Source: a virus
Length of the DNA stretch: 64,000 nt
Direction: 5' to 3' (one strand)
IMG/VR virus record: IMGVR_UViG_3300021067_000006
Coordinates: 1-64,000 of that record
This document shows positions 1 through 64,000 of the stretch, piece by piece; positions within the stretch are counted from its first letter, which is position 1; each line of letters starts with the position of its first letter. The notes beneath the pieces were generated by a model. That model searched no databases. It had not been told where the DNA came from and saw only the letters and a program-made list of their open reading frames with translations. The position numbers and the translations under genes were made by a program.

Positions 1-135
1 GCGCAGCTCATGCTCGGGGAGCAGCGTTCGGTGAAGCGGCGGACGATCGAGCCCGGGCTGTCGATGCGGCGGCGGGTCGTAGTCGTCGGAAACAGGCAGT
101 GGCTGGGCAAAAGAGGGATGAGAGGGGTTTGCCAT
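1..135 (-). CDS. 5' part of the gene after the tail tube (possibly tail assembly chaperone), truncated by window edge
   Basis: ATG at 135 with GAGGGG upstream, frame open to position 1; function from position only. Confidence 0.3.
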   Translation of the reverse strand, partial: MANPSHPSFAQPLPVSDDYDPPPHRQPGLDRPPLHRTLLPEHELR

Positions 136-162
136 CACCCCTCTCTGCCACGCGCTCGGGCG

Positions 163-612
163 TTAGGGCAATGCGTTGATGTCGATGGGCGCTTCGCTGC
201 ACTTGAACGCGAGCTTGAGCTTGACGTAATCGGTGCGCGAACCCGACGTCGTGGGAATCGAACCCCAGTGCACGTCGCGATACGTCTTGATCACGGTGTC
301 GCCGTTCGCGAAAAACATCGTGCGCACGACGTTGAAAATGACGTCGGGGGTGCGGCGCATCGCCTTCGCTAGGATCGACTCGCGCAGCAAGAACGCGTTC
401 CCCTTGCTGACCTGAAACTCCATGTCGCCACCGAACCCGTTCACGATCTCATCGAACCGGTTCACGTTCTCGCCGAGGAATCCGTCCTCTTTGATCTCGA
501 GCGCGTCCTCGTCGTTGAAGCTCGAAATGGCCGTGATGTCGTTCACGACGACGCCACCCTGGATAATGCGGATCGAAATCTCTTGGCCTCGAATGCGAAG
601 GTCGTCGCTCAT
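163..612 (-). CDS. tail tube protein
   Basis: 149-aa beta-rich ORF immediately downstream of the sheath, the usual myovirus order. Confidence 0.7.
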   Translation of the reverse strand: MSDDLRIRGQEISIRIIQGGVVVNDITAISSFNDEDALEIKEDGFLGENVNRFDEIVNGFGGDMEFQVSKGNAFLLRESILAKAMRRTPDVIFNVVRTMFFANGDTVIKTYRDVHWGSIPTTSGSRTDYVKLKLAFKCSEAPIDINALP

Positions 613-616
613 GGGT

Positions 617-2848
617 TCACGCAGCCTCAGAGATAGTGGTGTTCACGCTCTCGCCGACCTCGGTGTCGAGCACAATGACGTCCATCGACGGCAGCATGCG
701 CACCTTGATCTTGATTCGGAACAGCCCCGCCGCGAGTGACGCAGGGGTGTTGCCGCTCTTCGCGTCCAACGAGTAATCGTCGATGCGCTGGTTCGCGTCG
801 TTGTTCGGCGACTTCAGACCTTCGAGAAAGGCCTTACACTCACCAAAGCACTCGGCTCGGCGCGCCTTCGTCGCGAGCTTTTTCGCGAACGCGTTCATCC
901 GCTGCGCGAGCGAGTCCTGCAGGAAGTACGCGAACCGCGTGCGCGCGATGTTTTTCAGGTTCGGCAGCAGCACCGGGTCGACGTTGACAACGCCCGACTG
1001 AATGATCGCGACGCCTTCGTCGATGCGCAACGCCGCGATACCGGCCGCCTTGAACGCGCGATAGTCCGACTGCGTCATCGCCTGCACGTCGGGGTTGCCG
1101 CGCTCGATGCCGAGCACGCCAGGCATCAGCGACGTGAGCTGCCCCGGGTTTTCTTCCGGGTTGATCTGCGACATCAGCGACGCGGCGAAGATGTCGAAGC
1201 CGACGTCGACGATGCCGTCGGCGGTGAAGCCGGCGCCGCCGGACACGCCACGCCGCGCAATCTCGGGGATGAACGTTTGCGCGCCGGGGAACGCGTACAC
1301 GACGCTCGACGATCGGTAACCGCCGACGCCCGGCTGCGTCGTGGTCGAGCGCGCCTGAGCTCGCGTCGTCGTACCGAGCGGCGGACGAATCACCGCGATG
1401 CGTCCAAACAGACCCTCGGCCGAAGCGGTCACCGCGTTCGACCTGAGCTGCGAGCGCACGATGTTGGACGAGCGCGCCGAGACGACGATGTTCGTCTCGC
1501 GCGCGACGCTGTTCGCGCTGCGCGTCGTCTCGAGCGCGGCGACGTAAGCCGCATCGATCGCCGCCTCGCTGAGCGCGGCCGAAAGCGGCAGCGCGTTTGT
1601 GACGCTGAACGCGTCCAGGTCGATCGGAAACGGCAGCACCGTGACCGTCGCCGTCGCCGTACCAGCGACCGTGCCGTCATCGAGCGCCGGCCGAACCTTC
1701 ACGGTGTACGGCCCTGCGTTCGCCGCGGTCACCGCGATCGTCTGCATCGTGACCCACTCGACCGCGCTGCCGTTGCGCACGCGCGTGCCCGCGGGGATGA
1801 GCCCGGCGGTGCCGAGCGCCGTCGTGCTGGCCACGCCCTCGGTGAAGCCGAACGCGTCGGCCGTCGTCGCGGTCGTCACGGTCAGCGTCGACGCCGGCGT
1901 TGCCGACAGCCGCAGCATACCGTCGTTGCGACGCTCGACGAACACGCCCGGCACGTCGGCCTGAATGACCGTGCGCGCCTCGGCGAAGGTCACCTTATCG
2001 ATGTTCGCGACGTCGCCCGTGCCATTCGCGACCGTCGTGTTCACGGCGAGCGCTGTGCCGACGAGCGCGCTCTGCGCGGTCACGCGCACGTTGCCGCTCG
2101 TGCCGCGCACGCGACCGTCGATGCGCATCGTCGTGCTCGTGAGCGACACCGCCGCGGTGTAGCCGAGCGCCGCGTTGATTCGCGAGATGACCTGAGCCTG
2201 CGACTGGTCGCCGGCGAGGAACGTCACGGTGATCGGACCGACCTGATTCTGCGTGTTCTCGTCGACGACGATCGTCATCGTCTCGCCGCCGACGAACGTC
2301 GTCGGGAACGTCTGCGCACCGCTCGTCTTCTGCGCGATGCCAGCGTCGAACGTCGCAGTCACCGGGCCCGCGCCAAGGTCGACGACGACCGTCTGCCCGG
2401 GCTCGAGATCCCACTCGAACCGATCGTTGCCGAGCTGACTCGGCCGGCGCGTGAACTGCACGGAGCCGACGCTCGTGTCGACGCGCGTCACGGTGAGACG
2501 ACGGAACCGCTTGTTGACGAGCGAGATGTGCCCGTTGCCGTTCCAGAATTCCGGCGCGAGCGCGCCGTCGGCGCGGCGAGCACGCGCGCAAGGGTTATTG
2601 CCGACGACGCCGTCGTACGTGTAGCCGAACGCGCCGAACGTCCCGCCGAGGTCGGTCGATGAGAGCACTTCGGTCGGAGTGAGAAACGGCCCGTCTTCGA
2701 ACTCGGCGACGAGTGAGACGAGCCCAGTGCCGACGCCAGTGACGGCGCCCGGCGGTTCGCGGTCGAGGATGACCACGCCCTCGATGGCGAGCAGCTCGGC
2801 CTGCCCAGGATCTGCGGTGTAGCGTCGAATGAAGCCTGCGCCTGCCAC
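617..2848 (-). CDS. contractile tail sheath protein
   Basis: 743 aa; N-term 'EGVVILDREPPGAVTGVGTG..LVAEFEDGP', C-term 'IKIKVRMLPSMDVIVL' typical of sheaths; AGGAG RBS. Confidence 0.85.
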   Translation of the reverse strand: MAGAGFIRRYTADPGQAELLAIEGVVILDREPPGAVTGVGTGLVSLVAEFEDGPFLTPTEVLSSTDLGGTFGAFGYTYDGVVGNNPCARARRADGALAPEFWNGNGHISLVNKRFRRLTVTRVDTSVGSVQFTRRPSQLGNDRFEWDLEPGQTVVVDLGAGPVTATFDAGIAQKTSGAQTFPTTFVGGETMTIVVDENTQNQVGPITVTFLAGDQSQAQVISRINAALGYTAAVSLTSTTMRIDGRVRGTSGNVRVTAQSALVGTALAVNTTVANGTGDVANIDKVTFAEARTVIQADVPGVFVERRNDGMLRLSATPASTLTVTTATTADAFGFTEGVASTTALGTAGLIPAGTRVRNGSAVEWVTMQTIAVTAANAGPYTVKVRPALDDGTVAGTATATVTVLPFPIDLDAFSVTNALPLSAALSEAAIDAAYVAALETTRSANSVARETNIVVSARSSNIVRSQLRSNAVTASAEGLFGRIAVIRPPLGTTTRAQARSTTTQPGVGGYRSSSVVYAFPGAQTFIPEIARRGVSGGAGFTADGIVDVGFDIFAASLMSQINPEENPGQLTSLMPGVLGIERGNPDVQAMTQSDYRAFKAAGIAALRIDEGVAIIQSGVVNVDPVLLPNLKNIARTRFAYFLQDSLAQRMNAFAKKLATKARRAECFGECKAFLEGLKSPNNDANQRIDDYSLDAKSGNTPASLAAGLFRIKIKVRMLPSMDVIVLDTEVGESVNTTISEAA

Positions 2849-2902
2849 GTCGTGCGCTCCTCTGTTGCGGGGTCCCGGTGGGGACGTGGTGACGATAGCA
2901 GG

Positions 2903-3637
2903 CTAGGCGAACGTGCTGTCGAACGTATCGTCGAAGACACGCTCACCAGGCTCGGGCGTCGGCTCGGGAACCACGACCGCAGCAACCTCGACCTCGACGG
3001 CCGGCACGACCTCGGTGAGCACCTCAGGCCGGAAGCGCGCGAGCCGTACCGGCGCGAGCTCGGCAACGCGCAGCGTGACCGTGAGCTGCGCGCGGCGCCG
3101 GTTGAGCGAGGCCTGCGCTTCGTCGATGAGCCGCGACTCGCCAAGCTCGAAGATGGCCGTGGCGTCGAAGTAGTCCGGCAACGAAAGCCGAAGCGGGTCC
3201 TGCAGCGCGACGCGCAGCCCGCCCACGATCGCGCGGCGCGTCGCCTGCTTGCCCGCGATGACCTCGATCGTGAAGGTCTCCACGTACTCGCCGAGCCGCA
3301 AGAGCGCGGTGCCCGGGCCGAGCTTCCCCTCGCTGCCGGCAGCCACCTCGAGTGGCCCGAGATCCGTGTTCTGCGTCGAGCCCGAGCCGGGGATGAACGC
3401 CACCGCGGGCAGGTTGAGGTCGGTGGGCGAATCCGGTTGGTACGGGTGAATGCTCGTGCGGTGCAACCGGAAGTGCCGCGCCGCTTCGTTGCGCGCCATC
3501 GTGCGCGAGAACGTAAGCAGCGAGATGAACTCCCGCAGGCGCGCGAGCGCGTACGTGCGCGCGTCTTTATCGGGCAACGCGCTCGTCACGAGCAACGGCT
3601 CGTACCCACGAGCGACGACGTCGGCGAGCGTCGTCAT
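2903..3637 (-). CDS. tail completion/terminator-like structural protein
   Basis: ATG overlaps upstream TGA (3634-3637); lies between neck genes and sheath; C-terminal FDDTFDSTF. Confidence 0.45.
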   Translation of the reverse strand: MTTLADVVARGYEPLLVTSALPDKDARTYALARLREFISLLTFSRTMARNEAARHFRLHRTSIHPYQPDSPTDLNLPAVAFIPGSGSTQNTDLGPLEVAAGSEGKLGPGTALLRLGEYVETFTIEVIAGKQATRRAIVGGLRVALQDPLRLSLPDYFDATAIFELGESRLIDEAQASLNRRRAQLTVTLRVAELAPVRLARFRPEVLTEVVPAVEVEVAAVVVPEPTPEPGERVFDDTFDSTFA

Positions 3638-4173
3638 GTGATGCGCCCGAGCTCGCGCGTGATCTCTTCGTCCATGATGGAGCCGATCCGTTTCTCGATG
3701 AGCTCGGCGAGGATGCCCTGCCCGGGGATGCCGTCGCGGTAGTGAATCCCGCGCTTTTTCATGCGCGAGATGATGGCCCACGCGAGCTGCCGCGCCATCA
3801 TCTCGCCGTGCGCCTGGAAGCCGTGCTTGCGCTGCTTGACCAGGCCCTTCCGAAAGATCCACTGCACGAGCGCGTCGAGCATCGCGCGACTCGCCTTCAC
3901 GTTCTCGGGGCGCACGCCGCCCTCGACGAACAGCGTGTGCGGCTCGTCGTTGTAAATCTCGCTGCCGCCCGCCACGCGACGCGCATTCCAACCGGCGCGA
4001 AAGACGCCGCGGTCGACCGGCTGCGGCGAACGCGCGGGGATGATCTCCGTTTTGATGACACGCACGCCGCGCAGCGCCGCGCTGTGCAGCCCGCGCTCGG
4101 CCGCTTTCACCATGTCTTTGTTCAGCGCGTCGAAGTGCTGCGCAGCCTCGGCCAGGGTGATGACGACCGCCAT
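3634..4173 (-). CDS. HK97 gp10-like neck/tail component
   Basis: 'PVDRGVFRAGW...IYNDEPHTLFVEGG' resembles the gp10-type PVDTG..YA.FVE.G motif; synteny. Confidence 0.6.
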   Translation of the reverse strand: MAVVITLAEAAQHFDALNKDMVKAAERGLHSAALRGVRVIKTEIIPARSPQPVDRGVFRAGWNARRVAGGSEIYNDEPHTLFVEGGVRPENVKASRAMLDALVQWIFRKGLVKQRKHGFQAHGEMMARQLAWAIISRMKKRGIHYRDGIPGQGILAELIEKRIGSIMDEEITRELGRIT

Positions 4174-4176
4174 GGA

Positions 4177-4797
4177 TCAGACTTCCTCGACGTCCTCTTC
4201 GGTGATGCGCGACTCGCCCGCGCGCGTGAGCTCGTCGCTCGCCGCCTCAAGCGCGACCGTCCAGTACAGCGACCCCTCGCGGCGCGCCGGCTCGCCGAAC
4301 AGCCGAAAGCGGCGCCGATGCGTGAGCTGCCCGTCGCCGCGGTCGTCCTCGGCGATCTCCCAAAAAAAGTCGACGCGTTCGCTCGAGCGCGGCTCGAGCA
4401 GCGTGCCCGACACCGGTGTCGACCCGGGCGGCCGCGGCGCCCGCGCACCCTCGCTCGGGATGGTGAGACCCTTCAGGTTCTCGGCCGTGTACGCGCCGGC
4501 GCTGATCTGGTCGACGCGCAGCATCCCCTCAGGGAACATGCCCGCCGACCACGGCCTGAGCGCGATCGCTGACATGTCCGAGACGCGCGGCGTCGGCAAG
4601 AGCTCGACGCGCGCCAGCACGCTCTCATCGCCCTCCCCGCGCTCCTCGCCGGTCCACCGCGTCCACACCAAAAACACGCGCTGCGAGCGCAGGCCGAACC
4701 GCGTGTTGAGCTGCCGCAGCCGGTCGGCAACGCGGGTCAGCCGGTGAGCGACCGTCGTGCGCGGCTGGCCTGGACGGAGCGGCTTGGGATCGGGCAC
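4177..4797 (-). CDS. putative head-closure protein
   Basis: 206 aa between adaptor and gp10-like gene; synteny only. Confidence 0.45.
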   Translation of the reverse strand: MPDPKPLRPGQPRTTVAHRLTRVADRLRQLNTRFGLRSQRVFLVWTRWTGEERGEGDESVLARVELLPTPRVSDMSAIALRPWSAGMFPEGMLRVDQISAGAYTAENLKGLTIPSEGARAPRPPGSTPVSGTLLEPRSSERVDFFWEIAEDDRGDGQLTHRRRFRLFGEPARREGSLYWTVALEAASDELTRAGESRITEEDVEEV

Positions 4798-5013
4798 CCG
4801 CTCATTCTGACCCGAAGCCCGTCCGTGGGGGTGGGGGTATAAGCGGCCGGCGCGCGGACAGCGGGGGGGTGGTTGTCACTGCGCGCCGGCCTGACTCGAT
4901 GATGCCACCTTGCTCGGTGGGCACCTCGCTCGCGAACCACGGGGCGCACGGTTCGGTGTCTCGCTCGTCGTCGTCACGCATCCCGCTGTCGTGGCGCGAG
5001 CGCGGGGCAGCCG

Positions 5014-5406
5014 TCAAACGACGCGCACGCTAAGCCCGCGCCCGCTCGTTCGCTTGTCGAACGGGTTGCGGATCACGCCGAGCAGGTTGCAGAGCGAATC
5101 GACCCAGTAGTCGTAACGCTTCGTGAGCTCGCGCTGCTCGTTGCCGTTGACCGAAATCTCGCCGAGCTGCGCTACCGCGAGCAGCTCGTGATTGTTGACC
5201 GACTGTTCCTCGATGGAGTCGAGGATCTGCAGCTGCCGACGAAGCTCGGGGAGCGCCGCCTCGAGTACGCGGTTCATCGCACCTTCGATGATGAACTGCG
5301 TCTCGACCGCAGCCGGTACGCCGAGAGTGAACGTCGCAGCTTCCTGCACGTTCAGGTAACCGGTGTGGTGCCGGACCTTCACCTTTTCCGCGTCGGTCAG
5401 CGGCAT
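5014..5406 (-). CDS. putative head-tail adaptor
   Basis: 130-aa helical protein 'MPLTDAEKVKVRHHTGY' downstream of capsid. Confidence 0.5.
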   Translation of the reverse strand: MPLTDAEKVKVRHHTGYLNVQEAATFTLGVPAAVETQFIIEGAMNRVLEAALPELRRQLQILDSIEEQSVNNHELLAVAQLGEISVNGNEQRELTKRYDYWVDSLCNLLGVIRNPFDKRTSGRGLSVRVV

Positions 5407-5410
5407 GCGA

Positions 5411-5602
5411 CTACCCGAACACGACGTCGTCGCGCCGTCGGCCCTTCGCTTTCGCGTACGTGGTTCGGATGCGCGTGACGCCGGCGGCGCGCATCAGATC
5501 GGCAGCGAGTCCCCACAGGAAGTTTTCGAGCGCGACGCGGGTGCCGTGCTCCGCTTGCTCGCGCTCGAACTGCACGATCGTCGCCTGGCGCAGCGGCTTC
5601 AT
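5411..5602 (-). CDS. hypothetical protein
   Basis: ATG overlapping upstream TGA. Confidence 0.45.
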   Translation of the reverse strand: MKPLRQATIVQFEREQAEHGTRVALENFLWGLAADLMRAAGVTRIRTTYAKAKGRRRDDVVFG

Positions 5603-5859
5603 CCCACCCGCTCCGGCCAACACCACTTACCCCGCGCGTGGTCGCTTCCTGCGGGTTCGTCAGTTCGCTCACATCGAGCGAGATCAAACTGCCCTGTTTT
5701 ATAGAACACGTGGAGAGACACGGTACCGTCGTCGTTCAGCCCCGTGATGATAGCGGCCTGCACCGTCGGCGGATACTTCCCATCGCGGTCGCCGAGATTC
5801 GTGTAGTGCACGACGCGGCCGATGCTCGGGCGTTGCACGGGAACCGGACGCTCGGTCAC
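5599..5859 (-). CDS. small conserved-looking phage protein
   Basis: 'PSIGRVVHY..AAIIT..VSLHVF..WCWPER' pattern; coupled overlaps on both sides. Confidence 0.6.
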   Translation of the reverse strand: MTERPVPVQRPSIGRVVHYTNLGDRDGKYPPTVQAAIITGLNDDGTVSLHVFYKTGQFDLARCERTDEPAGSDHARGKWCWPERVG

Positions 5860-6239
5860 GACGCGTCCCCCTCGTACGGCTCGAGCTTGATGCCCTGCTG
5901 CTTGAGCCGCCCGATGTCGTAGTTGTGATCGTCGATGATCTTACCCTCGTGAAAACGGGCGCGCGTGCCGCTCACATCCGAAGCCTGACCACCGCGGGTG
6001 ATGATGTACTGCTTCGGGCGCGGCGCCGCGGCGAGCTCGCCTTCGTCGACCGCGCTGCCCGCGGTGTATGCCGGACCGATCGCCGGCACCGTGCTCGTCG
6101 TGACTGGCGTGTTCGTGTCCTTCGCTTCGGGAATCGGCTCGAGCGCGTCGAGTCCCGGGCCCGACACTTCGACGTGCTCGTTCGGCTTGCTGCTACCCGA
6201 CATCACGCTCGGATGCTGTGCGTTTCGTCCTGCTCGCAT
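5856..6239 (-). CDS. hypothetical virion-associated protein
   Basis: first ORF after MCP, AGGAG upstream. Confidence 0.5.
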   Translation of the reverse strand: MRAGRNAQHPSVMSGSSKPNEHVEVSGPGLDALEPIPEAKDTNTPVTTSTVPAIGPAYTAGSAVDEGELAAAPRPKQYIITRGGQASDVSGTRARFHEGKIIDDHNYDIGRLKQQGIKLEPYEGDAS

Positions 6240-6272
6240 TTGCTTCGGCTCCTGAAAGAGAGGGGTTTCAGA

Positions 6273-6306
6273 AGTCAGGGCCCGACGGACACGCCGAGCC
6301 CTGACT
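6273..6306 (-). terminator. stem-loop downstream of major capsid gene (terminator or mRNA stabiliser)
   Basis: AGTCAGGGCTCGGCG-TGTC-CGTCGGGCCCTGACT 15-bp stem; U-tail weak. Confidence 0.55.
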
Positions 6307-6341
6307 CACCGAAGCATGTTGCCAGCCGAACGCGGACGAGG

Positions 6342-7736
6342 CTAGCCGCTGAGCGCGTGCTCGATGATGACGGCGCGCTTGAAGCGCTCGGGTCCGCCGC
6401 TCACGACGTCGCTCGGCACCGCGAACGCCGTCGTGATCGACCAGCTCGACGACACGATGTCCTGCAACCGGTTGAGCGGCGCGCGGAGGATGAGCCGCAC
6501 GTGCTCCGTCTGCACCTCGAGTCCGGCGTTGACGACCTGGAAATCACCGACCTTTCCGGTGATGCCGGCCTCGGTCACGTAGTTGCTCTCGTCGAGGTAC
6601 TTCTCGACCAGCGCGCCGCGGCCCGTGACCAGGATGCGACCGATACCGACGCCGCTCTCGTTCGTCGTCTCCGCGCCGATGTCCTCGGAGTACGCGGCCA
6701 TCGTGCCCGTCGTCGTGCGCGGCCCTGAGTTGCTCGCGTCCGGCGTTTCGTTGTTCAGGAAGAACGAGAGACCTGCGATCGACCCGATGAATGCGTCCTG
6801 GAAAACGCCGTCGGGCATCGAGGTGTTGAGCCGCTGAATGATCGGGTCGGTGAAAATCTGCGCGTTGCCGTCGGTCGAAATGTGCGCGTGATACGTGCCG
6901 TCTTCGTGCGGGGGAACGTTGTTCTTCCGCAAGTAACTCGTCGCCGCGATGGCGTCCTGCAGCTGGAACACGTCGCTCATTCCGAGCGCGTCGACGCTGA
7001 GCCCGCCGCCCGAGCGGATGATCTTCGGGCGCGCGCTCGACAGCACCGGCGCGCGCACCGCGACGATTGCGCCGACCGCAGCGCTGAGCATCAGCGTGCC
7101 CGGGCCGAACGGATCGTCGGGATTGTCGAGGTCGTAGCCGATGACGTTGCGCGTGATCGCGGTCGCGCCGCTCTGAATCGTGATCGACAGCGGCGTGTTC
7201 GAGCTCACGAGCGACGGCCGCACATTGGTGCCCTTGACCACGACGTCGGTGAAGCCGTTCACGCTCGCGACGCGGATCGCGGTGTCGGCTGCCGCGGTCG
7301 CCGCGATGAGGTTCGTGTGCCCGCTCAGGTACTCGCGATGCAGGATGTTTCGTGGGATGCGGTTCAACGACATGCCCGCCTGCAGCCCGAGCTGATGAAT
7401 GTTTCGCAGGAACAGGTTGACGTTCGCCACCGCCGCCGTCGGCATGTGCGTGTCGATGGTGCCGGCGTACCGCGCGAGCCGCGCGACCCACTGCTCGTAA
7501 GACACCGTCTGCGGCTGCGGATCGGTGCCCGGCTGTAACGGCTTCGTGATCGCGGGCAGCAAGCCCGGCCGAGTCATGAAAATCTCGGTGCCGGTGTTGG
7601 CTTCCCATTCCTCCTGCACCGCTTCGCTGCGATACAGAAGTTGCGGGTAGAGGCCGTCATGGAAGGCGCGCTCCATAAGGCCCTGCTGCACGACGTTGAG
7701 AACTGACGACGGTACGCCGAGCACTAGTTGTGTCAT
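6342..7736 (-). CDS. major capsid protein
   Basis: 464 aa after scaffold, strong AGGAG RBS; 'YHAHISTD', 'FIGSIAGLSFF', 'RAPLNRLQDIVSSSW' fit an HK97-fold MCP. Confidence 0.8.
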   Translation of the reverse strand: MTQLVLGVPSSVLNVVQQGLMERAFHDGLYPQLLYRSEAVQEEWEANTGTEIFMTRPGLLPAITKPLQPGTDPQPQTVSYEQWVARLARYAGTIDTHMPTAAVANVNLFLRNIHQLGLQAGMSLNRIPRNILHREYLSGHTNLIAATAAADTAIRVASVNGFTDVVVKGTNVRPSLVSSNTPLSITIQSGATAITRNVIGYDLDNPDDPFGPGTLMLSAAVGAIVAVRAPVLSSARPKIIRSGGGLSVDALGMSDVFQLQDAIAATSYLRKNNVPPHEDGTYHAHISTDGNAQIFTDPIIQRLNTSMPDGVFQDAFIGSIAGLSFFLNNETPDASNSGPRTTTGTMAAYSEDIGAETTNESGVGIGRILVTGRGALVEKYLDESNYVTEAGITGKVGDFQVVNAGLEVQTEHVRLILRAPLNRLQDIVSSSWSITTAFAVPSDVVSGGPERFKRAVIIEHALSG

Positions 7737-7908
7737 CGGGGGTGGCTCCTAAACGCGCGGTGCGCGCGACGTTGAACGGGGATGTCGCGTCCCTCAGTTC
7801 CGTCGGCAGGAGCCGCCCTGTTTCTGTCCGCGCGGGCGGTGCGCGGGGGTGCCTCGGTGAACCGTTGGGGGTTGCCGGAGGTTAGCGCGTCACTCTCGCG
7901 CAATGCAA
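7737..7908 (-). promoter_or_regulatory. candidate capsid promoter and structured 5' leader
   Basis: TTGCAT(7903-7908)-N18-TAACCT(7879-7884); GGGCGGCTCCT can pair with the RBS segment AGGAGCCACCC. Confidence 0.45.
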
Positions 7909-7988
7909 CGCGAGCGCGAGGCTGCGCGACTCAAACGGCGCTCGCACAGATGCGAGAAGCTCGACGCGCAGCCTCGCCCTCGGCGAGC

Positions 7989-8897
7989 TCACCAGGGCTT
8001 GAGGCCCTGCTTTTTCACGTGGGCATTCAGCTCGGAACGCGACATCGAATTCGCCTGCCCGGGCCGTGCCGTCTTGCCGCTTTCGGTCGTTCCCGGGTTG
8101 CGGCCCGCCGGGCGCGGCGGGTTCGCCACGCTCGGCCGTCGCGCGGGAACGGTGCCCGGGCGCGCGCCGACGGGCACGCGCGGCTTTGGTGCCGGCGGTG
8201 CCGGCGGAGTCTTGGGTTTGCCCATGTCGTCTCCGTCTCCGGTGCCGCTATCGTCGGCAGCTCGCGCGGCAGCCGGCGCGAACTCCGGGTTGTCGCGAAC
8301 GAAGTCGCGGAACCACTTCGTGATCTGCGCGTCGCCGAGCTTGCGCTGTTCGTCTTTCGTGAGGCTCACGACGTGACGGCGGAACGCATCGACTGCGCCT
8401 TCGATGAGCACCGGTTTCGCCGCGACGAACTGCGACGCCACCGAGCGGATCTTGAAGCCCTGCCGCTCGCTCGCGAGCGACTGCTGCGCTGAGTCGCGCT
8501 CCTGCTTGAGCCGCGCGATCTCGGTGTCGCGCTCAGCGATATCCTGCTTGAGCCGCTCGATCTCGCTCATCTCCGAGCGCTTGCGGTCCTCGGCCTCTTT
8601 CCGCAGGCGCTCGGCTTCCTCGATCTTCGCCTTGCGGTCGGCGCGGATGCGCTCGATTTCCTTCTCGTCGTCAGTGCCGTACTCGTCGCGCAGCAGGCGC
8701 TTGCGCTCGGCCGCGCGCGCCTCGGCCTTCGCCTTGCTCACGGCCTCGTCGCTGAGCGGCGCCCCGCCGCGCCCGACCACACGGCGCTGTTGTTGCTGCG
8801 CTGGCGGGTCTTGCTGCGGCGGGTCGCCGGTCTCTTCGTCGTCCTGCTGCGCGTCTTCGAGCTGTTGCTGGTCGGGTTGAAGGTCGTCGTCAGGCAT
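7989..8897 (-). CDS. capsid scaffolding protein
   Basis: acidic N-term, long coiled coil, Pro-rich C-term; directly upstream of MCP. Confidence 0.75.
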   Translation of the reverse strand: MPDDDLQPDQQQLEDAQQDDEETGDPPQQDPPAQQQQRRVVGRGGAPLSDEAVSKAKAEARAAERKRLLRDEYGTDDEKEIERIRADRKAKIEEAERLRKEAEDRKRSEMSEIERLKQDIAERDTEIARLKQERDSAQQSLASERQGFKIRSVASQFVAAKPVLIEGAVDAFRRHVVSLTKDEQRKLGDAQITKWFRDFVRDNPEFAPAAARAADDSGTGDGDDMGKPKTPPAPPAPKPRVPVGARPGTVPARRPSVANPPRPAGRNPGTTESGKTARPGQANSMSRSELNAHVKKQGLKPW

Positions 8898-8973
8898 CGG
8901 GGAGAGGGTCCTTTAGCAGAGGGGAGCCCCGATGCCGCCCGACGCAACATGCTCGAGAGGCGACAGGGCCCGA

Positions 8974-9648
8974 TCAGATCATCGAGTCGGTGTCGGTCAG
9001 GATCGCCGCGAGGTCGAACTCGGTGCCGATGAGGCACTTGATCCGAGCGCGGGTCACCGCGTCGGTCGCCGCGTTGAACAGCACCTGAGTCTTCGCCACG
9101 TTGAGCCGCGCCTGCAGCGTGGCAGGCGCGGTGCCCGGAACCAGCACGATCTTCTTGCCGACGACCGCGCCCTCGAGCGCCTCGGCCTCGAGCAGCAGCA
9201 CGACGCCGCGCGCGTAATGGCCGCTCGTCGGCAGCGTGAGCACGCCCGCCGTCACCGGGAACACCGATTCGATGACGTCGCCGCGCTCAGGCGCATAGGT
9301 GATGTCGACGTCGGTGATGGCGTCGGTCGCCAGCGTCACGATGTTGCCGTTCGGCGCGACTGCGATCTGGCCGGTCGTCGGCGTCGCGCCGTACGCCACG
9401 ACGGCGAGTTCGCCGGTCACACCGCCCGCGCGCGAGGTCGCGCGGTAGATGCTCGTCGCGCGGCTCGACGGATCGAGCACGAGCGTGTCGAGCGTCGCGA
9501 GGTTGTAGGCGGACACACCGAGCGCGTCCATGTTGATCCGCCGTCGATGCTGGACGACGTTGCCGGCGAGCAAGTCGCCGACGCGCACCTTGCGCAAGTA
9601 GTTGGCGACCGTGGTCGGGTTCGCGCGATTCATTCCGATACGTGACAT
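8974..9648 (-). CDS. putative virion structural/decoration protein
   Basis: A/T/V-rich 224 aa in head module, AGGAG RBS. Confidence 0.5.
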   Translation of the reverse strand: MSRIGMNRANPTTVANYLRKVRVGDLLAGNVVQHRRRINMDALGVSAYNLATLDTLVLDPSSRATSIYRATSRAGGVTGELAVVAYGATPTTGQIAVAPNGNIVTLATDAITDVDITYAPERGDVIESVFPVTAGVLTLPTSGHYARGVVLLLEAEALEGAVVGKKIVLVPGTAPATLQARLNVAKTQVLFNAATDAVTRARIKCLIGTEFDLAAILTDTDSMI

Positions 9649-9710
9649 GGGGGCTCTCCTATCAGTTGACGCCGCGGCGCGGAGGTACGCCGCGACTTGT
9701 GGGGTCTACT

Positions 9711-10106
9711 CTACTGCGAACCGGACACGAAGAACTCGATCGTTCCCGTGCCCTGCGCTTCGACGAGCTTCAGGTACCGCAGCGAACTGAACTCGCGCAG
9801 CAGCAAGCCATCGACGGGTACGAGCTCGAGCACATCAGCGCCTGCGCCATCGTCGACCGTGAGACGCAGCACGAGCGGTCCGCTCGTTTTCACGTACAGG
9901 AAATCGCCGCGCGTGATCGACGCGAGCGATGCGTACGACGGCGACGGCGCGTTCACCTGCCGCACGAGCACACCTGTCGCCGCACCGAAAGTCTTCGTGC
10001 CGCTCCGAAACGCGAGCGGAACCGACCAGCTCGACGCGGGGAACGACTCGCTGCCGCCTTGCGAGGGGCCCGCGTCGAGCGAGCCGGAGAGCTTGATCTG
10101 GCTCAT
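9711..10106 (-). CDS. putative structural protein
   Basis: 131-aa beta-rich ORF with GAGG RBS. Confidence 0.45.
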   Translation of the reverse strand: MSQIKLSGSLDAGPSQGGSESFPASSWSVPLAFRSGTKTFGAATGVLVRQVNAPSPSYASLASITRGDFLYVKTSGPLVLRLTVDDGAGADVLELVPVDGLLLREFSSLRYLKLVEAQGTGTIEFFVSGSQ

Positions 10107-10120
10107 CGCCGGCCCTCAAA

Positions 10121-10142
10121 TATGGAAGCGCGCGGATGCATA
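10121..10142. repeat. 22-bp dispersed palindrome, copy 1 (intergenic)
   Basis: TATGGAAGCGCGCGGATGCATA, just upstream of the RBS of 9711..10106. Confidence 0.75.
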
Positions 10143-10147
10143 TCGGG

Positions 10148-10351
10148 TCAGCCGCCGCCGAGCCGGTACGGCTTCGCCGCGTTGCCGATCGTGCCGACAC
10201 CGGTCGCGTTGCCGTCGGCCGAGCGAGCGGGGTTCAGGTGCCGCGTCTTGACGACGTGCCGCTCGCCGAGCGAGCCCTCGCCGTGCGGCGCGTGCGGTGA
10301 GGCCTTGGGCTTCGACTGCCGGAAAAAGTCGGTGCGCTTCGCTGTTGCCAT
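10148..10351 (-). CDS. small basic hypothetical protein
   Basis: TAGCCT-N6-ATG start. Confidence 0.5.
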   Translation of the reverse strand: MATAKRTDFFRQSKPKASPHAPHGEGSLGERHVVKTRHLNPARSADGNATGVGTIGNAAKPYRLGGG

Positions 10352-10396
10352 GCGGCAAGGCTAGCGCGCGTCTCCCGCCCGCGACAATAGCTCGAG

Positions 10397-10699
10397 GTGA
10401 AGCAACCCCCGACGAAGCCGCCGCGCGCTCGCGCAATGCCGGCCATCCCGCCCCCGCCGCGGCGTAAAAGCGACGCGCCGAGCATCAGCGTCGAACCAGC
10501 GACGCGGCCTCAGTTCTCGACCACCGAGCGTGAAACGGACCGCTCGAGCGAGGAAGTCGCGCAGGCGCAGCAGCTGCTGCAGCTTTGCCACGAGCTCGAC
10601 GCAGACGGCCGGCAGCTAGTGCTCGACATCACGCACAGCGTGCTGCGCTACCAGACGCGAGCTCGCGCGCGGCGCCGGTCAACGAAGCCGGAACGATGA
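10397..10699 (+). CDS. hypothetical protein, only plausible plus-strand gene
   Basis: fills a gap with no convincing minus-strand gene; helical C-term 'LLQLCHELDADGRQLVLDI'. Confidence 0.4.
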   Translation: MKQPPTKPPRARAMPAIPPPPRRKSDAPSISVEPATRPQFSTTERETDRSSEEVAQAQQLLQLCHELDADGRQLVLDITHSVLRYQTRARARRRSTKPER

Positions 10700-10873
10700 G
10701 CGCGGCGCCGGCGGTCGGCCGAACGCACGACGCGGCGAGCCGAGCGGCAGCTTGAGCCGTGGCGCTCCCGACGGCTTCGCCTTCATCGTGCCCGCGCGCA
10801 GGTCTTGCTTCACATCGGGCGATAGCTCGTCGGTCGTTCCGGAAACCGTCGCGATTCGGTAGGGCAACGCCAT
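10679..10873 (-). CDS. small hypothetical protein
   Basis: TAGCCT-N6-ATG start. Confidence 0.4.
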   Translation of the reverse strand: MALPYRIATVSGTTDELSPDVKQDLRAGTMKAKPSGAPRLKLPLGSPRRAFGRPPAPRSSFRLR

Positions 10874-10882
10874 GCCCGAAGG

Positions 10883-11053
10883 CTAGCGCTTCGGCTTCGG
10901 TGGCGGCGCTTTGCGCGCCACACGCTCACCGCGCTCGAGCTCGAGCCGCGAGGCTTTCTCGATCGCGTTCTCCGGCGTTGGGTCGCCGGGTTTCAGGAAC
11001 GCGACGTCGGAAGGATCCGTCATCCGACGGGGCGGTGTTTTCTTGGCAGCCAT
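10883..11053 (-). CDS. 56-aa protein directly downstream of MuF-toxin gene (not in ORF track)
   Basis: MAAKKTPPRRMTDPSDVAFLKPGDP...; CATAAT-N7-ATG. Confidence 0.45.
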   Translation of the reverse strand: MAAKKTPPRRMTDPSDVAFLKPGDPTPENAIEKASRLELERGERVARKAPPPKPKR

Positions 11054-11061
11054 GGCGACGA

Positions 11062-13545
11062 TTATGCGTCGATCTCTTCGAGATGCAGGGTCACTTGGTG
11101 CGCGACTCCGTTCGACAGCCGTTCCACTTCGCGGTGCACGATGACGAACCGGCAGCCCGCAGGCAGCAGCACCTCGCGCTCGTCGCGATGCAATGAGATG
11201 TCCTCGACAGGGATGCCCGACCGCTGTCGGATCTTGAACATCACGCCGCCCTTTGCGCCGAACCCTTCCGATACGCCCTTGTCCACAGTCGTTGAGATGA
11301 AGCTCGGAAATGCGACGTGTGAGCCGACCTCGGCGTCAACGTACTGCCGCCAGATGTGATCGGGGATGCCGCTTTTCCACTCGCCGCGAACGACCGCGCC
11401 CGGAAGATTCTCGCCGGCCTCTTTTGCTGCGCGTAGTGCGGACTGAATCCCTTCTGCTTTTCGTCGCAAGCGCTCGCGATCGGCCTCGGCGTATTCGCCG
11501 GGGTTTCGAAGAAACCCGTTGACCGAAGCGTACGCCGAGCCCGTGTAGTCCATGACGTCGTTCCCGTTCGGGTGACCGCGAAGAAAAAACGCAGCTTTCG
11601 CAGCACGCTCGCGCGCCGCGCGTTCCGTCGCATCGATCTCACGGTTCTCGATCGGCTTGAACGAAACGTCGGCGCCGGTACCCTTCGCGCGCTTCGCCTC
11701 GGCCGTCATGCGCCTGACCTCGGCGTCGAGTTTGTTCGTGCGCGACTCGAGCATGCGCACGATAGCGTTGCGATCGTCGACGTCGAGCTGCGTGCCGCGC
11801 GGCACAACCGAGTCCACGTACTTCGCCCACCCGCCGTGTTTGTTGCGCAGTTTTTTGAGCGCGGCGACTCCGCGCTTGAGCTCGGGTAGCGCGTCCTCAG
11901 GACGCTCGATGCCAGCCTCGCGCGCGACGCGCGCGTACGCCGGGTTGACGCTCGGATCGAGAAACCCCTTCAGCTCGGTGATGTTCTCAAGCAGGTGCGC
12001 CGGCTTCCTTCCCGCCTGAGCTCGCATGAGGAACGTGCCGCCGTTGTCGACGCGCACGAGCTTGCCGCCCTTGAGCACGCCCAGGTTGTCGAGCGTGAGC
12101 CCGAAAGCATCCCAATTCCCCGTCACGATGTCGGCAGCGAGGCCCTTCATCGCGAGCTTGGCGCGCGGCTTCGTTAGCCCTTTCTTCTCCACCGTCGCGA
12201 GGCCCTCGACCATCTTGCTCGCGTACGCCGCGCGCCCCTGCGGCCCCTCGAATACGGTGCTCTCGACCGCGCCGAACCCCAGATCGGAATAGATGCGATT
12301 CGCGAGATGCTCGCCCCACGCCTGCGCGGGGTCCGTGTAGAACTTCACGTAGCGCTCGATGCCGTCGGCGCCGCGATACACGCCGCCCTCGTTCGAGCCC
12401 TTCTGCTCGCTCACGCGCTCGGCGAGGATGTTCGTCGCGTCGAGCACTAGCGGCGCGCGCACCGGCTCGGGTGCGGGCGGCGGCGGAGGCGGCGGAGGCG
12501 GCGGCGGAGGCGGCGGAGGCGCAGGCTCCGGCTTCTGTTCGCTCGGCACCGGCGGCGGCGCCACCTTGCCGAGCAGCGCGACGTCGACGGTGCTCATCTT
12601 CGGCCGCGCCGGCGGTGAGCCCTTGCGGCCCTCGGCAACCCAGCGCGCAGCGACTTCGCCGTCGCTCTTCGGCTTGAGCTCGGCCGGTAGCGGCCAGCTC
12701 ATACGGTGCGGCACGACCACCTCTCGATCGTTGGGGCGGTCGGGCGGATGCATGTACGAGCCGTTCCAACCGTCGAACGGCTCGTACGGTTTTCGGATCT
12801 GCCCGTGCACGGCATAGCTGTCGGCCGCGGTGCGATCGTCGAACGTCGCCGACAGGATCTTCAGCATGTCGCCGAGCTCGTCGTCGGCGTCCTGCAGCGC
12901 GACGTGCGCCGCGCGGTTGTGCGCGTACATCGTCTCGGTGCGGATGATGCGCTCAGCCCAGTACGCCGGCGCCTTCTGCAAGAACGGCGAGTCTTTCACG
13001 AGCTCAGCGCGAACGTCGTTCCACGGCTTCGCCTGCACGAGCCGCTGCTGCAGCCGCTGTTCGAAGTTGCCGATCACGGCGTCGCCGTAGCGGTCGAGAA
13101 TGCCCTTGCCGCGCGGATCGTGCGGGTTGCTCGCGAGCCGACGCAGCAGCGACGACCTCGAGTCACCCGACACGTGCTCGAACAGCAGCGCCGTGTCGAG
13201 GCCGAGCGGGCGCGCCACGCCACGGAACTGCTTCTCGGCCGCCTCGAGGTAGCTGATCGCGCTCTCCGCCGCTTGCTTCGCGGCGCCGAGCCCCGTGTCC
13301 ACGACAGCGCCCGCCATCGCCGGCGCCATGCCCTTCAGCACCGCGCGCACCTGAGCGAGCGTCGCGCGTAGCTGCGTCTGCGTGAAGCTCGACACCGCGG
13401 GCGGCAGCGCTGCGAGCCGTTCTTCCATCTCGCGCTCGGCACGCTCGAGCACCTCGCGCATGCGCTTGACGCCGGCCACCTCGGCGAACCGCATCGCCGC
13501 CGCCTTGTCGGCGCGCAGCACCGCCAGCGCGTCGAGCTTCGCCAC
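11062..13545 (-). CDS. MuF (Mu gpF/SPP1 gp7-like) minor head protein fused to a kinase-like domain and an R-S-E ADP-ribosyltransferase
   Basis: MuF motifs 'AERIIRTE','DDRT','HPPDRPNDR'; poly-Pro linker; 'GSNEGGVY..YVK..E..NWD..DN..RVDNG'; ART 'YTG..Y..VNGFLR','VVRG','FISTT','EREVLLP'; start re-assigned to GTG 13545. Confidence 0.85.
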   Translation of the reverse strand: MAKLDALAVLRADKAAAMRFAEVAGVKRMREVLERAEREMEERLAALPPAVSSFTQTQLRATLAQVRAVLKGMAPAMAGAVVDTGLGAAKQAAESAISYLEAAEKQFRGVARPLGLDTALLFEHVSGDSRSSLLRRLASNPHDPRGKGILDRYGDAVIGNFEQRLQQRLVQAKPWNDVRAELVKDSPFLQKAPAYWAERIIRTETMYAHNRAAHVALQDADDELGDMLKILSATFDDRTAADSYAVHGQIRKPYEPFDGWNGSYMHPPDRPNDREVVVPHRMSWPLPAELKPKSDGEVAARWVAEGRKGSPPARPKMSTVDVALLGKVAPPPVPSEQKPEPAPPPPPPPPPPPPPPPAPEPVRAPLVLDATNILAERVSEQKGSNEGGVYRGADGIERYVKFYTDPAQAWGEHLANRIYSDLGFGAVESTVFEGPQGRAAYASKMVEGLATVEKKGLTKPRAKLAMKGLAADIVTGNWDAFGLTLDNLGVLKGGKLVRVDNGGTFLMRAQAGRKPAHLLENITELKGFLDPSVNPAYARVAREAGIERPEDALPELKRGVAALKKLRNKHGGWAKYVDSVVPRGTQLDVDDRNAIVRMLESRTNKLDAEVRRMTAEAKRAKGTGADVSFKPIENREIDATERAARERAAKAAFFLRGHPNGNDVMDYTGSAYASVNGFLRNPGEYAEADRERLRRKAEGIQSALRAAKEAGENLPGAVVRGEWKSGIPDHIWRQYVDAEVGSHVAFPSFISTTVDKGVSEGFGAKGGVMFKIRQRSGIPVEDISLHRDEREVLLPAGCRFVIVHREVERLSNGVAHQVTLHLEEIDA

Positions 13546-13555
13546 GCGCTCGAGC

Positions 13556-13858
13556 TTAGTCGAGATGCATCGGCCCGCCGAGCGCGAGCACCGTGTGCAG
13601 CTCGAGATGCAACGACGCTCCCTCGATGACGCCGCGCAGCTCCTGCCGCGCCTCGAGCAGGAATTCCTCGGCCTCGATCTGCGTGTGCCGTTCGAACCGC
13701 TGCTCGTACGGTGCAACGTCGTACGAGGCAGCGCCGTCGATCACGCGGTACCGCACGTAACCCTCGGTTCGCCCGCGCCGCTCGACGCGAACCGCGTAGA
13801 AGCGCCGCGCAAGCAGGCTCTTCGGCGTGCCCGTGCGTGGCGTTCGGTTCCCTCTCAC
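13556..13858 (-). CDS. hypothetical protein
   Basis: GTG overlapping portal TGA. Confidence 0.45.
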   Translation of the reverse strand: MRGNRTPRTGTPKSLLARRFYAVRVERRGRTEGYVRYRVIDGAASYDVAPYEQRFERHTQIEAEEFLLEARQELRGVIEGASLHLELHTVLALGGPMHLD

Positions 13859-15963
13859 ACGCCCTCGGCGGGTAGCTCCGGCTCGACCCCCGGCGTTGCC
13901 GACTCGACGATCGCCTCGGCTTCGACCTCGCCGATGGCTTCTCCCTTCGCCGTCTGCCGCGCGTTCTGCTTGGCCTCGTACGACGCGACCGTGAGGTCGT
14001 TGTCCGGATCGCGCGCGCCGTTTTTCATGAGCGGCGGCAGGCCCTTCGCCGCGCGCGCCTCGTGCACGAGCACGACGAGTTTCATGTCCGTTGCCGTGAG
14101 CAGCCCGTCGCCATCGAGCGGCTGCGTCGGCGCCGGCGTCTCGCCGTCGGTCGGCAGCACCGCGCCGCCCGCGCCCATCGTGAACAGCGAGCCATCGGCC
14201 TCGCGCCGTGCCGCTTCCTCTTTGGACACGGCATCCCATTCGGCGTTCGCGTCGCGGTCGAGCATGTTCGCGACGAGCTCGACCGCGGTGCGCTGCGACA
14301 GCACCGGCTTCGCGCCTGCGGCGTTCTGCACGGTGCCGATGCTCTTCTGCTTGTCGTCGGCCGTCGCCTTGAAATACTCGCCCCACTCGACCGTCACGAG
14401 CCCAGCGCCCGGCACGTGCTCGACGTGCCGTTCCGTTTCCTCGCCCGTCGGGTTGCCCTCTGCGTCGAGCACCGGTTCGCGGATGATGCGCGGCGGCAGT
14501 CGCAGGAAAAACTCGGCCTCTTGCAGCACCGGCTCGCCCGTCTCCTCATCGACGATCGGCTCGTCGTCGTCGCCGAACACAGGCACGACCGCAGCTTCCT
14601 CAACCACGCCATCGGGGTCCGGCATGCGCCGGCGCGCCGAGATGATCATCCCGTTTACGAGCCGCTCTATGCCGCGCTTGCCGTACTGCATGCGCAACAC
14701 GTCGGCCGCGGTGAGCATCGGCGCGTAGATCGCCTTGAGCGCGACGCTGCTCGAGCCGCTCGCCGCTGCCTTGTCGGGGTCGAGCAGCACGCAGTCGCAG
14801 ACCTCGAGCATCTGATCGCGCTCCATCTCGAGCACCGTTTTGCCCGCGGTCGCCGCGGTACCGCTGAGCTCGAGGTATTTTGCATCTCCCTGAGACCCAA
14901 CCGACAGCGCAGTCGTCGACCCCTTCGACACCGCGCCACCGCGCGGCATCGTTTCCTCGTCGACCTTGAGCACGAGCGTCGGGTCGAGGTTCCGCACCGT
15001 GCCATGCACGAGCACTGAGTTAAGCACGTCGATGCTGGTTGATTGCTCGTACGTCTGATCGTAGTCGGGCACTCCGTCGATGTCGCTCGGCTCGTCGCTC
15101 GGCTGGTTCACGATCCAAACGAAGTGCGGAAACCCGTCGTTGTGCACGACGGTCTGCTCTTCATCGATGCGCCACATCGGCGGCTCGTCGCGCACGATCT
15201 CCGGGTGGAACGCGACGTCGGCGAGCGGCGTCCAATCGCGACGAAACCAATGCGACTGCGGCACCATGTTCCCGCGGTCGTCGGGCGCGAGCATATCGAA
15301 CCGGTAGAGCTCGACCACGTGCGAGGGCAGGAACTCGTCGCGATCTTCCCACGCGACGACGTGCACGCAGTCGCCGCTGTGCACGCGCACGCGCGGCGCG
15401 CCGTCGACGAACGCCCACGACAGCCCAACCGTGCCAGCCGAGCCGCCGAGGTTGCGCGCCGAAAGCATCTGCACGGCCAGGCTGCTCGCTTCAACGAGCG
15501 CCTCGGCAAACGCCTGCGTCTCCGGATCGCTCGAGCGCATCTGCGGCCACCGGCCGTGACCGAACAGCAGTCCCGTGAACGCGCGCACGATCTTGCGCGG
15601 CAGCCGGTACGGTGCGCTCGGGCGGCGCGACGACAGCGGCACGTACTGCGACGGCACCGCGCCTTTGAGGTACGGCTGCGTCGTGCGAATTGCTTCTGGC
15701 CCCGGTATCAGCCGGCCTTCGAAGTCGTGCACCTTCAGGTCGTGCTGCTGCCCGCGGTAGAAGCTCGCGCGGAAGCGGAGCTCGCCGACGCGCGGTGCAT
15801 TCAGCAGCGCGCTCGGATCGATCGCGAGCGCAGCCTCGTCGAATCCGTAGTCGCCGAACGAATCGGCCGTGCGGATCGAACCATCGAGCGCACGCACAGC
15901 GGGAAACGGACCGGCGTTCGAGCCGCCCACGGGGAGCCGGATTACGTCGGCCTGCGATGCCAC
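13855..15963 (-). CDS. portal protein
   Basis: 702 aa upstream of MuF; SPP1-like features ('IVRAFTGLLFG','GDAKYLELSG','SSSVALKAIYAPM','LSQRTAVE'). Confidence 0.8.
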   Translation of the reverse strand: MASQADVIRLPVGGSNAGPFPAVRALDGSIRTADSFGDYGFDEAALAIDPSALLNAPRVGELRFRASFYRGQQHDLKVHDFEGRLIPGPEAIRTTQPYLKGAVPSQYVPLSSRRPSAPYRLPRKIVRAFTGLLFGHGRWPQMRSSDPETQAFAEALVEASSLAVQMLSARNLGGSAGTVGLSWAFVDGAPRVRVHSGDCVHVVAWEDRDEFLPSHVVELYRFDMLAPDDRGNMVPQSHWFRRDWTPLADVAFHPEIVRDEPPMWRIDEEQTVVHNDGFPHFVWIVNQPSDEPSDIDGVPDYDQTYEQSTSIDVLNSVLVHGTVRNLDPTLVLKVDEETMPRGGAVSKGSTTALSVGSQGDAKYLELSGTAATAGKTVLEMERDQMLEVCDCVLLDPDKAAASGSSSVALKAIYAPMLTAADVLRMQYGKRGIERLVNGMIISARRRMPDPDGVVEEAAVVPVFGDDDEPIVDEETGEPVLQEAEFFLRLPPRIIREPVLDAEGNPTGEETERHVEHVPGAGLVTVEWGEYFKATADDKQKSIGTVQNAAGAKPVLSQRTAVELVANMLDRDANAEWDAVSKEEAARREADGSLFTMGAGGAVLPTDGETPAPTQPLDGDGLLTATDMKLVVLVHEARAAKGLPPLMKNGARDPDNDLTVASYEAKQNARQTAKGEAIGEVEAEAIVESATPGVEPELPAEGV

Positions 15964-16978
15964 GATGGGCAGGCTACCACGCCCGCGCTCACAGCTTGCC
16001 GCGGTCGAGCATCACCTCGACGCGCCGCTCGGCGAACCGCGAGTCGTCGCTTACGCCGCCCTCGCAGGTGAGGAACACGCGAACCACCGACTCAGTCGTG
16101 CAGCCGACGCCCCAACACGCCGGCCTCATAACGTGCCCCGGTCGAACGAGACGACACCGAGCGCGCGCAGGCGCAGCGCGCGCCGGTCACGCGCCTCGTT
16201 GCGCCGCGCGTTGCGACACGGCTTGCACTCCGCGGTGATGCCCGCGGGCAGCCGCGCCATCCGGCACATCCGCTGCACCCGGAACCAACCCCGGCACTTG
16301 AAGCACCGATAGTGGCGAACGCCGTCGATGTCTCTCGTGCGAAGATGGCGCACGGCGCTGACCTCAGTCGCGCCCTTCGCGCCGGCGGCGCGCAGCTGCG
16401 ATGCGGTCGGCGGCGCTGCCCAGTGCGCACGCGCGCGGCGTGCGCACTGCCTCGGGCGCCGGCTCAGGGTCGGGCGCCATGAGCGCGCGCGCCTCGTCGC
16501 CAACAATCGGTGCGGGCGCTGTCGGCACGACACCCGATTCGGCAAGGTCCTGCCCGAAGTCCGCGGCGCGCGCCGGCACGATCGTCTGCCGGCGCGGCAC
16601 CTCGACGGGGGTGTCTTCGCCGCGCTCTTCGACGTCGCGCGACGGCAGCCGCGCCGGGCGAACGCTGAGGCGCCGCGCCGACCAGCGCAGCAATCGAGCG
16701 GCAACGTAATCGAGCAGCGCGTTCAGCATCGGATCATCCCAACGAGCAACATGAAGACGACGCAAGCGAGCGTGAGGTTCCACGCAAACCGCTCGTCATA
16801 TGCTGTTTCAGTCGCCGATGGTGACGACCCCAGGTACCTGGAGAAGAAAGACGAACAGGCCCGCGAAGAACGCGAGCCTCCCCGCCTCTGCGACTTTGGC
16901 GTTGCCTGATGCAAACCAGGCGAGCAGACCGATGACACAGACGGCGAGAGCGAGCAGCGCGATCGGCATACGGGCAGG

Positions 16979-17263
16979 TTAGCAGTCATCGGCTGCAGCA
17001 CAGGATGCCGCAGCCGCAACGCACTCGATTGGGTAACGCAGAGTGCCGGAACGCTCGACGTTGCCGCACACCGCTTCGCACGGCTCACCCGCAGGTGTCG
17101 GCTCTGCCGCCTGGCAGCCGAGCTCGCGCAACCGGCGACACGCGCGCGAGCAGCCCGACGGATCACGCGGCGGTTCGACCCGCGGCTCGACTGGCGCCGG
17201 CGGGGGAGGTGGCGGCGCTGCCGAACAGGCGAGCGCGAGCAACAGCGCAGAGAGCGCCCTCAC
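16979..17263 (-). CDS. Cys-rich putative lipoprotein
   Basis: signal-like 'RALSALLLALAC', Pro linker, paired Cys. Confidence 0.55.
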   Translation of the reverse strand: MRALSALLLALACSAAPPPPPPAPVEPRVEPPRDPSGCSRACRRLRELGCQAAEPTPAGEPCEAVCGNVERSGTLRYPIECVAAAASCAAADDC

Positions 17264-18000
17264 GGCCCGCCCTTCGCGTCGACGACCCAGAGGTCGACGC
17301 CGGTCGCGACCCACGCCTCAGACGCCAGCGCGAAGCCGCCGCGGCCCCACGCGCGGCCCCACGAATTGAGCAGCCGGAACGTGCCGTCGGCGTCGTAGCC
17401 AACGAGCACCACTGCATGCCCGCCGATGCTCTCCACTTCGGGCTCGACGACGGCACCGACGTTGTCGACGAACCGTGGACCAACCTGCCAGCCGCCGACG
17501 ACGGGATGCCCCTCGGCAAGCGCGCGGCGCACCGCGTTCGGTTCGCCCGACGGTAGCCGGTAGTAGCCGCGCGCGCCGCGAAGGTCGTGCGCCGATCGGA
17601 ACGCGCCGATCGGCGGCTGCCTACTCACGAGCTCCGCGGCGAACGGCCAAGCCGTCTCTGCCGCGATACCGAACCGCACAGCCGCGGCGGCGCCGCTCCG
17701 GAGATAGCTCCCGAAGTCGCCGCCCGTGTGCCCGTTCCACTCGGCGCGACCCGTGAAGTAGCTGAACAGCGCGCTGAGCTCGGGGCAACGCCGGCCGTGC
17801 GTGAGCATCGAAAGCCGCACAGCCTGCGCCCATGCCTGCCCGGTGCAAGAATTGGTGAGACCCTGGTCGCGCGCGAACACCGCCGGATGCGAGACGTCGG
17901 CGCTCGGCGGCGGCGGTGAATCGGCGAGATGGCCGATCAGCAGCCGCAACGGACGGTCGCGTTCGTCCTCGGGGTCGACAAGATAGCCGAGCCCTCTCAC
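17260..18000 (-). CDS. papain-family (C1) cysteine peptidase
   Basis: 'DQGLTNSCTG' (Q,C), 'GGHAVVLVGY' (H), 'LNSWGRAWG' (N). Confidence 0.9.
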   Translation of the reverse strand: MRGLGYLVDPEDERDRPLRLLIGHLADSPPPPSADVSHPAVFARDQGLTNSCTGQAWAQAVRLSMLTHGRRCPELSALFSYFTGRAEWNGHTGGDFGSYLRSGAAAAVRFGIAAETAWPFAAELVSRQPPIGAFRSAHDLRGARGYYRLPSGEPNAVRRALAEGHPVVGGWQVGPRFVDNVGAVVEPEVESIGGHAVVLVGYDADGTFRLLNSWGRAWGRGGFALASEAWVATGVDLWVVDAKGGP

Positions 18001-18284
18001 GGCAGCTTCACCTCGAACTCGACGCGCTGCACAACGAGCACCACGCGAGCCGCGATGTGCTTCCACTCGAGCTCACCGAGCGAACCGCGCGGGAACGTTC
18101 CGCCCTGCGGCACGCCCTCGGCCTGCAGGTACAGCACCGCGAACTCGGCGAGCCCAAAGCCACCACGCTCGGCGAGCCGCTCGAGCGACTGCTCGGTGCC
18201 GTACCGGGCAGAATAGGCGCGATACGCCTGCTCCGCCGCAGCCCACGGCACCGAGCCAACCCCTTGAATGGGGAACCGCTTCAC
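17997..18284 (-). CDS. hypothetical protein
   Basis: coupled ORF, 'QSLERLAERGGFG'. Confidence 0.5.
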   Translation of the reverse strand: MKRFPIQGVGSVPWAAAEQAYRAYSARYGTEQSLERLAERGGFGLAEFAVLYLQAEGVPQGGTFPRGSLGELEWKHIAARVVLVVQRVEFEVKLP

Positions 18285-18640
18285 GGCTCCGGCTCGACGC
18301 TCGGCTCGGTGCCGACGAGGTCGAGCGCCGCTCGAGCGCGCTGCGACAGCTCGACCTGCTCCGACGCCGCGCCGACGCGCGTGCCCACGCGGAACAGATC
18401 GTCGAGCACGCACGCGACGACCTCAGCGCCGTGCTGGCGCGCGAGCTCATCGAGCGACGGCCGATCGGCGCCGCGCTCGAGCACGTCGACTACGCGCCTG
18501 AGCACGTCCGCCGCCGGCGCCGCCGCGCACTTCGCAGCCCGCGGCCAGTCGACGCCGCCCTGCCCGTTGCAGGACGTGAGCGCGAGCGCGGTCGCGATGA
18601 GCGGCAGCGTCGAGCGCACGAAAGCGAAACGCGTCCTCAT
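18281..18640 (-). CDS. putative lipoprotein
   Basis: signal peptide ending 'LALTSC'. Confidence 0.55.
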   Translation of the reverse strand: MRTRFAFVRSTLPLIATALALTSCNGQGGVDWPRAAKCAAAPAADVLRRVVDVLERGADRPSLDELARQHGAEVVACVLDDLFRVGTRVGAASEQVELSQRARAALDLVGTEPSVEPEP

Positions 18641-19260
18641 CGGTCCTTACGCGCGCGGTGCTGCGCCTCGCCTTCCCGCTCGGCGCGGTTGCGGGTTTCG
18701 TGCGGCGTCTGACCTTCCTGCACCGGGATCGGCGGGGAGCCCGGACCCTCGTTCGTCACGTTGCGGCCCGTGTAATCCGGCTCGAGTGGACCCGACGGCT
18801 GCTGCGTCTCGCCGCCCTCGGCGCGCTTCGTGACCGCCGCCGTCTGCGTCTGCTCCGACTCGGCGAGCGCAGCGAGCGTGCTACGCGCGTCGGCGTCGCC
18901 GCCTTGAGCTCGACGCTGCAGATCCGCGCGGCCCTTGTCGTCGAGCTCGAGCGGCTTGTCGAGCATCGCGAGGCGCTTCGACGCCACGACGTCGCCGCCC
19001 TGCGCACGCTTCTGCAGCTCTTCGCGCAGCGCCGCCTTCTGCTTCTCGGCCTGATCGCCCTGCTGCTGCCCGCCCTGCTGCTGCTCGGGCGGCTTCGACT
19101 CTTCGGGCTTCTCGTTCTCGCCGAGCAGCTTCGCCTCGAGGTCGTTGTTTTCCTCGTCGTTGTTCGCCTTGACCCAAGCCTCGGCGTCCTCTTTCGGACC
19201 ATCGATCTGATGAACAGCGACCGCGCCCGTCTTCTTGTTTTTCAGCTGAACTCGATTCAT
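18637..19260 (-). CDS. hydrophilic hypothetical protein with internal repeat
   Basis: 'LQKRAQGGD' / 'LQRRAQGGD' / 'KRAEGGE'. Confidence 0.55.
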   Translation of the reverse strand: MNRVQLKNKKTGAVAVHQIDGPKEDAEAWVKANNDEENNDLEAKLLGENEKPEESKPPEQQQGGQQQGDQAEKQKAALREELQKRAQGGDVVASKRLAMLDKPLELDDKGRADLQRRAQGGDADARSTLAALAESEQTQTAAVTKRAEGGETQQPSGPLEPDYTGRNVTNEGPGSPPIPVQEGQTPHETRNRAEREGEAQHRARKDR

Positions 19261-20219
19261 GGGAGCCCTCACGGTTTTGATGCGTGTGCCCCACGACCGT
19301 AGCAGCTCAGCGGCGCCGCTTGCGGTGCTTTTCGGCGAGCCTCGAAACCTTACCGTTAGCCGGCACGACGAACGGTGCGAAGCGCTCAGGACCCTCGACG
19401 CGACGCCAGTACCGCGCCCCCGGCATGAGGTCGCGTTCGGTGTACGGCCCGAGCGGTCCACGGTGCTGCACGGCAGAGAGGTCGTCGGGTCCGATGTCCT
19501 CGCCACCGCTGCCAGTCGCTCCCTCGGATCGCAACGCGGCGATGCCAATCTCGCGCGCGTCGAACCACAGCCGCGCGAGCACGAGCACGCCTTCGCCGGT
19601 GCCGCGCACGACCACCCGCCACAGCACCGGCGTCGCCTCAGGTGCAGCGAGCTCGCGGCGGTGCGCCGCCTTGCCCTTGCTCATCGCACCGCCGAGAACG
19701 TAGAGACCGCCGACCAGCACGCCACGACACCACGCGCCACGACGTGCAGCCTGAGCGCGAGGAAGCCGGACGCCGCCGACTGACAGCGCGACACGCCGCG
19801 CACGAGCGTGTTCTCGGGCAGCACGGGCGCCGCGCGCTTCGCGTTCTCGACCACGGTCAGCCCCGCCGACACCGCGCTCGGCGTGCCCGTGTCGGCAACG
19901 AGGCGCACCGAGTCGAGCACAGCATCAGGCGCCACGGCACGGAACCGCACGGCCCAATGCAGATCGACGATACCTTCGCCGATCTGAATCGCCATCGGGC
20001 AGCCGCGCTCGCCGGCGAGACGGTCGAACGACCAACCGTTGTCACCGCCCCACCCACGCCGCACGTAACCGCCGAGCGACCAGTCGCTGAGCGCTCGCAC
20101 GTCGACGGGCAGCAGCACCGCACCGATGCTCTCGAGCCGCGTGAACGCGAGGCGAGCGCCGCTCAGGACGAGCTCGCCTTCGCGGTGCGGTTCGGTCGGA
20201 TGTTCTGCAATCACGTAGT

Positions 20220-20675
20220 TCATTCGAATCCCTTCACGAGCTTGGCGAGCGCATCGCCGGCAAACCCTTGCTCAGCGAGCAGCGCCCGGATCTTCTCGGC
20301 GAGCACGACGTCGGAACTGCCGGTAACCGCGACCGCGACACTGCGCAGCAGCGCGCGCTTCTCGCCGTTGATCCGCTGGCACTCGGCGATCAGCTGCCGC
20401 GATTCGCAGTCGTGCACCGCGTTCTCGTCGTGCACCGCGTGAACGACCGTGCGGTACCCGGGCCGATGCTCGACCTTCGCGACACGAAGCGCGTCGATGC
20501 AAGGCGGTTCGGCGTCGAGCTGATAGGACCGCACGAACGCGGAAAGCTCGACGCCTTCCAAGTTGACCGTGTCACCAACGCGCGGCAGCTCACCGTCGAT
20601 GTCGAGCAGGAAGCACCAGCTTTCGGCAACGTCACCGCCGAGCTCGCGCGGCCATCGCAGCGTGTACTTCGCCAT
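20220..20675 (-). CDS. hypothetical protein
   Basis: CATCAT-N8-ATG start 'MAKYTLRW'. Confidence 0.5.
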   Translation of the reverse strand: MAKYTLRWPRELGGDVAESWCFLLDIDGELPRVGDTVNLEGVELSAFVRSYQLDAEPPCIDALRVAKVEHRPGYRTVVHAVHDENAVHDCESRQLIAECQRINGEKRALLRSVAVAVTGSSDVVLAEKIRALLAEQGFAGDALAKLVKGFE

Positions 20676-20703
20676 CGCCGACGATGATGCCGGCGCTGCT
20701 CGC

Positions 20704-21009
20704 TCAGGCCTTGTCGTCCATGTGCGGCTTGACGACCGTCGTGCTCGCGGGCGGCGCCGTCGGCGGAAGCGGCAGCGACGGGTCGCGCGACGTCGCCGGC
20801 AGCCGCTTGCGGAACAGCAGCGACAGCGCCTGCAGCAGCATCCAGGGGTCAAGCCCGAGCGCGCGCATCGCCTTGAGCAGTGCGGCGAGCCGCGGCTTGC
20901 TCTCCGCCCACGCGTCGATCTGGCTCTTGCGAGCGACGAGCAAGCTGATGACGCCGAGCGCGGCGTAACAGCCGACCGCGATGGCGAGCGTCTGCAGCTC
21001 TTCGTTCAC
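20704..21009 (-). CDS. small membrane protein (holin-like)
   Basis: N-terminal TM segment plus second hydrophobic helix. Confidence 0.4.
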   Translation of the reverse strand: MNEELQTLAIAVGCYAALGVISLLVARKSQIDAWAESKPRLAALLKAMRALGLDPWMLLQALSLLFRKRLPATSRDPSLPLPPTAPPASTTVVKPHMDDKA

Positions 21010-21560
21010 AGCCGGCCGAGCTCCGCGATCTCCCAGTTAGTGCCGTCGAACTCGGCTGTCACGAATCCGGGAACGCTCACCGGCAGCGTGACGAGAGTGC
21101 CCGCCGCCGGCCCGCCGTTGATGAATGCGTACGTGAACGCGCCCGCGTCGAGCCGCGTGACCGTGATGCGCGCGCCGCGCTTCGGCGCGGGCGTCCCCGC
21201 GACGCCGAACGTGAGCGCGCGGTTCGCCGACAGCGTCGCCGCAGGCAGCACGCGTCGCCGGCCTTCCGCCCACTGAATCGTCGCGTCAGCGTTCGTCAGG
21301 TTCGCGCCCTTCTGCGTCTGATCGGCCGCGCCCGCGAGCGCCGCGAGCATCAGCAACGGGCCCGCGCGGTCGTCGCCGTTGCGCCGGCGCGCCTGCGCTT
21401 CAGCCGCAGCATCAGCGACGAAACCGTTGTTTTCGTGCACGAGCACGCCGCCAGCGCCGCGGATGTCCGCGACGTTCTCGACGGCATCGTCGATGAGCGA
21501 CCCCGCATAGAGCCTGCTCGTTCCGACTGCCACGTTGTTGACCAGGTAGAAGCGTGCCAT
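21006..21560 (-). CDS. putative virion structural protein
   Basis: A/G/T-rich; C-term 'AEFDGTNW' typical of fibre/decoration modules. Confidence 0.45.
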   Translation of the reverse strand: MARFYLVNNVAVGTSRLYAGSLIDDAVENVADIRGAGGVLVHENNGFVADAAAEAQARRRNGDDRAGPLLMLAALAGAADQTQKGANLTNADATIQWAEGRRRVLPAATLSANRALTFGVAGTPAPKRGARITVTRLDAGAFTYAFINGGPAAGTLVTLPVSVPGFVTAEFDGTNWEIAELGRL

Positions 21561-21606
21561 CTCGGCCCCAGCCTGGCACGGGGAGACCGGCCGGCGCCAG
21601 CCCCCC

Positions 21607-22170
21607 TCACCGCCCGGGCTTGCGCTTCGCCGCCTTGGCGCTCGGCTTGGCTTTCGCCTTGACCTTCCCTCGGCGCTCGAGCGCCATGTCGCGCTTCGTT
21701 TTCCGCAGCACCACAGGTCGCGCAGGCCGCGGTTTGGAATCGCGCGGTTCCATACCGAGGCTCCGCTCGAGCGCCGGCTCGAGCTCGTCGTCGGGCGTCG
21801 GCCGAGCCCGCCCCGTCTGCAGCCTGAGCATCACGCTCCACACGTCGTGCAGCGAGTCGAGATAGCTGTCGTCGAGCGGAGAACCGTTCCGCTCGACGGC
21901 GACCGCGCCCTTGAAGTTGGGGTAGTCGATGCCGAGCACAAGCCTGTACAGCGTCAGCGCGACCGTGCGCGACTTCAGCTCGATGCGAAAGCGATAGTCG
22001 GCGCCCGGCGTCTCAGCGATCACGAGCGCATCGAACATCGTCGAATGAGCCTTCGCACGATGCAGCAGCCGCTCGAGATGCAGCCGCACGCGCGAACGAA
22101 CGATCAGCGTCTCGGGTTTGTCGCGATGCGCAACGACGGAGAAGAAACCGAACGTCGTAAAGAACCACAT
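21607..22170 (-). CDS. conserved-looking hypothetical protein
   Basis: 'MWFFTTFGFFSVV..VRSR..TPGADYRFR..IDYPNFK' pattern; basic tail. Confidence 0.65.
   Translation of the reverse strand: MWFFTTFGFFSVVAHRDKPETLIVRSRVRLHLERLLHRAKAHSTMFDALVIAETPGADYRFRIELKSRTVALTLYRLVLGIDYPNFKGAVAVERNGSPLDDSYLDSLHDVWSVMLRLQTGRARPTPDDELEPALERSLGMEPRDSKPRPARPVVLRKTKRDMALERRGKVKAKAKPSAKAAKRKPGR
21733..21754. repeat. 22-bp palindrome copy 2
   Basis: TTTGGAATCGCGCGGTTCCATA; encodes MEPRDSK. Confidence 0.8.
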
Positions 22171-22174
22171 GGCC

Positions 22175-22966
22175 TCATGATGCGTCGAGCTGCATCCCGC
22201 GCTCGATCGCCCTGAGCGCGCCCTGCCGCCACTCGAGCGCGTACTCGACGCAATTCGCGCAGGTCTTGTGTGTGTGCCCGGGAAGCGGCGGGTTCCTCAG
22301 CGCGTTCTGCGACCACGCGAGCGAGTCGGCCGACGCGATGAAACGCGCCGTCGTCTCGAGCCCGCGCAGCTTGAAGCCGAACGCATGGATCCGAACTCCG
22401 CTCGACGCGAGCCCCGCGATAGCGCCGCCCACGCTGCCCATTCCCTGCCGCCTGCAGACGCTACCGATGCCGACGAGCGGCACGCGGTCGAGCTCAACGC
22501 CGGCGCGCGCGTAGTCATCGGCGTGGTGCCAGTAGTCGCCGAGCGAGTAGCCCTGCACGACCGGAATCCACGGCAGCTCGGGCGCGAGCGAGCAGAGCTC
22601 AAGGTAGTTCTCGATCGTGCGGCGCTGATGCTCGGCGACGCTCAGCCCGGTGCCCGCGAACCGTTGCCGCCCGACCGTGCCGCCGCCGATGATCGCCGGC
22701 TCGCACATCCAGTCCTGCGGCGCGGCGAACGCGAGCATCCCAATCTCGTCGCGGTACCGCCGCACCTCGGCCGCGTACTCCGCCGGCGTGAGCGTCCAGC
22801 GCCCGTGTAGCTGCAGCTCGGTGAAGCCGCCCGAGTCGAGCGCCCACGGCGCGCTCGCGCGTGGCAACGACCGGCGCTTCGCGAGCGAACGGCGCGAGAC
22901 GAACAGCGGAACGTCGACGCGGCCGAGCCAGTGCGGGTGATGCGTGCCGAGGTAGAAGCAGGTCAC
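22175..22966 (-). CDS. TGT/DpdA-like transglycosylase-fold protein
   Basis: 'ALDSGGF','PQDWMCEP','IPVVQG','GIGSVC','IHAFG','SADSLAW' and C-terminal 'CANC'. Confidence 0.75.
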   Translation of the reverse strand: MTCFYLGTHHPHWLGRVDVPLFVSRRSLAKRRSLPRASAPWALDSGGFTELQLHGRWTLTPAEYAAEVRRYRDEIGMLAFAAPQDWMCEPAIIGGGTVGRQRFAGTGLSVAEHQRRTIENYLELCSLAPELPWIPVVQGYSLGDYWHHADDYARAGVELDRVPLVGIGSVCRRQGMGSVGGAIAGLASSGVRIHAFGFKLRGLETTARFIASADSLAWSQNALRNPPLPGHTHKTCANCVEYALEWRQGALRAIERGMQLDAS

Positions 22967-23361
22967 GAGCGCGTCGGCTCGTCACCGTACAGCTCGGGCG
23001 CGATCTTCTGGCACTCGGCCTGAATCGCCGCCTCGAACTCCATGTGCACGTCTTCGTCGAGCGCCTCGGCCAGCGCAATGAGCTGCTCGCGCGTCAGCTT
23101 CGATGCGATGATGCGCGCGAACTCGACGTACGGATCGACGCCGCACTCGAACACCGCTGCGATCGAATCATTCGGCGCAGCGCTCTCGCTCGGCGCGTCG
23201 GACGCGACGCCCGCGAGAATGCATCCTCTCTCGTGCACGGCCGTGAGCTCTCGGCCGCCGTTGCACTTCATCTCGCAGAACGGACAAAGCCCATCACCGG
23301 CCAGGGCGAGCGCGCGCTCGAGTACCTGTTCGGCGATGGGCTTCTGTGCGGGGGTCGTCAT
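22963..23361 (-). CDS. hypothetical protein with CxxC..H..C
   Basis: CATCAT-N7-ATG start. Confidence 0.5.
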   Translation of the reverse strand: MTTPAQKPIAEQVLERALALAGDGLCPFCEMKCNGGRELTAVHERGCILAGVASDAPSESAAPNDSIAAVFECGVDPYVEFARIIASKLTREQLIALAEALDEDVHMEFEAAIQAECQKIAPELYGDEPTRS

Positions 23362-23382
23362 GCCCCCCATGATGCTGGCCGC

Positions 23383-24273
23383 TCAGCGCGTCGGCGTCGC
23401 GCCCGCCTTGCAACCGACGTAGCCCTCGGCGCGCTGCACAGGAACTAGCGCGCCGTTCTGCCCGGCCTGCGTCACGCAGCACTTTCCGAGCAGCGTGCCC
23501 GACGGATCCCACACGCGGTCGAGCTCGTACGTTTGGCAGCCGCCCGTCGTCGTGGTCGGCGGCGCGTTGTCGCCGTCGATGGGGTCGATTGCAGCACGAC
23601 GCCCGCGCACGTCGAACGCAAGGTACGGATTCTCCGTGCCGCCGTACGCGAGCATCCGGTTCCGGATGAGCTCGGGCTTCGCGAGGCGACCGCCGCCCGG
23701 CGCCGCCGTCTTGAACACGAACCGAACGCCGCACTGGTCTTTCGCCTTCGGGCGCGGCCTCTCACTCGACAGCTCGTGGTCGGGCCCGAGCTCGGCCGGG
23801 TGAGTCTTCGCGAGGTACTGCTCGAACGCCTTCTGCCGCGTAACGCCCGACACCAGCGCGGCGCGGAAGCGAACCGGGTCGAACGTCGCCACGTCGATCG
23901 TCTGCGAAGCGTCGGGGTGCTGCAGGCCGAGCAACGCCGTCAGCTGCGGGCAGCCCGCCGGGCGGCAAGCGCCCTTCGCCGACTCCGACAGCACCACGAC
24001 CTCGTACGTCGTACCGGCCGCGCCCGGCGCAGCGACCGTCAAGTCGCGTGCCGGATCCCAGCGCCGCAGCTCACGCGCAGAAGCGAGCGCCACGCCGGCG
24101 AGCGTCGGGTTGACGCCGGTGTCGCTGAAGCAAAGCCGCGGCCCCGGCTCGCAGTCGGCGAGCGCGTCCGTGGTGGTGCCGGCGTCGGTCGGCGGGGGCG
24201 GCTCCGGGTCGCGCGAAGCGCAGGCGAACGGGATGACGAGAACGAGCAGGGAAAACAGAATCTTCTGCAACAT
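23383..24273 (-). CDS. secreted Cys-rich putative lipoprotein
   Basis: 'MLQKILFSLLVLVIPFAC' signal; about 10 Cys; TACGCT-N7-ATG. Confidence 0.6.
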   Translation of the reverse strand: MLQKILFSLLVLVIPFACASRDPEPPPPTDAGTTTDALADCEPGPRLCFSDTGVNPTLAGVALASARELRRWDPARDLTVAAPGAAGTTYEVVVLSESAKGACRPAGCPQLTALLGLQHPDASQTIDVATFDPVRFRAALVSGVTRQKAFEQYLAKTHPAELGPDHELSSERPRPKAKDQCGVRFVFKTAAPGGGRLAKPELIRNRMLAYGGTENPYLAFDVRGRRAAIDPIDGDNAPPTTTTGGCQTYELDRVWDPSGTLLGKCCVTQAGQNGALVPVQRAEGYVGCKAGATPTR

Positions 24274-24310
24274 CGCGCGCAGCGTATCACGGCGCGCGCG
24301 CCGCGCTTGC

Positions 24311-25219
24311 TCACTCCTGCGGCGGCTTCTCGTACTTCGACCACGGAATACCAGGTGGGATACCCGCGGCATCCTCGACGCGGCGCACGCGCGTGTCGAG
24401 GTCGCGCAGCTCTTTGCGTGTGTCCGGGAAGCGTGCTTCGGCTGCATCGAACACGGCTTTCATCTGCTGCGCCTGCCGCTCGTACGCGTTCGGTTCGTGC
24501 CTGCCTTGCCAGTGCCGCGAGTCGCGCACCTCGTCCGGCGTCGGCGCGGTACGGGTCCGGCGCCGCTCGAGCGCATCGCGATGCTGCAGGCGTTCGGCTC
24601 GCATCCGCGTCGCAGTCTCACCACCGACGCCCTCGACCGGCGCCGGTTCGAACGGCAGCTCGGGCAGCAGGGGAACGAGCGCATCGTACGCTCGTTTCGC
24701 GGCGCTGCCGTCGCAACGGTCACGCCGCTGCTCAAGTAAAACCCCACCGATCGCGAGCAACACGACCTCGCCGTGCTCGCGCATGAACGAGGTTAGCGAC
24801 TCGAGCTGCTTGCGAAGCTTCGCGACCTCGCCCTCGAGCCGCGCCTGTTCGTCGAGCGCGCCCTTGACGAGCGCGCTCTCGTCCTCGCTCGCGCGCTGCC
24901 AACCTTCCTCGATGAGCGACGCCTCGACCGCCGCGACACGCGCACGCATCTCCGATCCGAGAAGCTTCCACGGCGACAGCACCGAGCTCTCGAACAGAGA
25001 CTCGAGCGCCGACCAGAGCCGCTGCCCGGTTAACGCTTCTGATCTCGAGGTCTTCTCGCGATCGTACGCGACGTTGATGGCGTCGAGCTTCGCGCGGATC
25101 TTCGCAGCTAATTCCACGCCGAGGTACGGAGCCGGCGCGATTTCGACGCTGTATTCGCGCACGAGCTCGATCGCCAACATGTCGGCCGTCTTCGCACGCT
25201 TCGGTGTGTCGTCGTTCAT
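24311..25219 (-). CDS. coiled-coil hypothetical protein
   Basis: ATGA-coupled ORF. Confidence 0.55.
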   Translation of the reverse strand: MNDDTPKRAKTADMLAIELVREYSVEIAPAPYLGVELAAKIRAKLDAINVAYDREKTSRSEALTGQRLWSALESLFESSVLSPWKLLGSEMRARVAAVEASLIEEGWQRASEDESALVKGALDEQARLEGEVAKLRKQLESLTSFMREHGEVVLLAIGGVLLEQRRDRCDGSAAKRAYDALVPLLPELPFEPAPVEGVGGETATRMRAERLQHRDALERRRTRTAPTPDEVRDSRHWQGRHEPNAYERQAQQMKAVFDAAEARFPDTRKELRDLDTRVRRVEDAAGIPPGIPWSKYEKPPQE

Positions 25220-26028
25220 GTCGCTTCCGTCTTCTGCGGCCGGCACGTTGGACATGGCATTGAGCCGCGCTCGGGATTGTGCCGGCGCGCGAACGTTTCG
25301 TTGATCAAGTAGCCGCGCCCTCTGCACATAACGCACGGCTCGGAAGCCGCAGCGCTGCGAGCCGCGGCGAGCGTCGGGTGATTGCTGTCGAGATGTCGCA
25401 CGCACGGCGCTCCTGCCGCGCACGTGGCGCAGCCAGGGTCGGGGTGCGGCGGCACCGGCTTCGTTTCGAGCACGGCGCTCAGACGCTTCATCGCGTTGGC
25501 GTAACGCACGAGCGGCATCTCAGGATCTGCCGACGACTTCCCTGCAGCTTCCTGTACACACGCATCGACGGCGTCCAAGAACGCGCGCGTAGCGCTCTCG
25601 AGCTCACCAACGCGCGCACGCGTTTTCGTACCGCGTCGGTTCAGCACGTCGACGCACCGATCGAGACTCAGGTCGGCGACGAGCTCGGAGCCGAGCGCGA
25701 GCACAAGCGACGTGCGCACCGCCTTCAGCTCTTGCTCGAGCCTCTTTGCTTTCGTCCAAACCTTCGCGGCCAGTCCACTCGAACGCTCGGCGAGGAAGGC
25801 CTCGAGCTCACCCGCCATCCAGTAATCGAGCGAGCCTTCGATCTCCGCCACGCGCCGACGCGCCTTCGCCATCTCCAGCACAGCCGCGTGCCGTTCGCGC
25901 TTCTCCTCGTCGCGCTCTCGCTTCACTGCCTCGAGCTCGGCGCGCAGCGCGGCGGTAGCCTCGACCTCAGCGCGCAGCTCGGCCGTCGCTTCGGCCACGA
26001 CCTCGCCCACGATGGTGATACCGCTCAT
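25216..26028 (-). CDS. coiled-coil protein with C-terminal CxxCxGxG zinc motifs
   Basis: 'CVMCRGRG...CPTC'. Confidence 0.55.
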   Translation of the reverse strand: MSGITIVGEVVAEATAELRAEVEATAALRAELEAVKRERDEEKRERHAAVLEMAKARRRVAEIEGSLDYWMAGELEAFLAERSSGLAAKVWTKAKRLEQELKAVRTSLVLALGSELVADLSLDRCVDVLNRRGTKTRARVGELESATRAFLDAVDACVQEAAGKSSADPEMPLVRYANAMKRLSAVLETKPVPPHPDPGCATCAAGAPCVRHLDSNHPTLAAARSAAASEPCVMCRGRGYLINETFARRHNPERGSMPCPTCRPQKTEAT

Positions 26029-26186
26029 GGCTTCTGCGCTCCCTTCGGCGGGGTGGCGAGATTGGTGAAGTCGAGCCGAGCGAGTAGCGTCGCGCATCTC
26101 CCCATGACGGCAGAGAGCGCGAGGAGCGTGTTCCTGAGCGCGCCGCGTCGTGCTCGCTTCTTCTGCTGCCTCCTCGCGCGACTCAC
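26025..26186 (-). CDS. small Arg-rich protein
   Basis: coupled overlaps on both sides; 'SRARRQQKKRARR'. Confidence 0.45.
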   Translation of the reverse strand: MSRARRQQKKRARRGALRNTLLALSAVMGRCATLLARLDFTNLATPPKGAQKP

Positions 26187-27634
26187 TCCTCCGCTCCCTT
26201 CCCCGGCTCGTCTCCGGCGGCGTCGGGAGGTGCCCAGGCGGTGACGCTCTGGTTCTCTTCTGGCATCCGCTCCGAGCACGGGATCCACTCCCGCGCCGTG
26301 CTCGCCGTCGCTCGGCCCGATGCGGCTCGATCGAGCTCAGCACGCTGCTCGTTGATGATTCGCACCGCATCCCAATAGAGCCGATTCAGTTCTACCCACG
26401 ACGGCGCACCGCTGACCTCGGCCGGCGGTTGGAAGGCTCGATCTGCTGCGCGCGTCGTTTTCCCGCGCAACACGCGCAGCTCGCCGAGAAGCCGCTCGAG
26501 CACGAACACCGCTGCTTGCATGCTCTCGTCGCTCACACGCTGACACGCAGGCTCGCGCTGCATGCGGCGCCGGTACTCTTCTAGAGCGTCAACAGCGCCG
26601 TGCACTCGGCCCAGTTCTACGGCTGACATCACCTCGTCGTTAGACGGCTCCGCAGCACACGACCCCTCGTGACCAGCTTCGCGCGTACAGCGCCAGCCCG
26701 GCGGCGGAACCGTGCACGTCGCAGAGTCGCCGCGCGTGACGACGATCGGGTCGGTGTCTGCAATCTTGGCGCACGGCCCTGTGTGACCAGCGACACGAAT
26801 GCAATGCCAGCCCGGCGGCGGAAACTTGCACGCCGCCTTGTCGCGCAGCACGGCGTTCTCGTTCTGCACGCGCTCAGCGAGCTGCCGAGCGCCATCGACG
26901 GTCGATTGCCAGAACTCGTCGCGCGCCTTCACCGCGGCGAGGATTCGCGCGTCCAACGCCTCGAGCGCGTCGCAGAGCACGTGCACGCTCTCGCCCGCGG
27001 CGCCGTCGTTCCTGAACTTTTCACGGCAGAACGCGATCGCGGCGCGCACCTTCTCGTCGGTGTGCGGCTTCGCTCTGCTACCGCACCCGTACCACTTCTC
27101 GCGCGCCACCGTCGCGCGGTCGAACGCGGCCATGCACTCGAATAGGAATTCGCCGAGCACGAAGTCCGGCGTGTTGCTGTGCCGCTCGGCGCCGTTCCGG
27201 TTCACGACCTGAGCGAGCTCGCGCATGAACTGCTCGTCGCGCTCGAGCTGCGCATCAGCCGCCGCGTGCAGCCCGGCGAGGTCGCGCTCGACACCGAACA
27301 GCGGCTCGACAGGCTCGACCATCGGCTGCGCTTCCGGCTGCACCGGAGACTCCGCGCACAACCGCAGCGCCTCGCTCAATTCGTCAGCCATTTCTTCGAA
27401 GAATACTTGCGGGTTCGTGTACCCGTCCTCGCGCAATCCGCGAATCCTCTCTCGCCATGCCTCGTGTAACTTGTTGAGCGGCGCCAGCTTCGTCGACTCG
27501 CGTCGCTCGTCGAACCTGCCGAGGTCGTACACCGCGCGCCGCCCGAGGTTGTCGAGATCATCTCGCCCCGACTGGTCGCGCAGGAAGCCGTTAGCGAATT
27601 CGCGTTTGAGGTCTTCGTCGGTTCGATTCGTCAT
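26183..27634 (-). CDS. mosaic hypothetical protein with two C-xx-PPPGW-x-C-xxxx-GH-x-G-x-C repeats and a DUF551-like C-terminal motif
   Basis: repeats seen directly; 'EWIPCSERMPE'. Confidence 0.6.
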   Translation of the reverse strand: MTNRTDEDLKREFANGFLRDQSGRDDLDNLGRRAVYDLGRFDERRESTKLAPLNKLHEAWRERIRGLREDGYTNPQVFFEEMADELSEALRLCAESPVQPEAQPMVEPVEPLFGVERDLAGLHAAADAQLERDEQFMRELAQVVNRNGAERHSNTPDFVLGEFLFECMAAFDRATVAREKWYGCGSRAKPHTDEKVRAAIAFCREKFRNDGAAGESVHVLCDALEALDARILAAVKARDEFWQSTVDGARQLAERVQNENAVLRDKAACKFPPPGWHCIRVAGHTGPCAKIADTDPIVVTRGDSATCTVPPPGWRCTREAGHEGSCAAEPSNDEVMSAVELGRVHGAVDALEEYRRRMQREPACQRVSDESMQAAVFVLERLLGELRVLRGKTTRAADRAFQPPAEVSGAPSWVELNRLYWDAVRIINEQRAELDRAASGRATASTAREWIPCSERMPEENQSVTAWAPPDAAGDEPGKGAEE

Positions 27635-27778
27635 CGTCAATCCCCTTTCACGGCGCTCCGCGCAGCAGCAGCTCGCTCTCGACTTCATCCAGGTGCGCGA
27701 GGTACGCGACAAGTGATGCTGCCGCAACGCTCGCGGCAAGCGCGACAAGCACGAGCAGCACGCGGAAGCGAGGCTCGC

Positions 27779-28258
27779 TCACGACGCCTCGACGTAACAC
27801 TTCGGGCGGCAGAGCTCGCAGCGCGTGCCCGCACGCAGCCACTCGTCGGAACCCTTGCGATAGCCCCACGCTGCGCCGGCGCGATGCGCGAGCTCGTTGG
27901 CGCAGCGCTCACACGCGACCGCCGCGATGAGCTGCGCCTCGCGCAAGCCGTGGCGCGGCGCGCGTAGGTAACCGCGGCAGAGCGAGCGCAGCCGCTCACG
28001 CAGCGTCGGCCTCACGAGCGCGAGCACGAGGCCCGGGCTGTACGTGGCCGTGCCGCGCATCAGCAGGCGCGTCTCGCTTTGCTCGCCGTCGGGGTCAGCT
28101 ACGGCCGCGAGCTGATGCACCGTCTCGTGCATCGCGACCTCGCGCACGCGCATGAAACAGAAGCCGTGCGGCGGGTCAACGAGCGAACCACCCTGCGGCG
28201 GAACCCAGCGGCGCCCTTCGTGGTCTTCGTACCAGAGAGTCGGGGGATGGCTTTGCAT
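27779..28258 (-). CDS. Zn-binding hypothetical protein
   Basis: CERC..CELC; CATCAT-N7-ATG. Confidence 0.5.
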   Translation of the reverse strand: MQSHPPTLWYEDHEGRRWVPPQGGSLVDPPHGFCFMRVREVAMHETVHQLAAVADPDGEQSETRLLMRGTATYSPGLVLALVRPTLRERLRSLCRGYLRAPRHGLREAQLIAAVACERCANELAHRAGAAWGYRKGSDEWLRAGTRCELCRPKCYVEAS

Positions 28259-28272
28259 ACCCCCGATGATGC

Positions 28273-28539
28273 TCACCGAGGCAACGAGCCGCGCACGTAC
28301 ACCCGCTCCTGCGTCGCGACGCATGGTTGCTGCACGAGCCTGATCTCACCGAGCTCGACCATCCGATCAAGGCACGCGAGCATCAGGTACGAATCACCAG
28401 TCGACGTCATCAGCGCTTCGACCACACGCACAGCGCCAGCAACCGCGAGCAGCTCACGCACCCGATCGCGAATCTGAAGAAACATCACCTGCCCGTCATC
28501 GGTGAACAGGCGCGACTTCTCTTTGGCGTAGTCGTACAT
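28273..28539 (-). CDS. small hypothetical protein
   Basis: 'MYDYAKEKSRLFTDDGQVMFL'; CATCAT-N7-ATG. Confidence 0.6.
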   Translation of the reverse strand: MYDYAKEKSRLFTDDGQVMFLQIRDRVRELLAVAGAVRVVEALMTSTGDSYLMLACLDRMVELGEIRLVQQPCVATQERVYVRGSLPR

Positions 28540-28992
28540 GAGACCGATGATGCTCACCGCATCAGGGCATCGCGGCGCAGGCACGCGACGTCGTCGCCGT
28601 AGCCCGTGCTCGCAAGGTTCTGCACGGGCACGCCCTCGCGGCGGATGCACTCGAGCGCGCGCTCGAATCGCTGCTCGCGCTCACGGCTGCACGTCGACCC
28701 CATCAGCGCAGTCGACGTGCCGACGACCGAGCTGATGAGCAGGCAATGCCAAACCTTCACGGTCACGGCAGGCCCTTCTCGGCAGCCCACCATCCTTCAA
28801 CGACGAGCGTCCCCTCGGCGTGCTCGCCGGCGTCGAACACCTCGCTGTCGTCGTGCACCAGGCTCTTTGGGATCCACCGCTCGACGCGATCGAGCTCGTC
28901 GTCCGTCGGCTGCAGCTCAATCAACAACGCGCGGTCCGTCTCCCGCAGGCAGCGCGCGCGGCAGTGGTAGAGCTCGGCCTCGTCGTCGCGGC

Positions 28993-29514
28993 TCACAGCG
29001 ACCGCCACTTCTGCGAGAAGCGCCGTCGGAGCTCGGCGAGACTCTCGGCGCGCTCGCCCGGCCACGCCTCACGCGGCGTCGTCGCAGCGTCCACGCCCGC
29101 GGGCAGCTCGCCGAACACGCGCGAGAACAGCTCCTCGGCGAGGCCCGCAAGCGCCGCGGTCGGAGGCGCAACGAGCGAGCCGTCGAGCAGCGCGCAGAGC
29201 ACCTCGGCGTCGGTCGCCGGGCGCGTGTCCTCGCCGCGCTGCACGCGCTCGATGAGCTCGCAGCAGTGCGCCCGGTACGTGCTGAGCGCCTTGCCGAGCA
29301 GCGGCCGCGTCGGCTGCAAAAGCGCGAACGTCGCGCGCTGCTCTCCCGTCTCGGCGAGCACCGTCTCGGCCACGGCCATGCACTCGAACGTGAAGCGCAC
29401 GGCCTCGCAGGCGCTCGCGCCGAGATGGGCGAACAGCGCGTCGAGCACCACGCCACGCATGCCCCGGTCGGGGCGGGATATGCAATCGCGCGATTCCAAA
29501 GACCGGGTTGTCAC
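28993..29514 (-). CDS. hypothetical protein
   Basis: 'YRAHCCELIERV..DTRPATDAEVL'. Confidence 0.55.
   Translation of the reverse strand: MTTRSLESRDCISRPDRGMRGVVLDALFAHLGASACEAVRFTFECMAVAETVLAETGEQRATFALLQPTRPLLGKALSTYRAHCCELIERVQRGEDTRPATDAEVLCALLDGSLVAPPTAALAGLAEELFSRVFGELPAGVDAATTPREAWPGERAESLAELRRRFSQKWRSL
29479..29500. repeat. 22-bp palindrome copy 3
   Basis: TATGCAATCGCGCGATTCCAAA. Confidence 0.8.
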
Positions 29515-29770
29515 GGCGTCGTCCCTTCCTCATCGGCCACTTCACACGCGCGTAGAACGCTGGCTTTCCACTGCTCCATCGCGAACAGCAGCACGGGCAG
29601 GTCCTGCGAACCGCCCCGCTGCCAGTACGTTCGGCGGCCACCGTCGGCGAGCACAACCACCGAGTGAAACTTGCCGGCCTTCGCCTCGGCGAGCGCGCTC
29701 TCGAGCACGCTCACGACCTCAGCCACGATGGCCGGCGGTACCGCCGGCGCGAGCTGTATCGGCTTCTCGC

Positions 29771-30955
29771 TCACGGCAGGCTCACCGTCTTCAGCTTGAG
29801 CAGCTGCGCGTGCTTCGTCACGCGCGCACGGAAGGCGTCGACGTGCTCCGCCTTGCACGTACAGCGACCCTCGGGCGAGCCGAGCCGACCGCACGGGCAC
29901 GGCAGCGTCGACGCGATGATGCGCGCCGGGCGCGCCGGCAGCCGCACCTCGACGCCGTCGGCACGCCGATACTTGACGTGCCCCTGCTCGAGCACGCGCG
30001 CCATTGCCTCGATCGACGACGTTCGCCAGTCGCCGAGCTCATCGAGCACGAGCACGCCGTGCGTCGCCATCGACACCTCACCGAACGACCAGATCGTCGG
30101 CGTCAGCTCGAACCCGATGAGCCCCCGCTCGCTCACCGAGCAGTGTGGCGCGCGCGCCGGCCGCACCGCGCCCGCCGGCGCCATCCCGATTCCAGCGGCC
30201 GAGCGGATGGCGAGCACCTCGAGCGCCTGCAACGGCCCGAGCGCGCCGAGCTCGTACAGCGCCGCGCGCGCCACCGAGCTCACGCGGTACTCGTTCGACA
30301 CGTAGCTCGGGCTGATGAGCAGCACGTCGCCCGTGCGCGGCACCTGCTCGGGCAGCACAGGCACCGGCATCGTCGACCACTGCCGCTCGTTGTCGAGCTC
30401 GGGTGTGAGGGTCGTGCGTGCGCCCAACGTGAGCCCGTGTCCCGGCCGCCCCGTGCGCGCGAACTCGAGCACGGGCCTGAGATGCCGCGCGCCGTAGACC
30501 GTGACGTTCTCGGCGAGGCTCGCCTCGGGCAAGTCCTCATCGCACACCACGACTGTGCGGCAGGCGCCCGTGTCGGCGATGGCCTTCACGCGGGCAAGGC
30601 AACCGCGTACCGGCCGGAGCTCGCCGCCGAGCCCGAGCGACGCGACGCAACCGATCTCGAGCATCGCGCTCGCATCGTCGAACGTGGCATCCGCCACTGC
30701 GAGCGCGAGGTCAAAGCCGTAATCGAGACCTTTCACGTCGAACGCGACCGGCGGCTTGCCGAGCACGGCGGTATCGCTCGCGACTAGCGCCGCGCTCACA
30801 CGAACCGTCGCCTCGCGCACGCGCATCGAATCGCCGCCGTAGTTGGGGAACGCGTACCGATTGAGCAGCAGAGCGTCATTCGCGGCAGCGCTCGCGGTGA
30901 TGGTGAGATGCTCGCCTTCGACGCCAACGAGCCGCGCGGTGTGAACGAGAGTCAT
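29771..30955 (-). CDS. ComM/YifB (Mg-chelatase-like) homolog, truncated, Walker A degenerate
   Basis: 'FDLALAVA','LGLGGELRPVRG','RAPHCSVS','GEVSMATHGVLVLDEL','PCPCG..CTC'. Confidence 0.8.
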   Translation of the reverse strand: MTLVHTARLVGVEGEHLTITASAAANDALLLNRYAFPNYGGDSMRVREATVRVSAALVASDTAVLGKPPVAFDVKGLDYGFDLALAVADATFDDASAMLEIGCVASLGLGGELRPVRGCLARVKAIADTGACRTVVVCDEDLPEASLAENVTVYGARHLRPVLEFARTGRPGHGLTLGARTTLTPELDNERQWSTMPVPVLPEQVPRTGDVLLISPSYVSNEYRVSSVARAALYELGALGPLQALEVLAIRSAAGIGMAPAGAVRPARAPHCSVSERGLIGFELTPTIWSFGEVSMATHGVLVLDELGDWRTSSIEAMARVLEQGHVKYRRADGVEVRLPARPARIIASTLPCPCGRLGSPEGRCTCKAEHVDAFRARVTKHAQLLKLKTVSLP

Positions 30956-31576
30956 GGTTCGGAGGATGCCGCACGCGCAGCGGCAGCTCATCGCCAACCT
31001 AAGTCGACCGCGATGTCGTTAGCTACAACCCAAGCAACGAAAACGCACAGCAGGCAATCGATTAGATCGATAACGTTCACGAGCCACCTCTCATCCGCGC
31101 CACCCGCAGAACGTCGCCACGACATCGGTCACGACCCACGCGACGCTGACGCAGACCATGACCTCAAACAACCCGCCCATCACGGCGCGCGCTTCCTCGC
31201 GAGCTGCCGCGCAATGTCGCCGGCCGGCGTCAGCTCAGCCGGCGCTGTCGCGCTGTAACGCAACAGCGCCCGGTCGATGAGCAGCCCGAGCGTGCGCGTG
31301 ACGTGCCGCGAATATCGCCGTAGCCCGAACGGCGAGCGGCCCTCGGCGATGCAGTCGAGCACTTCGCACTGAAACGCGGTCAGCGGCTTCTCGCTCACGA
31401 CTTCACCAGCACGAGCCCGATGATTCGCTCGCCGTCCATGAGCTCGGGTGTCCCGTGCGCGCTGTGTTCAGCGTAGAAAGCCCGCATCTCTTTCGCCGTG
31501 ACGAGCGGATCGTCGCTCGCACGCACCGCAAGTGTCGCGCCGCACGTCGAGCATCGCAGGCCTGTGAGTCTCACGC

Positions 31577-33400
31577 TCATGACTTTTCCACCACGGCCCG
31601 ACGGAGCAGCACACGCGACTCCTCAGGCCCTTTCCAGAAAGGCTGAATCCAGATCGTTTTGCGCAGGCTGCGCCGCGGCCCGTGCACCTGCTGTCGCCAG
31701 TGCCCGCGCACCAGGAACTGCACCTTCGGGCTTCCGCCGCCCGCGCCGCGCCGGCGCCCCGATAGGTGCTCGGTGAGCTCACTGCGCAGGTCGAGCTCGA
31801 GCGGCTTGCTCAAGACGAACCGCGCCTGCTCGAGCTCGGGCGGACCTGAGCGCCCCTTCGCCGAGCGGCTCGTTCCCTCGCTCGCGCCGCGCTCGCGCCG
31901 GAACTCGTCGGGCTCACTGAGCGCGAGGCAGCAGCCGCGCACGAGCGCGCGGATCGTCGGCAAGAGGCGACCGCCGTAAGCACCGACCGCATCGGTCACA
32001 TCGTCGATGTGCAGCACGGTGCCTTGCTCGAGCACGAGCGCGACCGGCTCGGCGCCGACGCACCACACGCGGCGTGTCGTGTTGCGCCCGAGCTCGGGGG
32101 TATCAAGCAGCCCGTCCGGCAGCGTGAGCGACCACGCCTTCCATGGCGCGCCGACCTCGACCGTATCGGGCACGTCCGTGAGCGCGAGCGCGGCAGCGAG
32201 CCGGTGCCCGACCTCGAGCCGCGCGAAGCTGCTGTCGAGCCACAGCTCGACGAAGTCGAGCATCGCAGTGACGGCCTTGGGTGCGAGCTCGATGTCGGGC
32301 TCGCCGTAGAAGAGCACCTTGCCAAGATGCCTGAGCTTCGCGAGCGCGGGTGAGCGGTTCGCCTCGCGCTCGAGCACACGCTGCAGGAGCTCGTGCCCGC
32401 CCTCGCCGAGCTCTTTCTCGAGGCGCCACAGCGGCCGGAACACGTACGCCGTCGCCATCGCCGTCGCCTCGACGTTGCTCGGCGTCTTCGCGTTCGGCGG
32501 GATCGGCGCGCGTGCCGCGGCCTGCCGCGCGTTGGCCATCGCCTCGGCGATGCGCGCGAGCATCGCCGGATGCTCGCGCTCGAGCTCACGAAGTTTGCCG
32601 ATCGACGGCCGGAGCTCGCCAAACTCGGCCTCGATGAGCACCTCATCGAGCAGCAGGTCGACGATGCGATCGAACGTGTTCGCGAGATCCATCGCGACGC
32701 GATCGAGAGGCGGCAGCTTCGCGCGCACGCGCCTGAGGATCTCTTTCCTCAGCGCGACTGTGTGGTCGACCGACGTGCGGCCACGCACGGGCCTGAGCTT
32801 CGGCATCTCCTCGAGCACCTCGAGCGTCGACTCGCGCACGGCTTCGACGATGTCGCGCTCGACGTCGGCAGCGAACGCGTCGGCGATCTGCTCGGGCTTG
32901 CCGGCGGAGCCTGGCTGCATCGTCGCCGCCATGGTGACCGCGGCACCGATGCGCACATCTTCGCTCTGCATCGCCGGCTGCTTGGCGATGAGCTCGTCGA
33001 TGGCGTCGCTGTGCAGCGCCGGCTGCTCGGCGACGATCGCCTCGAGGTCATCGGTGCGCAGCGTGAGCGCGGCGTGTCCGCTTCGCGTGAGCGCGACGTT
33101 GAGAGGGTCCGGCGCGCGCTCGGCCTGGTACCCGTCGCGCTGCAGCTTCCCCGCCATGTACGCCTGCGACATCGTGCGGCTGCCCGGGGGCGCATCCGCA
33201 TGCGCAAGCGCGCGATAGCGGCTCGTGGCCTTGGTGATGGTGCGAGGCGTGGCCGTGCTCAGCGTCGCCGCCGTCGCCGTCGAGTAGGGAATCGCTGCCG
33301 CTGCGGCGCCTCGCTCCGCGTTCGCCCGCTCTGCCTTCACCGCCTCGCCCGACCGCTCCGCTGCAGCGAGCCGGCGCCGCAGCCTCTTGCCCTTGCTCAT
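31577..33400 (-). CDS. large hypothetical protein with C-terminal VRGHWR motif
   Basis: 'VRGHWRQQVHGP..WIQPFWKG'; CATCAT-N7-ATG. Confidence 0.6.
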   Translation of the reverse strand: MSKGKRLRRRLAAAERSGEAVKAERANAERGAAAAAIPYSTATAATLSTATPRTITKATSRYRALAHADAPPGSRTMSQAYMAGKLQRDGYQAERAPDPLNVALTRSGHAALTLRTDDLEAIVAEQPALHSDAIDELIAKQPAMQSEDVRIGAAVTMAATMQPGSAGKPEQIADAFAADVERDIVEAVRESTLEVLEEMPKLRPVRGRTSVDHTVALRKEILRRVRAKLPPLDRVAMDLANTFDRIVDLLLDEVLIEAEFGELRPSIGKLRELEREHPAMLARIAEAMANARQAAARAPIPPNAKTPSNVEATAMATAYVFRPLWRLEKELGEGGHELLQRVLEREANRSPALAKLRHLGKVLFYGEPDIELAPKAVTAMLDFVELWLDSSFARLEVGHRLAAALALTDVPDTVEVGAPWKAWSLTLPDGLLDTPELGRNTTRRVWCVGAEPVALVLEQGTVLHIDDVTDAVGAYGGRLLPTIRALVRGCCLALSEPDEFRRERGASEGTSRSAKGRSGPPELEQARFVLSKPLELDLRSELTEHLSGRRRGAGGGSPKVQFLVRGHWRQQVHGPRRSLRKTIWIQPFWKGPEESRVLLRRAVVEKS

Positions 33401-33924
33401 GTCCCCGATGATGCGCGCCAACGGAGCGAGCGCACCTCGGGAAGCCGGATGTCTTCGGGCACGCGCCACAGGCCGAGCTGTCCCCTGCACGGCACTGGCT
33501 CGGGCAGCGGCGCGTAATCGAGCACCGAGTAACCGTGCTGCCCGGCGATGCGCCATCGGTCCTGCGGGCCACGCACGACGCCGTCGTACACGCCGAGGGG
33601 TATGCCGAACCGCAGCAGCCCGACGATCGAACCGTACGGCGGAGCGACGCGGCCCTTGATCAACGCGCCGCAGTCGTACTCGGGCACAAGCTCGGTAGGC
33701 ACGCCCGCGCGCGCCGCGAGCTCGCAGTACGCCTTGAACGCAGCGCGCGATGGGCGCTGCGAGACGTGCATCCAAACGACTCGATGCTCGAGCGGCAGCG
33801 CGCGCTTGCGGTTCTCCACAAGCTTCAGGTGCTCGGGCGGCAGCGCCGCCATGAACAGCGGCACAGGCCACTGAAACGACAGCGCCCTCGTCGCCGAGCG
33901 AAACCAATCCTTCGACAGGGTCAT
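33397..33924 (-). CDS. ASCH-domain protein
   Basis: 'ALSFQWP..KLVENR..VWMH..GSIVG..PVPCRGQLGLW'. Confidence 0.75.
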   Translation of the reverse strand: MTLSKDWFRSATRALSFQWPVPLFMAALPPEHLKLVENRKRALPLEHRVVWMHVSQRPSRAAFKAYCELAARAGVPTELVPEYDCGALIKGRVAPPYGSIVGLLRFGIPLGVYDGVVRGPQDRWRIAGQHGYSVLDYAPLPEPVPCRGQLGLWRVPEDIRLPEVRSLRWRASSGT

Positions 33925-34181
33925 CGGCGACACGATGCCGCCGGTTTGGAATCGCGCGGTTCCAAACCGCGGTGAAGCACGACGAACCAATCGCGCGGAC
34001 AAAGCGTCATGCCCGAGGGAAGCATCGCGAAGTGCGCGATGCGCGCGCCCTGCAGCTCAGCGAGCGGCCCGCGGTAGTCGGTGAAGCTCACGATCGTGTC
34101 GCGCCCCGGCGCCCACCACACGCGCAGCACGTCGCCGACGCGCAGGTCTTCGGACCATACGTGCTCACCGTCGTCGCTCAC
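33921..34181 (-). CDS. hypothetical protein
   Basis: coupled overlaps on both sides. Confidence 0.5.
   Translation of the reverse strand: MSDDGEHVWSEDLRVGDVLRVWWAPGRDTIVSFTDYRGPLAELQGARIAHFAMLPSGMTLCPRDWFVVLHRGLEPRDSKPAASCRR
33945..33966. repeat. 22-bp palindrome copy 4
   Basis: TTTGGAATCGCGCGGTTCCAAA with extended CGG/CCG arms. Confidence 0.85.
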
Positions 34182-34666
34182 CCGACCATCCCAGGCAGCA
34201 AGAGCCGCGGCGTCTTGCCGGTCCGGTAACTCTCTTCGAGAGAGTCGGCGACGAGCAAGTGCACCGGACGCCCGTCGGGCAGCAGGATGTCGGCGAGGAA
34301 TTCGCGCTCGACCGTCGTGATGCCGTCGGCGATGGCCTCGAGCTTCGCCGTCACGAGCAGGAGCAGGCGCCGCCACGACTGCCGCTCGAGCTGCGCGAGC
34401 CGCTCGCGGCGCCACTGCTCGCGCGACTTCCCGCGCCGGCGGTGTGGCACCTCGATGTCCTGCGGCACGCGCACCTCGAACCGGATCATCCGCTCCTGCA
34501 GCCGGCACTGCACCGCGGCAAGGCCGGTCTTGTCGTCGACGTAGGTCGCCCGCTCGCTCGCGCCGTGCTTCGCGAGCAGCGCGTCGAGCTGCGCCCGCGT
34601 GCGCTCGACCGGCACGCTCGTCGTTTCGGCAAACCGTCGCGGCTTCGGCGCCTTGGCTTTCGTCAT
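34178..34666 (-). CDS. conserved-looking phage protein
   Basis: 'FAETTSVPVERTRAQLDALLAKHGA..WRRLLLLVTAKLEAI..EFLAD'. Confidence 0.65.
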   Translation of the reverse strand: MTKAKAPKPRRFAETTSVPVERTRAQLDALLAKHGASERATYVDDKTGLAAVQCRLQERMIRFEVRVPQDIEVPHRRRGKSREQWRRERLAQLERQSWRRLLLLVTAKLEAIADGITTVEREFLADILLPDGRPVHLLVADSLEESYRTGKTPRLLLPGMVG

Positions 34667-37220
34667 CGACTCGATGATGCCGATGCGCCCTTGCACTCCA
34701 CGCAGAACGGCTGCCGGCTCATCTCGGCGAACCCAAGGTCAGCCGCCACGGTGCGCGGCGAGCGACGCGCGGCAATGAGCAGCCGCGGCCTCTCGAGCTC
34801 GACACCGCAGCACGTCGACGAATGCGATCCGTAGCTCGCCTTGACGCGGTGCCAGGCGCCGCCCTGCTCGGCGACCCACACGGTCAGCCTCACGAGCTCA
34901 GGCATCAGGCGTCGTCGCCTTCCCAGCGCAGCGCGAACCGCTCGTACACGCTCGGCCGGTTCAGCCCGAGCTCGACCCACGCGGTCCCGCGCGCCTCGCC
35001 CCACGTCGGCGCGAACACGTGACACGTCGACTCCGCCCGGTCGGTGCCGATGGGCGCCAGCCAGAACCGATACCAGCGCCGGCCCGCGATGTGCGGGAAG
35101 CGCGCGAGCGCGAGACGCAAGCTCGACGGCAGCGCCTGCAAATTGAACTCATCGGGCACGCATGTGTCCGGCCCTCGAGCCTCGTGCTCTTCGTCGGAGC
35201 GCGGCATCCTGACGTCGGTCGGCAACACCTCGAACATGGGCCTACCGCCGTGCTCGAAAGGCACGCGGTGAGCGCACACCCGCCGCGCATTGAAAGGGTC
35301 GGCGAGGTCGACGCTATCGGAGCGCTGCGCGACCACGCGCCGGACCTGCCCGGCGCAAAGCGAGTAGTCGATCGTGAGCTGCTTGATGACGACGCGCGCG
35401 CCGATGAGAGAGCGGCGGCGCGGTCCTACGAAGCGCTTCATTCGGCAGCCTCGCTCGCTCGGTGCCTGAGTTTTGGGTTCTGCCGCTCGGCGTCGCAGGC
35501 CTTGCAGCGGCTCTGCCTGCCCGTCCAGTGCCCGCGGTCGGCGAAGAACTGGTCGAGGGGCTTGATGGTGTCGCAGCGGTAGCAGAGCTTGAGCCCAGGC
35601 CCGGGCTCGGGGTTTCGTCGGCGGCTCATGGGGGGAGCTTCCCTTCCGCCTTGCAGTCGTCGCAGACGCCTTGGTAGTTGGCTCCGACCTTTACGTCGCA
35701 GCCCGGCGCCGCACAGGGCCAGCCGCCGTCGTTGGCGTCGAACACGTCCTCGGCGTTGCAGCGCGGGCAGCGCGGGAATGCTTCACCGGCAGGGATGACC
35801 TGCCGCCAAACGTTGTCGCAGCCGGAGCAGACGAGCCGGAAGGTCGGCGGTAGCGGGGGAGCTTCGGGCGGGGGCTGCGCGATGCGCGGCCCTCCGAAGT
35901 AGAGGTCGGCCGCGTCGCGTACTGCCCGCTTGAGCTCGCGCACGATACGCACCGCGTGCTCGGCGTTCGGCTTGGCGAAGTCGACGCCGATGAACGCATC
36001 AGGCTCGAACTTCTCGCACCCCTGATGCTCGAACGTGAGCAGGCCGGCGCGATGGCTCGCAGGGTTCGAGCACACGAGCCAGTCGGCACCGAGCTCACCC
36101 GCGAGCGGCAGCGCGAACCGGCAGCCGTGCGAGCAGTCGGGGATGGTGCGCTCGCGCGTGCCGTAGGGCGCGAAGTCCTCAGGCAGGTTCTTGACGAGCT
36201 CGAGCAGGGCTTGGCGCCGTTCGCTCATTCGCGTGCCCCTCGAGCTGAAGCCCGCGCAGCAGCACACGCAGCGCGAGCCGCAGCGCACGCGGCGCGCGCG
36301 TCGGCGTTGCCCTCGAGCGCACGCCGGCAAAGCTCAACCTGCTCAACGTCGCTCGCCTCGGCAGCTTCGGCCGACAGCGCCGCGATCTGCTCGTCGGTGA
36401 TGTCCTCGGCGTCGGCGCTCTCGGCGCCCAGCACCGTCGCGCAGAGCGCCTCGAGCTCGAGCCGGTACGTGCGCCAGCCCATCGGGCCAACCGGGCTCAC
36501 CGTCACGAGCACCGCGGCGCCCGCGACCGCCACCTCGACGCGGCGCCCGTCCTCGCAGGTCGCCTCACCGAGCACCTCGCGCAGCGCGAGCTCGCCCTCA
36601 CGCACCGTCGCCGGCACGTGCAGCACCACCTCGCGCGCGCTCACCGCCGCACCGGGCCGCAGCAGCGCGCGCCACCGGGGAGAGGACTCGACGGGTAGTG
36701 GTCGACGCAGTGCTCGGGCAGCTCCGCAGGATCGCTCGAGCAGCTGAAACCGTACGGCCGCTCGGGGTCGTTGAGCGCGCAGTAGTCGTCGAGCGCCTCA
36801 GTGCGCGCGCACTCGGGCGCGAACGGCTCGGGCTCGGCGTACTCGACGCCGTCGACGGCGCAAGCCTGCGACACGAGCACGAGGAACAGGGCAACAGCGG
36901 AACGGGTGTAGCGGAACATCAGAGATTCACTTTCAGCTCGTGGAAATTATGCGGACGGGCCTCGAGCCAAGTAGTCCCGTCCTCGCAGACGTAACGGACA
37001 AGGCGCCCGCCGTCGGAGTCGACAGGGCAGGGCACCACACAGTGCGTGACGAGCGAGCCGGAGGGCCCGCGCATCGGGTAATCGGTGAGAGGCATCCGCC
37101 TCGGGAATGACGGCCGGAAGGCCTCGACGCTGTAGAGCTCGCGCCAAGCGCGGATGCGCGCCGCGCGCGACTCGTCCATACGGGCACGAATCGCGGCGGC
37201 GCGAGCAGCGCGGTCGTCGC

Positions 37221-37385
37221 TCATTGCTGCTTGAGCCCGGAGAAAGCCGGCAGACCCGAGCGATCGACGAAGCCGACGCGCAGCGCGTTCGCCGCTTCTT
37301 CCATGATGTTCGCCGCGTCGAACTGGCCGTCGGCGCGGAGGTTACGGGCCGTCGTCTCGAGAAACGTGATGTGCTTCGTGGTCAT
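37221..37385 (-). CDS. 54-aa first gene of early cassette 1 (not in ORF track)
   Basis: AGGAG RBS; MTTKHITFLETTARNLRADG... Confidence 0.55.
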   Translation of the reverse strand: MTTKHITFLETTARNLRADGQFDAANIMEEAANALRVGFVDRSGLPAFSGLKQQ

Positions 37386-37393
37386 CTTTCGAA

Positions 37394-37487
37394 CTCCTAC
37401 CGGCTCAGCGCCGGGGTTACCGCCGCCGGCTCAGCGCCAGCGACAGAAGAGAGCATGGTCTATCTTGCGCTAGCGCGCAACCGAAAA
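37394..37487 (-). promoter_or_regulatory. early promoter cassette 1 with twin GCUGA hairpins
   Basis: TTGCGC(37475-80)-N17-CATGCT(37452-57); hairpins 37426-40 and 37400-14. Confidence 0.8.
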
Positions 37488-38085
37488 GCGAACACCGGTC
37501 ACGGGTCAACCTGAAACCCGCTCGGTTTGCTCCTGCAACGCGGCGCGTGCCTCGGCCCGCGAACCGTAGCGGCGAGCGCTGTCCGGCTCGGTGCCTCGGT
37601 ACACGAGCCAAACGGCACCCGTCGACTCGATAATCGCGAGCCGGTCCGATGGTTCGTGCTCCGAACCGTCCGACCAGTCCCAGGCGCCGCGCCGGTCGAG
37701 CAGGTCGGCCAGCGCGCGCGAGGGGTCTTCGTCTTCGTCGAACTGGTCGAGGATGGCGTCGACCGCGTTGCGATCTAGGGCGCGTGCCATCGTCACTCCG
37801 CCGCCTTTCGCCCGGCCGACACGAGCTCACGGCACGCGCGGCGGAAGTCGGCATCGCTGAGCCGGTGCAGCTCGGCGAGCAGAGCGCCGGTCATCCAGTA
37901 GTCGGGCGAGCCTCCCCACGAATCGAGCACGCCGTCCGCCTCGCGCGGCACGAGCGTTATCTCGCCGTCGATGCTGCGCTCACCGAGCCGCACCGTCACG
38001 TCGATGTCGACCGCGCCCTCGATGTCGATGCAGCTGCTCGGCGTCACCGCGCTCGCGTCGACCTCGATCACGAACTCGGCGTCCA

Positions 38086-38640
38086 TCACGCGCTCCGCTT
38101 CTGCGACGCAGCCGCGTTCGCCCGGTATGCATCGAGGAACTGCGAGACGAGCAGGTCGCCGAACACGACGCTCGGCAGCATCGTCATCGAGTAGTCGTCG
38201 CCGTGCTGACCGCAGCGACCGATCCACAGCACGCGCCCCTTGTAATCCGGGAACGCCTTCGACAGCTCGGCCGCGAGCTTCAAGCCCTCATCGCTCGCAG
38301 GCAGCGTCACGAAACGGCGCGTATCGATGCCGCGGCATTCGCTGTACCGGCCGCCGATCGCCTTCACCTTGCGCGCCCAGCCCTTGCGGGTGAAGTCGGG
38401 CGAGCCGTCGAGATGCAGCTCGACCTGCAGCGGACGCTCAGCGAGCTGCGCGCGCGTGCGCTCGAGCTCGCGACGCTTGCGCGCGTGCCGAAACACGTCG
38501 GCGCTGTGCTGCAACAGCATCGCGTCGATCCGCTCGATGAAGCTGCCGACATACAGGCCGGCGTTCGCACGCTGCTGCAGCATCGCGCGCAGGTGTTGGG
38601 CGTCACGGTGGTCGAACGAGATGTACGAGGTAGGCATCAA
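38086..38640 (-). CDS. hypothetical early protein
   Basis: first gene after cassette 2. Confidence 0.55.
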   Translation of the reverse strand: MMPTSYISFDHRDAQHLRAMLQQRANAGLYVGSFIERIDAMLLQHSADVFRHARKRRELERTRAQLAERPLQVELHLDGSPDFTRKGWARKVKAIGGRYSECRGIDTRRFVTLPASDEGLKLAAELSKAFPDYKGRVLWIGRCGQHGDDYSMTMLPSVVFGDLLVSQFLDAYRANAAASQKRSA

Positions 38641-38644
38641 GGGA

Positions 38645-38740
38645 ACCTTTCCGCCGGCTCAGCGCCAGGCAACGTCGACCGGCTCAGCACCAGCGACGAA
38701 AGAGAGCATGGTTCATCATGCGTCAGCACGCAACCGAAAA
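38645..38740 (-). promoter_or_regulatory. early promoter cassette 2 with twin GCUGA hairpins
   Basis: TTGCGT(38728-33)-N17-CATGCT(38705-10); hairpins 38679-93 and 38654-68. Confidence 0.8.
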
Positions 38741-39234
38741 GCGACAGCCCATTCGTCTGCAGCCTCTTTCGACTCGAACACGAGCAGGGTAGCCTTGAGC
38801 CGACCGGCCCGGGCGTCGATGAGCAGGCGCTCGAGCATCACGACCGGCTCGGCCGGCACAGACCCCGGCACGGTCGACGCGGGCAGCGCGGCGCTCGGCA
38901 CCGATATGCATCCGCGCGATTCCAAACTTGCCCGTGCACGCGCCTCGGCCGCCTCGAGGTGCGCGCGCAGCTCGGGCTCGACCGCCACGCGGTTCGCGAC
39001 GCGGCGCTCGGCCGATGCCACCGACGAATGGTCGCGCAGCATCTGCCGCCCCGTCTCCGATTGCGACAGCCCGAGCCTGCGGCAGAGATAGATCGCAAAC
39101 GCGCGCGCGTTGAACAGCGCCGGAGAACGCGCGAGCGGCGAGTTGTGCGGCACGATGACAGCGCTCGTGACACCGAGCGCGGCGAGCACCGCGTCGCGCA
39201 CCGCGCTCGGTTCGAGCCCTAGCTGAGCAGCCAT
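38716..39234 (-). CDS. DnaA C-terminal-like helix-turn-helix protein
   Basis: 'ARAFAIYLCRRLGLSQSETGRQMLRDHSSV' matches the DnaA domain IV pattern. Confidence 0.7.
   Translation of the reverse strand: MAAQLGLEPSAVRDAVLAALGVTSAVIVPHNSPLARSPALFNARAFAIYLCRRLGLSQSETGRQMLRDHSSVASAERRVANRVAVEPELRAHLEAAEARARASLESRGCISVPSAALPASTVPGSVPAEPVVMLERLLIDARAGRLKATLLVFESKEAADEWAVAFRLRADA
38905..38926. repeat. 22-bp palindrome copy 5
   Basis: TATGCATCCGCGCGATTCCAAA. Confidence 0.8.
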
Positions 39235-40832
39235 CGCGGCTCCCCCATGAACGGCCGCGGCATCGGCGCGAACACGAATAGCTCGAGCTCGGTAGAGACG
39301 AACACGTCTTCGCTCAGCAGCAGCAACGCACACGCGGCGCAGCAAGGCAGGTCGCCGAAGGCGAGCGCGACCGCCGGGTCGCCGCACTCGCCGTCGGTGT
39401 CGACGTCGACGATCATCTCGCAGGTGCGCATCACGGATCGAGCCTCACATCGACGGACCCCGGCACCACGCGCGCGCCGAACCGACCGACTAGCTCGCGC
39501 GCGACTTCGTCATAGATCCACGGCGCACCCGGCGACCAGCGCACCAGGCGCCGCGTGCCGCTCTGCCCGTGCAGCCGGAACGAGATGACGTGCCGATACC
39601 AGGGCACTCCCTCAACGATCTGGTACGGCCGGCGCGTGCGGCGAACGCGTGTCACGCGCACACCTCGTCGACGGTTCCAAGCGCGGGCTCGCAGCGCGAG
39701 CGCGCCGTGCGCGCGAACACGAAGCCCGCGGCGTCGACCTCGAGGCAGACCTCGCACGCGGGCGGCGGCCGGTCATTCACCTCGAACGCATCGGCGCGCT
39801 CGTGAACGAACGCGCCGCGCCCCGACCGCGCCGCGGCGTGCGCCTCGCCGATCGCGAGTCTCAGAGCCTCAAGCGCCATGCCCCTCATGATGCGTCCCTC
39901 ACGATCGCAGCTAGCAGCCGACGTTCGCTCTCGAGCGCGGCACTCGCCTCGGGCGGCGGCGGCAGCGTCGGCGCCTCGCGGTCGCGGTACGTGTCGAGCC
40001 GCGCGCGCAGCACCGACGACAGCCGCTGCAGCCGGTCGCGCCGCGTCTTCGCAGCAGCCATCTCGATCGAGCCGGGCAGCGCATGGATCACGCCCTGCAG
40101 CACGCCGACCCGTGCGCGTTGTACCTGAGCGTAAACGGCCGTCACGACCTCGCGGTCATCGAGCTCGAGCGCGAGCGCTGCCTCGTTCTCGAGCATGATG
40201 ACGTCTTCGAAGCGCCTCACGACAGACCCCCGAAAACGCGCGGGTTGCTCTCAACCTCGCGCCGCGCGTTGGCGACAGCTTCCTCGACGGTCGCACCGCT
40301 GCCGATGACCGTGTCCTCGAACCACACCGCGAACGGCTGCACCGTGTCGTCGTCCTCGACGTGCAGCTCGCAGCCGGGAAGGAACGACAGGTCGGGCGAG
40401 AGCGCCGGCCAATAGAAGAACGCCGTGCGGTCAGGGCCGACCGTGCACGCGAACGAGTACGCGGCGGGGAGGCTCTGTTGATAGGCGAGCAGCATCGCGC
40501 GCGCGACGTGCATCGGATCGGTGATGCGGATACACGGCGCCGCCGTGCGGTTGTCCATCACCTGCCACTGCGCCGCGAGCCCTGCCTGCTCGAGCAGCGC
40601 GAACAGCTGCTGCGCCGGACTCACAGCGCACCCCGGCCGGAGTAGCGGACGCCCTCGGTGAGGAGCCAGCACACGTACGAGTCGTACGTGAGCACGTCGT
40701 TGCGACGCAGCTCGGCGTCGACATACGCGGCGTACTGCGTGTTGATCGCGGGCGCGGCATCAGCCGGCGCCGGAACCGTGACGAAAGATTGGGTCGTCGT
40801 CGGCGCGGGAATCGTGGTGAACATCGGGCAAT

Positions 40833-40925
40833 CTCCTCCCCCGGCTCAGCGCCGGGCTCGTCGTCGGCTCAGCGCCGTCGACACAACTGAGCATGCAGCA
40901 TCATGCGCCGACGCGCAACTAAAAA
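40833..40925 (-). promoter_or_regulatory. early promoter cassette 3 with twin GCUGA hairpins
   Basis: TTGCGC(40913-18)-N17-CATGCT(40890-95); hairpins 40861-81 and 40841-55; GGAGGAG RBS. Confidence 0.8.
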
Positions 40926-42174
40926 GTGTGCGGCGCGCGCGACCCCTCGAAAAGACGTGCGCACAACGCACACACCCACACTTCGGCCGCCGGGTCCCGC
41001 CGACCATCCGAGCAGCGCGACTCGAACAGCGGCTCGGCCGGCACCGCAGCGACCATCACGCGCCGGCACGGCGCACAGAACACGGGACCGCCGTGCGGCA
41101 CGAGCCATCCGACGATGAGGCACGAGCGCCCACCGAACACGCGGCCCGCCTCGACAGCCGACAGCCCACCGCCCGTGTTCGGTGACACCGGGCCAAAGCA
41201 GTCGACCTTGCTCGGTTGCCAGGCGAACAGGTCGAGCTGCCGATCGGACACCACGCGGCGCGACATCACTCCCGCAGCAGCACCGCCACCGCGCGCAGGC
41301 GCTCGGCGCGCCGCTCGAGTTGCTCTGCGCGCCGGTTGCCCGAGCCCTTGAGCTGCTGCTCGATGAGCTCAGCGAGCCGCTCGGCAAGCTGCGACGGGGC
41401 GAGCACAGCCGCAGCTTCGACGTCACCGATCACGCTCTCGACCACCCGCGCTTTCGTGACCCACTGGTCGGGCTTTTCGGGGTCGTCGTGCCAAACACCG
41501 CTTCGTGCGATCGACGCGAAGCGCCCATCGTCGAGCAGGTAGAGACGCTCGCCACCGAGCGAACCGCTGTCGTCGCCGGGCCCCTCGGTAAACCCATCTT
41601 CGAGCAGCACGCCGCGCGGCTCACGCGGATCAGCGTACATCCGTTCCTCTTGCCCACGAGCTCGCCGCATGCCCGCGACTTGAATCGCCGAGCAGAGCGC
41701 GGGCAGCGCCGGACGCACCGCCTCGACGATCGCGCGCATCGCGTCGCCCGCCGCACGCTCGGCCTCGGCACCCGCGGCGAGCTTCCGATCGTGCTGCGCC
41801 GCGAGCTCTTCGACTTGTCTCTTGCTGGTCATCGTCGTGCATCCTGAGTCGTGGTCGTCGCGCGCGCCGCTCACCCTGGCCTCGTCGGCTCGTCTTCGGA
41901 CATGAGCGCCTGAGCGCGCGCATCCTGCAGCGACGTGAGCGAGCGACCGCTGCGCACGCAAACGCCGTCGACGTAGAAGCTCGCGACGTAAACGCCGTTG
42001 CGCTTCGACGTGCGCACGCACGCCGTATCGCCGTGCTGGTCGAGCCATTCCATCTCGCGCCTGCAGGTCTCTGCGTTGCGCTCTGCGACCATGCGATGCA
42101 CGCGCTCCTGCACACTCTCGATCGAAACCGGGGCGCCGTTCGCCGAACGCCGATAGTTGCCGTCCATTGGGGGG

Positions 42175-42262
42175 AACCTTTCATGCCGCTCAGCGCGGCG
42201 TGTGAAACCGAGCTCAGCGCCCGGCGAGAGTCGACACTAGCTCATGATGCTCCGACGCGCAA
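42175..42262 (-). promoter_or_regulatory. early promoter cassette 4 with twin GCUGA hairpins
   Basis: TTGCGC(42257-62)-N17-TAGTGT(42234-39); hairpins 42208-24 and 42185-99. Confidence 0.75.
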
Positions 42263-42846
42263 GCTATTCGCTCTCACCGGGCGGAAGCGCGGGCATAGCC
42301 GCCGGTGCTTCCGCCACCTCGACGCCTGCAGCGTCGACCACACCCGGGTCGGGCATGCGCACAAGCATCAGCCGCACGCGGTCGAGCAGCCCAGTGCCCG
42401 GCACCCGCGCTTTCTCGAGCGCGGTCTGCGCCTCGATCGCTTCCGTCATCAGCCGCGTCGCAGCTTCAGCCTGCCGCTGCGCGACGGGCATGTCGCCCGA
42501 CAGCGCACGCACGGCGCGCATGAACGCCGTCACGACGATGCCCTCGAGCTGCGTGACACGCTTGCCTAACAACGCATTCCGCTCTTCTAGCTGCTGAAGT
42601 TTCCGAGCTTCCTGCCACGCGTTCCGTGAACGCTCGACGTCACCGCGTTGCTTGGCCTCGAGCAAATTGAGCGCACGCGCCGCGAAGCTGAGCTCGACAC
42701 GCGCAGCCTCCGAAGTTCCAGCGACGAGCGGGCGCGCGCGTTCTTCGAGCTCGAGCAGCTCACGACGCAAACGCTCGAGCTCGGAGCTCGGCTCGATGAT
42801 CGCGTTCGTCGGCGGCAGTAGTTTCGGCACGTCCGCCATGATGCCG

Positions 42847-43698
42847 TCACCGCTCTGCGATCTGCGCGGCGATGCTCTCCGCCGCACTCGTCCCGTAGTA
42901 ATCGCGCCCGGCGCGCAGCATGCCGCTCGCGCGTGCCTGCTCGCGCGCCATCCATGCAGCCATCAACGTGTCGCCCGTGTGCGCGTTCGGTGTGTACGCG
43001 AGCAGGTCGTCGACGAACGTCTGCACGCCCGGCGCGCAGCGCCCGCGCTCGTCCGCGGGGATGAGCCATGCACCGTTCTCGAGCTCAACGAGCAGCGACT
43101 CGACGCCGAACAGCGGGTTGCGCTTGTTGCGTGCAGACGTCTCGTGCGAGCGCACGCGCAGCGTCGCGTCGAGCTCGAGCGACCACTGCCTGAGGTAGTC
43201 CTGGAACGCGTTCGTCTCGATGCGCACGATCGACTCAAACCGATCGTGATGCGACCGCACGAGCTCGATGAGCGCGCGACCGCCCATGCGCCCCGAGTTG
43301 ACGTCGAGCACGAGGCGACGATTATCAGCGAGCACGGCGAACGTGAACACCGAGCAAAGGTCCGACCCCTTCCGGCGCGACGCGGCGAGGTCGACGCCGG
43401 TGAACGCACCGCCCCGTTCCCATCGCGCCTGCGGTCGGTCGTAGTCGAGCTCGCGCGCGCGTGCTTTCGCCGCTCGGATCCATTCGTCTTTGACGCGCGC
43501 GCTCGTGTCGTCGCGCGTCCGGTTGCCGTACGCACGCGCGAACTCCGAGCCGCCGCCCATCATCGTGCGGATCTCAACGAGCTTCTCGCGCGGGAACTTG
43601 CCCGGCCAAAGCGGCACGATGTCGTGCGCGTCGACCCAGCCAGCGCTCTCCGACGCCACAAGCGCCGCATCGCTCGGCGACAGCGCCGCTGGTTTCAC
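42847..43698 (-). CDS. terminase large subunit, C-terminal nuclease part
   Basis: 'PLWPGKF','FTGVDLA','IETNAFQ','HTGDTLMAAWMA'. Confidence 0.8.
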   Translation of the reverse strand: MKPAALSPSDAALVASESAGWVDAHDIVPLWPGKFPREKLVEIRTMMGGGSEFARAYGNRTRDDTSARVKDEWIRAAKARARELDYDRPQARWERGGAFTGVDLAASRRKGSDLCSVFTFAVLADNRRLVLDVNSGRMGGRALIELVRSHHDRFESIVRIETNAFQDYLRQWSLELDATLRVRSHETSARNKRNPLFGVESLLVELENGAWLIPADERGRCAPGVQTFVDDLLAYTPNAHTGDTLMAAWMAREQARASGMLRAGRDYYGTSAAESIAAQIAER

Positions 43699-44642
43699 AG
43701 CGCCCCCGCGCGCATCTCTTCGGCGGCTTGCTCGATGAGCTCACGCCGATCATTCGCGACGAGTCGATGCACTCCCGAGTCGCCGCCGATGAGCGACGGT
43801 CGAATGTCGGGCGAATCGAAGTCGTCGGCGTTCTTGAAAAAGACGTTGCCCCACGCGTCCATGCTGCAGCTCGGCCATCCGATTTTCTCGAGCTCGTACG
43901 TGACATCCTCCGGATGCCATGGCGTGTTCGTCACGCAGCAGCGCGCGCCCTTCTCGCCGAGCCGCGTGACCACCGTCGAAAGTACCCACTTGTTTACCTT
44001 GCGACGCTGCTCCGCGGTGCTCGTGTTCTGCTCATCGAGGATGTCGTCGACGTTCGCCCAGTTCAGGCGCGAGCCCGGTAGGCGCTTGCTATCGAGCCCG
44101 AGCGCGACGCACGATGGATCGCGAATGCCGTACGGTCGATCGATCGTGATGGCCGTCTGCGTCCACGGCTCTCCGTCGCGCTGCGTCGGCAGAAGCTGCG
44201 GGTAAACGAGCCGGAGCTCCGGGCTATCCTCGATGTACGAACGCACGGCGAGCAGCGGCTTGCTCGCCTGATCTTCGCTGCTCGAGATGAACGCGCCGCG
44301 CGTCGTCTTGCTTTTCCCGAGCTGCCACAACGTGAGCCCAGTCATGCAGAACGACTTAGAAAACCCGACGGGCAAACGCAGCACCGTAAACGGGTAGTGC
44401 CGCACGAAGTCGAACAGCACGCGCTGATGCGGCAGCGTCACGATACGCACGCGCGTTGTCTCCTCGCGCATCACGTACCCAAAAAAGTGCTTTGGGCTCT
44501 CACGCGCGAGCGCGACGCGCCGCATGTTCCACTCGACTAGCAGCCGCTCCTCATCCGACAGCGCGGCGAGCCGCGAGAACGGCGCGCCGCGCGGCGGGTT
44601 GTGAATGCTGTCGAGGTACTGCTCGGGGCTCGGCTGTGCCAT
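43695..44642 (-). CDS. terminase large subunit, N-terminal ATPase part
   Basis: 'LPHQ', Walker A-like 'LPVGFSKS', Walker B 'ANVDDILD', motif III 'VTNTPWH'. Confidence 0.85.
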   Translation of the reverse strand: MAQPSPEQYLDSIHNPPRGAPFSRLAALSDEERLLVEWNMRRVALARESPKHFFGYVMREETTRVRIVTLPHQRVLFDFVRHYPFTVLRLPVGFSKSFCMTGLTLWQLGKSKTTRGAFISSSEDQASKPLLAVRSYIEDSPELRLVYPQLLPTQRDGEPWTQTAITIDRPYGIRDPSCVALGLDSKRLPGSRLNWANVDDILDEQNTSTAEQRRKVNKWVLSTVVTRLGEKGARCCVTNTPWHPEDVTYELEKIGWPSCSMDAWGNVFFKNADDFDSPDIRPSLIGGDSGVHRLVANDRRELIEQAAEEMRAGAL

Positions 44643-44717
44643 CGGTCCGGTGCGCTGTTCCTTTCGGACGGCGCGCCCGGGGATAGCGCAGGAGAGGGGG
44701 CTCCCGAGTCGCTGAGC

Positions 44718-45290
44718 TTAGCTCGACTCTGGACGCCACGCGCGTAGCTGCGCGAGGACACGCAGATACGTCGCCCGCCGAGCGCCGACGTCGCGCAGGC
44801 TACCCGAGCAGCCGCGCCCGCCGTACGCCGAGAAGACACGGTCGATCCACTGCTCGCCGCCGTGCGCCTCGAACGAGCGGCAGAGCCACCGCGCTCGCGT
44901 GATCGCCCGCACCGCGGCGCCCGCGGCAACGCTCGTCGGCTGCAGGCCTGCACCGACGAGCGCGTCGAACACCTCGTCGGAAACGACAGCGCCGCGTTGC
45001 AGCTGCCAAGGGCTTCGCGCCCGGCCGCGGTCGCACTCCCACGGCTTGCACTGCCCCTCGTGAATCCTCAGCGAGAAGCGCGATTCCGAGTCGCCGATGG
45101 TGATCGCGAACGCGGCTAGCTGCTCACGCGGCCACGGCCAGCGAGGCTCAGCCTGCACCGCGACGGCGAGCGCATCGGCGACGACCGCGAGCTGCGCACG
45201 CTTGAGCTCGTGGTGCTCGCGATCTTCGTGGAACACAGGTCGGGCGAGGAGCGCGGCGAGGATCGCGCCGGCTGCGATGGTGCTGGACAT
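44718..45290 (-). CDS. SLT/lysozyme-like protein (possible endolysin)
   Basis: 'IGDSESRF..GRARSPWQL..AYGG' resembles the ES..GxxQ..AY lytic transglycosylase pattern; hydrophobic N-term. Confidence 0.45.
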   Translation of the reverse strand: MSSTIAAGAILAALLARPVFHEDREHHELKRAQLAVVADALAVAVQAEPRWPWPREQLAAFAITIGDSESRFSLRIHEGQCKPWECDRGRARSPWQLQRGAVVSDEVFDALVGAGLQPTSVAAGAAVRAITRARWLCRSFEAHGGEQWIDRVFSAYGGRGCSGSLRDVGARRATYLRVLAQLRAWRPESS

Positions 45291-45299
45291 GCCCGGGGT

Positions 45300-45872
45300 C
45301 TACTCCGCTTCGGCCGCCTGCGGGGGTTGACCGTCGTACAGCACATCCGGCTGCGACGCGCGCTGCCCGCTCGACACGAGCGTCGTCGTGGAAGTCGGCT
45401 GCTCCGCCGCCGCTGTCGCCCGCGAACCACGACGAGCGCGCTCGCGCACGAACTCCGGCGCCGCCGGGATCTCCCTTCCGTTCTTCGCTGCACGCACCGC
45501 GCGACGTGTCCACGCGAGCACCTCGGCCCTCTGACTCTGAGACCACGCCCGGATCGTAGAGATGGACGGCGGTCGCTCGAGCACTTCAGAAAGCCTCTGC
45601 TTAAGCAGAATGGGTTCGTCGATGGTGGCCTCGACACCATCGACACGAGCCGCCGTCACACGCGTCTCGGTTGCAGGCGTCGCATTGAGTTGCTGCGCCG
45701 AGAACTTGAGCAGCGCTCCGTTCTCGGCGAACACCACTTCGGCGTCGAGCGGTTGCGCCCTAAGGTGCTCGGGAATCATGTCGAGCGTGCGCGCACCCGC
45801 GATGATCGCATCGGTCAATTCGGCCATCGAAAGCACGATCGCATCGCGCAATACAGGATTACGTTCGGTCAT
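45300..45872 (-). CDS. hypothetical protein
   Basis: CATCAT-N7-ATG. Confidence 0.55.
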   Translation of the reverse strand: MTERNPVLRDAIVLSMAELTDAIIAGARTLDMIPEHLRAQPLDAEVVFAENGALLKFSAQQLNATPATETRVTAARVDGVEATIDEPILLKQRLSEVLERPPSISTIRAWSQSQRAEVLAWTRRAVRAAKNGREIPAAPEFVRERARRGSRATAAAEQPTSTTTLVSSGQRASQPDVLYDGQPPQAAEAE

Positions 45873-46537
45873 GGCGTCGATGATGCCACGACACCCGGCA
45901 CATCGATCACGTCACGGCCTGCCGCACGCATCAGCTCGCGCTGCTCGATGATGGCGCGCTCGCGCTCTTCTGCAGTCATGCCCGCGAGCACGGAAACGAG
46001 CGACGCAGCGAGACCCTCATCGCCGGTGAGATGCACGCGCCTCGGTGCGATCGTCCCGGTGATATCGGCGAGCAGCCGCTCGTGCTGATTCACGCTCGAC
46101 CACGGCACCTTCGCCGAACTGCGCATGCGCAGCAGGTCGTTCTGCAAACGCTCGACCTGCTCCGCTGCGATCGTCGCGCGCCGGTCTTTGTACTCGGCAT
46201 GCAGGTCCGCACGGATCTCCTGCATGCGCAGCTGCACGGTGCGCAGCGACAACCGATGCCGAACGAACGCGAGCTCGGCCGCGCAGTGCGGGCACTGCGT
46301 GACGTCGACCGGAACCCGTCGACCACACGAGCCGACGCAATCGCGCGTGTTGACGATCTCGGCAACGCGCGTCGACGGCGCGCCCGACAGCATCAGGCTC
46401 GCAACGAGCAGCCGAACCGCTTCGGTCGACTCCTCACCCTCGGCGCCGCCCGTGCCGCCCGTGCCGCGTGAGTTAGCCGGCGGAAGGGACTTCGGGGCCG
46501 GTGCTCGCGGTACTCGCATCCTGCGAGGGTAGCTCAC
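45869..46537 (-). CDS. terminase small subunit candidate (HTH with inserted Zn ribbon)
   Basis: upstream of TerL; HTH-like 'STRVAEI..LSLRTVQ', CxxxC..CPHC, helical body. Confidence 0.45.
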   Translation of the reverse strand: MSYPRRMRVPRAPAPKSLPPANSRGTGGTGGAEGEESTEAVRLLVASLMLSGAPSTRVAEIVNTRDCVGSCGRRVPVDVTQCPHCAAELAFVRHRLSLRTVQLRMQEIRADLHAEYKDRRATIAAEQVERLQNDLLRMRSSAKVPWSSVNQHERLLADITGTIAPRRVHLTGDEGLAASLVSVLAGMTAEERERAIIEQRELMRAAGRDVIDVPGVVASSTP

Positions 46538-47092
46538 GATTCAAGATGCGCAGCAGCTCACGTTTCTGCTCACCGCCCGGCAGCGCCGCAGCAGCGCCGC
46601 GAATCGCCTCGAGCCAGTCGGTGCGCACGAGCTCGAGCGCGACCATCTCGCGGCCACTATTCGGCTCGCCGTGCAGAAACTCGTAACCGATCTCGACCAT
46701 CTGAACGGTGCCGTCGACGAACGGCACCGTCATCGACAGCCGCCCCCGCCTCACGACGAGGCCGAGCCCGGCGTTCCAATCGAGAAACGCCGTCACGTCG
46801 CAGCCTCGAGCATCCCGATCGCGCTGTCGAGCGACGCTCGGAGCCAACGCGCCTCGTCCAGGTCGAGCGTGATCCGCCCGACGAGCTCCGATTCGAGCGG
46901 CCGCCCGCTGCCGTCAACGCCCGTCTCGACCAGCTCGATGACACCCGCAAAGCTGCCCGTCTGCAACCTCACGAACAGCCGCGCAGGGTGATGCGAGACG
47001 GGCCTTGTCGCGCGTGTCCACTCGTGCGCCCCGAGCTCGTCGCAGTATCGCGGTTCGGTCTGCTCTTGCATCAAGTCGATGATGCCGGGCCG

Positions 47093-47114
47093 TTTGGAAT
47101 CGCGCGATTGCATA
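47093..47114. repeat. 22-bp palindrome copy 6
   Basis: TTTGGAATCGCGCGATTGCATA. Confidence 0.8.
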
Positions 47115-47124
47115 CGGGCCGTGG

Positions 47125-47601
47125 TCAAAGACCGTACGCGGAAACCCTCACGCGAATCGTTCCCGGTGTGCCGACCGCGCCGACCTCGGCCTTGAGGAGC
47201 CGAAACAGCCGCGCACCCGCGGGCACGCGGAAGTCGGTCGCGAGCGCGTGCTCCGCCGCGCCGACGACCGGGCCGAGCACCTGCTCGGCGTACGCCTTGC
47301 GCGTCGCGTACGGCTCCGCCGCAACGACGCTGCCCTCGCTCGTCATCGAGCTAAACCCGAGCGCCGACTCATCGAATCCCCACTGCGGCCGCAGCGTGTA
47401 ACTCCCGCCGGCGGCGCCGCCCGTGTAGTTGATCCCAACGAGCACGAATCGCGCGCCGAGCGGCAGCTCGAGCCAATCGGGGTCATCGAACGCGCCGGCC
47501 GCAGGCAGCGCTGCGCTCGGATAGAGCTCGACCAGGGTCGAGCTCGGCTGGTCGAGCGTGAGCCTGCGGTCGGTGAACCCGGGAATACGCCTTGTCGCCA
47601 C
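47125..47601 (-). CDS. hypothetical beta-rich protein
   Basis: TAGGCT-N6-GTG start. Confidence 0.5.
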   Translation of the reverse strand: MATRRIPGFTDRRLTLDQPSSTLVELYPSAALPAAGAFDDPDWLELPLGARFVLVGINYTGGAAGGSYTLRPQWGFDESALGFSSMTSEGSVVAAEPYATRKAYAEQVLGPVVGAAEHALATDFRVPAGARLFRLLKAEVGAVGTPGTIRVRVSAYGL

Positions 47602-48288
47602 GCGACCAGCCTATCAGGCGTTGAAGTTTTGCGCGACGCCCGTGCCCAACGTCAGCTTGCGCGCGGGAAAGCAGTAACCGACCTCCTGCGGCAACTCACG
47701 GCGCAGCACCAGGTCGACCGCGTCGAGCAGGTTGAAGTCGTGCTGACGCTGATTCTGCCACCGCACGTAACAGCCAAGGCACCACACGCCGACGTCGATG
47801 AGCCGCGGCGCCTCGCGTACCAAGCGCGGCCCTCGCCGGCACTGCCTCACCCTGCGCAGCGGCAACGCCTCGGCGTCGTACAACTCGACCTCGACGCAGG
47901 TCTGCCCGTCAATCTCGGAACGCTGCGCTTGAATGAGATACCGCGAACAGATCGCCGGCGCCTGCCTCGGCACCTCGAGCAACAGCGTCCCGTGCCGACC
48001 GACCACACGGTATATCGGCACGGCGTCGATCACGGCGTACCCCATGCGCGAGCACGCAACGCGAGCACCGAACCGAGCGCATGCACTTCGATGCGAACGA
48101 ACGCCACGACGCGACCGCGTCGCATGGCATACGCGCCACACGCGACGCAGCGTGCGACGCGCGCTGCTGTAAGCGGCCTCGAGCAGTACGGGCACAGGGT
48201 CGTCGGCATTCCGGCGCATCTTGCCCGACAGCGCGAACGCGCATCAAGAGCAGAAACGCAACGCGCTGGAAAATTGGGGGTGTAAGTC

Positions 48289-50367
48289 CTACCGGAACCG
48301 GTCGAGGAACGGCTCGACCGCAGCAATCGAACGCGCCCGCGGCATGTGCGGCAACGCCTCGATGAACTTCGCGCCGTAGGGCTTCGTCACCATCCGCCGA
48401 TCGCACACCACCACGACGCCGTAATCGCTCACCGAACGGATCAACCGGCCGACCCCCTGCCGCATGCGCAGCACCGCGCGCGGCAGGTAATAGTTCCGGA
48501 ACCACCGCGAGTCGACGGCCTTGCGCGCATCGAGCACCGGGTCGGATACAGGATCGAACGGCAGCCGGTCAATGAGCAGCGCGGTCAGCGACTCACCCGG
48601 CACGTCGACGCCTTCCCAAAGGGACTCGGTGCCGAGCAGCACGCTGTCACGCTCGCGCCGGAACTGATCGACCAACTGCGTGCGCGGCGCATCGCCCTGG
48701 CACAGCACGGGATAGGGGAGCCCCGCCCGCATCAACCGATCGCGCACCGCGTTCAACACGCGATAGCTCGTGAACAACCCGAGCGTGCGGCCGCGCGCGA
48801 CTTCAACGAGCTCGACCAGCGCGCCGCTTACCTCGGCCGCGAACGCTTGGTTGTTCGGGTCGCAGAGCGGCGGGGTCACGAGCAGGCATCGCGAGTAATC
48901 GAAAGGGCTCTCGACAGCGAGCCACGCGAAATCATCGACGCCGAGCTCAGCCGCAACGAACTCGAACCCGTCTTCGCCCGGGCCATCAGCGAGCGTCGCC
49001 GACACGAGCGCCGCACGCTTCGGCGATTCCTTCGACTCCCACAGCCCACGCCGCAGAAACCCCGCGGCGGTCATTGGCTCGGCAACGAGCGACACCATCG
49101 TGCCGCCGGGGCGTGTCTCGTTCTCGACGAAGTAGACCCATTCCTCGCCATCGAGCAGCTCACGCGCTGCCGCGATGAGGCCCGCGTGCCGCAGGCAGAG
49201 GTCGCGCCGCTGCCTCAGAAACTCGCGGCCCGCCGCCGGCGTGCCGCCGTTCTCGGATGCATCACCAAGCCTCGTCGCCGCGAGGCGCATCAGGCGCTCG
49301 AGCTCGGAGCCGTCGAACATGCGCTCGCAGTCGAGCCGCGCCTCGTACCGCTTCGACATCTCGAGCTGCGCGAGCTCATAAAAAAAGGCGTCGGCTGCGC
49401 CGAGCACCTCGTTACGCAGGTCGGGGTCGATGTTGCGCGGTACGCCGAGCCGCTCGGCTCGTTTGGTACCACCGACGAGCAGGTCGACCGCGGTGCGCGC
49501 GCCGCCCGGCGAAAGCCTGCGGGCGAAGTATTGGCGCGCGATGTCACCCGCACGGTGCGCCTCATCGAATACCAAGTTGCTGTGCAACGGAAGCACGCCG
49601 CGCGCACCTCCCATTCGCAGCTCAAGATCGATGAAATACAGGTGATAATTCGTGACGACGATGTCGACCTGCTCGAGCTGCTTGCGCGCCACGCGCGGGA
49701 AGCACGAGCCGTCGTTGTAGTGCATGCACTTTTTGCCGAGGCAGTCCTCGCTCGACACCGTCACCGCGCGGCGCACGCTCGGCATGAGCTCGAACGGCAG
49801 CTCGGAAATGTCGCCGAGCTCGCTGCCCTCCGCCCACTCGATCACGCGCTCGAGTTGCTGCTGCTCACGCAGCACCGGCAGGCGCTTGCCGATCAGCCGC
49901 TCGTTCTGCGCGACGTCGAGCGCCTCACGGCAAGCGTAGTTCTGGAACCCTTTGGCGATCGCAAACGTGAAGCCAACCCCCTCGACGCCGAACGCGCGCT
50001 GCAGCATCGGCAGGTCTTTCCCGACGAGCTGTTCCTGCAGCGCGATGTTCGCGGTCGCGACGATCGTACGCTCGTGCCGCGCGAGCGCCGCGCGCACTGC
50101 CGGCACGAGGTACGCGACCGACTTGCCGACGCCCGTCGGTCCCTCGGCGAGCAGCGTACGCTGCCCGTCGAGCTCGCCCGAGAAGATGCGGTCGACCGCC
50201 GACGAGAGCAGCACCTGCCCCTCGCGTTTCCGGTAACCACTCACCTCAGCAGCAAGGGGCCCGCCTTCTGCGAACATCGCCTCGACGTCGAAGTCGTGCA
50301 CCTCGCGCGTGAGCGACGGGGACAACTCCACGTCGTCGGGGTCGATGTCTTCGGCTGATAAGGTCAC
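48289..50367 (-). CDS. dinG: DinG/YoaA-family helicase
   Basis: 'REGQ','EGPTGVGKS','LQEQL', Fe-S Cys cluster,'FDEAH','SATL','EGVDVPG','QGVGRLIR'. Confidence 0.92.
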   Translation of the reverse strand: MTLSAEDIDPDDVELSPSLTREVHDFDVEAMFAEGGPLAAEVSGYRKREGQVLLSSAVDRIFSGELDGQRTLLAEGPTGVGKSVAYLVPAVRAALARHERTIVATANIALQEQLVGKDLPMLQRAFGVEGVGFTFAIAKGFQNYACREALDVAQNERLIGKRLPVLREQQQLERVIEWAEGSELGDISELPFELMPSVRRAVTVSSEDCLGKKCMHYNDGSCFPRVARKQLEQVDIVVTNYHLYFIDLELRMGGARGVLPLHSNLVFDEAHRAGDIARQYFARRLSPGGARTAVDLLVGGTKRAERLGVPRNIDPDLRNEVLGAADAFFYELAQLEMSKRYEARLDCERMFDGSELERLMRLAATRLGDASENGGTPAAGREFLRQRRDLCLRHAGLIAAARELLDGEEWVYFVENETRPGGTMVSLVAEPMTAAGFLRRGLWESKESPKRAALVSATLADGPGEDGFEFVAAELGVDDFAWLAVESPFDYSRCLLVTPPLCDPNNQAFAAEVSGALVELVEVARGRTLGLFTSYRVLNAVRDRLMRAGLPYPVLCQGDAPRTQLVDQFRRERDSVLLGTESLWEGVDVPGESLTALLIDRLPFDPVSDPVLDARKAVDSRWFRNYYLPRAVLRMRQGVGRLIRSVSDYGVVVVCDRRMVTKPYGAKFIEALPHMPRARSIAAVEPFLDRFR

Positions 50368-50762
50368 GGCTCGAGAATGCCGCGACGCCTGCGAAGCTCA
50401 AGGGCCTGCTCGACTGCTGCGCTCAAGTCTTCGACCAGAAACGGTTTGTAAAGCACGACGCAGCCGATCTGCTTTAGAAACGCCTCTTGATGGATCCGGT
50501 TCAAGCCTGAGATAACGACGACCGCGACGTCGCTGTACTCGGAACGAACGCGGCGCACGAGCTCGAGCCCGCCGTACGGCATGACCCAATCGGTCACGAG
50601 CACATCGACGTCGTCGCGCGCAGCAAGACGCTCGAGAACCTCGAGCCCGTCGACGGCTTTCTCGATCTGAAAAGCGTGCGCGAGCACGCGCTCGAGCGCT
50701 CGCAACACAAGCGGCTCATCATCGGCGACGAGTAGCACGCGCAAAGGGTGGGAAGCGGACAC
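50364..50762 (-). CDS. single-domain response regulator (CheY-like receiver)
   Basis: 'LLVADDEP','VTDWVMP','VISG','YKPF'. Confidence 0.88.
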   Translation of the reverse strand: MSASHPLRVLLVADDEPLVLRALERVLAHAFQIEKAVDGLEVLERLAARDDVDVLVTDWVMPYGGLELVRRVRSEYSDVAVVVISGLNRIHQEAFLKQIGCVVLYKPFLVEDLSAAVEQALELRRRRGILEP

Positions 50763-51665
50763 CCGGCCAATCGTATCAGCGCGGCTCGAATGGGTCCCGA
50801 TGCGCGTGCTGCGCAGCGAACTGGCGGATGCGCGCCCGCACCCGCCCGGACATGCAGAGCCCCTGCCACGTCGCGCCGCAAACCGTGCATTCGCACCAGT
50901 ACCGCTGCCCGTCCGACTCACCCGAGGCCGGGTCGATTACCCGCTGCTCGTGCCGCCCGCGCACGTGAGGGAACCCAAGCGGGCTCCACTCAACGACGGC
51001 CACCGGGGAAGGCCTCGCGATAGACGCGCTCGAGATTGACGCGAGCGCCAGCCGACTCGACGTCATCGGCGCTGAGGAACTTCCCGAGCGCGTCGAGCAC
51101 CGCGTCGACGCGCTGGCGATCATGGTTCATCCTGGCGAAAGCTTCGGCGAGATCCTGCTCGCGGCGCGTCGCCTCGGCCAACGCGGCCGAGTAGAAGTCG
51201 ACCGCCGCGACGAGCGCGTTGCTGCCGCGCAGCTCGAGCGCCATTGGACCGCGCCCGGTCACCGCCGCACCTCGCGCACCACGCGAACACCGCCGCGCTC
51301 GAGCGCGTGCTCGACCTCGGCAGCCTCGCGCACGGTCATCCCGCCGCCGGCCGGCGCGCTCCAAAAGTCGGGCATCAGATCGGTCACGCTCCAATCATGC
51401 TGCGCCTGCTCGGCGAGCAGCTCGGGCTCCGTCGCCGGCCCCGGCCAATCGCGCTCGAGCCACTCATACCCGCGCGCGAAGCCCTGCTCGTACGAGCCCT
51501 CGGCCAGCGCGACCGCGAACGCCTCCCACTCGTCGGCGGTAGCATCGGGGCGGTACCGCCGAAACATCAGCACCTCGTCGCGCAACCGGCGCGGCGCACG
51601 CGGTCCCTCGTGATAGCGGCTGATGAATCGCTCGAGCAGATGCAGCAGCCAACGGCCGGCGCGCG

Positions 51666-52367
51666 TCACTTGATCGCAGCTGCAGCGTCGAGCACCGCGC
51701 GCTCGACGATGTCTGTGACGCTCTCCGCCGAACGCTCAGCACCGAGCCGGCGCACGGCCTCGAGAAACCGCTCGTGCCGTTCGGCGGTGAAGTACAAAGG
51801 GACCGTCTTCGTGTGCTGATTCTGCGACACGAGCGGCGCCGGAGGCGAGCTCGGCCGCGCGACGTCGAACGCCATCATCTTCGTGAGCGCGTCCTCGGTG
51901 ATGCCGAGCTCGAGACTTACGGTCGGGAAGTCTTCGACGCCGAGACTCTGCACGAGCTGCGCGGCGGCCGTCGGATCGAACTTGCCGTGCTTGGTGTCGA
52001 GCTCGAACGTGAGCGCGCGCGCATCGCGCTCGGTGAGCCGGCTAAGAAAGACGACCGGCCCACGCTCGAACCCGAGCTCAGTCGCGACCGTCCATCGCTG
52101 CTCGCCGTCGATGATGACGTCGCGCCGACGGCCCTTCTCGTCGGTGCCCCACACGAGCAGCGCCTGACTCGTGATCCATCCCTTCGTTCGAAAGCCGTGC
52201 GCGAGCGCACGACGCTCGAACTGCGTCATGCGATTGGGGTTCCACTCATTCGGCTTCAGCTTGGCAAGCTCGTACAGCACGACCGCGCCGACGACGAAAC
52301 CACCGGCGAGCCTCGCGCCTGAGCGTTCGTTTCGCGCTGCTGCCTTCATCCGTCGGGAAGTTACCAC
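51666..52367 (-). CDS. ParB/Srx-like N-terminal domain protein
   Basis: 'LKPNEWNPN','IIDGEQRW'. Confidence 0.8.
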   Translation of the reverse strand: MVTSRRMKAAARNERSGARLAGGFVVGAVVLYELAKLKPNEWNPNRMTQFERRALAHGFRTKGWITSQALLVWGTDEKGRRRDVIIDGEQRWTVATELGFERGPVVFLSRLTERDARALTFELDTKHGKFDPTAAAQLVQSLGVEDFPTVSLELGITEDALTKMMAFDVARPSSPPAPLVSQNQHTKTVPLYFTAERHERFLEAVRRLGAERSAESVTDIVERAVLDAAAAIK

Positions 52368-52945
52368 GGCTTTTTACCGACGCGCCTGAGCAGCACCGAC
52401 GGCGCAATCTGCACGAGCTGCGACGCGAGCAGCACGTGCAGATCGACACCGTGCACGACGAGCTCACCGACCATCGACGGTCCGATGCGCAGCCCGCGCA
52501 GCAGCGCCGCCTCGATGATGACGTGCCACGACATCCGGTTGCCGCGGAAGAACAGCAACGGCTTGAGCCCATCGAAGCGCGCGGCCGCTTCGCACTGACG
52601 CCACCATCGCAGGACGGGCGAGCGCGGATCGCCGGCGAGGAACAGCTCGTACGACCACGCGCCCGCGCGCCGCACTCTGAACGGCTTGCCGTTGATCTTT
52701 TCTCGCACGGTCATCGCCTGCCGACGGAACTTCACCTCGACCGAAAACGGGAACAGCGTGCACGTCTCGGGGTCGACCATCACATCGCCACGCGCCTTGA
52801 ACCCCGCCGTTTTCGAACTCGCCCACCCGCCCGATCGCGGCGTTCGAACGAACGTCGCATCGGGCTCGAGCTGCCGCCACCACGGCTCAAGAATCCTCAC
52901 GACCTCGAGCTCACCGAACGCGCCCTTTTTGATCAGCGTCGCCAT
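52361..52945 (-). CDS. Holliday junction resolvase (PD-(D/E)XK)
   Basis: 'KGAFGELEV','RTPRSGG','GDV','SVEVK'. Confidence 0.75.
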   Translation of the reverse strand: MATLIKKGAFGELEVVRILEPWWRQLEPDATFVRTPRSGGWASSKTAGFKARGDVMVDPETCTLFPFSVEVKFRRQAMTVREKINGKPFRVRRAGAWSYELFLAGDPRSPVLRWWRQCEAAARFDGLKPLLFFRGNRMSWHVIIEAALLRGLRIGPSMVGELVVHGVDLHVLLASQLVQIAPSVLLRRVGKKPW

Positions 52946-54861
52946 CACGCGACCTCGACGCGCGACCACGGCCCCGACGCACGCACGACAATGCGCCTCG
53001 GCACGCTCTCGAGGAACGCCCGATCGTGCGCCGACACGATGGCCTGCTCGAACGTGCCGAGCAGCATGCGCTGTATCGCCGCCGACACCGACGCGCGGTG
53101 CGCACGATCCATCTGCGCGAGCGGTTCGTCGAGCGCGGCCACCGACCACCGCGCCGAGCGCCGCGCGCGCAGCCACCGGAACGCGGCGGTGCGCAGCGCG
53201 AGCCCGCCCAGGTCGGCGGCCGCGCCGTCGCTCTGATGCGACAGCCGGAACCGCACGCGGTTCGACACCTTGGGCCCGCGCGTCGCACCGCAGCGCGCGC
53301 ACTGCCTCACCCGCGTCGACGCGGGGAACGGCGAGCCGCAGCCCGAGCAGCGGACGGCGAGCTCTTTCGTCTCCCGTCCCCAGCTGAGCGAGACCGCCAA
53401 GTCGACCCCCGCCTCGGCGAGCACGCCGTTCGCCGCCCGCACGACGCCGCCCACGGCCTGCTCGGCCGCGGCACGCTGCGCTCCCTCCGGCCCGAGAATA
53501 GCCAACGCCGCGCGCCGGGCGGCCAGAGAACGCGCGAGCTCGGCGAGCCGGGCGTCGGCGTCGGCGACGCGGGCGAGCGCAGCCTCGGCCTCACCGAGCG
53601 CCGCCCGCGCGCGTTCGACGGCCGACCGATCCACAAGCGGCGGCTGCTCGACCGGGGGCAGCACGTCGGGCAGCTGCTCGGAATCGATCCACGCCAGCCG
53701 CGCCGCGGCTTCCACAGCCGCATCGAGCCGCGCGCTGGCCTGGTCAAGCCGGCGCTGCTGCGCCCGCGCTTCATCGAACGAACACTCAACCAGCCCGCCC
53801 CGCGTCTCGGCTTCTTTCCGTGCGGCTTCCGCCTTCGCGAGCGCGGCACGGTTCTCCGCGGTGCGCGCGTTGATCTGCTCCCGCGCCGGACAGTCGATAC
53901 CGGCCACGGGACAACGCCCATCGAACTGCCCGCTCACCAGCTTGCGCGCGCGCTCAACCTCACGCCGCGCCTCGTCGCGCGCGTGCAGCTCCCGCTCGCG
54001 CTTCGCGACAATCGCCTCGACGTCGGGAACCGGAACGGCCTTGAGCTCGGCGACCTCACCGGCGAGCGCTTCGACCTGCTCGAGCAGACGCCGCCGCTCG
54101 TCGCGAGTTTTCAGCTTGAGCGCGAGCTCGGCATGAGCGCGCAGCTTCTCGCTCGCCGAGTTTGCCGCAGCGTGGTCAGCCTCGAATCGCGCCTGCGCCG
54201 CAACGAGCTCAGCACGACGCCGCTCGACCTCAGCCTCGGTGCCGCCCGCCTCGAGCCCAGCGACGCGCGCCGCGATGCAGCGACCGTGTTCGGTCATCAG
54301 CTCGTTGAGCTCGTCGCTCACGGCATCCGCCGCCTCGGCCAGCTTGCCCGTCTGCAGCCATCGCTCAAACGCTTCAGTCGACGCCGTGCTACCCGCCGAC
54401 ACGAGCCCCGGCAGCGCGCGCTGCTCGGCGATGCAGGTGTCGAGCATCTCGACCACCTCGAACCCAAGGTAACCAGGCAGCGCACGCTCAGCCTCATCGC
54501 CGCGCAGCACCGTGCCGTCGGGCAGCGCGAACTCGAGTGATTCGCTCGCGCCGAGCGGCTTCAGTCGCGAGATGAACGCGCCGTCGCTGAGCTCGATGTC
54601 GACACCGACCTGCTCGCTACGCACGCCCGTCGCACGGTCGTACGAAACAAGGTCCTCGACGGAGTCGACAGTGCGCGGTCGCTTGCCGTCGAGCGCCCAG
54701 CGAATCGCGCGCAGCAAGCTCGTCTTGCCGAGGTAGTTGCTGCGCGCCGCGTCCTGCTCGTCCTCGGCTGTGAGCGCGTACACGCCCGGGCCGAGCTCGA
54801 GCTCGTGCACGCCGCGGAACCGCTGCCAGTCGATGAGCCGCAGCCCGACGATGTGCGTCAC
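52945..54861 (-). CDS. SbcC/Rad50-like ATPase
   Basis: 'SNYLGKTS', coiled coils with central 'CPV..C' hook, 'LDEP', 'SAHD'. Confidence 0.85.
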   Translation of the reverse strand: MTHIVGLRLIDWQRFRGVHELELGPGVYALTAEDEQDAARSNYLGKTSLLRAIRWALDGKRPRTVDSVEDLVSYDRATGVRSEQVGVDIELSDGAFISRLKPLGASESLEFALPDGTVLRGDEAERALPGYLGFEVVEMLDTCIAEQRALPGLVSAGSTASTEAFERWLQTGKLAEAADAVSDELNELMTEHGRCIAARVAGLEAGGTEAEVERRRAELVAAQARFEADHAAANSASEKLRAHAELALKLKTRDERRRLLEQVEALAGEVAELKAVPVPDVEAIVAKRERELHARDEARREVERARKLVSGQFDGRCPVAGIDCPAREQINARTAENRAALAKAEAARKEAETRGGLVECSFDEARAQQRRLDQASARLDAAVEAAARLAWIDSEQLPDVLPPVEQPPLVDRSAVERARAALGEAEAALARVADADARLAELARSLAARRAALAILGPEGAQRAAAEQAVGGVVRAANGVLAEAGVDLAVSLSWGRETKELAVRCSGCGSPFPASTRVRQCARCGATRGPKVSNRVRFRLSHQSDGAAADLGGLALRTAAFRWLRARRSARWSVAALDEPLAQMDRAHRASVSAAIQRMLLGTFEQAIVSAHDRAFLESVPRRIVVRASGPWSRVEVA

Positions 54862-54974
54862 TCGCCGCGCCTCTTTCGCGTCAACAGGTTGATCGCAATC
54901 ACGCAGCCGAGAATGCCGCCGACAACGATCGCGATGTAGACCCACGCCGCGACAGTCTCGGCCTGCGATGCCAT
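54858..54974 (-). CDS. 38-aa single-TM protein
   Basis: MASQAETVAAWVYIAIVVGGILGCVIAINLLTRKRRGE; TATGAT-N6-ATG. Confidence 0.5.
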   Translation of the reverse strand: MASQAETVAAWVYIAIVVGGILGCVIAINLLTRKRRGE

Positions 54975-54981
54975 GCGCCGA

Positions 54982-55428
54982 TCATAGGCCAGCGCCAGCG
55001 AGCGCGTGCTCGATGACACGCTCGACCTCATGCCAGTCCACGTCGACGGCGCTGCGCTCGCGCGCTCGAGCGAGCAGGTCGGCGACCACGCCGCGCAAAT
55101 CGAGCGCGGCCTCAACGTCCACAGCGCCCGCCACACGCTCCACGTCGCGCTCGGGAAGCTCAGCAGCGCCAGCCTCGGGCGGTAAGTCCTGCACGCGCAC
55201 AGCGCCCGCAGCACGGGCCTGCCGCTTCCATTCGGCAACCGCTGCCGCCTCGGTGCCCGCCGGCGGCCGAACCCAAACAATCGCGCCGTCGAGCGAATCG
55301 AGGCTTTCCACAGGCTTGTGGAATTCCTGCGCGGAAACGACCACCAACCGGCGCGCCTCGAGCGGCTCGAACCTCACCGGTTTGGAATCGCGCCGTTCCA
55401 TACCGGCCTTGCTTCTCGGCACTCGCAT
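54982..55428 (-). CDS. SbcD/Mre11-like C-terminal (capping/helical) part
   Basis: 'VRFEPLEARRLVVV..AIVWVRP' continues the nuclease fold; TGATG overlap. Confidence 0.55.
   Translation of the reverse strand: MRVPRSKAGMERRDSKPVRFEPLEARRLVVVSAQEFHKPVESLDSLDGAIVWVRPPAGTEAAAVAEWKRQARAAGAVRVQDLPPEAGAAELPERDVERVAGAVDVEAALDLRGVVADLLARARERSAVDVDWHEVERVIEHALAGAGL
55381..55402. repeat. 22-bp palindrome copy 7
   Basis: TTTGGAATCGCGCCGTTCCATA flanked by CCGG on both sides. Confidence 0.8.
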
Positions 55429-56159
55429 CAGCCCCCCCGCTCGGTGTCGACTTCCAAGATGCCCGGGACATTCTCGCACTCGTCGCGCGTAAACCTGCAG
55501 ACGCTTCCCGGGATCTCGACGCCGCGATACGTCTGCCGCCGATGGTAATGCGCGTTGAACAGCAGCGCGTTCGGAAACAACCGACGCACCGTGTCGATGG
55601 GAAAGAACACGTCGCGCCCGCGCGCCATATCCTTCGTTTCCGAACCCGTTGCGATGCCCTCGAGCATCAGATGCCCGGCCACCGCAGCGACCTTTGCACC
55701 GAGCCCGACGCGCGTGAGCTCCGCCGCTAGCTCGCACACCTCAGCCTTGGGGTCGTACGCGTGCGACGTCGGAACGTACGGCAGCAGCACGACAGCCTCG
55801 CCCGCGCCGACCTGGACATAGCGCGGCCGCTTCACGAGCGTGACGCCCGCAACGAACGCGAGCGGATCGAGCGTCGTCGTCCCGTACCCATCTTCGAGCA
55901 CGTCGTGATTGCCGGGAATCGCGATCGTGTCGATGCCCTCGACGTCGAGCTTGCTTGCGAACTCGGCGAACAGCGTAATGCACCGCACAAGGTTCTCGCT
56001 CTCCGGATCGGCAAGGTCGCCGAGGAACAGAACCTCATCGACCCGTCGCTTGAGCGCACGTTCGAACACGAGCTCAAGCGCGCGCGCGACATCGTCGAAC
56101 CGCGAGAAACCCGCAGTCGACTTGTCCGGATGCAGGTCGCCGACGATCAACGACTTCAC
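55428..56159 (-). CDS. SbcD/Mre11-like metallophosphoesterase
   Basis: 'GDLH','LGDLAD','GNHD','GH','AHYH','PGS'. Confidence 0.88.
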   Translation of the reverse strand: MKSLIVGDLHPDKSTAGFSRFDDVARALELVFERALKRRVDEVLFLGDLADPESENLVRCITLFAEFASKLDVEGIDTIAIPGNHDVLEDGYGTTTLDPLAFVAGVTLVKRPRYVQVGAGEAVVLLPYVPTSHAYDPKAEVCELAAELTRVGLGAKVAAVAGHLMLEGIATGSETKDMARGRDVFFPIDTVRRLFPNALLFNAHYHRRQTYRGVEIPGSVCRFTRDECENVPGILEVDTERGG

Positions 56160-57340
56160 TTCGCACCCGCGCGGCATTCGGCTTCGACTCGCGCGAGCAG
56201 CTCAACGTCGGCACGCAGCTTCCGCAGCGCCGCACGTTCGCCCTGCCCGAGCTTCGCGCCGCTCGCGCTGTAATGCGAACCGTTCTGCTTGGCGACTCCG
56301 AGCTCGAGCGCAAGCTCGAGCACGTCGCGCGCACGATCGAAACCTTCGGGCGCATCGACGCCGTTGCTCGTGTGAAACCACGCAAGCGGAGTAATCTCGC
56401 GCTTGCCCGCGATCTTCGTTTTCAGCACGCCGACGCGATGCCGCTCGCCGATGAACACGCGCTCGCCATCCTCCGTATCTTCGACGATCGACGAACGCTC
56501 GACGCGCAGCCGTAGCGACGGGCCGAACTTCATATTTTCCCCGCCCATGAGCTCGACCACGTCGCGCGAGTACAGCCCTTCCCCCTTCGTCACTTTCTCG
56601 CGGCCGATGAGCACCGCCGCCGTGCGCGTGCGCGCGAGCAACGGCAGCAGCTCATCGATCCACGCCGCATTGTAAGCGGCCTTGAGCTGCGCGAGTCGAC
56701 GGCCTGCACCGTCCTCTTTCTTCGGCGGCGCACGTCGACCGCGTTTCTTCGCTTCCTCAGCGTCGGCCTGCTCTTGCGCCTTCGCAGCCTTCGCGGCCTT
56801 CACCATCTCATCGAAGGCGTCTTTCGGTACGAGCGCGCGGATGCTGTCGATCACGACGATGCCCGTCGTGTCGGGCGGGATGCGCCCCTTGTCGCGCGCA
56901 GTACCGATTCGGTTCGCCCAATCTTTCACACCCTCGCGCGTCGCTTCGTAGTCGGTCACCGGTATCGCCGAGAACGACGGGTAATCGTACGCCTCGCCGA
57001 CGAGCAGACGCGCGTACGGCTCAGGCGTGCTGTGCTCGGCGTCGGCGAACGCGGCGAAGTGACCGCGCTCGAGAAACGAACGCAGCAGGCCGAGCTGCAG
57101 CGTCGACTTACCTTCGTTGCTCGGGCCGTGGATCACGGTCAGCCGCGCGATGGGAAAGCCGCCAACCCCGATGCGATGGTCGAGCTGCGGGAATATCGTC
57201 GGCACGGCTTGAACGCGGCCGATGACTTCGCGCGCGGGACGAAACGCCGAGAACTCGCCGGCCACTGCCGACAACGCTTCGATGCGCTCACGATTACTCG
57301 CAGCTTGCGCCGCGATGCTCGCACGGGGTTGGCGGCTCAT
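56156..57340 (-). CDS. recA: RecA-like recombinase
   Basis: 'GGFPIARLTVIHGPSNEGKS','DAEH','VVIDSI','GGENMKF'. Confidence 0.9.
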   Translation of the reverse strand: MSRQPRASIAAQAASNRERIEALSAVAGEFSAFRPAREVIGRVQAVPTIFPQLDHRIGVGGFPIARLTVIHGPSNEGKSTLQLGLLRSFLERGHFAAFADAEHSTPEPYARLLVGEAYDYPSFSAIPVTDYEATREGVKDWANRIGTARDKGRIPPDTTGIVVIDSIRALVPKDAFDEMVKAAKAAKAQEQADAEEAKKRGRRAPPKKEDGAGRRLAQLKAAYNAAWIDELLPLLARTRTAAVLIGREKVTKGEGLYSRDVVELMGGENMKFGPSLRLRVERSSIVEDTEDGERVFIGERHRVGVLKTKIAGKREITPLAWFHTSNGVDAPEGFDRARDVLELALELGVAKQNGSHYSASGAKLGQGERAALRKLRADVELLARVEAECRAGAK

Positions 57341-57343
57341 GAC

Positions 57344-57586
57344 TCAGTCCGGAACCTTCGCGACGTTCTGCTGTTGCCACTGCTCGATCTCGTCGGCGTA
57401 GCGCATAGCGCGCTCCGCCTTCTCGACCGTCGCCTCGTTTCCCTCACCCTCGCGCGATGCGTCCAGCGCCGCGCTCGCCCAGAACCGGATGGTCGCCGGC
57501 GCAAGCCGGTCTTGCCCGCGCAGCACGAAGATGGGTTCGTCGTCGCGCGCGTTCTGCAGGCACTTGCTCTCGTGTTTGGTGCTCAC
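57344..57586 (-). CDS. small conserved-looking phage protein
   Basis: 'DEPIFVLRGQDRLAPATIRFWA'. Confidence 0.65.
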   Translation of the reverse strand: MSTKHESKCLQNARDDEPIFVLRGQDRLAPATIRFWASAALDASREGEGNEATVEKAERAMRYADEIEQWQQQNVAKVPD

Positions 57587-57669
57587 TTCGAATTCTCCTC
57601 ACCATGGCAGGTCGTCATCGCCGAACAGCTCGGCGGCTGTTCGGCGGGCCTTGAACGTTTCGAGCTCGA

Positions 57670-58953
57670 CTAGTCGCCTCCCTTCGCAGCTTCGCGCTCG
57701 CGCTGCCGACGAGACACTCGCGCGTCGACACGCCGCGTTTCCGGTTTTGGCTCGGGCTTCGGCTTGAGTTTGTACGTGCCGTTGTTCGCGTCGTACTCGT
57801 ACTCGGCGCCGCAGTGCGGGCACGTCAATGCATCGGCCGCCATGGGCTTTTTGCACGAGTCGCACTCGACTTCCTCGTCGTCCTCGCCCTCGTCGTCGTC
57901 CTCGTCGTCCTCGCCCTCGTCGTCTTCGTCGTCGTCTTCGTCGTTGTCGCTGGCGTTGGCACCGTGATCGAACGACTCGGGCAGATCGAGCAGCGAAGGG
58001 TTTTCCTTTTTCAGGAACTTCGTAATCGGCTCGAACAGCTCAGCCCACGGCGGGTCGACCGTCTCGTGACACCAATGGGTTTCGAACAGCTGTCGAAGCA
58101 CCGCGACGTTCGACGGTCCGATGAGCTCATCGATCGCCGGCGGCTCGGCGTCGAACACGCGTTTGATCTCGTCGCTGAGCTTGATGCTGGTGATCACTTT
58201 CGCGTCGTACTTGTTCGAGAACTCCTCGCTTTCGTCGTACCGCCAGCGGAAGCACACCGGATGCTTTCGCGGATCGCCCTCGTCTTTGCCGAGGTCTTCG
58301 CGCCGATCGTTGATCAGCTTTTTCATCTTGTCGCCGAGCGTCTGCGACTCGATCGCAATCACGCAGCCGTCGCCGGGCTCGTCGTTCTGCACGACACGAA
58401 ACACGTACTGCAGCCGCGCCGTCGAGTTTTCCATGAACGCCTCGTCGCGCCGGATGCCTGCTCGTCTGAGCTCGCGCTTCTCGGCTTCGGTCATATCCTT
58501 TTTCCCGAAGATGCCGGTGAAGCCGCCAGCGTGAATCACCTGGTCATCGTCGCCGCCCGCTTCAAACCGAAAGATGGGATCGCACCATCCGATCTTTCGG
58601 TCGGCGATCTGCTCGCGTACCCACTCGAGAGTCAGCGAGAACGGGCACACCTCCGGCGGATACTCGCGCGTGCCGTCGTTGTTCCTGAAGCGCTGCTTGC
58701 GCAGCACCGACTCGCGCTCGTACGAGTTGAAGCGGATGCGACGCACCTTGAGCACGTAGTCGTTTGTCTTCTCGTCTTTCATCCGCACGACGCGCGCGAA
58801 TCCATGAGCCCACAGCGCGGCCATGCCCGTCGCCGGATGCAACCAGATGTCGACCTGCCCGTCCTTTTTCCAGTTCTTGAGGTAGCCCGCACCGCCGCTC
58901 GAGCCGCTGTGCGTGAGCCATTCGTCCATGTCCATTTCGCGCGATGACACCAT
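57670..58953 (-). CDS. ssDNA-binding protein (gp32-like) with acidic tract and C-terminal Zn ribbon
   Basis: beside RecA; acidic D/E tract; CDSC..CPHC. Confidence 0.55.
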   Translation of the reverse strand: MVSSREMDMDEWLTHSGSSGGAGYLKNWKKDGQVDIWLHPATGMAALWAHGFARVVRMKDEKTNDYVLKVRRIRFNSYERESVLRKQRFRNNDGTREYPPEVCPFSLTLEWVREQIADRKIGWCDPIFRFEAGGDDDQVIHAGGFTGIFGKKDMTEAEKRELRRAGIRRDEAFMENSTARLQYVFRVVQNDEPGDGCVIAIESQTLGDKMKKLINDRREDLGKDEGDPRKHPVCFRWRYDESEEFSNKYDAKVITSIKLSDEIKRVFDAEPPAIDELIGPSNVAVLRQLFETHWCHETVDPPWAELFEPITKFLKKENPSLLDLPESFDHGANASDNDEDDDEDDEGEDDEDDDEGEDDEEVECDSCKKPMAADALTCPHCGAEYEYDANNGTYKLKPKPEPKPETRRVDARVSRRQREREAAKGGD

Positions 58954-59012
58954 CGGTTCTGTTCTCCGTTCTTCGTTCGGTTTCCGTGCAGAGCGAGCTC
59001 GGCCGAGCTCGT

Positions 59013-59858
59013 TCAATCTGAGCGCTGTCGCGCCACCATCTGCCGCAAGTCCCGTGCTCGCTCGATGGTACGAGCCTCGAGCGACTCGAGCGCAGCAATC
59101 ATGCGGCGTGCCTTGCCTCTGCGCATCTCGAGGTCGCGCCACTCGCGCGGGTACTTCTCAGCGAGCGCGGCGTCGATGTCCGCTTCCGTGATCTGCTTGC
59201 TGCGCCCGACCGGTTCATCCGTCTTCGCTTTCTTCGCAGCTTCGGCTGCAGCCTTGTGGCGTGCTCGTTCGACTTCGAGGTCGGCGATCACGCCCGCGCG
59301 CAGCGCTGCAACGATCGTCTTCGCGTCGAGCTCGTAAGCGTCGTGAGCGACCTTCGCGTTCACAAGCAACAGCGTCGCGCGGTACGCGATGTCCTCGGCG
59401 TGGTCGAGCGCGTCAACGAGGTCGCCGTAAGCCAAGCCGCTCGCGGCGCGGCGCGCGCCGAACGACAGCGCTTCGCGAATCTCACGGTACTCGGCATCCG
59501 GTTCGGCCAGGTCGTAGAGATGATCGACGATACGGTCGTACCCCGCGCCCATCGAAAGGTCCGAAGCCTCTTTGCCAGCGAGCTCGCGCTGTCGCGCAGC
59601 AGTGCGTTCTTCGACCTCGCGCTGCGACAGCTCGACCTCACGTTCGAGCTGCGCAGGTGGCCGCTCAAAAGCCTCTCTCACTTCTCTCTCAGCGTTCGAC
59701 GTATCGCGATCGTCCGGTCGAACATCGCCGCTTGTCACACGCGCTTGTCCTGCCTGCGCCTCTTTCGGCGCACTGGCTTCGGCTCGTCCGGCTTCGGCTT
59801 GTCCGGCGGCGGGTTCATCGGTTCGCTTCCTCGGCTGTACCTGGGTTCGGCTTCTCAC
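59013..59858 (-). CDS. coiled-coil protein, possible UvsY-like recombination mediator
   Basis: 'KQITEADIDAAL' plus helices; between polymerase and SSB. Confidence 0.35.
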   Translation of the reverse strand: MRSRTQVQPRKRTDEPAAGQAEAGRAEASAPKEAQAGQARVTSGDVRPDDRDTSNAEREVREAFERPPAQLEREVELSQREVEERTAARQRELAGKEASDLSMGAGYDRIVDHLYDLAEPDAEYREIREALSFGARRAASGLAYGDLVDALDHAEDIAYRATLLLVNAKVAHDAYELDAKTIVAALRAGVIADLEVERARHKAAAEAAKKAKTDEPVGRSKQITEADIDAALAEKYPREWRDLEMRRGKARRMIAALESLEARTIERARDLRQMVARQRSD

Positions 59859-59877
59859 GCCGCCCATCATGCCGCCG

Positions 59878-62319
59878 TCAGAAGCCAAACCCCATCTGCT
59901 CGCGCGGCACCGGTCGTCCACGTTCACGCGGGCGAGAGCGTCCGAAGCTGCGATGCCAGTCGTAGTCGGGGAAGCACACCTCGAGCACGCGCTCGGTGGG
60001 CGGCCACACCAGCGTCTCCCAGAGGTAGTGCCGATCTTCGGTGCCGGGTTCGAACTCGAACAGCCCAACGACCTTCTGCGGCGAGCGCGCACCGTCCACG
60101 ACCACGTACTCGATGCGCACGCCTTGGCTCACGTCCATGCCGAGCTCGCGCATGCGGCGCGCGAGCTCGACGTGCACGGCCTGCGATGCCCACTCATCGC
60201 CGTGCTTTTTCTTACGGCGCGCGTAGCCCTCGATCTCGCGGCTAAGCTGCTTGCTCAGCACGAAGTCGTCGCGCTCGAGCCGACCCTTGAGCACGCGCGC
60301 GCGCCATCGATCGGCAAGCTCGCAGAAGTCGCGATGCGTGTACGGCAGCACAGCCGGCGCTTCCGGCCGGTCCATGCACAGCAGGACCCTGACGGCTTCC
60401 TCTTGCATCTCGCGAGCGAGTCGCGCGGAGTCGCCGCGCTTGAACTCGAGCCCCTTGATCTCGGGGCGCGACAGCTCATTCGCGCGCTTGCCGTCGAAGT
60501 GCTCGAACCGTCCGGCGTAGCGTTTCTTTTTGACGTAAACGAGAATCGAGAATCGCTTCTCGTAAGCGAGCTTGACGCCGAACGGCGGACGACAGCCGCA
60601 GCTCGCGAGCAACTTCGGATACAGCTCACGGTTGCACGCTTCGACGAACGTACGGAACCGCTGTTCTTCGACGCCCGCGGCGAACACCGAGTCGGTGTCG
60701 ACTGCGATCGTCTCGATGCCGTGCTGCTCGCGACCGTACGCAATCGTCGACTTGATCAGCCACACGCCGGCCTGCGCCACCGACTCGGCGATCTGCCGGC
60801 GAAAAAACCTCGAGAACGGCGACCCGACGACGCCGTAAAACGAGTTGTTGATCTGCTTGTATGCCGTGCTCCGACGGTCCGCGTCTTTCCACTCGTCAGT
60901 GCCTGGAACCGCTGCAGCTTTCGCGCGCTTCCACTGCTCGCGCAACCGCGCGATCTCTTCGACTGCGACGACGAGCAGCCCTTTCGGTTCGGTGCGGAAC
61001 ACCTCGCCCGTCATCGGCACGCGGCAGTAGCCCGGCGGCGGAGGCACGAGCTCGACACGAGGGTCAACGTTGGGCGCGATGAGACGCTGCGCAGCCTCGG
61101 GAACATGCGTCTCGAGCGACATGTTCCACGCGACGATGTTGCGCGGGTACATCGCCGCGAAGTCGGCAACGTCGACACCGCGAAGCACACCCTTGTGCTT
61201 CGGCTCCATGACGTAAGCGCCGGCGAATGGGTCGGCTTCGCCCGGCGTTTGGAAGCGCGATGGGAAGTGACCGCCGCCGCGCTCGCGCGCGAGCCGCAGG
61301 ATGAACGACTCCACGAAGCTCGTCGCCCGCATACCGCGCGCATCGGGGAACGTGCCGCACACGAGGCACAACTCGATCATCAGCTCGATGAAGCCGGTGC
61401 GCTTCTCAATGCGCCACGCGAGCTCAGTGTCGACGACGTTGTAATCGCTGAGCAGCGCGCGCTGCTCGCCACCGGCGGCCCAGTAATCCCAGGACTTGCG
61501 CGCTTCAACGGAAAGCTTCGCGACGTCGGCCTCGCCGTGCAGCACACGCGCTGCCACGCGGCCGAGCGCCATGCTCTGCTTCTCCTCGCCGCTCTCGGAT
61601 GCCGAGATGTTTCCCTTGCGAAAGATGGCGAGGTGATCGGCCGTGAGCCAGCGCCTCAGGTTCACGCGGATACCGAGCCGCGCGACGCGCGCGCCAAGCA
61701 CCGGGAAGTCGAAGCCGTGCTCGTCATCCTCCCAATCGTCGCCGCCGTACCACGCGAGCACGAGGTCGACCGACATGAGCTCGTCGAATAGGTCCTCGAG
61801 CAGCAGCGTCTCGGCCTCGTCGGTGTCGTGCTCGAGCACGCCTCTGACCTTCTCGCCGTCCTCGAACGTGAGCGACCAGCACAGCACGCGCGCCTCGCTC
61901 TTCTGCGACATCGGCACACGCGAATCCGTCTCGATGTCGAGGATCGCCCAACGCGGGCGCTGCACCGAGAACCCGCGCTCGACCATCACGCGGCGCACCG
62001 GGTTCAGGTCGCCTTCATACGTGGCGATGCCGCGCTGCTCGAAGTAGCCGCCGCGCCCACAGAACGACCGCGCGACGTCGTAGCTCGCCCAGCGCAGCCG
62101 AACCCAATCGCCCTCGATCGCGTAGCCGCGCACCGCGCGCGATCGCTTCGCCTGCGCTTCGATGTCCGCGGCGAAGTCCTCGCGTCGGATGTGGCACGCG
62201 TACTCGGCGGGGAACAGATGCTTGCTGACAGAGCCGTCCTGCTCACGGCGCAGCAGCACCACGCGGTCGCCAGCGACGAACCCGTTGACGAAAAATTGAG
62301 GCGGACCCGACCCGTTCAT
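59878..62319 (-). CDS. polB: family B DNA polymerase
   Basis: Exo 'LDIET','FDFP','YNVVD'; Pol 'DFAAMYP','KQINNSFYG','DTDS','KKRY','KGLE'. Confidence 0.95.
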   Translation of the reverse strand: MNGSGPPQFFVNGFVAGDRVVLLRREQDGSVSKHLFPAEYACHIRREDFAADIEAQAKRSRAVRGYAIEGDWVRLRWASYDVARSFCGRGGYFEQRGIATYEGDLNPVRRVMVERGFSVQRPRWAILDIETDSRVPMSQKSEARVLCWSLTFEDGEKVRGVLEHDTDEAETLLLEDLFDELMSVDLVLAWYGGDDWEDDEHGFDFPVLGARVARLGIRVNLRRWLTADHLAIFRKGNISASESGEEKQSMALGRVAARVLHGEADVAKLSVEARKSWDYWAAGGEQRALLSDYNVVDTELAWRIEKRTGFIELMIELCLVCGTFPDARGMRATSFVESFILRLARERGGGHFPSRFQTPGEADPFAGAYVMEPKHKGVLRGVDVADFAAMYPRNIVAWNMSLETHVPEAAQRLIAPNVDPRVELVPPPPGYCRVPMTGEVFRTEPKGLLVVAVEEIARLREQWKRAKAAAVPGTDEWKDADRRSTAYKQINNSFYGVVGSPFSRFFRRQIAESVAQAGVWLIKSTIAYGREQHGIETIAVDTDSVFAAGVEEQRFRTFVEACNRELYPKLLASCGCRPPFGVKLAYEKRFSILVYVKKKRYAGRFEHFDGKRANELSRPEIKGLEFKRGDSARLAREMQEEAVRVLLCMDRPEAPAVLPYTHRDFCELADRWRARVLKGRLERDDFVLSKQLSREIEGYARRKKKHGDEWASQAVHVELARRMRELGMDVSQGVRIEYVVVDGARSPQKVVGLFEFEPGTEDRHYLWETLVWPPTERVLEVCFPDYDWHRSFGRSRPRERGRPVPREQMGFGF

Positions 62320-62398
62320 GCAGACGGGAGCGCCGGGGAAGGGAAGCCCGGCGCCGGAGGTTGGTGGGGTCGTCGGGTTCGGGTCCGCCTCACAAGTC

Positions 62399-63712
62399 CT
62401 ATGATGCCGCGTCGACCTTTCGGTGCTCGATGATCAACACGAGCCCGCGGCCCTCGACGTTGACCAGCCGATAGTGCGTCTCGGTTCCGTTGATCGCAAC
62501 GTCGAGCCCGTGCGGATCGTCGTCGACCGACGTCGCCGCGCGCGGCGTCCCGTCGACGTTGGGGTTGCGCGCGTACAGCGCGATCTCGCGACGCTGGCTC
62601 GAGTGCACGAGCACGATCTCGTCCTCGGAAACGATACGCGGTCGGGACGCAGGCGCGCCGCCCGTACCCGTGCTCGGCTTGTCTGCACTCGGCTGCTGCA
62701 CGTTCGCCGCGCTCGCCGCGCCGTTCGCTTCCGATGGCTCTGCCTTGCGCGTGCCGTCGAACGGCGTGCCCGTGCGCGCCGTTCCGAAGCCACCGCGCGA
62801 GCTCGGCTGCACGACAGGATCGCGCGTCGCGCCGGGATGTTCCTGCTGCACTCGCTGCTCGAGCTCACGACTGCTCAGCACCCCGGCTTTCTCGAGCAGC
62901 TTCGCGCGTGCTTCCTCTGGCACTCGCACGAGCACCTTCAGCTTGGTGATCCCAAACTTCCTGACGTCGGCTTCCTCGAACGCCGTCGCGACCGCCATCA
63001 CGTCGCGCGCGAGCTGCGGCGACATGTTGAGCTCGGCTGTGCAGAACGCCGCCCATGACTTGTACAGCGGCTGCCCCTTCGCATCGACGCGAAACTTGTA
63101 CAGACCACGATCGTAGTTGTCGAACAGGGCACGGCCTAGCTGCCAGTACGTTCCGACCGCGTCGCCCTGCAGCGTCTTGATGCGCTTGACCGATGCGTCG
63201 AGCTCTTTCGCTGCGCCCTTCATCGCCGCCGCGTTCGACGTCGCGAGCGGCAGCGCCGGCGCCTTCTCAGTCGCAGCCGGTTTCGATGCAGCAGCGGGCT
63301 TCGACACACCTGCCGGCTTCGCCTTCGTCGCAGCAGGCTTCGCCTTCGTCGCAGCAGGCTTCGCCTTCGACGCAGCAGGCTTCGCCTTCGCTTCATCAGC
63401 GGCAGCCTTCACCTGCACACCCGACGCCGCAGGCGAGTCTGCGGTCGGCGCGGTCTCACCGGTTCCGCAGTACGGACACACCGGCAGCGAGAGCAGCGAC
63501 GGCCCGCCGCAGCTGCGGCAGTCGCCGAGCTTTTTCTCGTCCTTTTCCTTCAGGACTATATCGGCATATTCGCGCACACGTTTTTCGACGGAGTCTTTCG
63601 CCGTGAACTTGAGGCCGGCCTGCTTCGCGTATTCGTTGAGGGTCGTGAGATTCACCTTCGCGAGGTCGACACCACGCACCAACTTCGGAACGTTCGCTAC
63701 TGCTTGAGTCAT
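62399..63712 (-). CDS. putative DNA-binding protein with Zn ribbon and histone-H1-like KAKPAA repeats
   Basis: CRSC..CPYC; KAKPAA(S/T) x4; 'YWQLGRAL..YKSWAAFC..LNMS'. Confidence 0.6.
   Translation of the reverse strand: MTQAVANVPKLVRGVDLAKVNLTTLNEYAKQAGLKFTAKDSVEKRVREYADIVLKEKDEKKLGDCRSCGGPSLLSLPVCPYCGTGETAPTADSPAASGVQVKAAADEAKAKPAASKAKPAATKAKPAATKAKPAGVSKPAAASKPAATEKAPALPLATSNAAAMKGAAKELDASVKRIKTLQGDAVGTYWQLGRALFDNYDRGLYKFRVDAKGQPLYKSWAAFCTAELNMSPQLARDVMAVATAFEEADVRKFGITKLKVLVRVPEEARAKLLEKAGVLSSRELEQRVQQEHPGATRDPVVQPSSRGGFGTARTGTPFDGTRKAEPSEANGAASAANVQQPSADKPSTGTGGAPASRPRIVSEDEIVLVHSSQRREIALYARNPNVDGTPRAATSVDDDPHGLDVAINGTETHYRLVNVEGRGLVLIIEHRKVDAAS
63313..63391. repeat. 21-bp coding tandem repeat (about 3.7 copies)
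   Basis: GCAGGCTTCGCCTTCGTCGCA units. Confidence 0.8.
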
Positions 63713-64000
63713 GAGAGAGGGCTTTCACTGGATTGAGAGAGGGTAGCTTTGAGCACACGGCGCACTGCGCGCTCAGCGTGCTCGGGTTCGATGTTGAATG
63801 CGAGATGCAGCATGCTGTTCCGCCGCACTGTTTCGACCGTCTGCCGGAGGTCACCGGTGCGAGCCAGCACGCCGAGCACGTACCGCTGCAAGCTCTCCTG
63901 CGCTCGCTCTGCGAGCAACGCAAGCGTCTCGCGACGCTCGCACTGCTCGTGCATCTCGACCGTCTCGTCGACGTCGGCAGACGCCTTTTCGACGAGACGC

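Follow-up and report, generated by a model that had tools for sequence, protein, structure and literature searches.

Bacterial mRNAs are stabilised by 5'-terminal stem-loops such as those of ompA-type leaders, ANTAR sites are hexaloops with conserved A1 and G4, and natural nut sites are single. Phage cassettes combining a promoter and a stem-loop have usually been treated as promoters and terminators and as recombination scaffolds. The promoter-early stem-loops (PeSLs) of T4-type phages are mobile regulatory cassettes (Arbiol et al. 2010, PMC2839356; Comeau et al. 2014, PMC4122927). The boxB loops are pentaloops in lambda and P22 and a hexaloop in phi21; the P22 loop, GACAA, takes a GNRA fold with its third base looped out, and the N peptide contacts that base (PMC12550061).

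We compared these systems with five promoter-leader cassettes (E1–E5) in the ~91-kb genome of an uncultured tailed phage, each lying ahead of one gene block. E1–E4 were read on the minus strand of the window, i.e., the whole 64,000-nt stretch that was analysed, at the positions where the first-pass annotation had placed four intergenic elements; E5, at genome position ~66,090, falls just beyond the window. Every cassette runs from an A/T tract through TTGCGY, a spacer of exactly 17 nt and YAKKST to the GCUGA-loop hairpin(s), an SD and a start codon. There are two hairpins in each of E1–E4 and one in E5 (n = 9), all on the coding strand inside the five leaders of ~90 nt, 7–15 nt 3' of the promoter-like box and 14–18 nt 5' of the start codon. 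The genes of four cassette blocks have no assigned function, and E5 heads the operon in which the phage's sigma gene lies.

E1 (37383–37493) carries a T tract, a -35 TTGCGC (37480–37475) over which lies the dyad TTGCGC-N4-GCGCAA, and a -10 CATGCT (37457–37452). Its hairpin a (37420–37446; core CUGGC-GCUGA-GCCGG at 37440–37426, extended to 11 bp) begins at about the predicted transcription start, and the 3' end of hairpin b (37400–37414; CCGGC-GCUGA-GCCGG) is 14 nt from the ATG (37385–37383) of a 54-aa ORFan, with the SD AGGAG at 37398–37394. E2 (38635–38745) has a T tract, -35 TTGCGT (38733–38728), -10 CATGCT (38710–38705), SD GGAAAGG and the ATG (38637–38635) of a 183-aa ORFan; hairpin a (38678–38694), (G)CUGGU-GCUGA-GCCGG(U), contains two U.G pairs and a CGUCG/CGACG extension, and hairpin b (38654–38668) is CUGGC-GCUGA-GCCGG. 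On alignment, E1 and E2 were ~84% identical over ~67 bp, from the T tract through hairpin a, with unrelated sequence and genes thereafter. E3 (40822–40930) has a T5 tract, -35 TTGCGC (40918–40913), -10 CATGCT (40895–40890), SD GGAGGAG and the ATG (40824–40822) of a 67-aa ORFan. Its hairpin a (40859–40883; CGGC-GCUGA-GCCG at 40877–40865) is prolonged by UGUCG/CGACG across an A.A mismatch, and the 3' arm of hairpin b (40840–40856; CCCGGC-GCUGA-GCCGGG) reaches the SD. A long terminator-like hairpin followed by UUUUU (40921–40985) adjoins the E3 -35, and a weaker one lies upstream of E1. E4 (42165–42275) starts directly past the stop of the gene next after the large terminase, with -35 TTGCGC (42262–42257), -10 TAGTGT (42239–42234), SD GAAAGG and the ATG (42167–42165) of a 98-aa ORFan. 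Hairpin a (42207–42225; GCCGGGC-GCUGA-GCUCGGU) has one G.U pair and pair 4 switched to G-C, and in hairpin b (42185–42199; GCCGC-GCUGA-GCGGC) pairs 3 and 5 are switched compensatorily. E5 has its -35 at 66090 of the genome and its hairpin, CCGGC-GCUGA-GCCGG, at 66032–66046; a gene for a two-HTH regulator lies directly upstream of this cassette.

In 5/5 cassettes, a T or A tract precedes TTGCGY and YAKKST, which are always exactly 17 nt apart; the cassettes are promoter-like by sequence only. The form first described, TTGCG(C/T)-17 nt-(CATGCT/TAGTGT), occurs four times in the window versus 0.19 expected by chance, for a pattern derived post hoc. Agreement of the hexamers with TTGACA/TATAAT is weak, and they were not called by a generic promoter scan. 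Transcription is predicted to start ~7 nt past YAKKST; the spacer holds a second -10-like block, GCA(A/T)(G/C)AT, which could shift the actual start upstream by ~12 nt. A second promoter class, -10-only and apparently leaderless (GCATCAT-N7-ATG), serves most other phage genes. Given this second class, the -35 box of the cassette type and the position of E5 at the head of the sigma-gene operon, the cassette promoters are presumably early.

All eight loops in E1–E4 were GCTGA, the stems matched the earlier listing, and the loop-to-loop distances were 26, 25, 23 and 24 nt. Across the nine hairpins, none of the 45 loop bases varied, nor did the second stem pair, and 44/45 stem cells (97.8%) paired, with compensatory double changes in three of the five pairs, all three from E4. 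This level of covariation was matched by 0–1 of 500 shuffles. On the antisense strand, 39/45 stem cells paired; the five G.U cells fit the sense strand only and turn into A.C mismatches on the template strand. The compensatory changes and the G.U cells favour a single strand folded in the sense orientation over a duplex site. The earlier description of twin covarying hairpins behind shared promoter-like boxes was borne out, with the sense strand as the acting one. In the alignment, outer stems, spacers and linkers vary among cassettes and the loops are constant. The linkers, however, are not wholly unrelated as had been stated: in E1–E3 their starts pair with a conserved GUCG just 3' of the -10, which on folding lengthens hairpin a to about 10 bp. 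RNA folding placed hairpin a at the predicted 5' end, where it begins within 0–5 nt of the predicted start and its lengthened stem takes in the 5' end; hairpin b came to lie beside the SD.

GCTGA-loop hairpins with stems of at least 4 bp numbered 13 genome-wide versus 6.7 simulated, and those of at least 5 bp numbered 10 versus 2.6, a raw excess over chance of only about 2–4 times; the placement of the hairpins (leader, strand, distances to box and start codon) is beyond what chance gives. A covariance model (R1) scored the nine at 22.5–29.1 bits and the next best match at 18.2 bits, and it revealed no tenth copy of the element in this genome or the relatives searched. The leader hairpins had no match in Rfam. 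The pentaloop families described as stable or frequent do not include C-G-closed GCUGA (PMC9830547), and the GCUGA pentaloop does not occur in PMC9074901.

The syntenic relative G001 (TerL 49% identical) contains 15 analogous cassettes with one hairpin apiece, 7–8 nt past the -10 and 21 nt ahead of the ATG. Among 14 aligned hairpins, 95.9% of cells paired, with double changes in 4/5 pairs and a covariation reached by 0/500 shuffles. The loop consensus, C-R-A-N-G-N with A and G invariant, is unlike GCUGA, lacks an ops-like core and is kept over at least six different stems, the commonest closing pair being U.G. The two loop sets together indicate that the loop is constant within each phage while the stems drift. 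Most G001 cassettes are preceded by separate terminator-like hairpins, and some cassettes lie directly after such hairpins. The cassettes of both phages (5 + 15) occur only in ORFan regions without homology between the two genomes, a PeSL-like distribution that agrees with a role as gene cassettes or modules. Cassettes of this kind were found in 0/4 other complete genomes of the wider family, indicating that the cassette is no family-wide necessity, and none of the relatives searched was close enough to reveal gene exchange between cassettes. The family's DUF932 protein has >260 members in metagenomes.

Pfam and PHROG searches gave no match for the cassette genes, which also have no homolog in the relative, and no RNA-binding protein candidate was found in either phage. 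An N-like Arg-rich N-terminus is absent from the first genes after all cassettes of this phage and G001. One Arg/Ala-rich N-terminus was seen, in the second gene of E1 (37224–36919), whose product has no homolog in G001. Neither a NusG/RfaH-like gene nor an ANTAR domain was found in the phage genome, nor a giant or T7-like polymerase gene, although one control of the polymerase searches was uninformative; the phage encodes its own sigma factor.

We tentatively propose that these are PeSL-like promoter-leader cassettes whose 5'-proximal hairpins may be loop-specific cis sites for post-transcriptional control. A sigma-70-family holoenzyme, whether entirely of the host or combining host core polymerase and the phage sigma, would initiate ~7 nt past YAKKST, and one or two short G+C hairpins would form at once in the nascent RNA. 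The first would sequester the 5' end of the message, and the last would border the ribosome-binding region on its 5' side, ending 14–18 nt ahead of the start codon. From the aligned sequences, selection clearly seems to act both on the loop sequence and on the stem of the hairpin; with a different loop on the same design in the relative, this would be the signature of a specific recognition partner. With its C-G closing pair, GCUGA is compatible with a GN(n)RA fold of the P22 boxB type, the U being flipped out, and the invariant loop could be a sequence-specific docking site for a putative factor, most likely phage-encoded. The hairpin would act as RNA rather than as non-template DNA. Once docked, the factor would control stability and/or translation of the cassette messages as one set, and the stems, which probably protect the mRNA 5' ends, would also shield them against 5'-end-dependent decay. 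That the cassettes represent a previously undescribed RNA–protein control system seems to us rather doubtful. In that case, phage-specific loops, GCUGA here and CAANGN in a relative, would stand at the 5' ends of one promoter class's transcripts, in a new ~90-kb family with its own sigma and otherwise leaderless mRNAs, and a cognate phage factor would turn a full set of host-takeover ORFan operons on or off post-transcriptionally or modify polymerase. The loop and its factor would form a cognate pair like N–boxB but with tandem sites and no boxA.

The hairpins might instead be plain stabilisers, 5'-terminal stems guarding leadered early mRNAs from 5'-end-dependent RNases, with no loop-reading factor and with loop identity due to common descent or a favoured fold. 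This would account for position and covariation without any factor. Hairpin a, as extended, takes in the predicted 5' end, and the G001 hairpin starts just past the -10. Moreover, most other phage genes look leaderless; if leaderless 5' ends are ribosome-covered and leadered ones lie in stems, all messages would be 5'-protected. Should transcription start 7 nt past YAKKST, the leaders would also resemble the ompA type, in which a stem located 5' of the SD begins within about 0–4 nt of the message's end; however, ompA-type leaders have a single hairpin and need no specific loop sequence, whereas the GCUGA loop is invariant. We consider the stabiliser explanation unlikely, as it leaves unexplained the invariant loop bases beside variable stems and linkers, the second same-loop hairpin near the SD and the separate loop consensus of G001, and as C-G-closed GCUGA falls outside the pentaloop families noted above. 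It is more improbable that the element works as DNA, i.e., that the GCGCTGAGC box is bound, as duplex or as non-template hairpin in the open complex, by a phage regulator or RfaH-like factor, or that the repeats are mainly homologous recombination points for shuffling. The box, which we take to resemble ops (GGCGGTAGC) loosely, the two-HTH regulator gene next to E5 and the E1/E2 identity ahead of unrelated genes are consistent with this, and PeSL stem-loops have been proposed as recombination sites (PMC2839356). However, the stem changes and G.U cells point to a folded sense strand, the dyad over the -35 is a more obvious duplex operator than the hairpin box, no NusG-family gene was found, the G001 version is without the ops-like core, and identity of 15–19 bp is short for homologous exchange.

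The first-pass annotation had favoured N/boxB-type antitermination, in which a phage protein, recruited by nascent-RNA hairpins, alters RNA polymerase so that terminators are read through. The hairpins do resemble boxB in outline, with a 5-bp stem and a G...A pentaloop in all nine, in what would be nascent RNA just past a presumably early-type promoter; as with the boxB of lambda, P22 and phi21, the loop differs between related phages. Terminator-like hairpins between some cassettes and the Arg/Ala-rich N-terminus in E1 also fit. Nevertheless, we regard this explanation as quite improbable. G-C-U-G-A departs from GNRNA and could be accommodated solely in the P22-type fold, which loops out the third base. 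A boxA (CGCUCUUA-like) 5' of the hairpin was not conserved in the alignment of E1–E5; GCUCUCUU is present only in E1 and E2, where it overlaps the -10, and E3–E5 have no equivalent. The first genes have neither an Arg-rich motif nor a family match, the Arg/Ala-rich protein is confined to one of the two phages, the searches for NusG/RfaH-like and ANTAR genes and in Rfam were negative, and the sites are twin, unlike nut sites. The earlier note had also invoked read-through over >20 kb; however, the operons behind E1–E4 are 1.2–2.1 kb each, every one with its own promoter, and, at least for E3, a terminator-like hairpin plus U run stands upstream. Thus, there is no such read-through to explain and no long terminator-studded operon downstream, as boxB would have.

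Among other known systems, ANTAR target RNAs likewise have two adjacent small hairpins in the 5' leader, with conserved loop positions and variable stems, but their second hairpin competes with a terminator, which the phage leaders lack. This identity was rejected on the pentaloops, the missing ANTAR domain and terminator, and the negative Rfam search. An N4-type promoter, a template-strand DNA hairpin read by a single-subunit phage RNA polymerase, was rejected because pairing is poorer on the template strand, U.G is the commonest closing pair in G001, and a sigma gene is present instead of a giant or T7-like polymerase gene, with the reservation on the search control given above. A terminator or attenuator was ruled out by the location past the promoter and the absence of a U run. 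If a partner exists, the cassettes offer a compact, portable RNA-operator/binder pair and a handle on the timing of accessory-gene expression in an uncultured, widespread ~90-kb phage family; if not, they are ordinary, well-documented PeSL-like modules with stabilising leaders. Like PeSLs, they are repeated units of an A/T-rich tract, a sigma-70-like promoter (recognised by its motifs in all five) and a G+C stem-loop, present in many copies (five here, 15 in G001) directly ahead of ORFans in the hyperplastic, variable parts of a genome that is syntenic elsewhere, some with terminators. PeSL stem-loops, however, are variably placed around the promoter, have a terminator role and no conserved loop, whereas the hairpins described here invariably fall within the transcribed leader, have no U run, are mostly paired and combine an invariant loop with covarying stems. 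Repeated promoter/stem-loop cassettes ahead of phage ORFans are already known; the invariant-loop twin hairpins are the new part.

The first-pass annotation had described four promoter-leader cassettes, and these four elements (E1–E4) were confirmed as described when read on the minus strand. In each, an A/T tract precedes a TTGCG(C/T) box, which a spacer of exactly 17 nt separates from CATGCT or TAGTGT; then come two GCUGA-loop hairpins (hairpins a and b), a Shine–Dalgarno (SD) sequence and a start codon. A pattern derived from the promoter-like part matched only these four sites in the window, against 0.19 expected. A genome-wide scan added a fifth cassette outside the window (E5; -35 at 66090, -10 TAGGGT), which has only one hairpin, CCGGC-GCUGA-GCCGG, and lies in front of a 522-aa DUF932 gene. 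Taken simply as a number, GCTGA-loop hairpins were only 2–4 times as frequent as a Markov model predicts, and the four copies outside the cassettes look like background. The nine cassette copies all lay on the coding strand in the five leaders, 7–15 nt past the same box and 14–18 nt before the start codon, and eight of the nine formed pairs 23–26 nt apart. It is this placement, rather than the number of hairpins, that chance cannot account for. As E1 and E3 yield similar short peptides across the hairpins, a coding explanation was weighed; it was rejected because hairpin spacings of 26, 25, 23 and 24 nt do not preserve the reading frame, and because an ORF of this kind is absent from E4 and E5.

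We aligned the nine hairpins (A1) and found that 44 of 45 stem cells paired. Three of the five pairs were changed on both sides, a level reached by 0–1 of 500 shuffles, so that the covariation noticed at first reading was borne out; all three double changes came from E4, making this a thin within-genome sample. When the partner was slid along, pairing fell to 18–56%. Five cells held G.U pairs and the opposite strand paired in only 39 of 45 cells; therefore, the fold belongs to the sense strand, as RNA or non-template DNA. Every loop base and the second stem pair were invariant, and the outer pairs, promoter spacers and linkers varied. A covariance model scored the nine hairpins at 22.5–29.1 bits and everything else in this genome and 200 kb of relatives at no more than 18.2 bits. 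Rfam, where the earlier annotation had suggested looking for the element, returned nothing at the gathering threshold or at E values up to 10. Folding of the predicted leaders extended hairpin a of E1–E3 to about 10 bp: the first bases of the linker are predicted to pair with a conserved GUCG just past the -10, and a transcript starting ~7 nt past the -10 would thus have a paired 5' end; hairpin b adjoined the SD sequence. Folding energies of the leaders were unexceptional for their G+C content (z -0.6 to -2.3). In the E5 leader (L112:1998-2062, minus strand; genome 65998–66062), the 5'-terminal GUCUCUUGU can base-pair with GCAAGAGAU, a segment ending at the start codon. The GCUGA hairpin would then be enclosed and the start region masked (z = -2.3).

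A search with the large terminase (TerL) identified a syntenic relative, G001 (IMGVR_UViG_3300043446_003867, 89 kb), with 49% identity in TerL and 66% in the head protein. G001 contained no GCUGA hairpin and 15 cassettes of the same design with one hairpin each: a conserved G/T-rich promoter region, often preceded by a terminator and closing with TAYGNT, is followed after 7–8 nt by a 5-bp hairpin, a purine-rich RBS and ATG. In the alignment of the 14 of these 15 hairpins that align (A5), 95.9% of cells paired and four of five pairs showed double changes, with nine cells changed on both sides; none of 500 shuffles reached this covariation. The loop consensus was C-R-A-N-G-N, its A and G invariant over at least six different stems. 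Thus, each phage keeps its own loop while the stems drift. Taken with its closing C (C-G-C-U-G-A), the GCUGA loop departs from the G001 consensus at one of six positions and matches the other five, which, with the shared -10-to-hairpin geometry and GU-rich start region, suggests common descent of the cassettes of the two phages. The spacer of all 15 G001 cassettes (L119, G001 26–38 kb) held a near-invariant G/T-rich run, GG(G/T)TT(C/T)GGGTTT(C/T)GG(T/G)TTA, which is unusual for a sigma-70 spacer and might bind a protein or form a G-rich structure.

The virus record comprises 90,837 bp (68% G+C), of which the window is the first 64 kb, and the minus strand holds almost all genes of this ~91-kb phage. 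Its hallmark genes are those for a large terminase in two parts (44642-43695 and 43698-42847), the portal (15963-13855), the major head protein (7736-6342), a family-B DNA polymerase (62319-59878) and helicases. The terminase (42847-44642) is divided into an ATPase ORF of 315 aa and a nuclease ORF of 283 aa with a 4-nt overlap; that of G001 is a single 546-aa ORF (L114:9938-11578). Because the 7.5-kb cassette region had no DNA similarity to any of 50,697 phage records, and protein-level searches of the same records gave best identities of only 23–34%, the phage is judged to have no close cultured relative. TerL-based searches of IMG/VR and metagenomes recovered relatives at up to 58% identity, among which G001 alone had analogous cassettes. 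The DUF932 protein behind E5 had more than 260 homologs at 36–53% identity (P0002–P0120 among the listed proteins), many on 82–100-kb contigs, some with terminal repeats. Judged by these comparisons, the phage is a member of a widespread, uncultured ~90-kb family. An archaeal-virus origin, prompted by PolB matches to haloviruses, was dropped; the phage has a sigma-70-family factor and SD sequences.

In IMG/VR, the twin motif gave chance matches and tandem repeats only, as did the single hairpin among the matches listed. The twin 11-mer had at least 120 matches in prokaryote genomes; among the matches listed, almost all were direct repeats in tandem, lying at the ends of genes of high-G+C bacteria, and none had a cassette-like context or gave a host clue. 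In the wider family, four further complete genomes (G004, G005, G007 and G008) lacked intergenic GCUGA hairpins and any cassette built in this way.

The sigma-70-family protein (~216 aa; genome 63709-64359, minus strand; window 63709-64000 plus L251:1120-1770) is encoded downstream of both E5 and the DUF932 gene, and G001 has a conserved counterpart (7326-7610); region 2 alone was recognisable, and region 4 had no match. A second promoter class, G-GCATCAT-N7-ATG/GTG, is -10-only and leaderless, has no SD and no evident -35, and precedes about 15–19 minus-strand genes genome-wide (e.g., window 47085, 45886, 42844, 39893, 34680, 33414, 28553 and 23375). These are probably leaderless-mRNA promoters; the motif also occurs in relatives (L244: GCGGCATCATCC...ATG). 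The cassette promoters, which have a -35 box, would be host-type early promoters, one of which would turn on the phage sigma factor, which would then serve the leaderless class. The cassette spacer contains a GCA(A/T)(G/C)AT block that might act as another start signal. In addition, a TTGCGC-N4-GCGCAA dyad overlaps the cassette -35, and all five cassette -35 boxes form half of a TTGCGY-N4-RMGCA dyad. Dyads lay in the window at 37465-37480, 38718-38733, 40903-40918, 42247-42262 and 48044-48059, the last being a sixth dyad without hairpins. Directly upstream of E5 is a gene for a 131-aa protein with two helix-turn-helix motifs and weak CII/Cro-like matches (L112:2112-2507, genome 66112-66507, minus strand), and the dyad could be its operator. 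A search for a T7-like RNA polymerase gene gave no match, and its control search was uninformative. Relatives (G004, G007, L244, L249 and L250) each had an abundant ~20-bp palindrome of their own, centred on an ATCGAT-like core, such as ACGGATGATCGATCATCCG (18 copies in G004), CCGTCGGTGATCGATCACCGACGG (19 copies in G007) and GAAGCAGATCGATCTGCTTC (L244), often adjoining GCATCAT promoters.

The GCUGA elements are best read as RNA hairpins of the leader, given their position, sense-strand pairing and covariation. We suggest that these hairpins may mediate a loop-specific control, after transcription, of transcript stability and/or translation, and that 5'-end protection would come with it, a proposal we hold tentatively, at slightly under even chances. 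A hairpin that simply stabilises the transcript would share the paired 5' end, and we regard it as unlikely; the loop does not vary in nine copies, a second copy stands beside the SD and G001 conserves a loop of its own, all of which favours loop-specific recognition over stabilisation alone. The stable pentaloop families described do not include GCUGA (PMC9830547; no occurrence in PMC9074901). The loop is readable as G-C-(U)-G-A, in a GNRA fold from which the third base is flipped, as in the P22 boxB–N complex (PMC12550061). DNA-level roles appear the least probable; as a duplex operator, the -35 dyad is likelier than the hairpin box.

The first-pass annotation had proposed tandem binding sites for a factor that lets early transcripts read through a long region or controls their translation. 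As a route to read-through, N-type antitermination failed the boxA and N tests and would be superfluous because the operons are short (1.2–2.1 kb), each with its own promoter; we consider it improbable. No candidate binder of the loop was found: none of the first genes encodes an Arg-rich protein, and neither NusG, ANTAR nor any known RNA-binding family turned up in the phage. The ops/RfaH idea and an ANTAR system were likewise set aside, as no NusG-like gene and no ANTAR domain were found in the genome.

In both genomes, the cassettes were confined to stretches without a homolog in the other, at 34–42 kb after the terminase here and at 26–38 kb before the terminase in G001. The genes behind the cassettes had no Pfam or PHROG match. 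E1 and E2 shared ~84% identity between the T tract and the end of hairpin a, beyond which they diverged ahead of unrelated genes; a long, terminator-like hairpin followed by U5 (40985-40921) directly precedes E3, with a weaker version at E1. The promoter-early stem-loops (PeSLs) of T4-type phages stand ahead of ORFans in hyperplastic regions, each uniting a sigma-70-like promoter with an A/T tract and a G+C stem-loop (PMC2839356), and the make-up and placement of the present cassettes fit that description.
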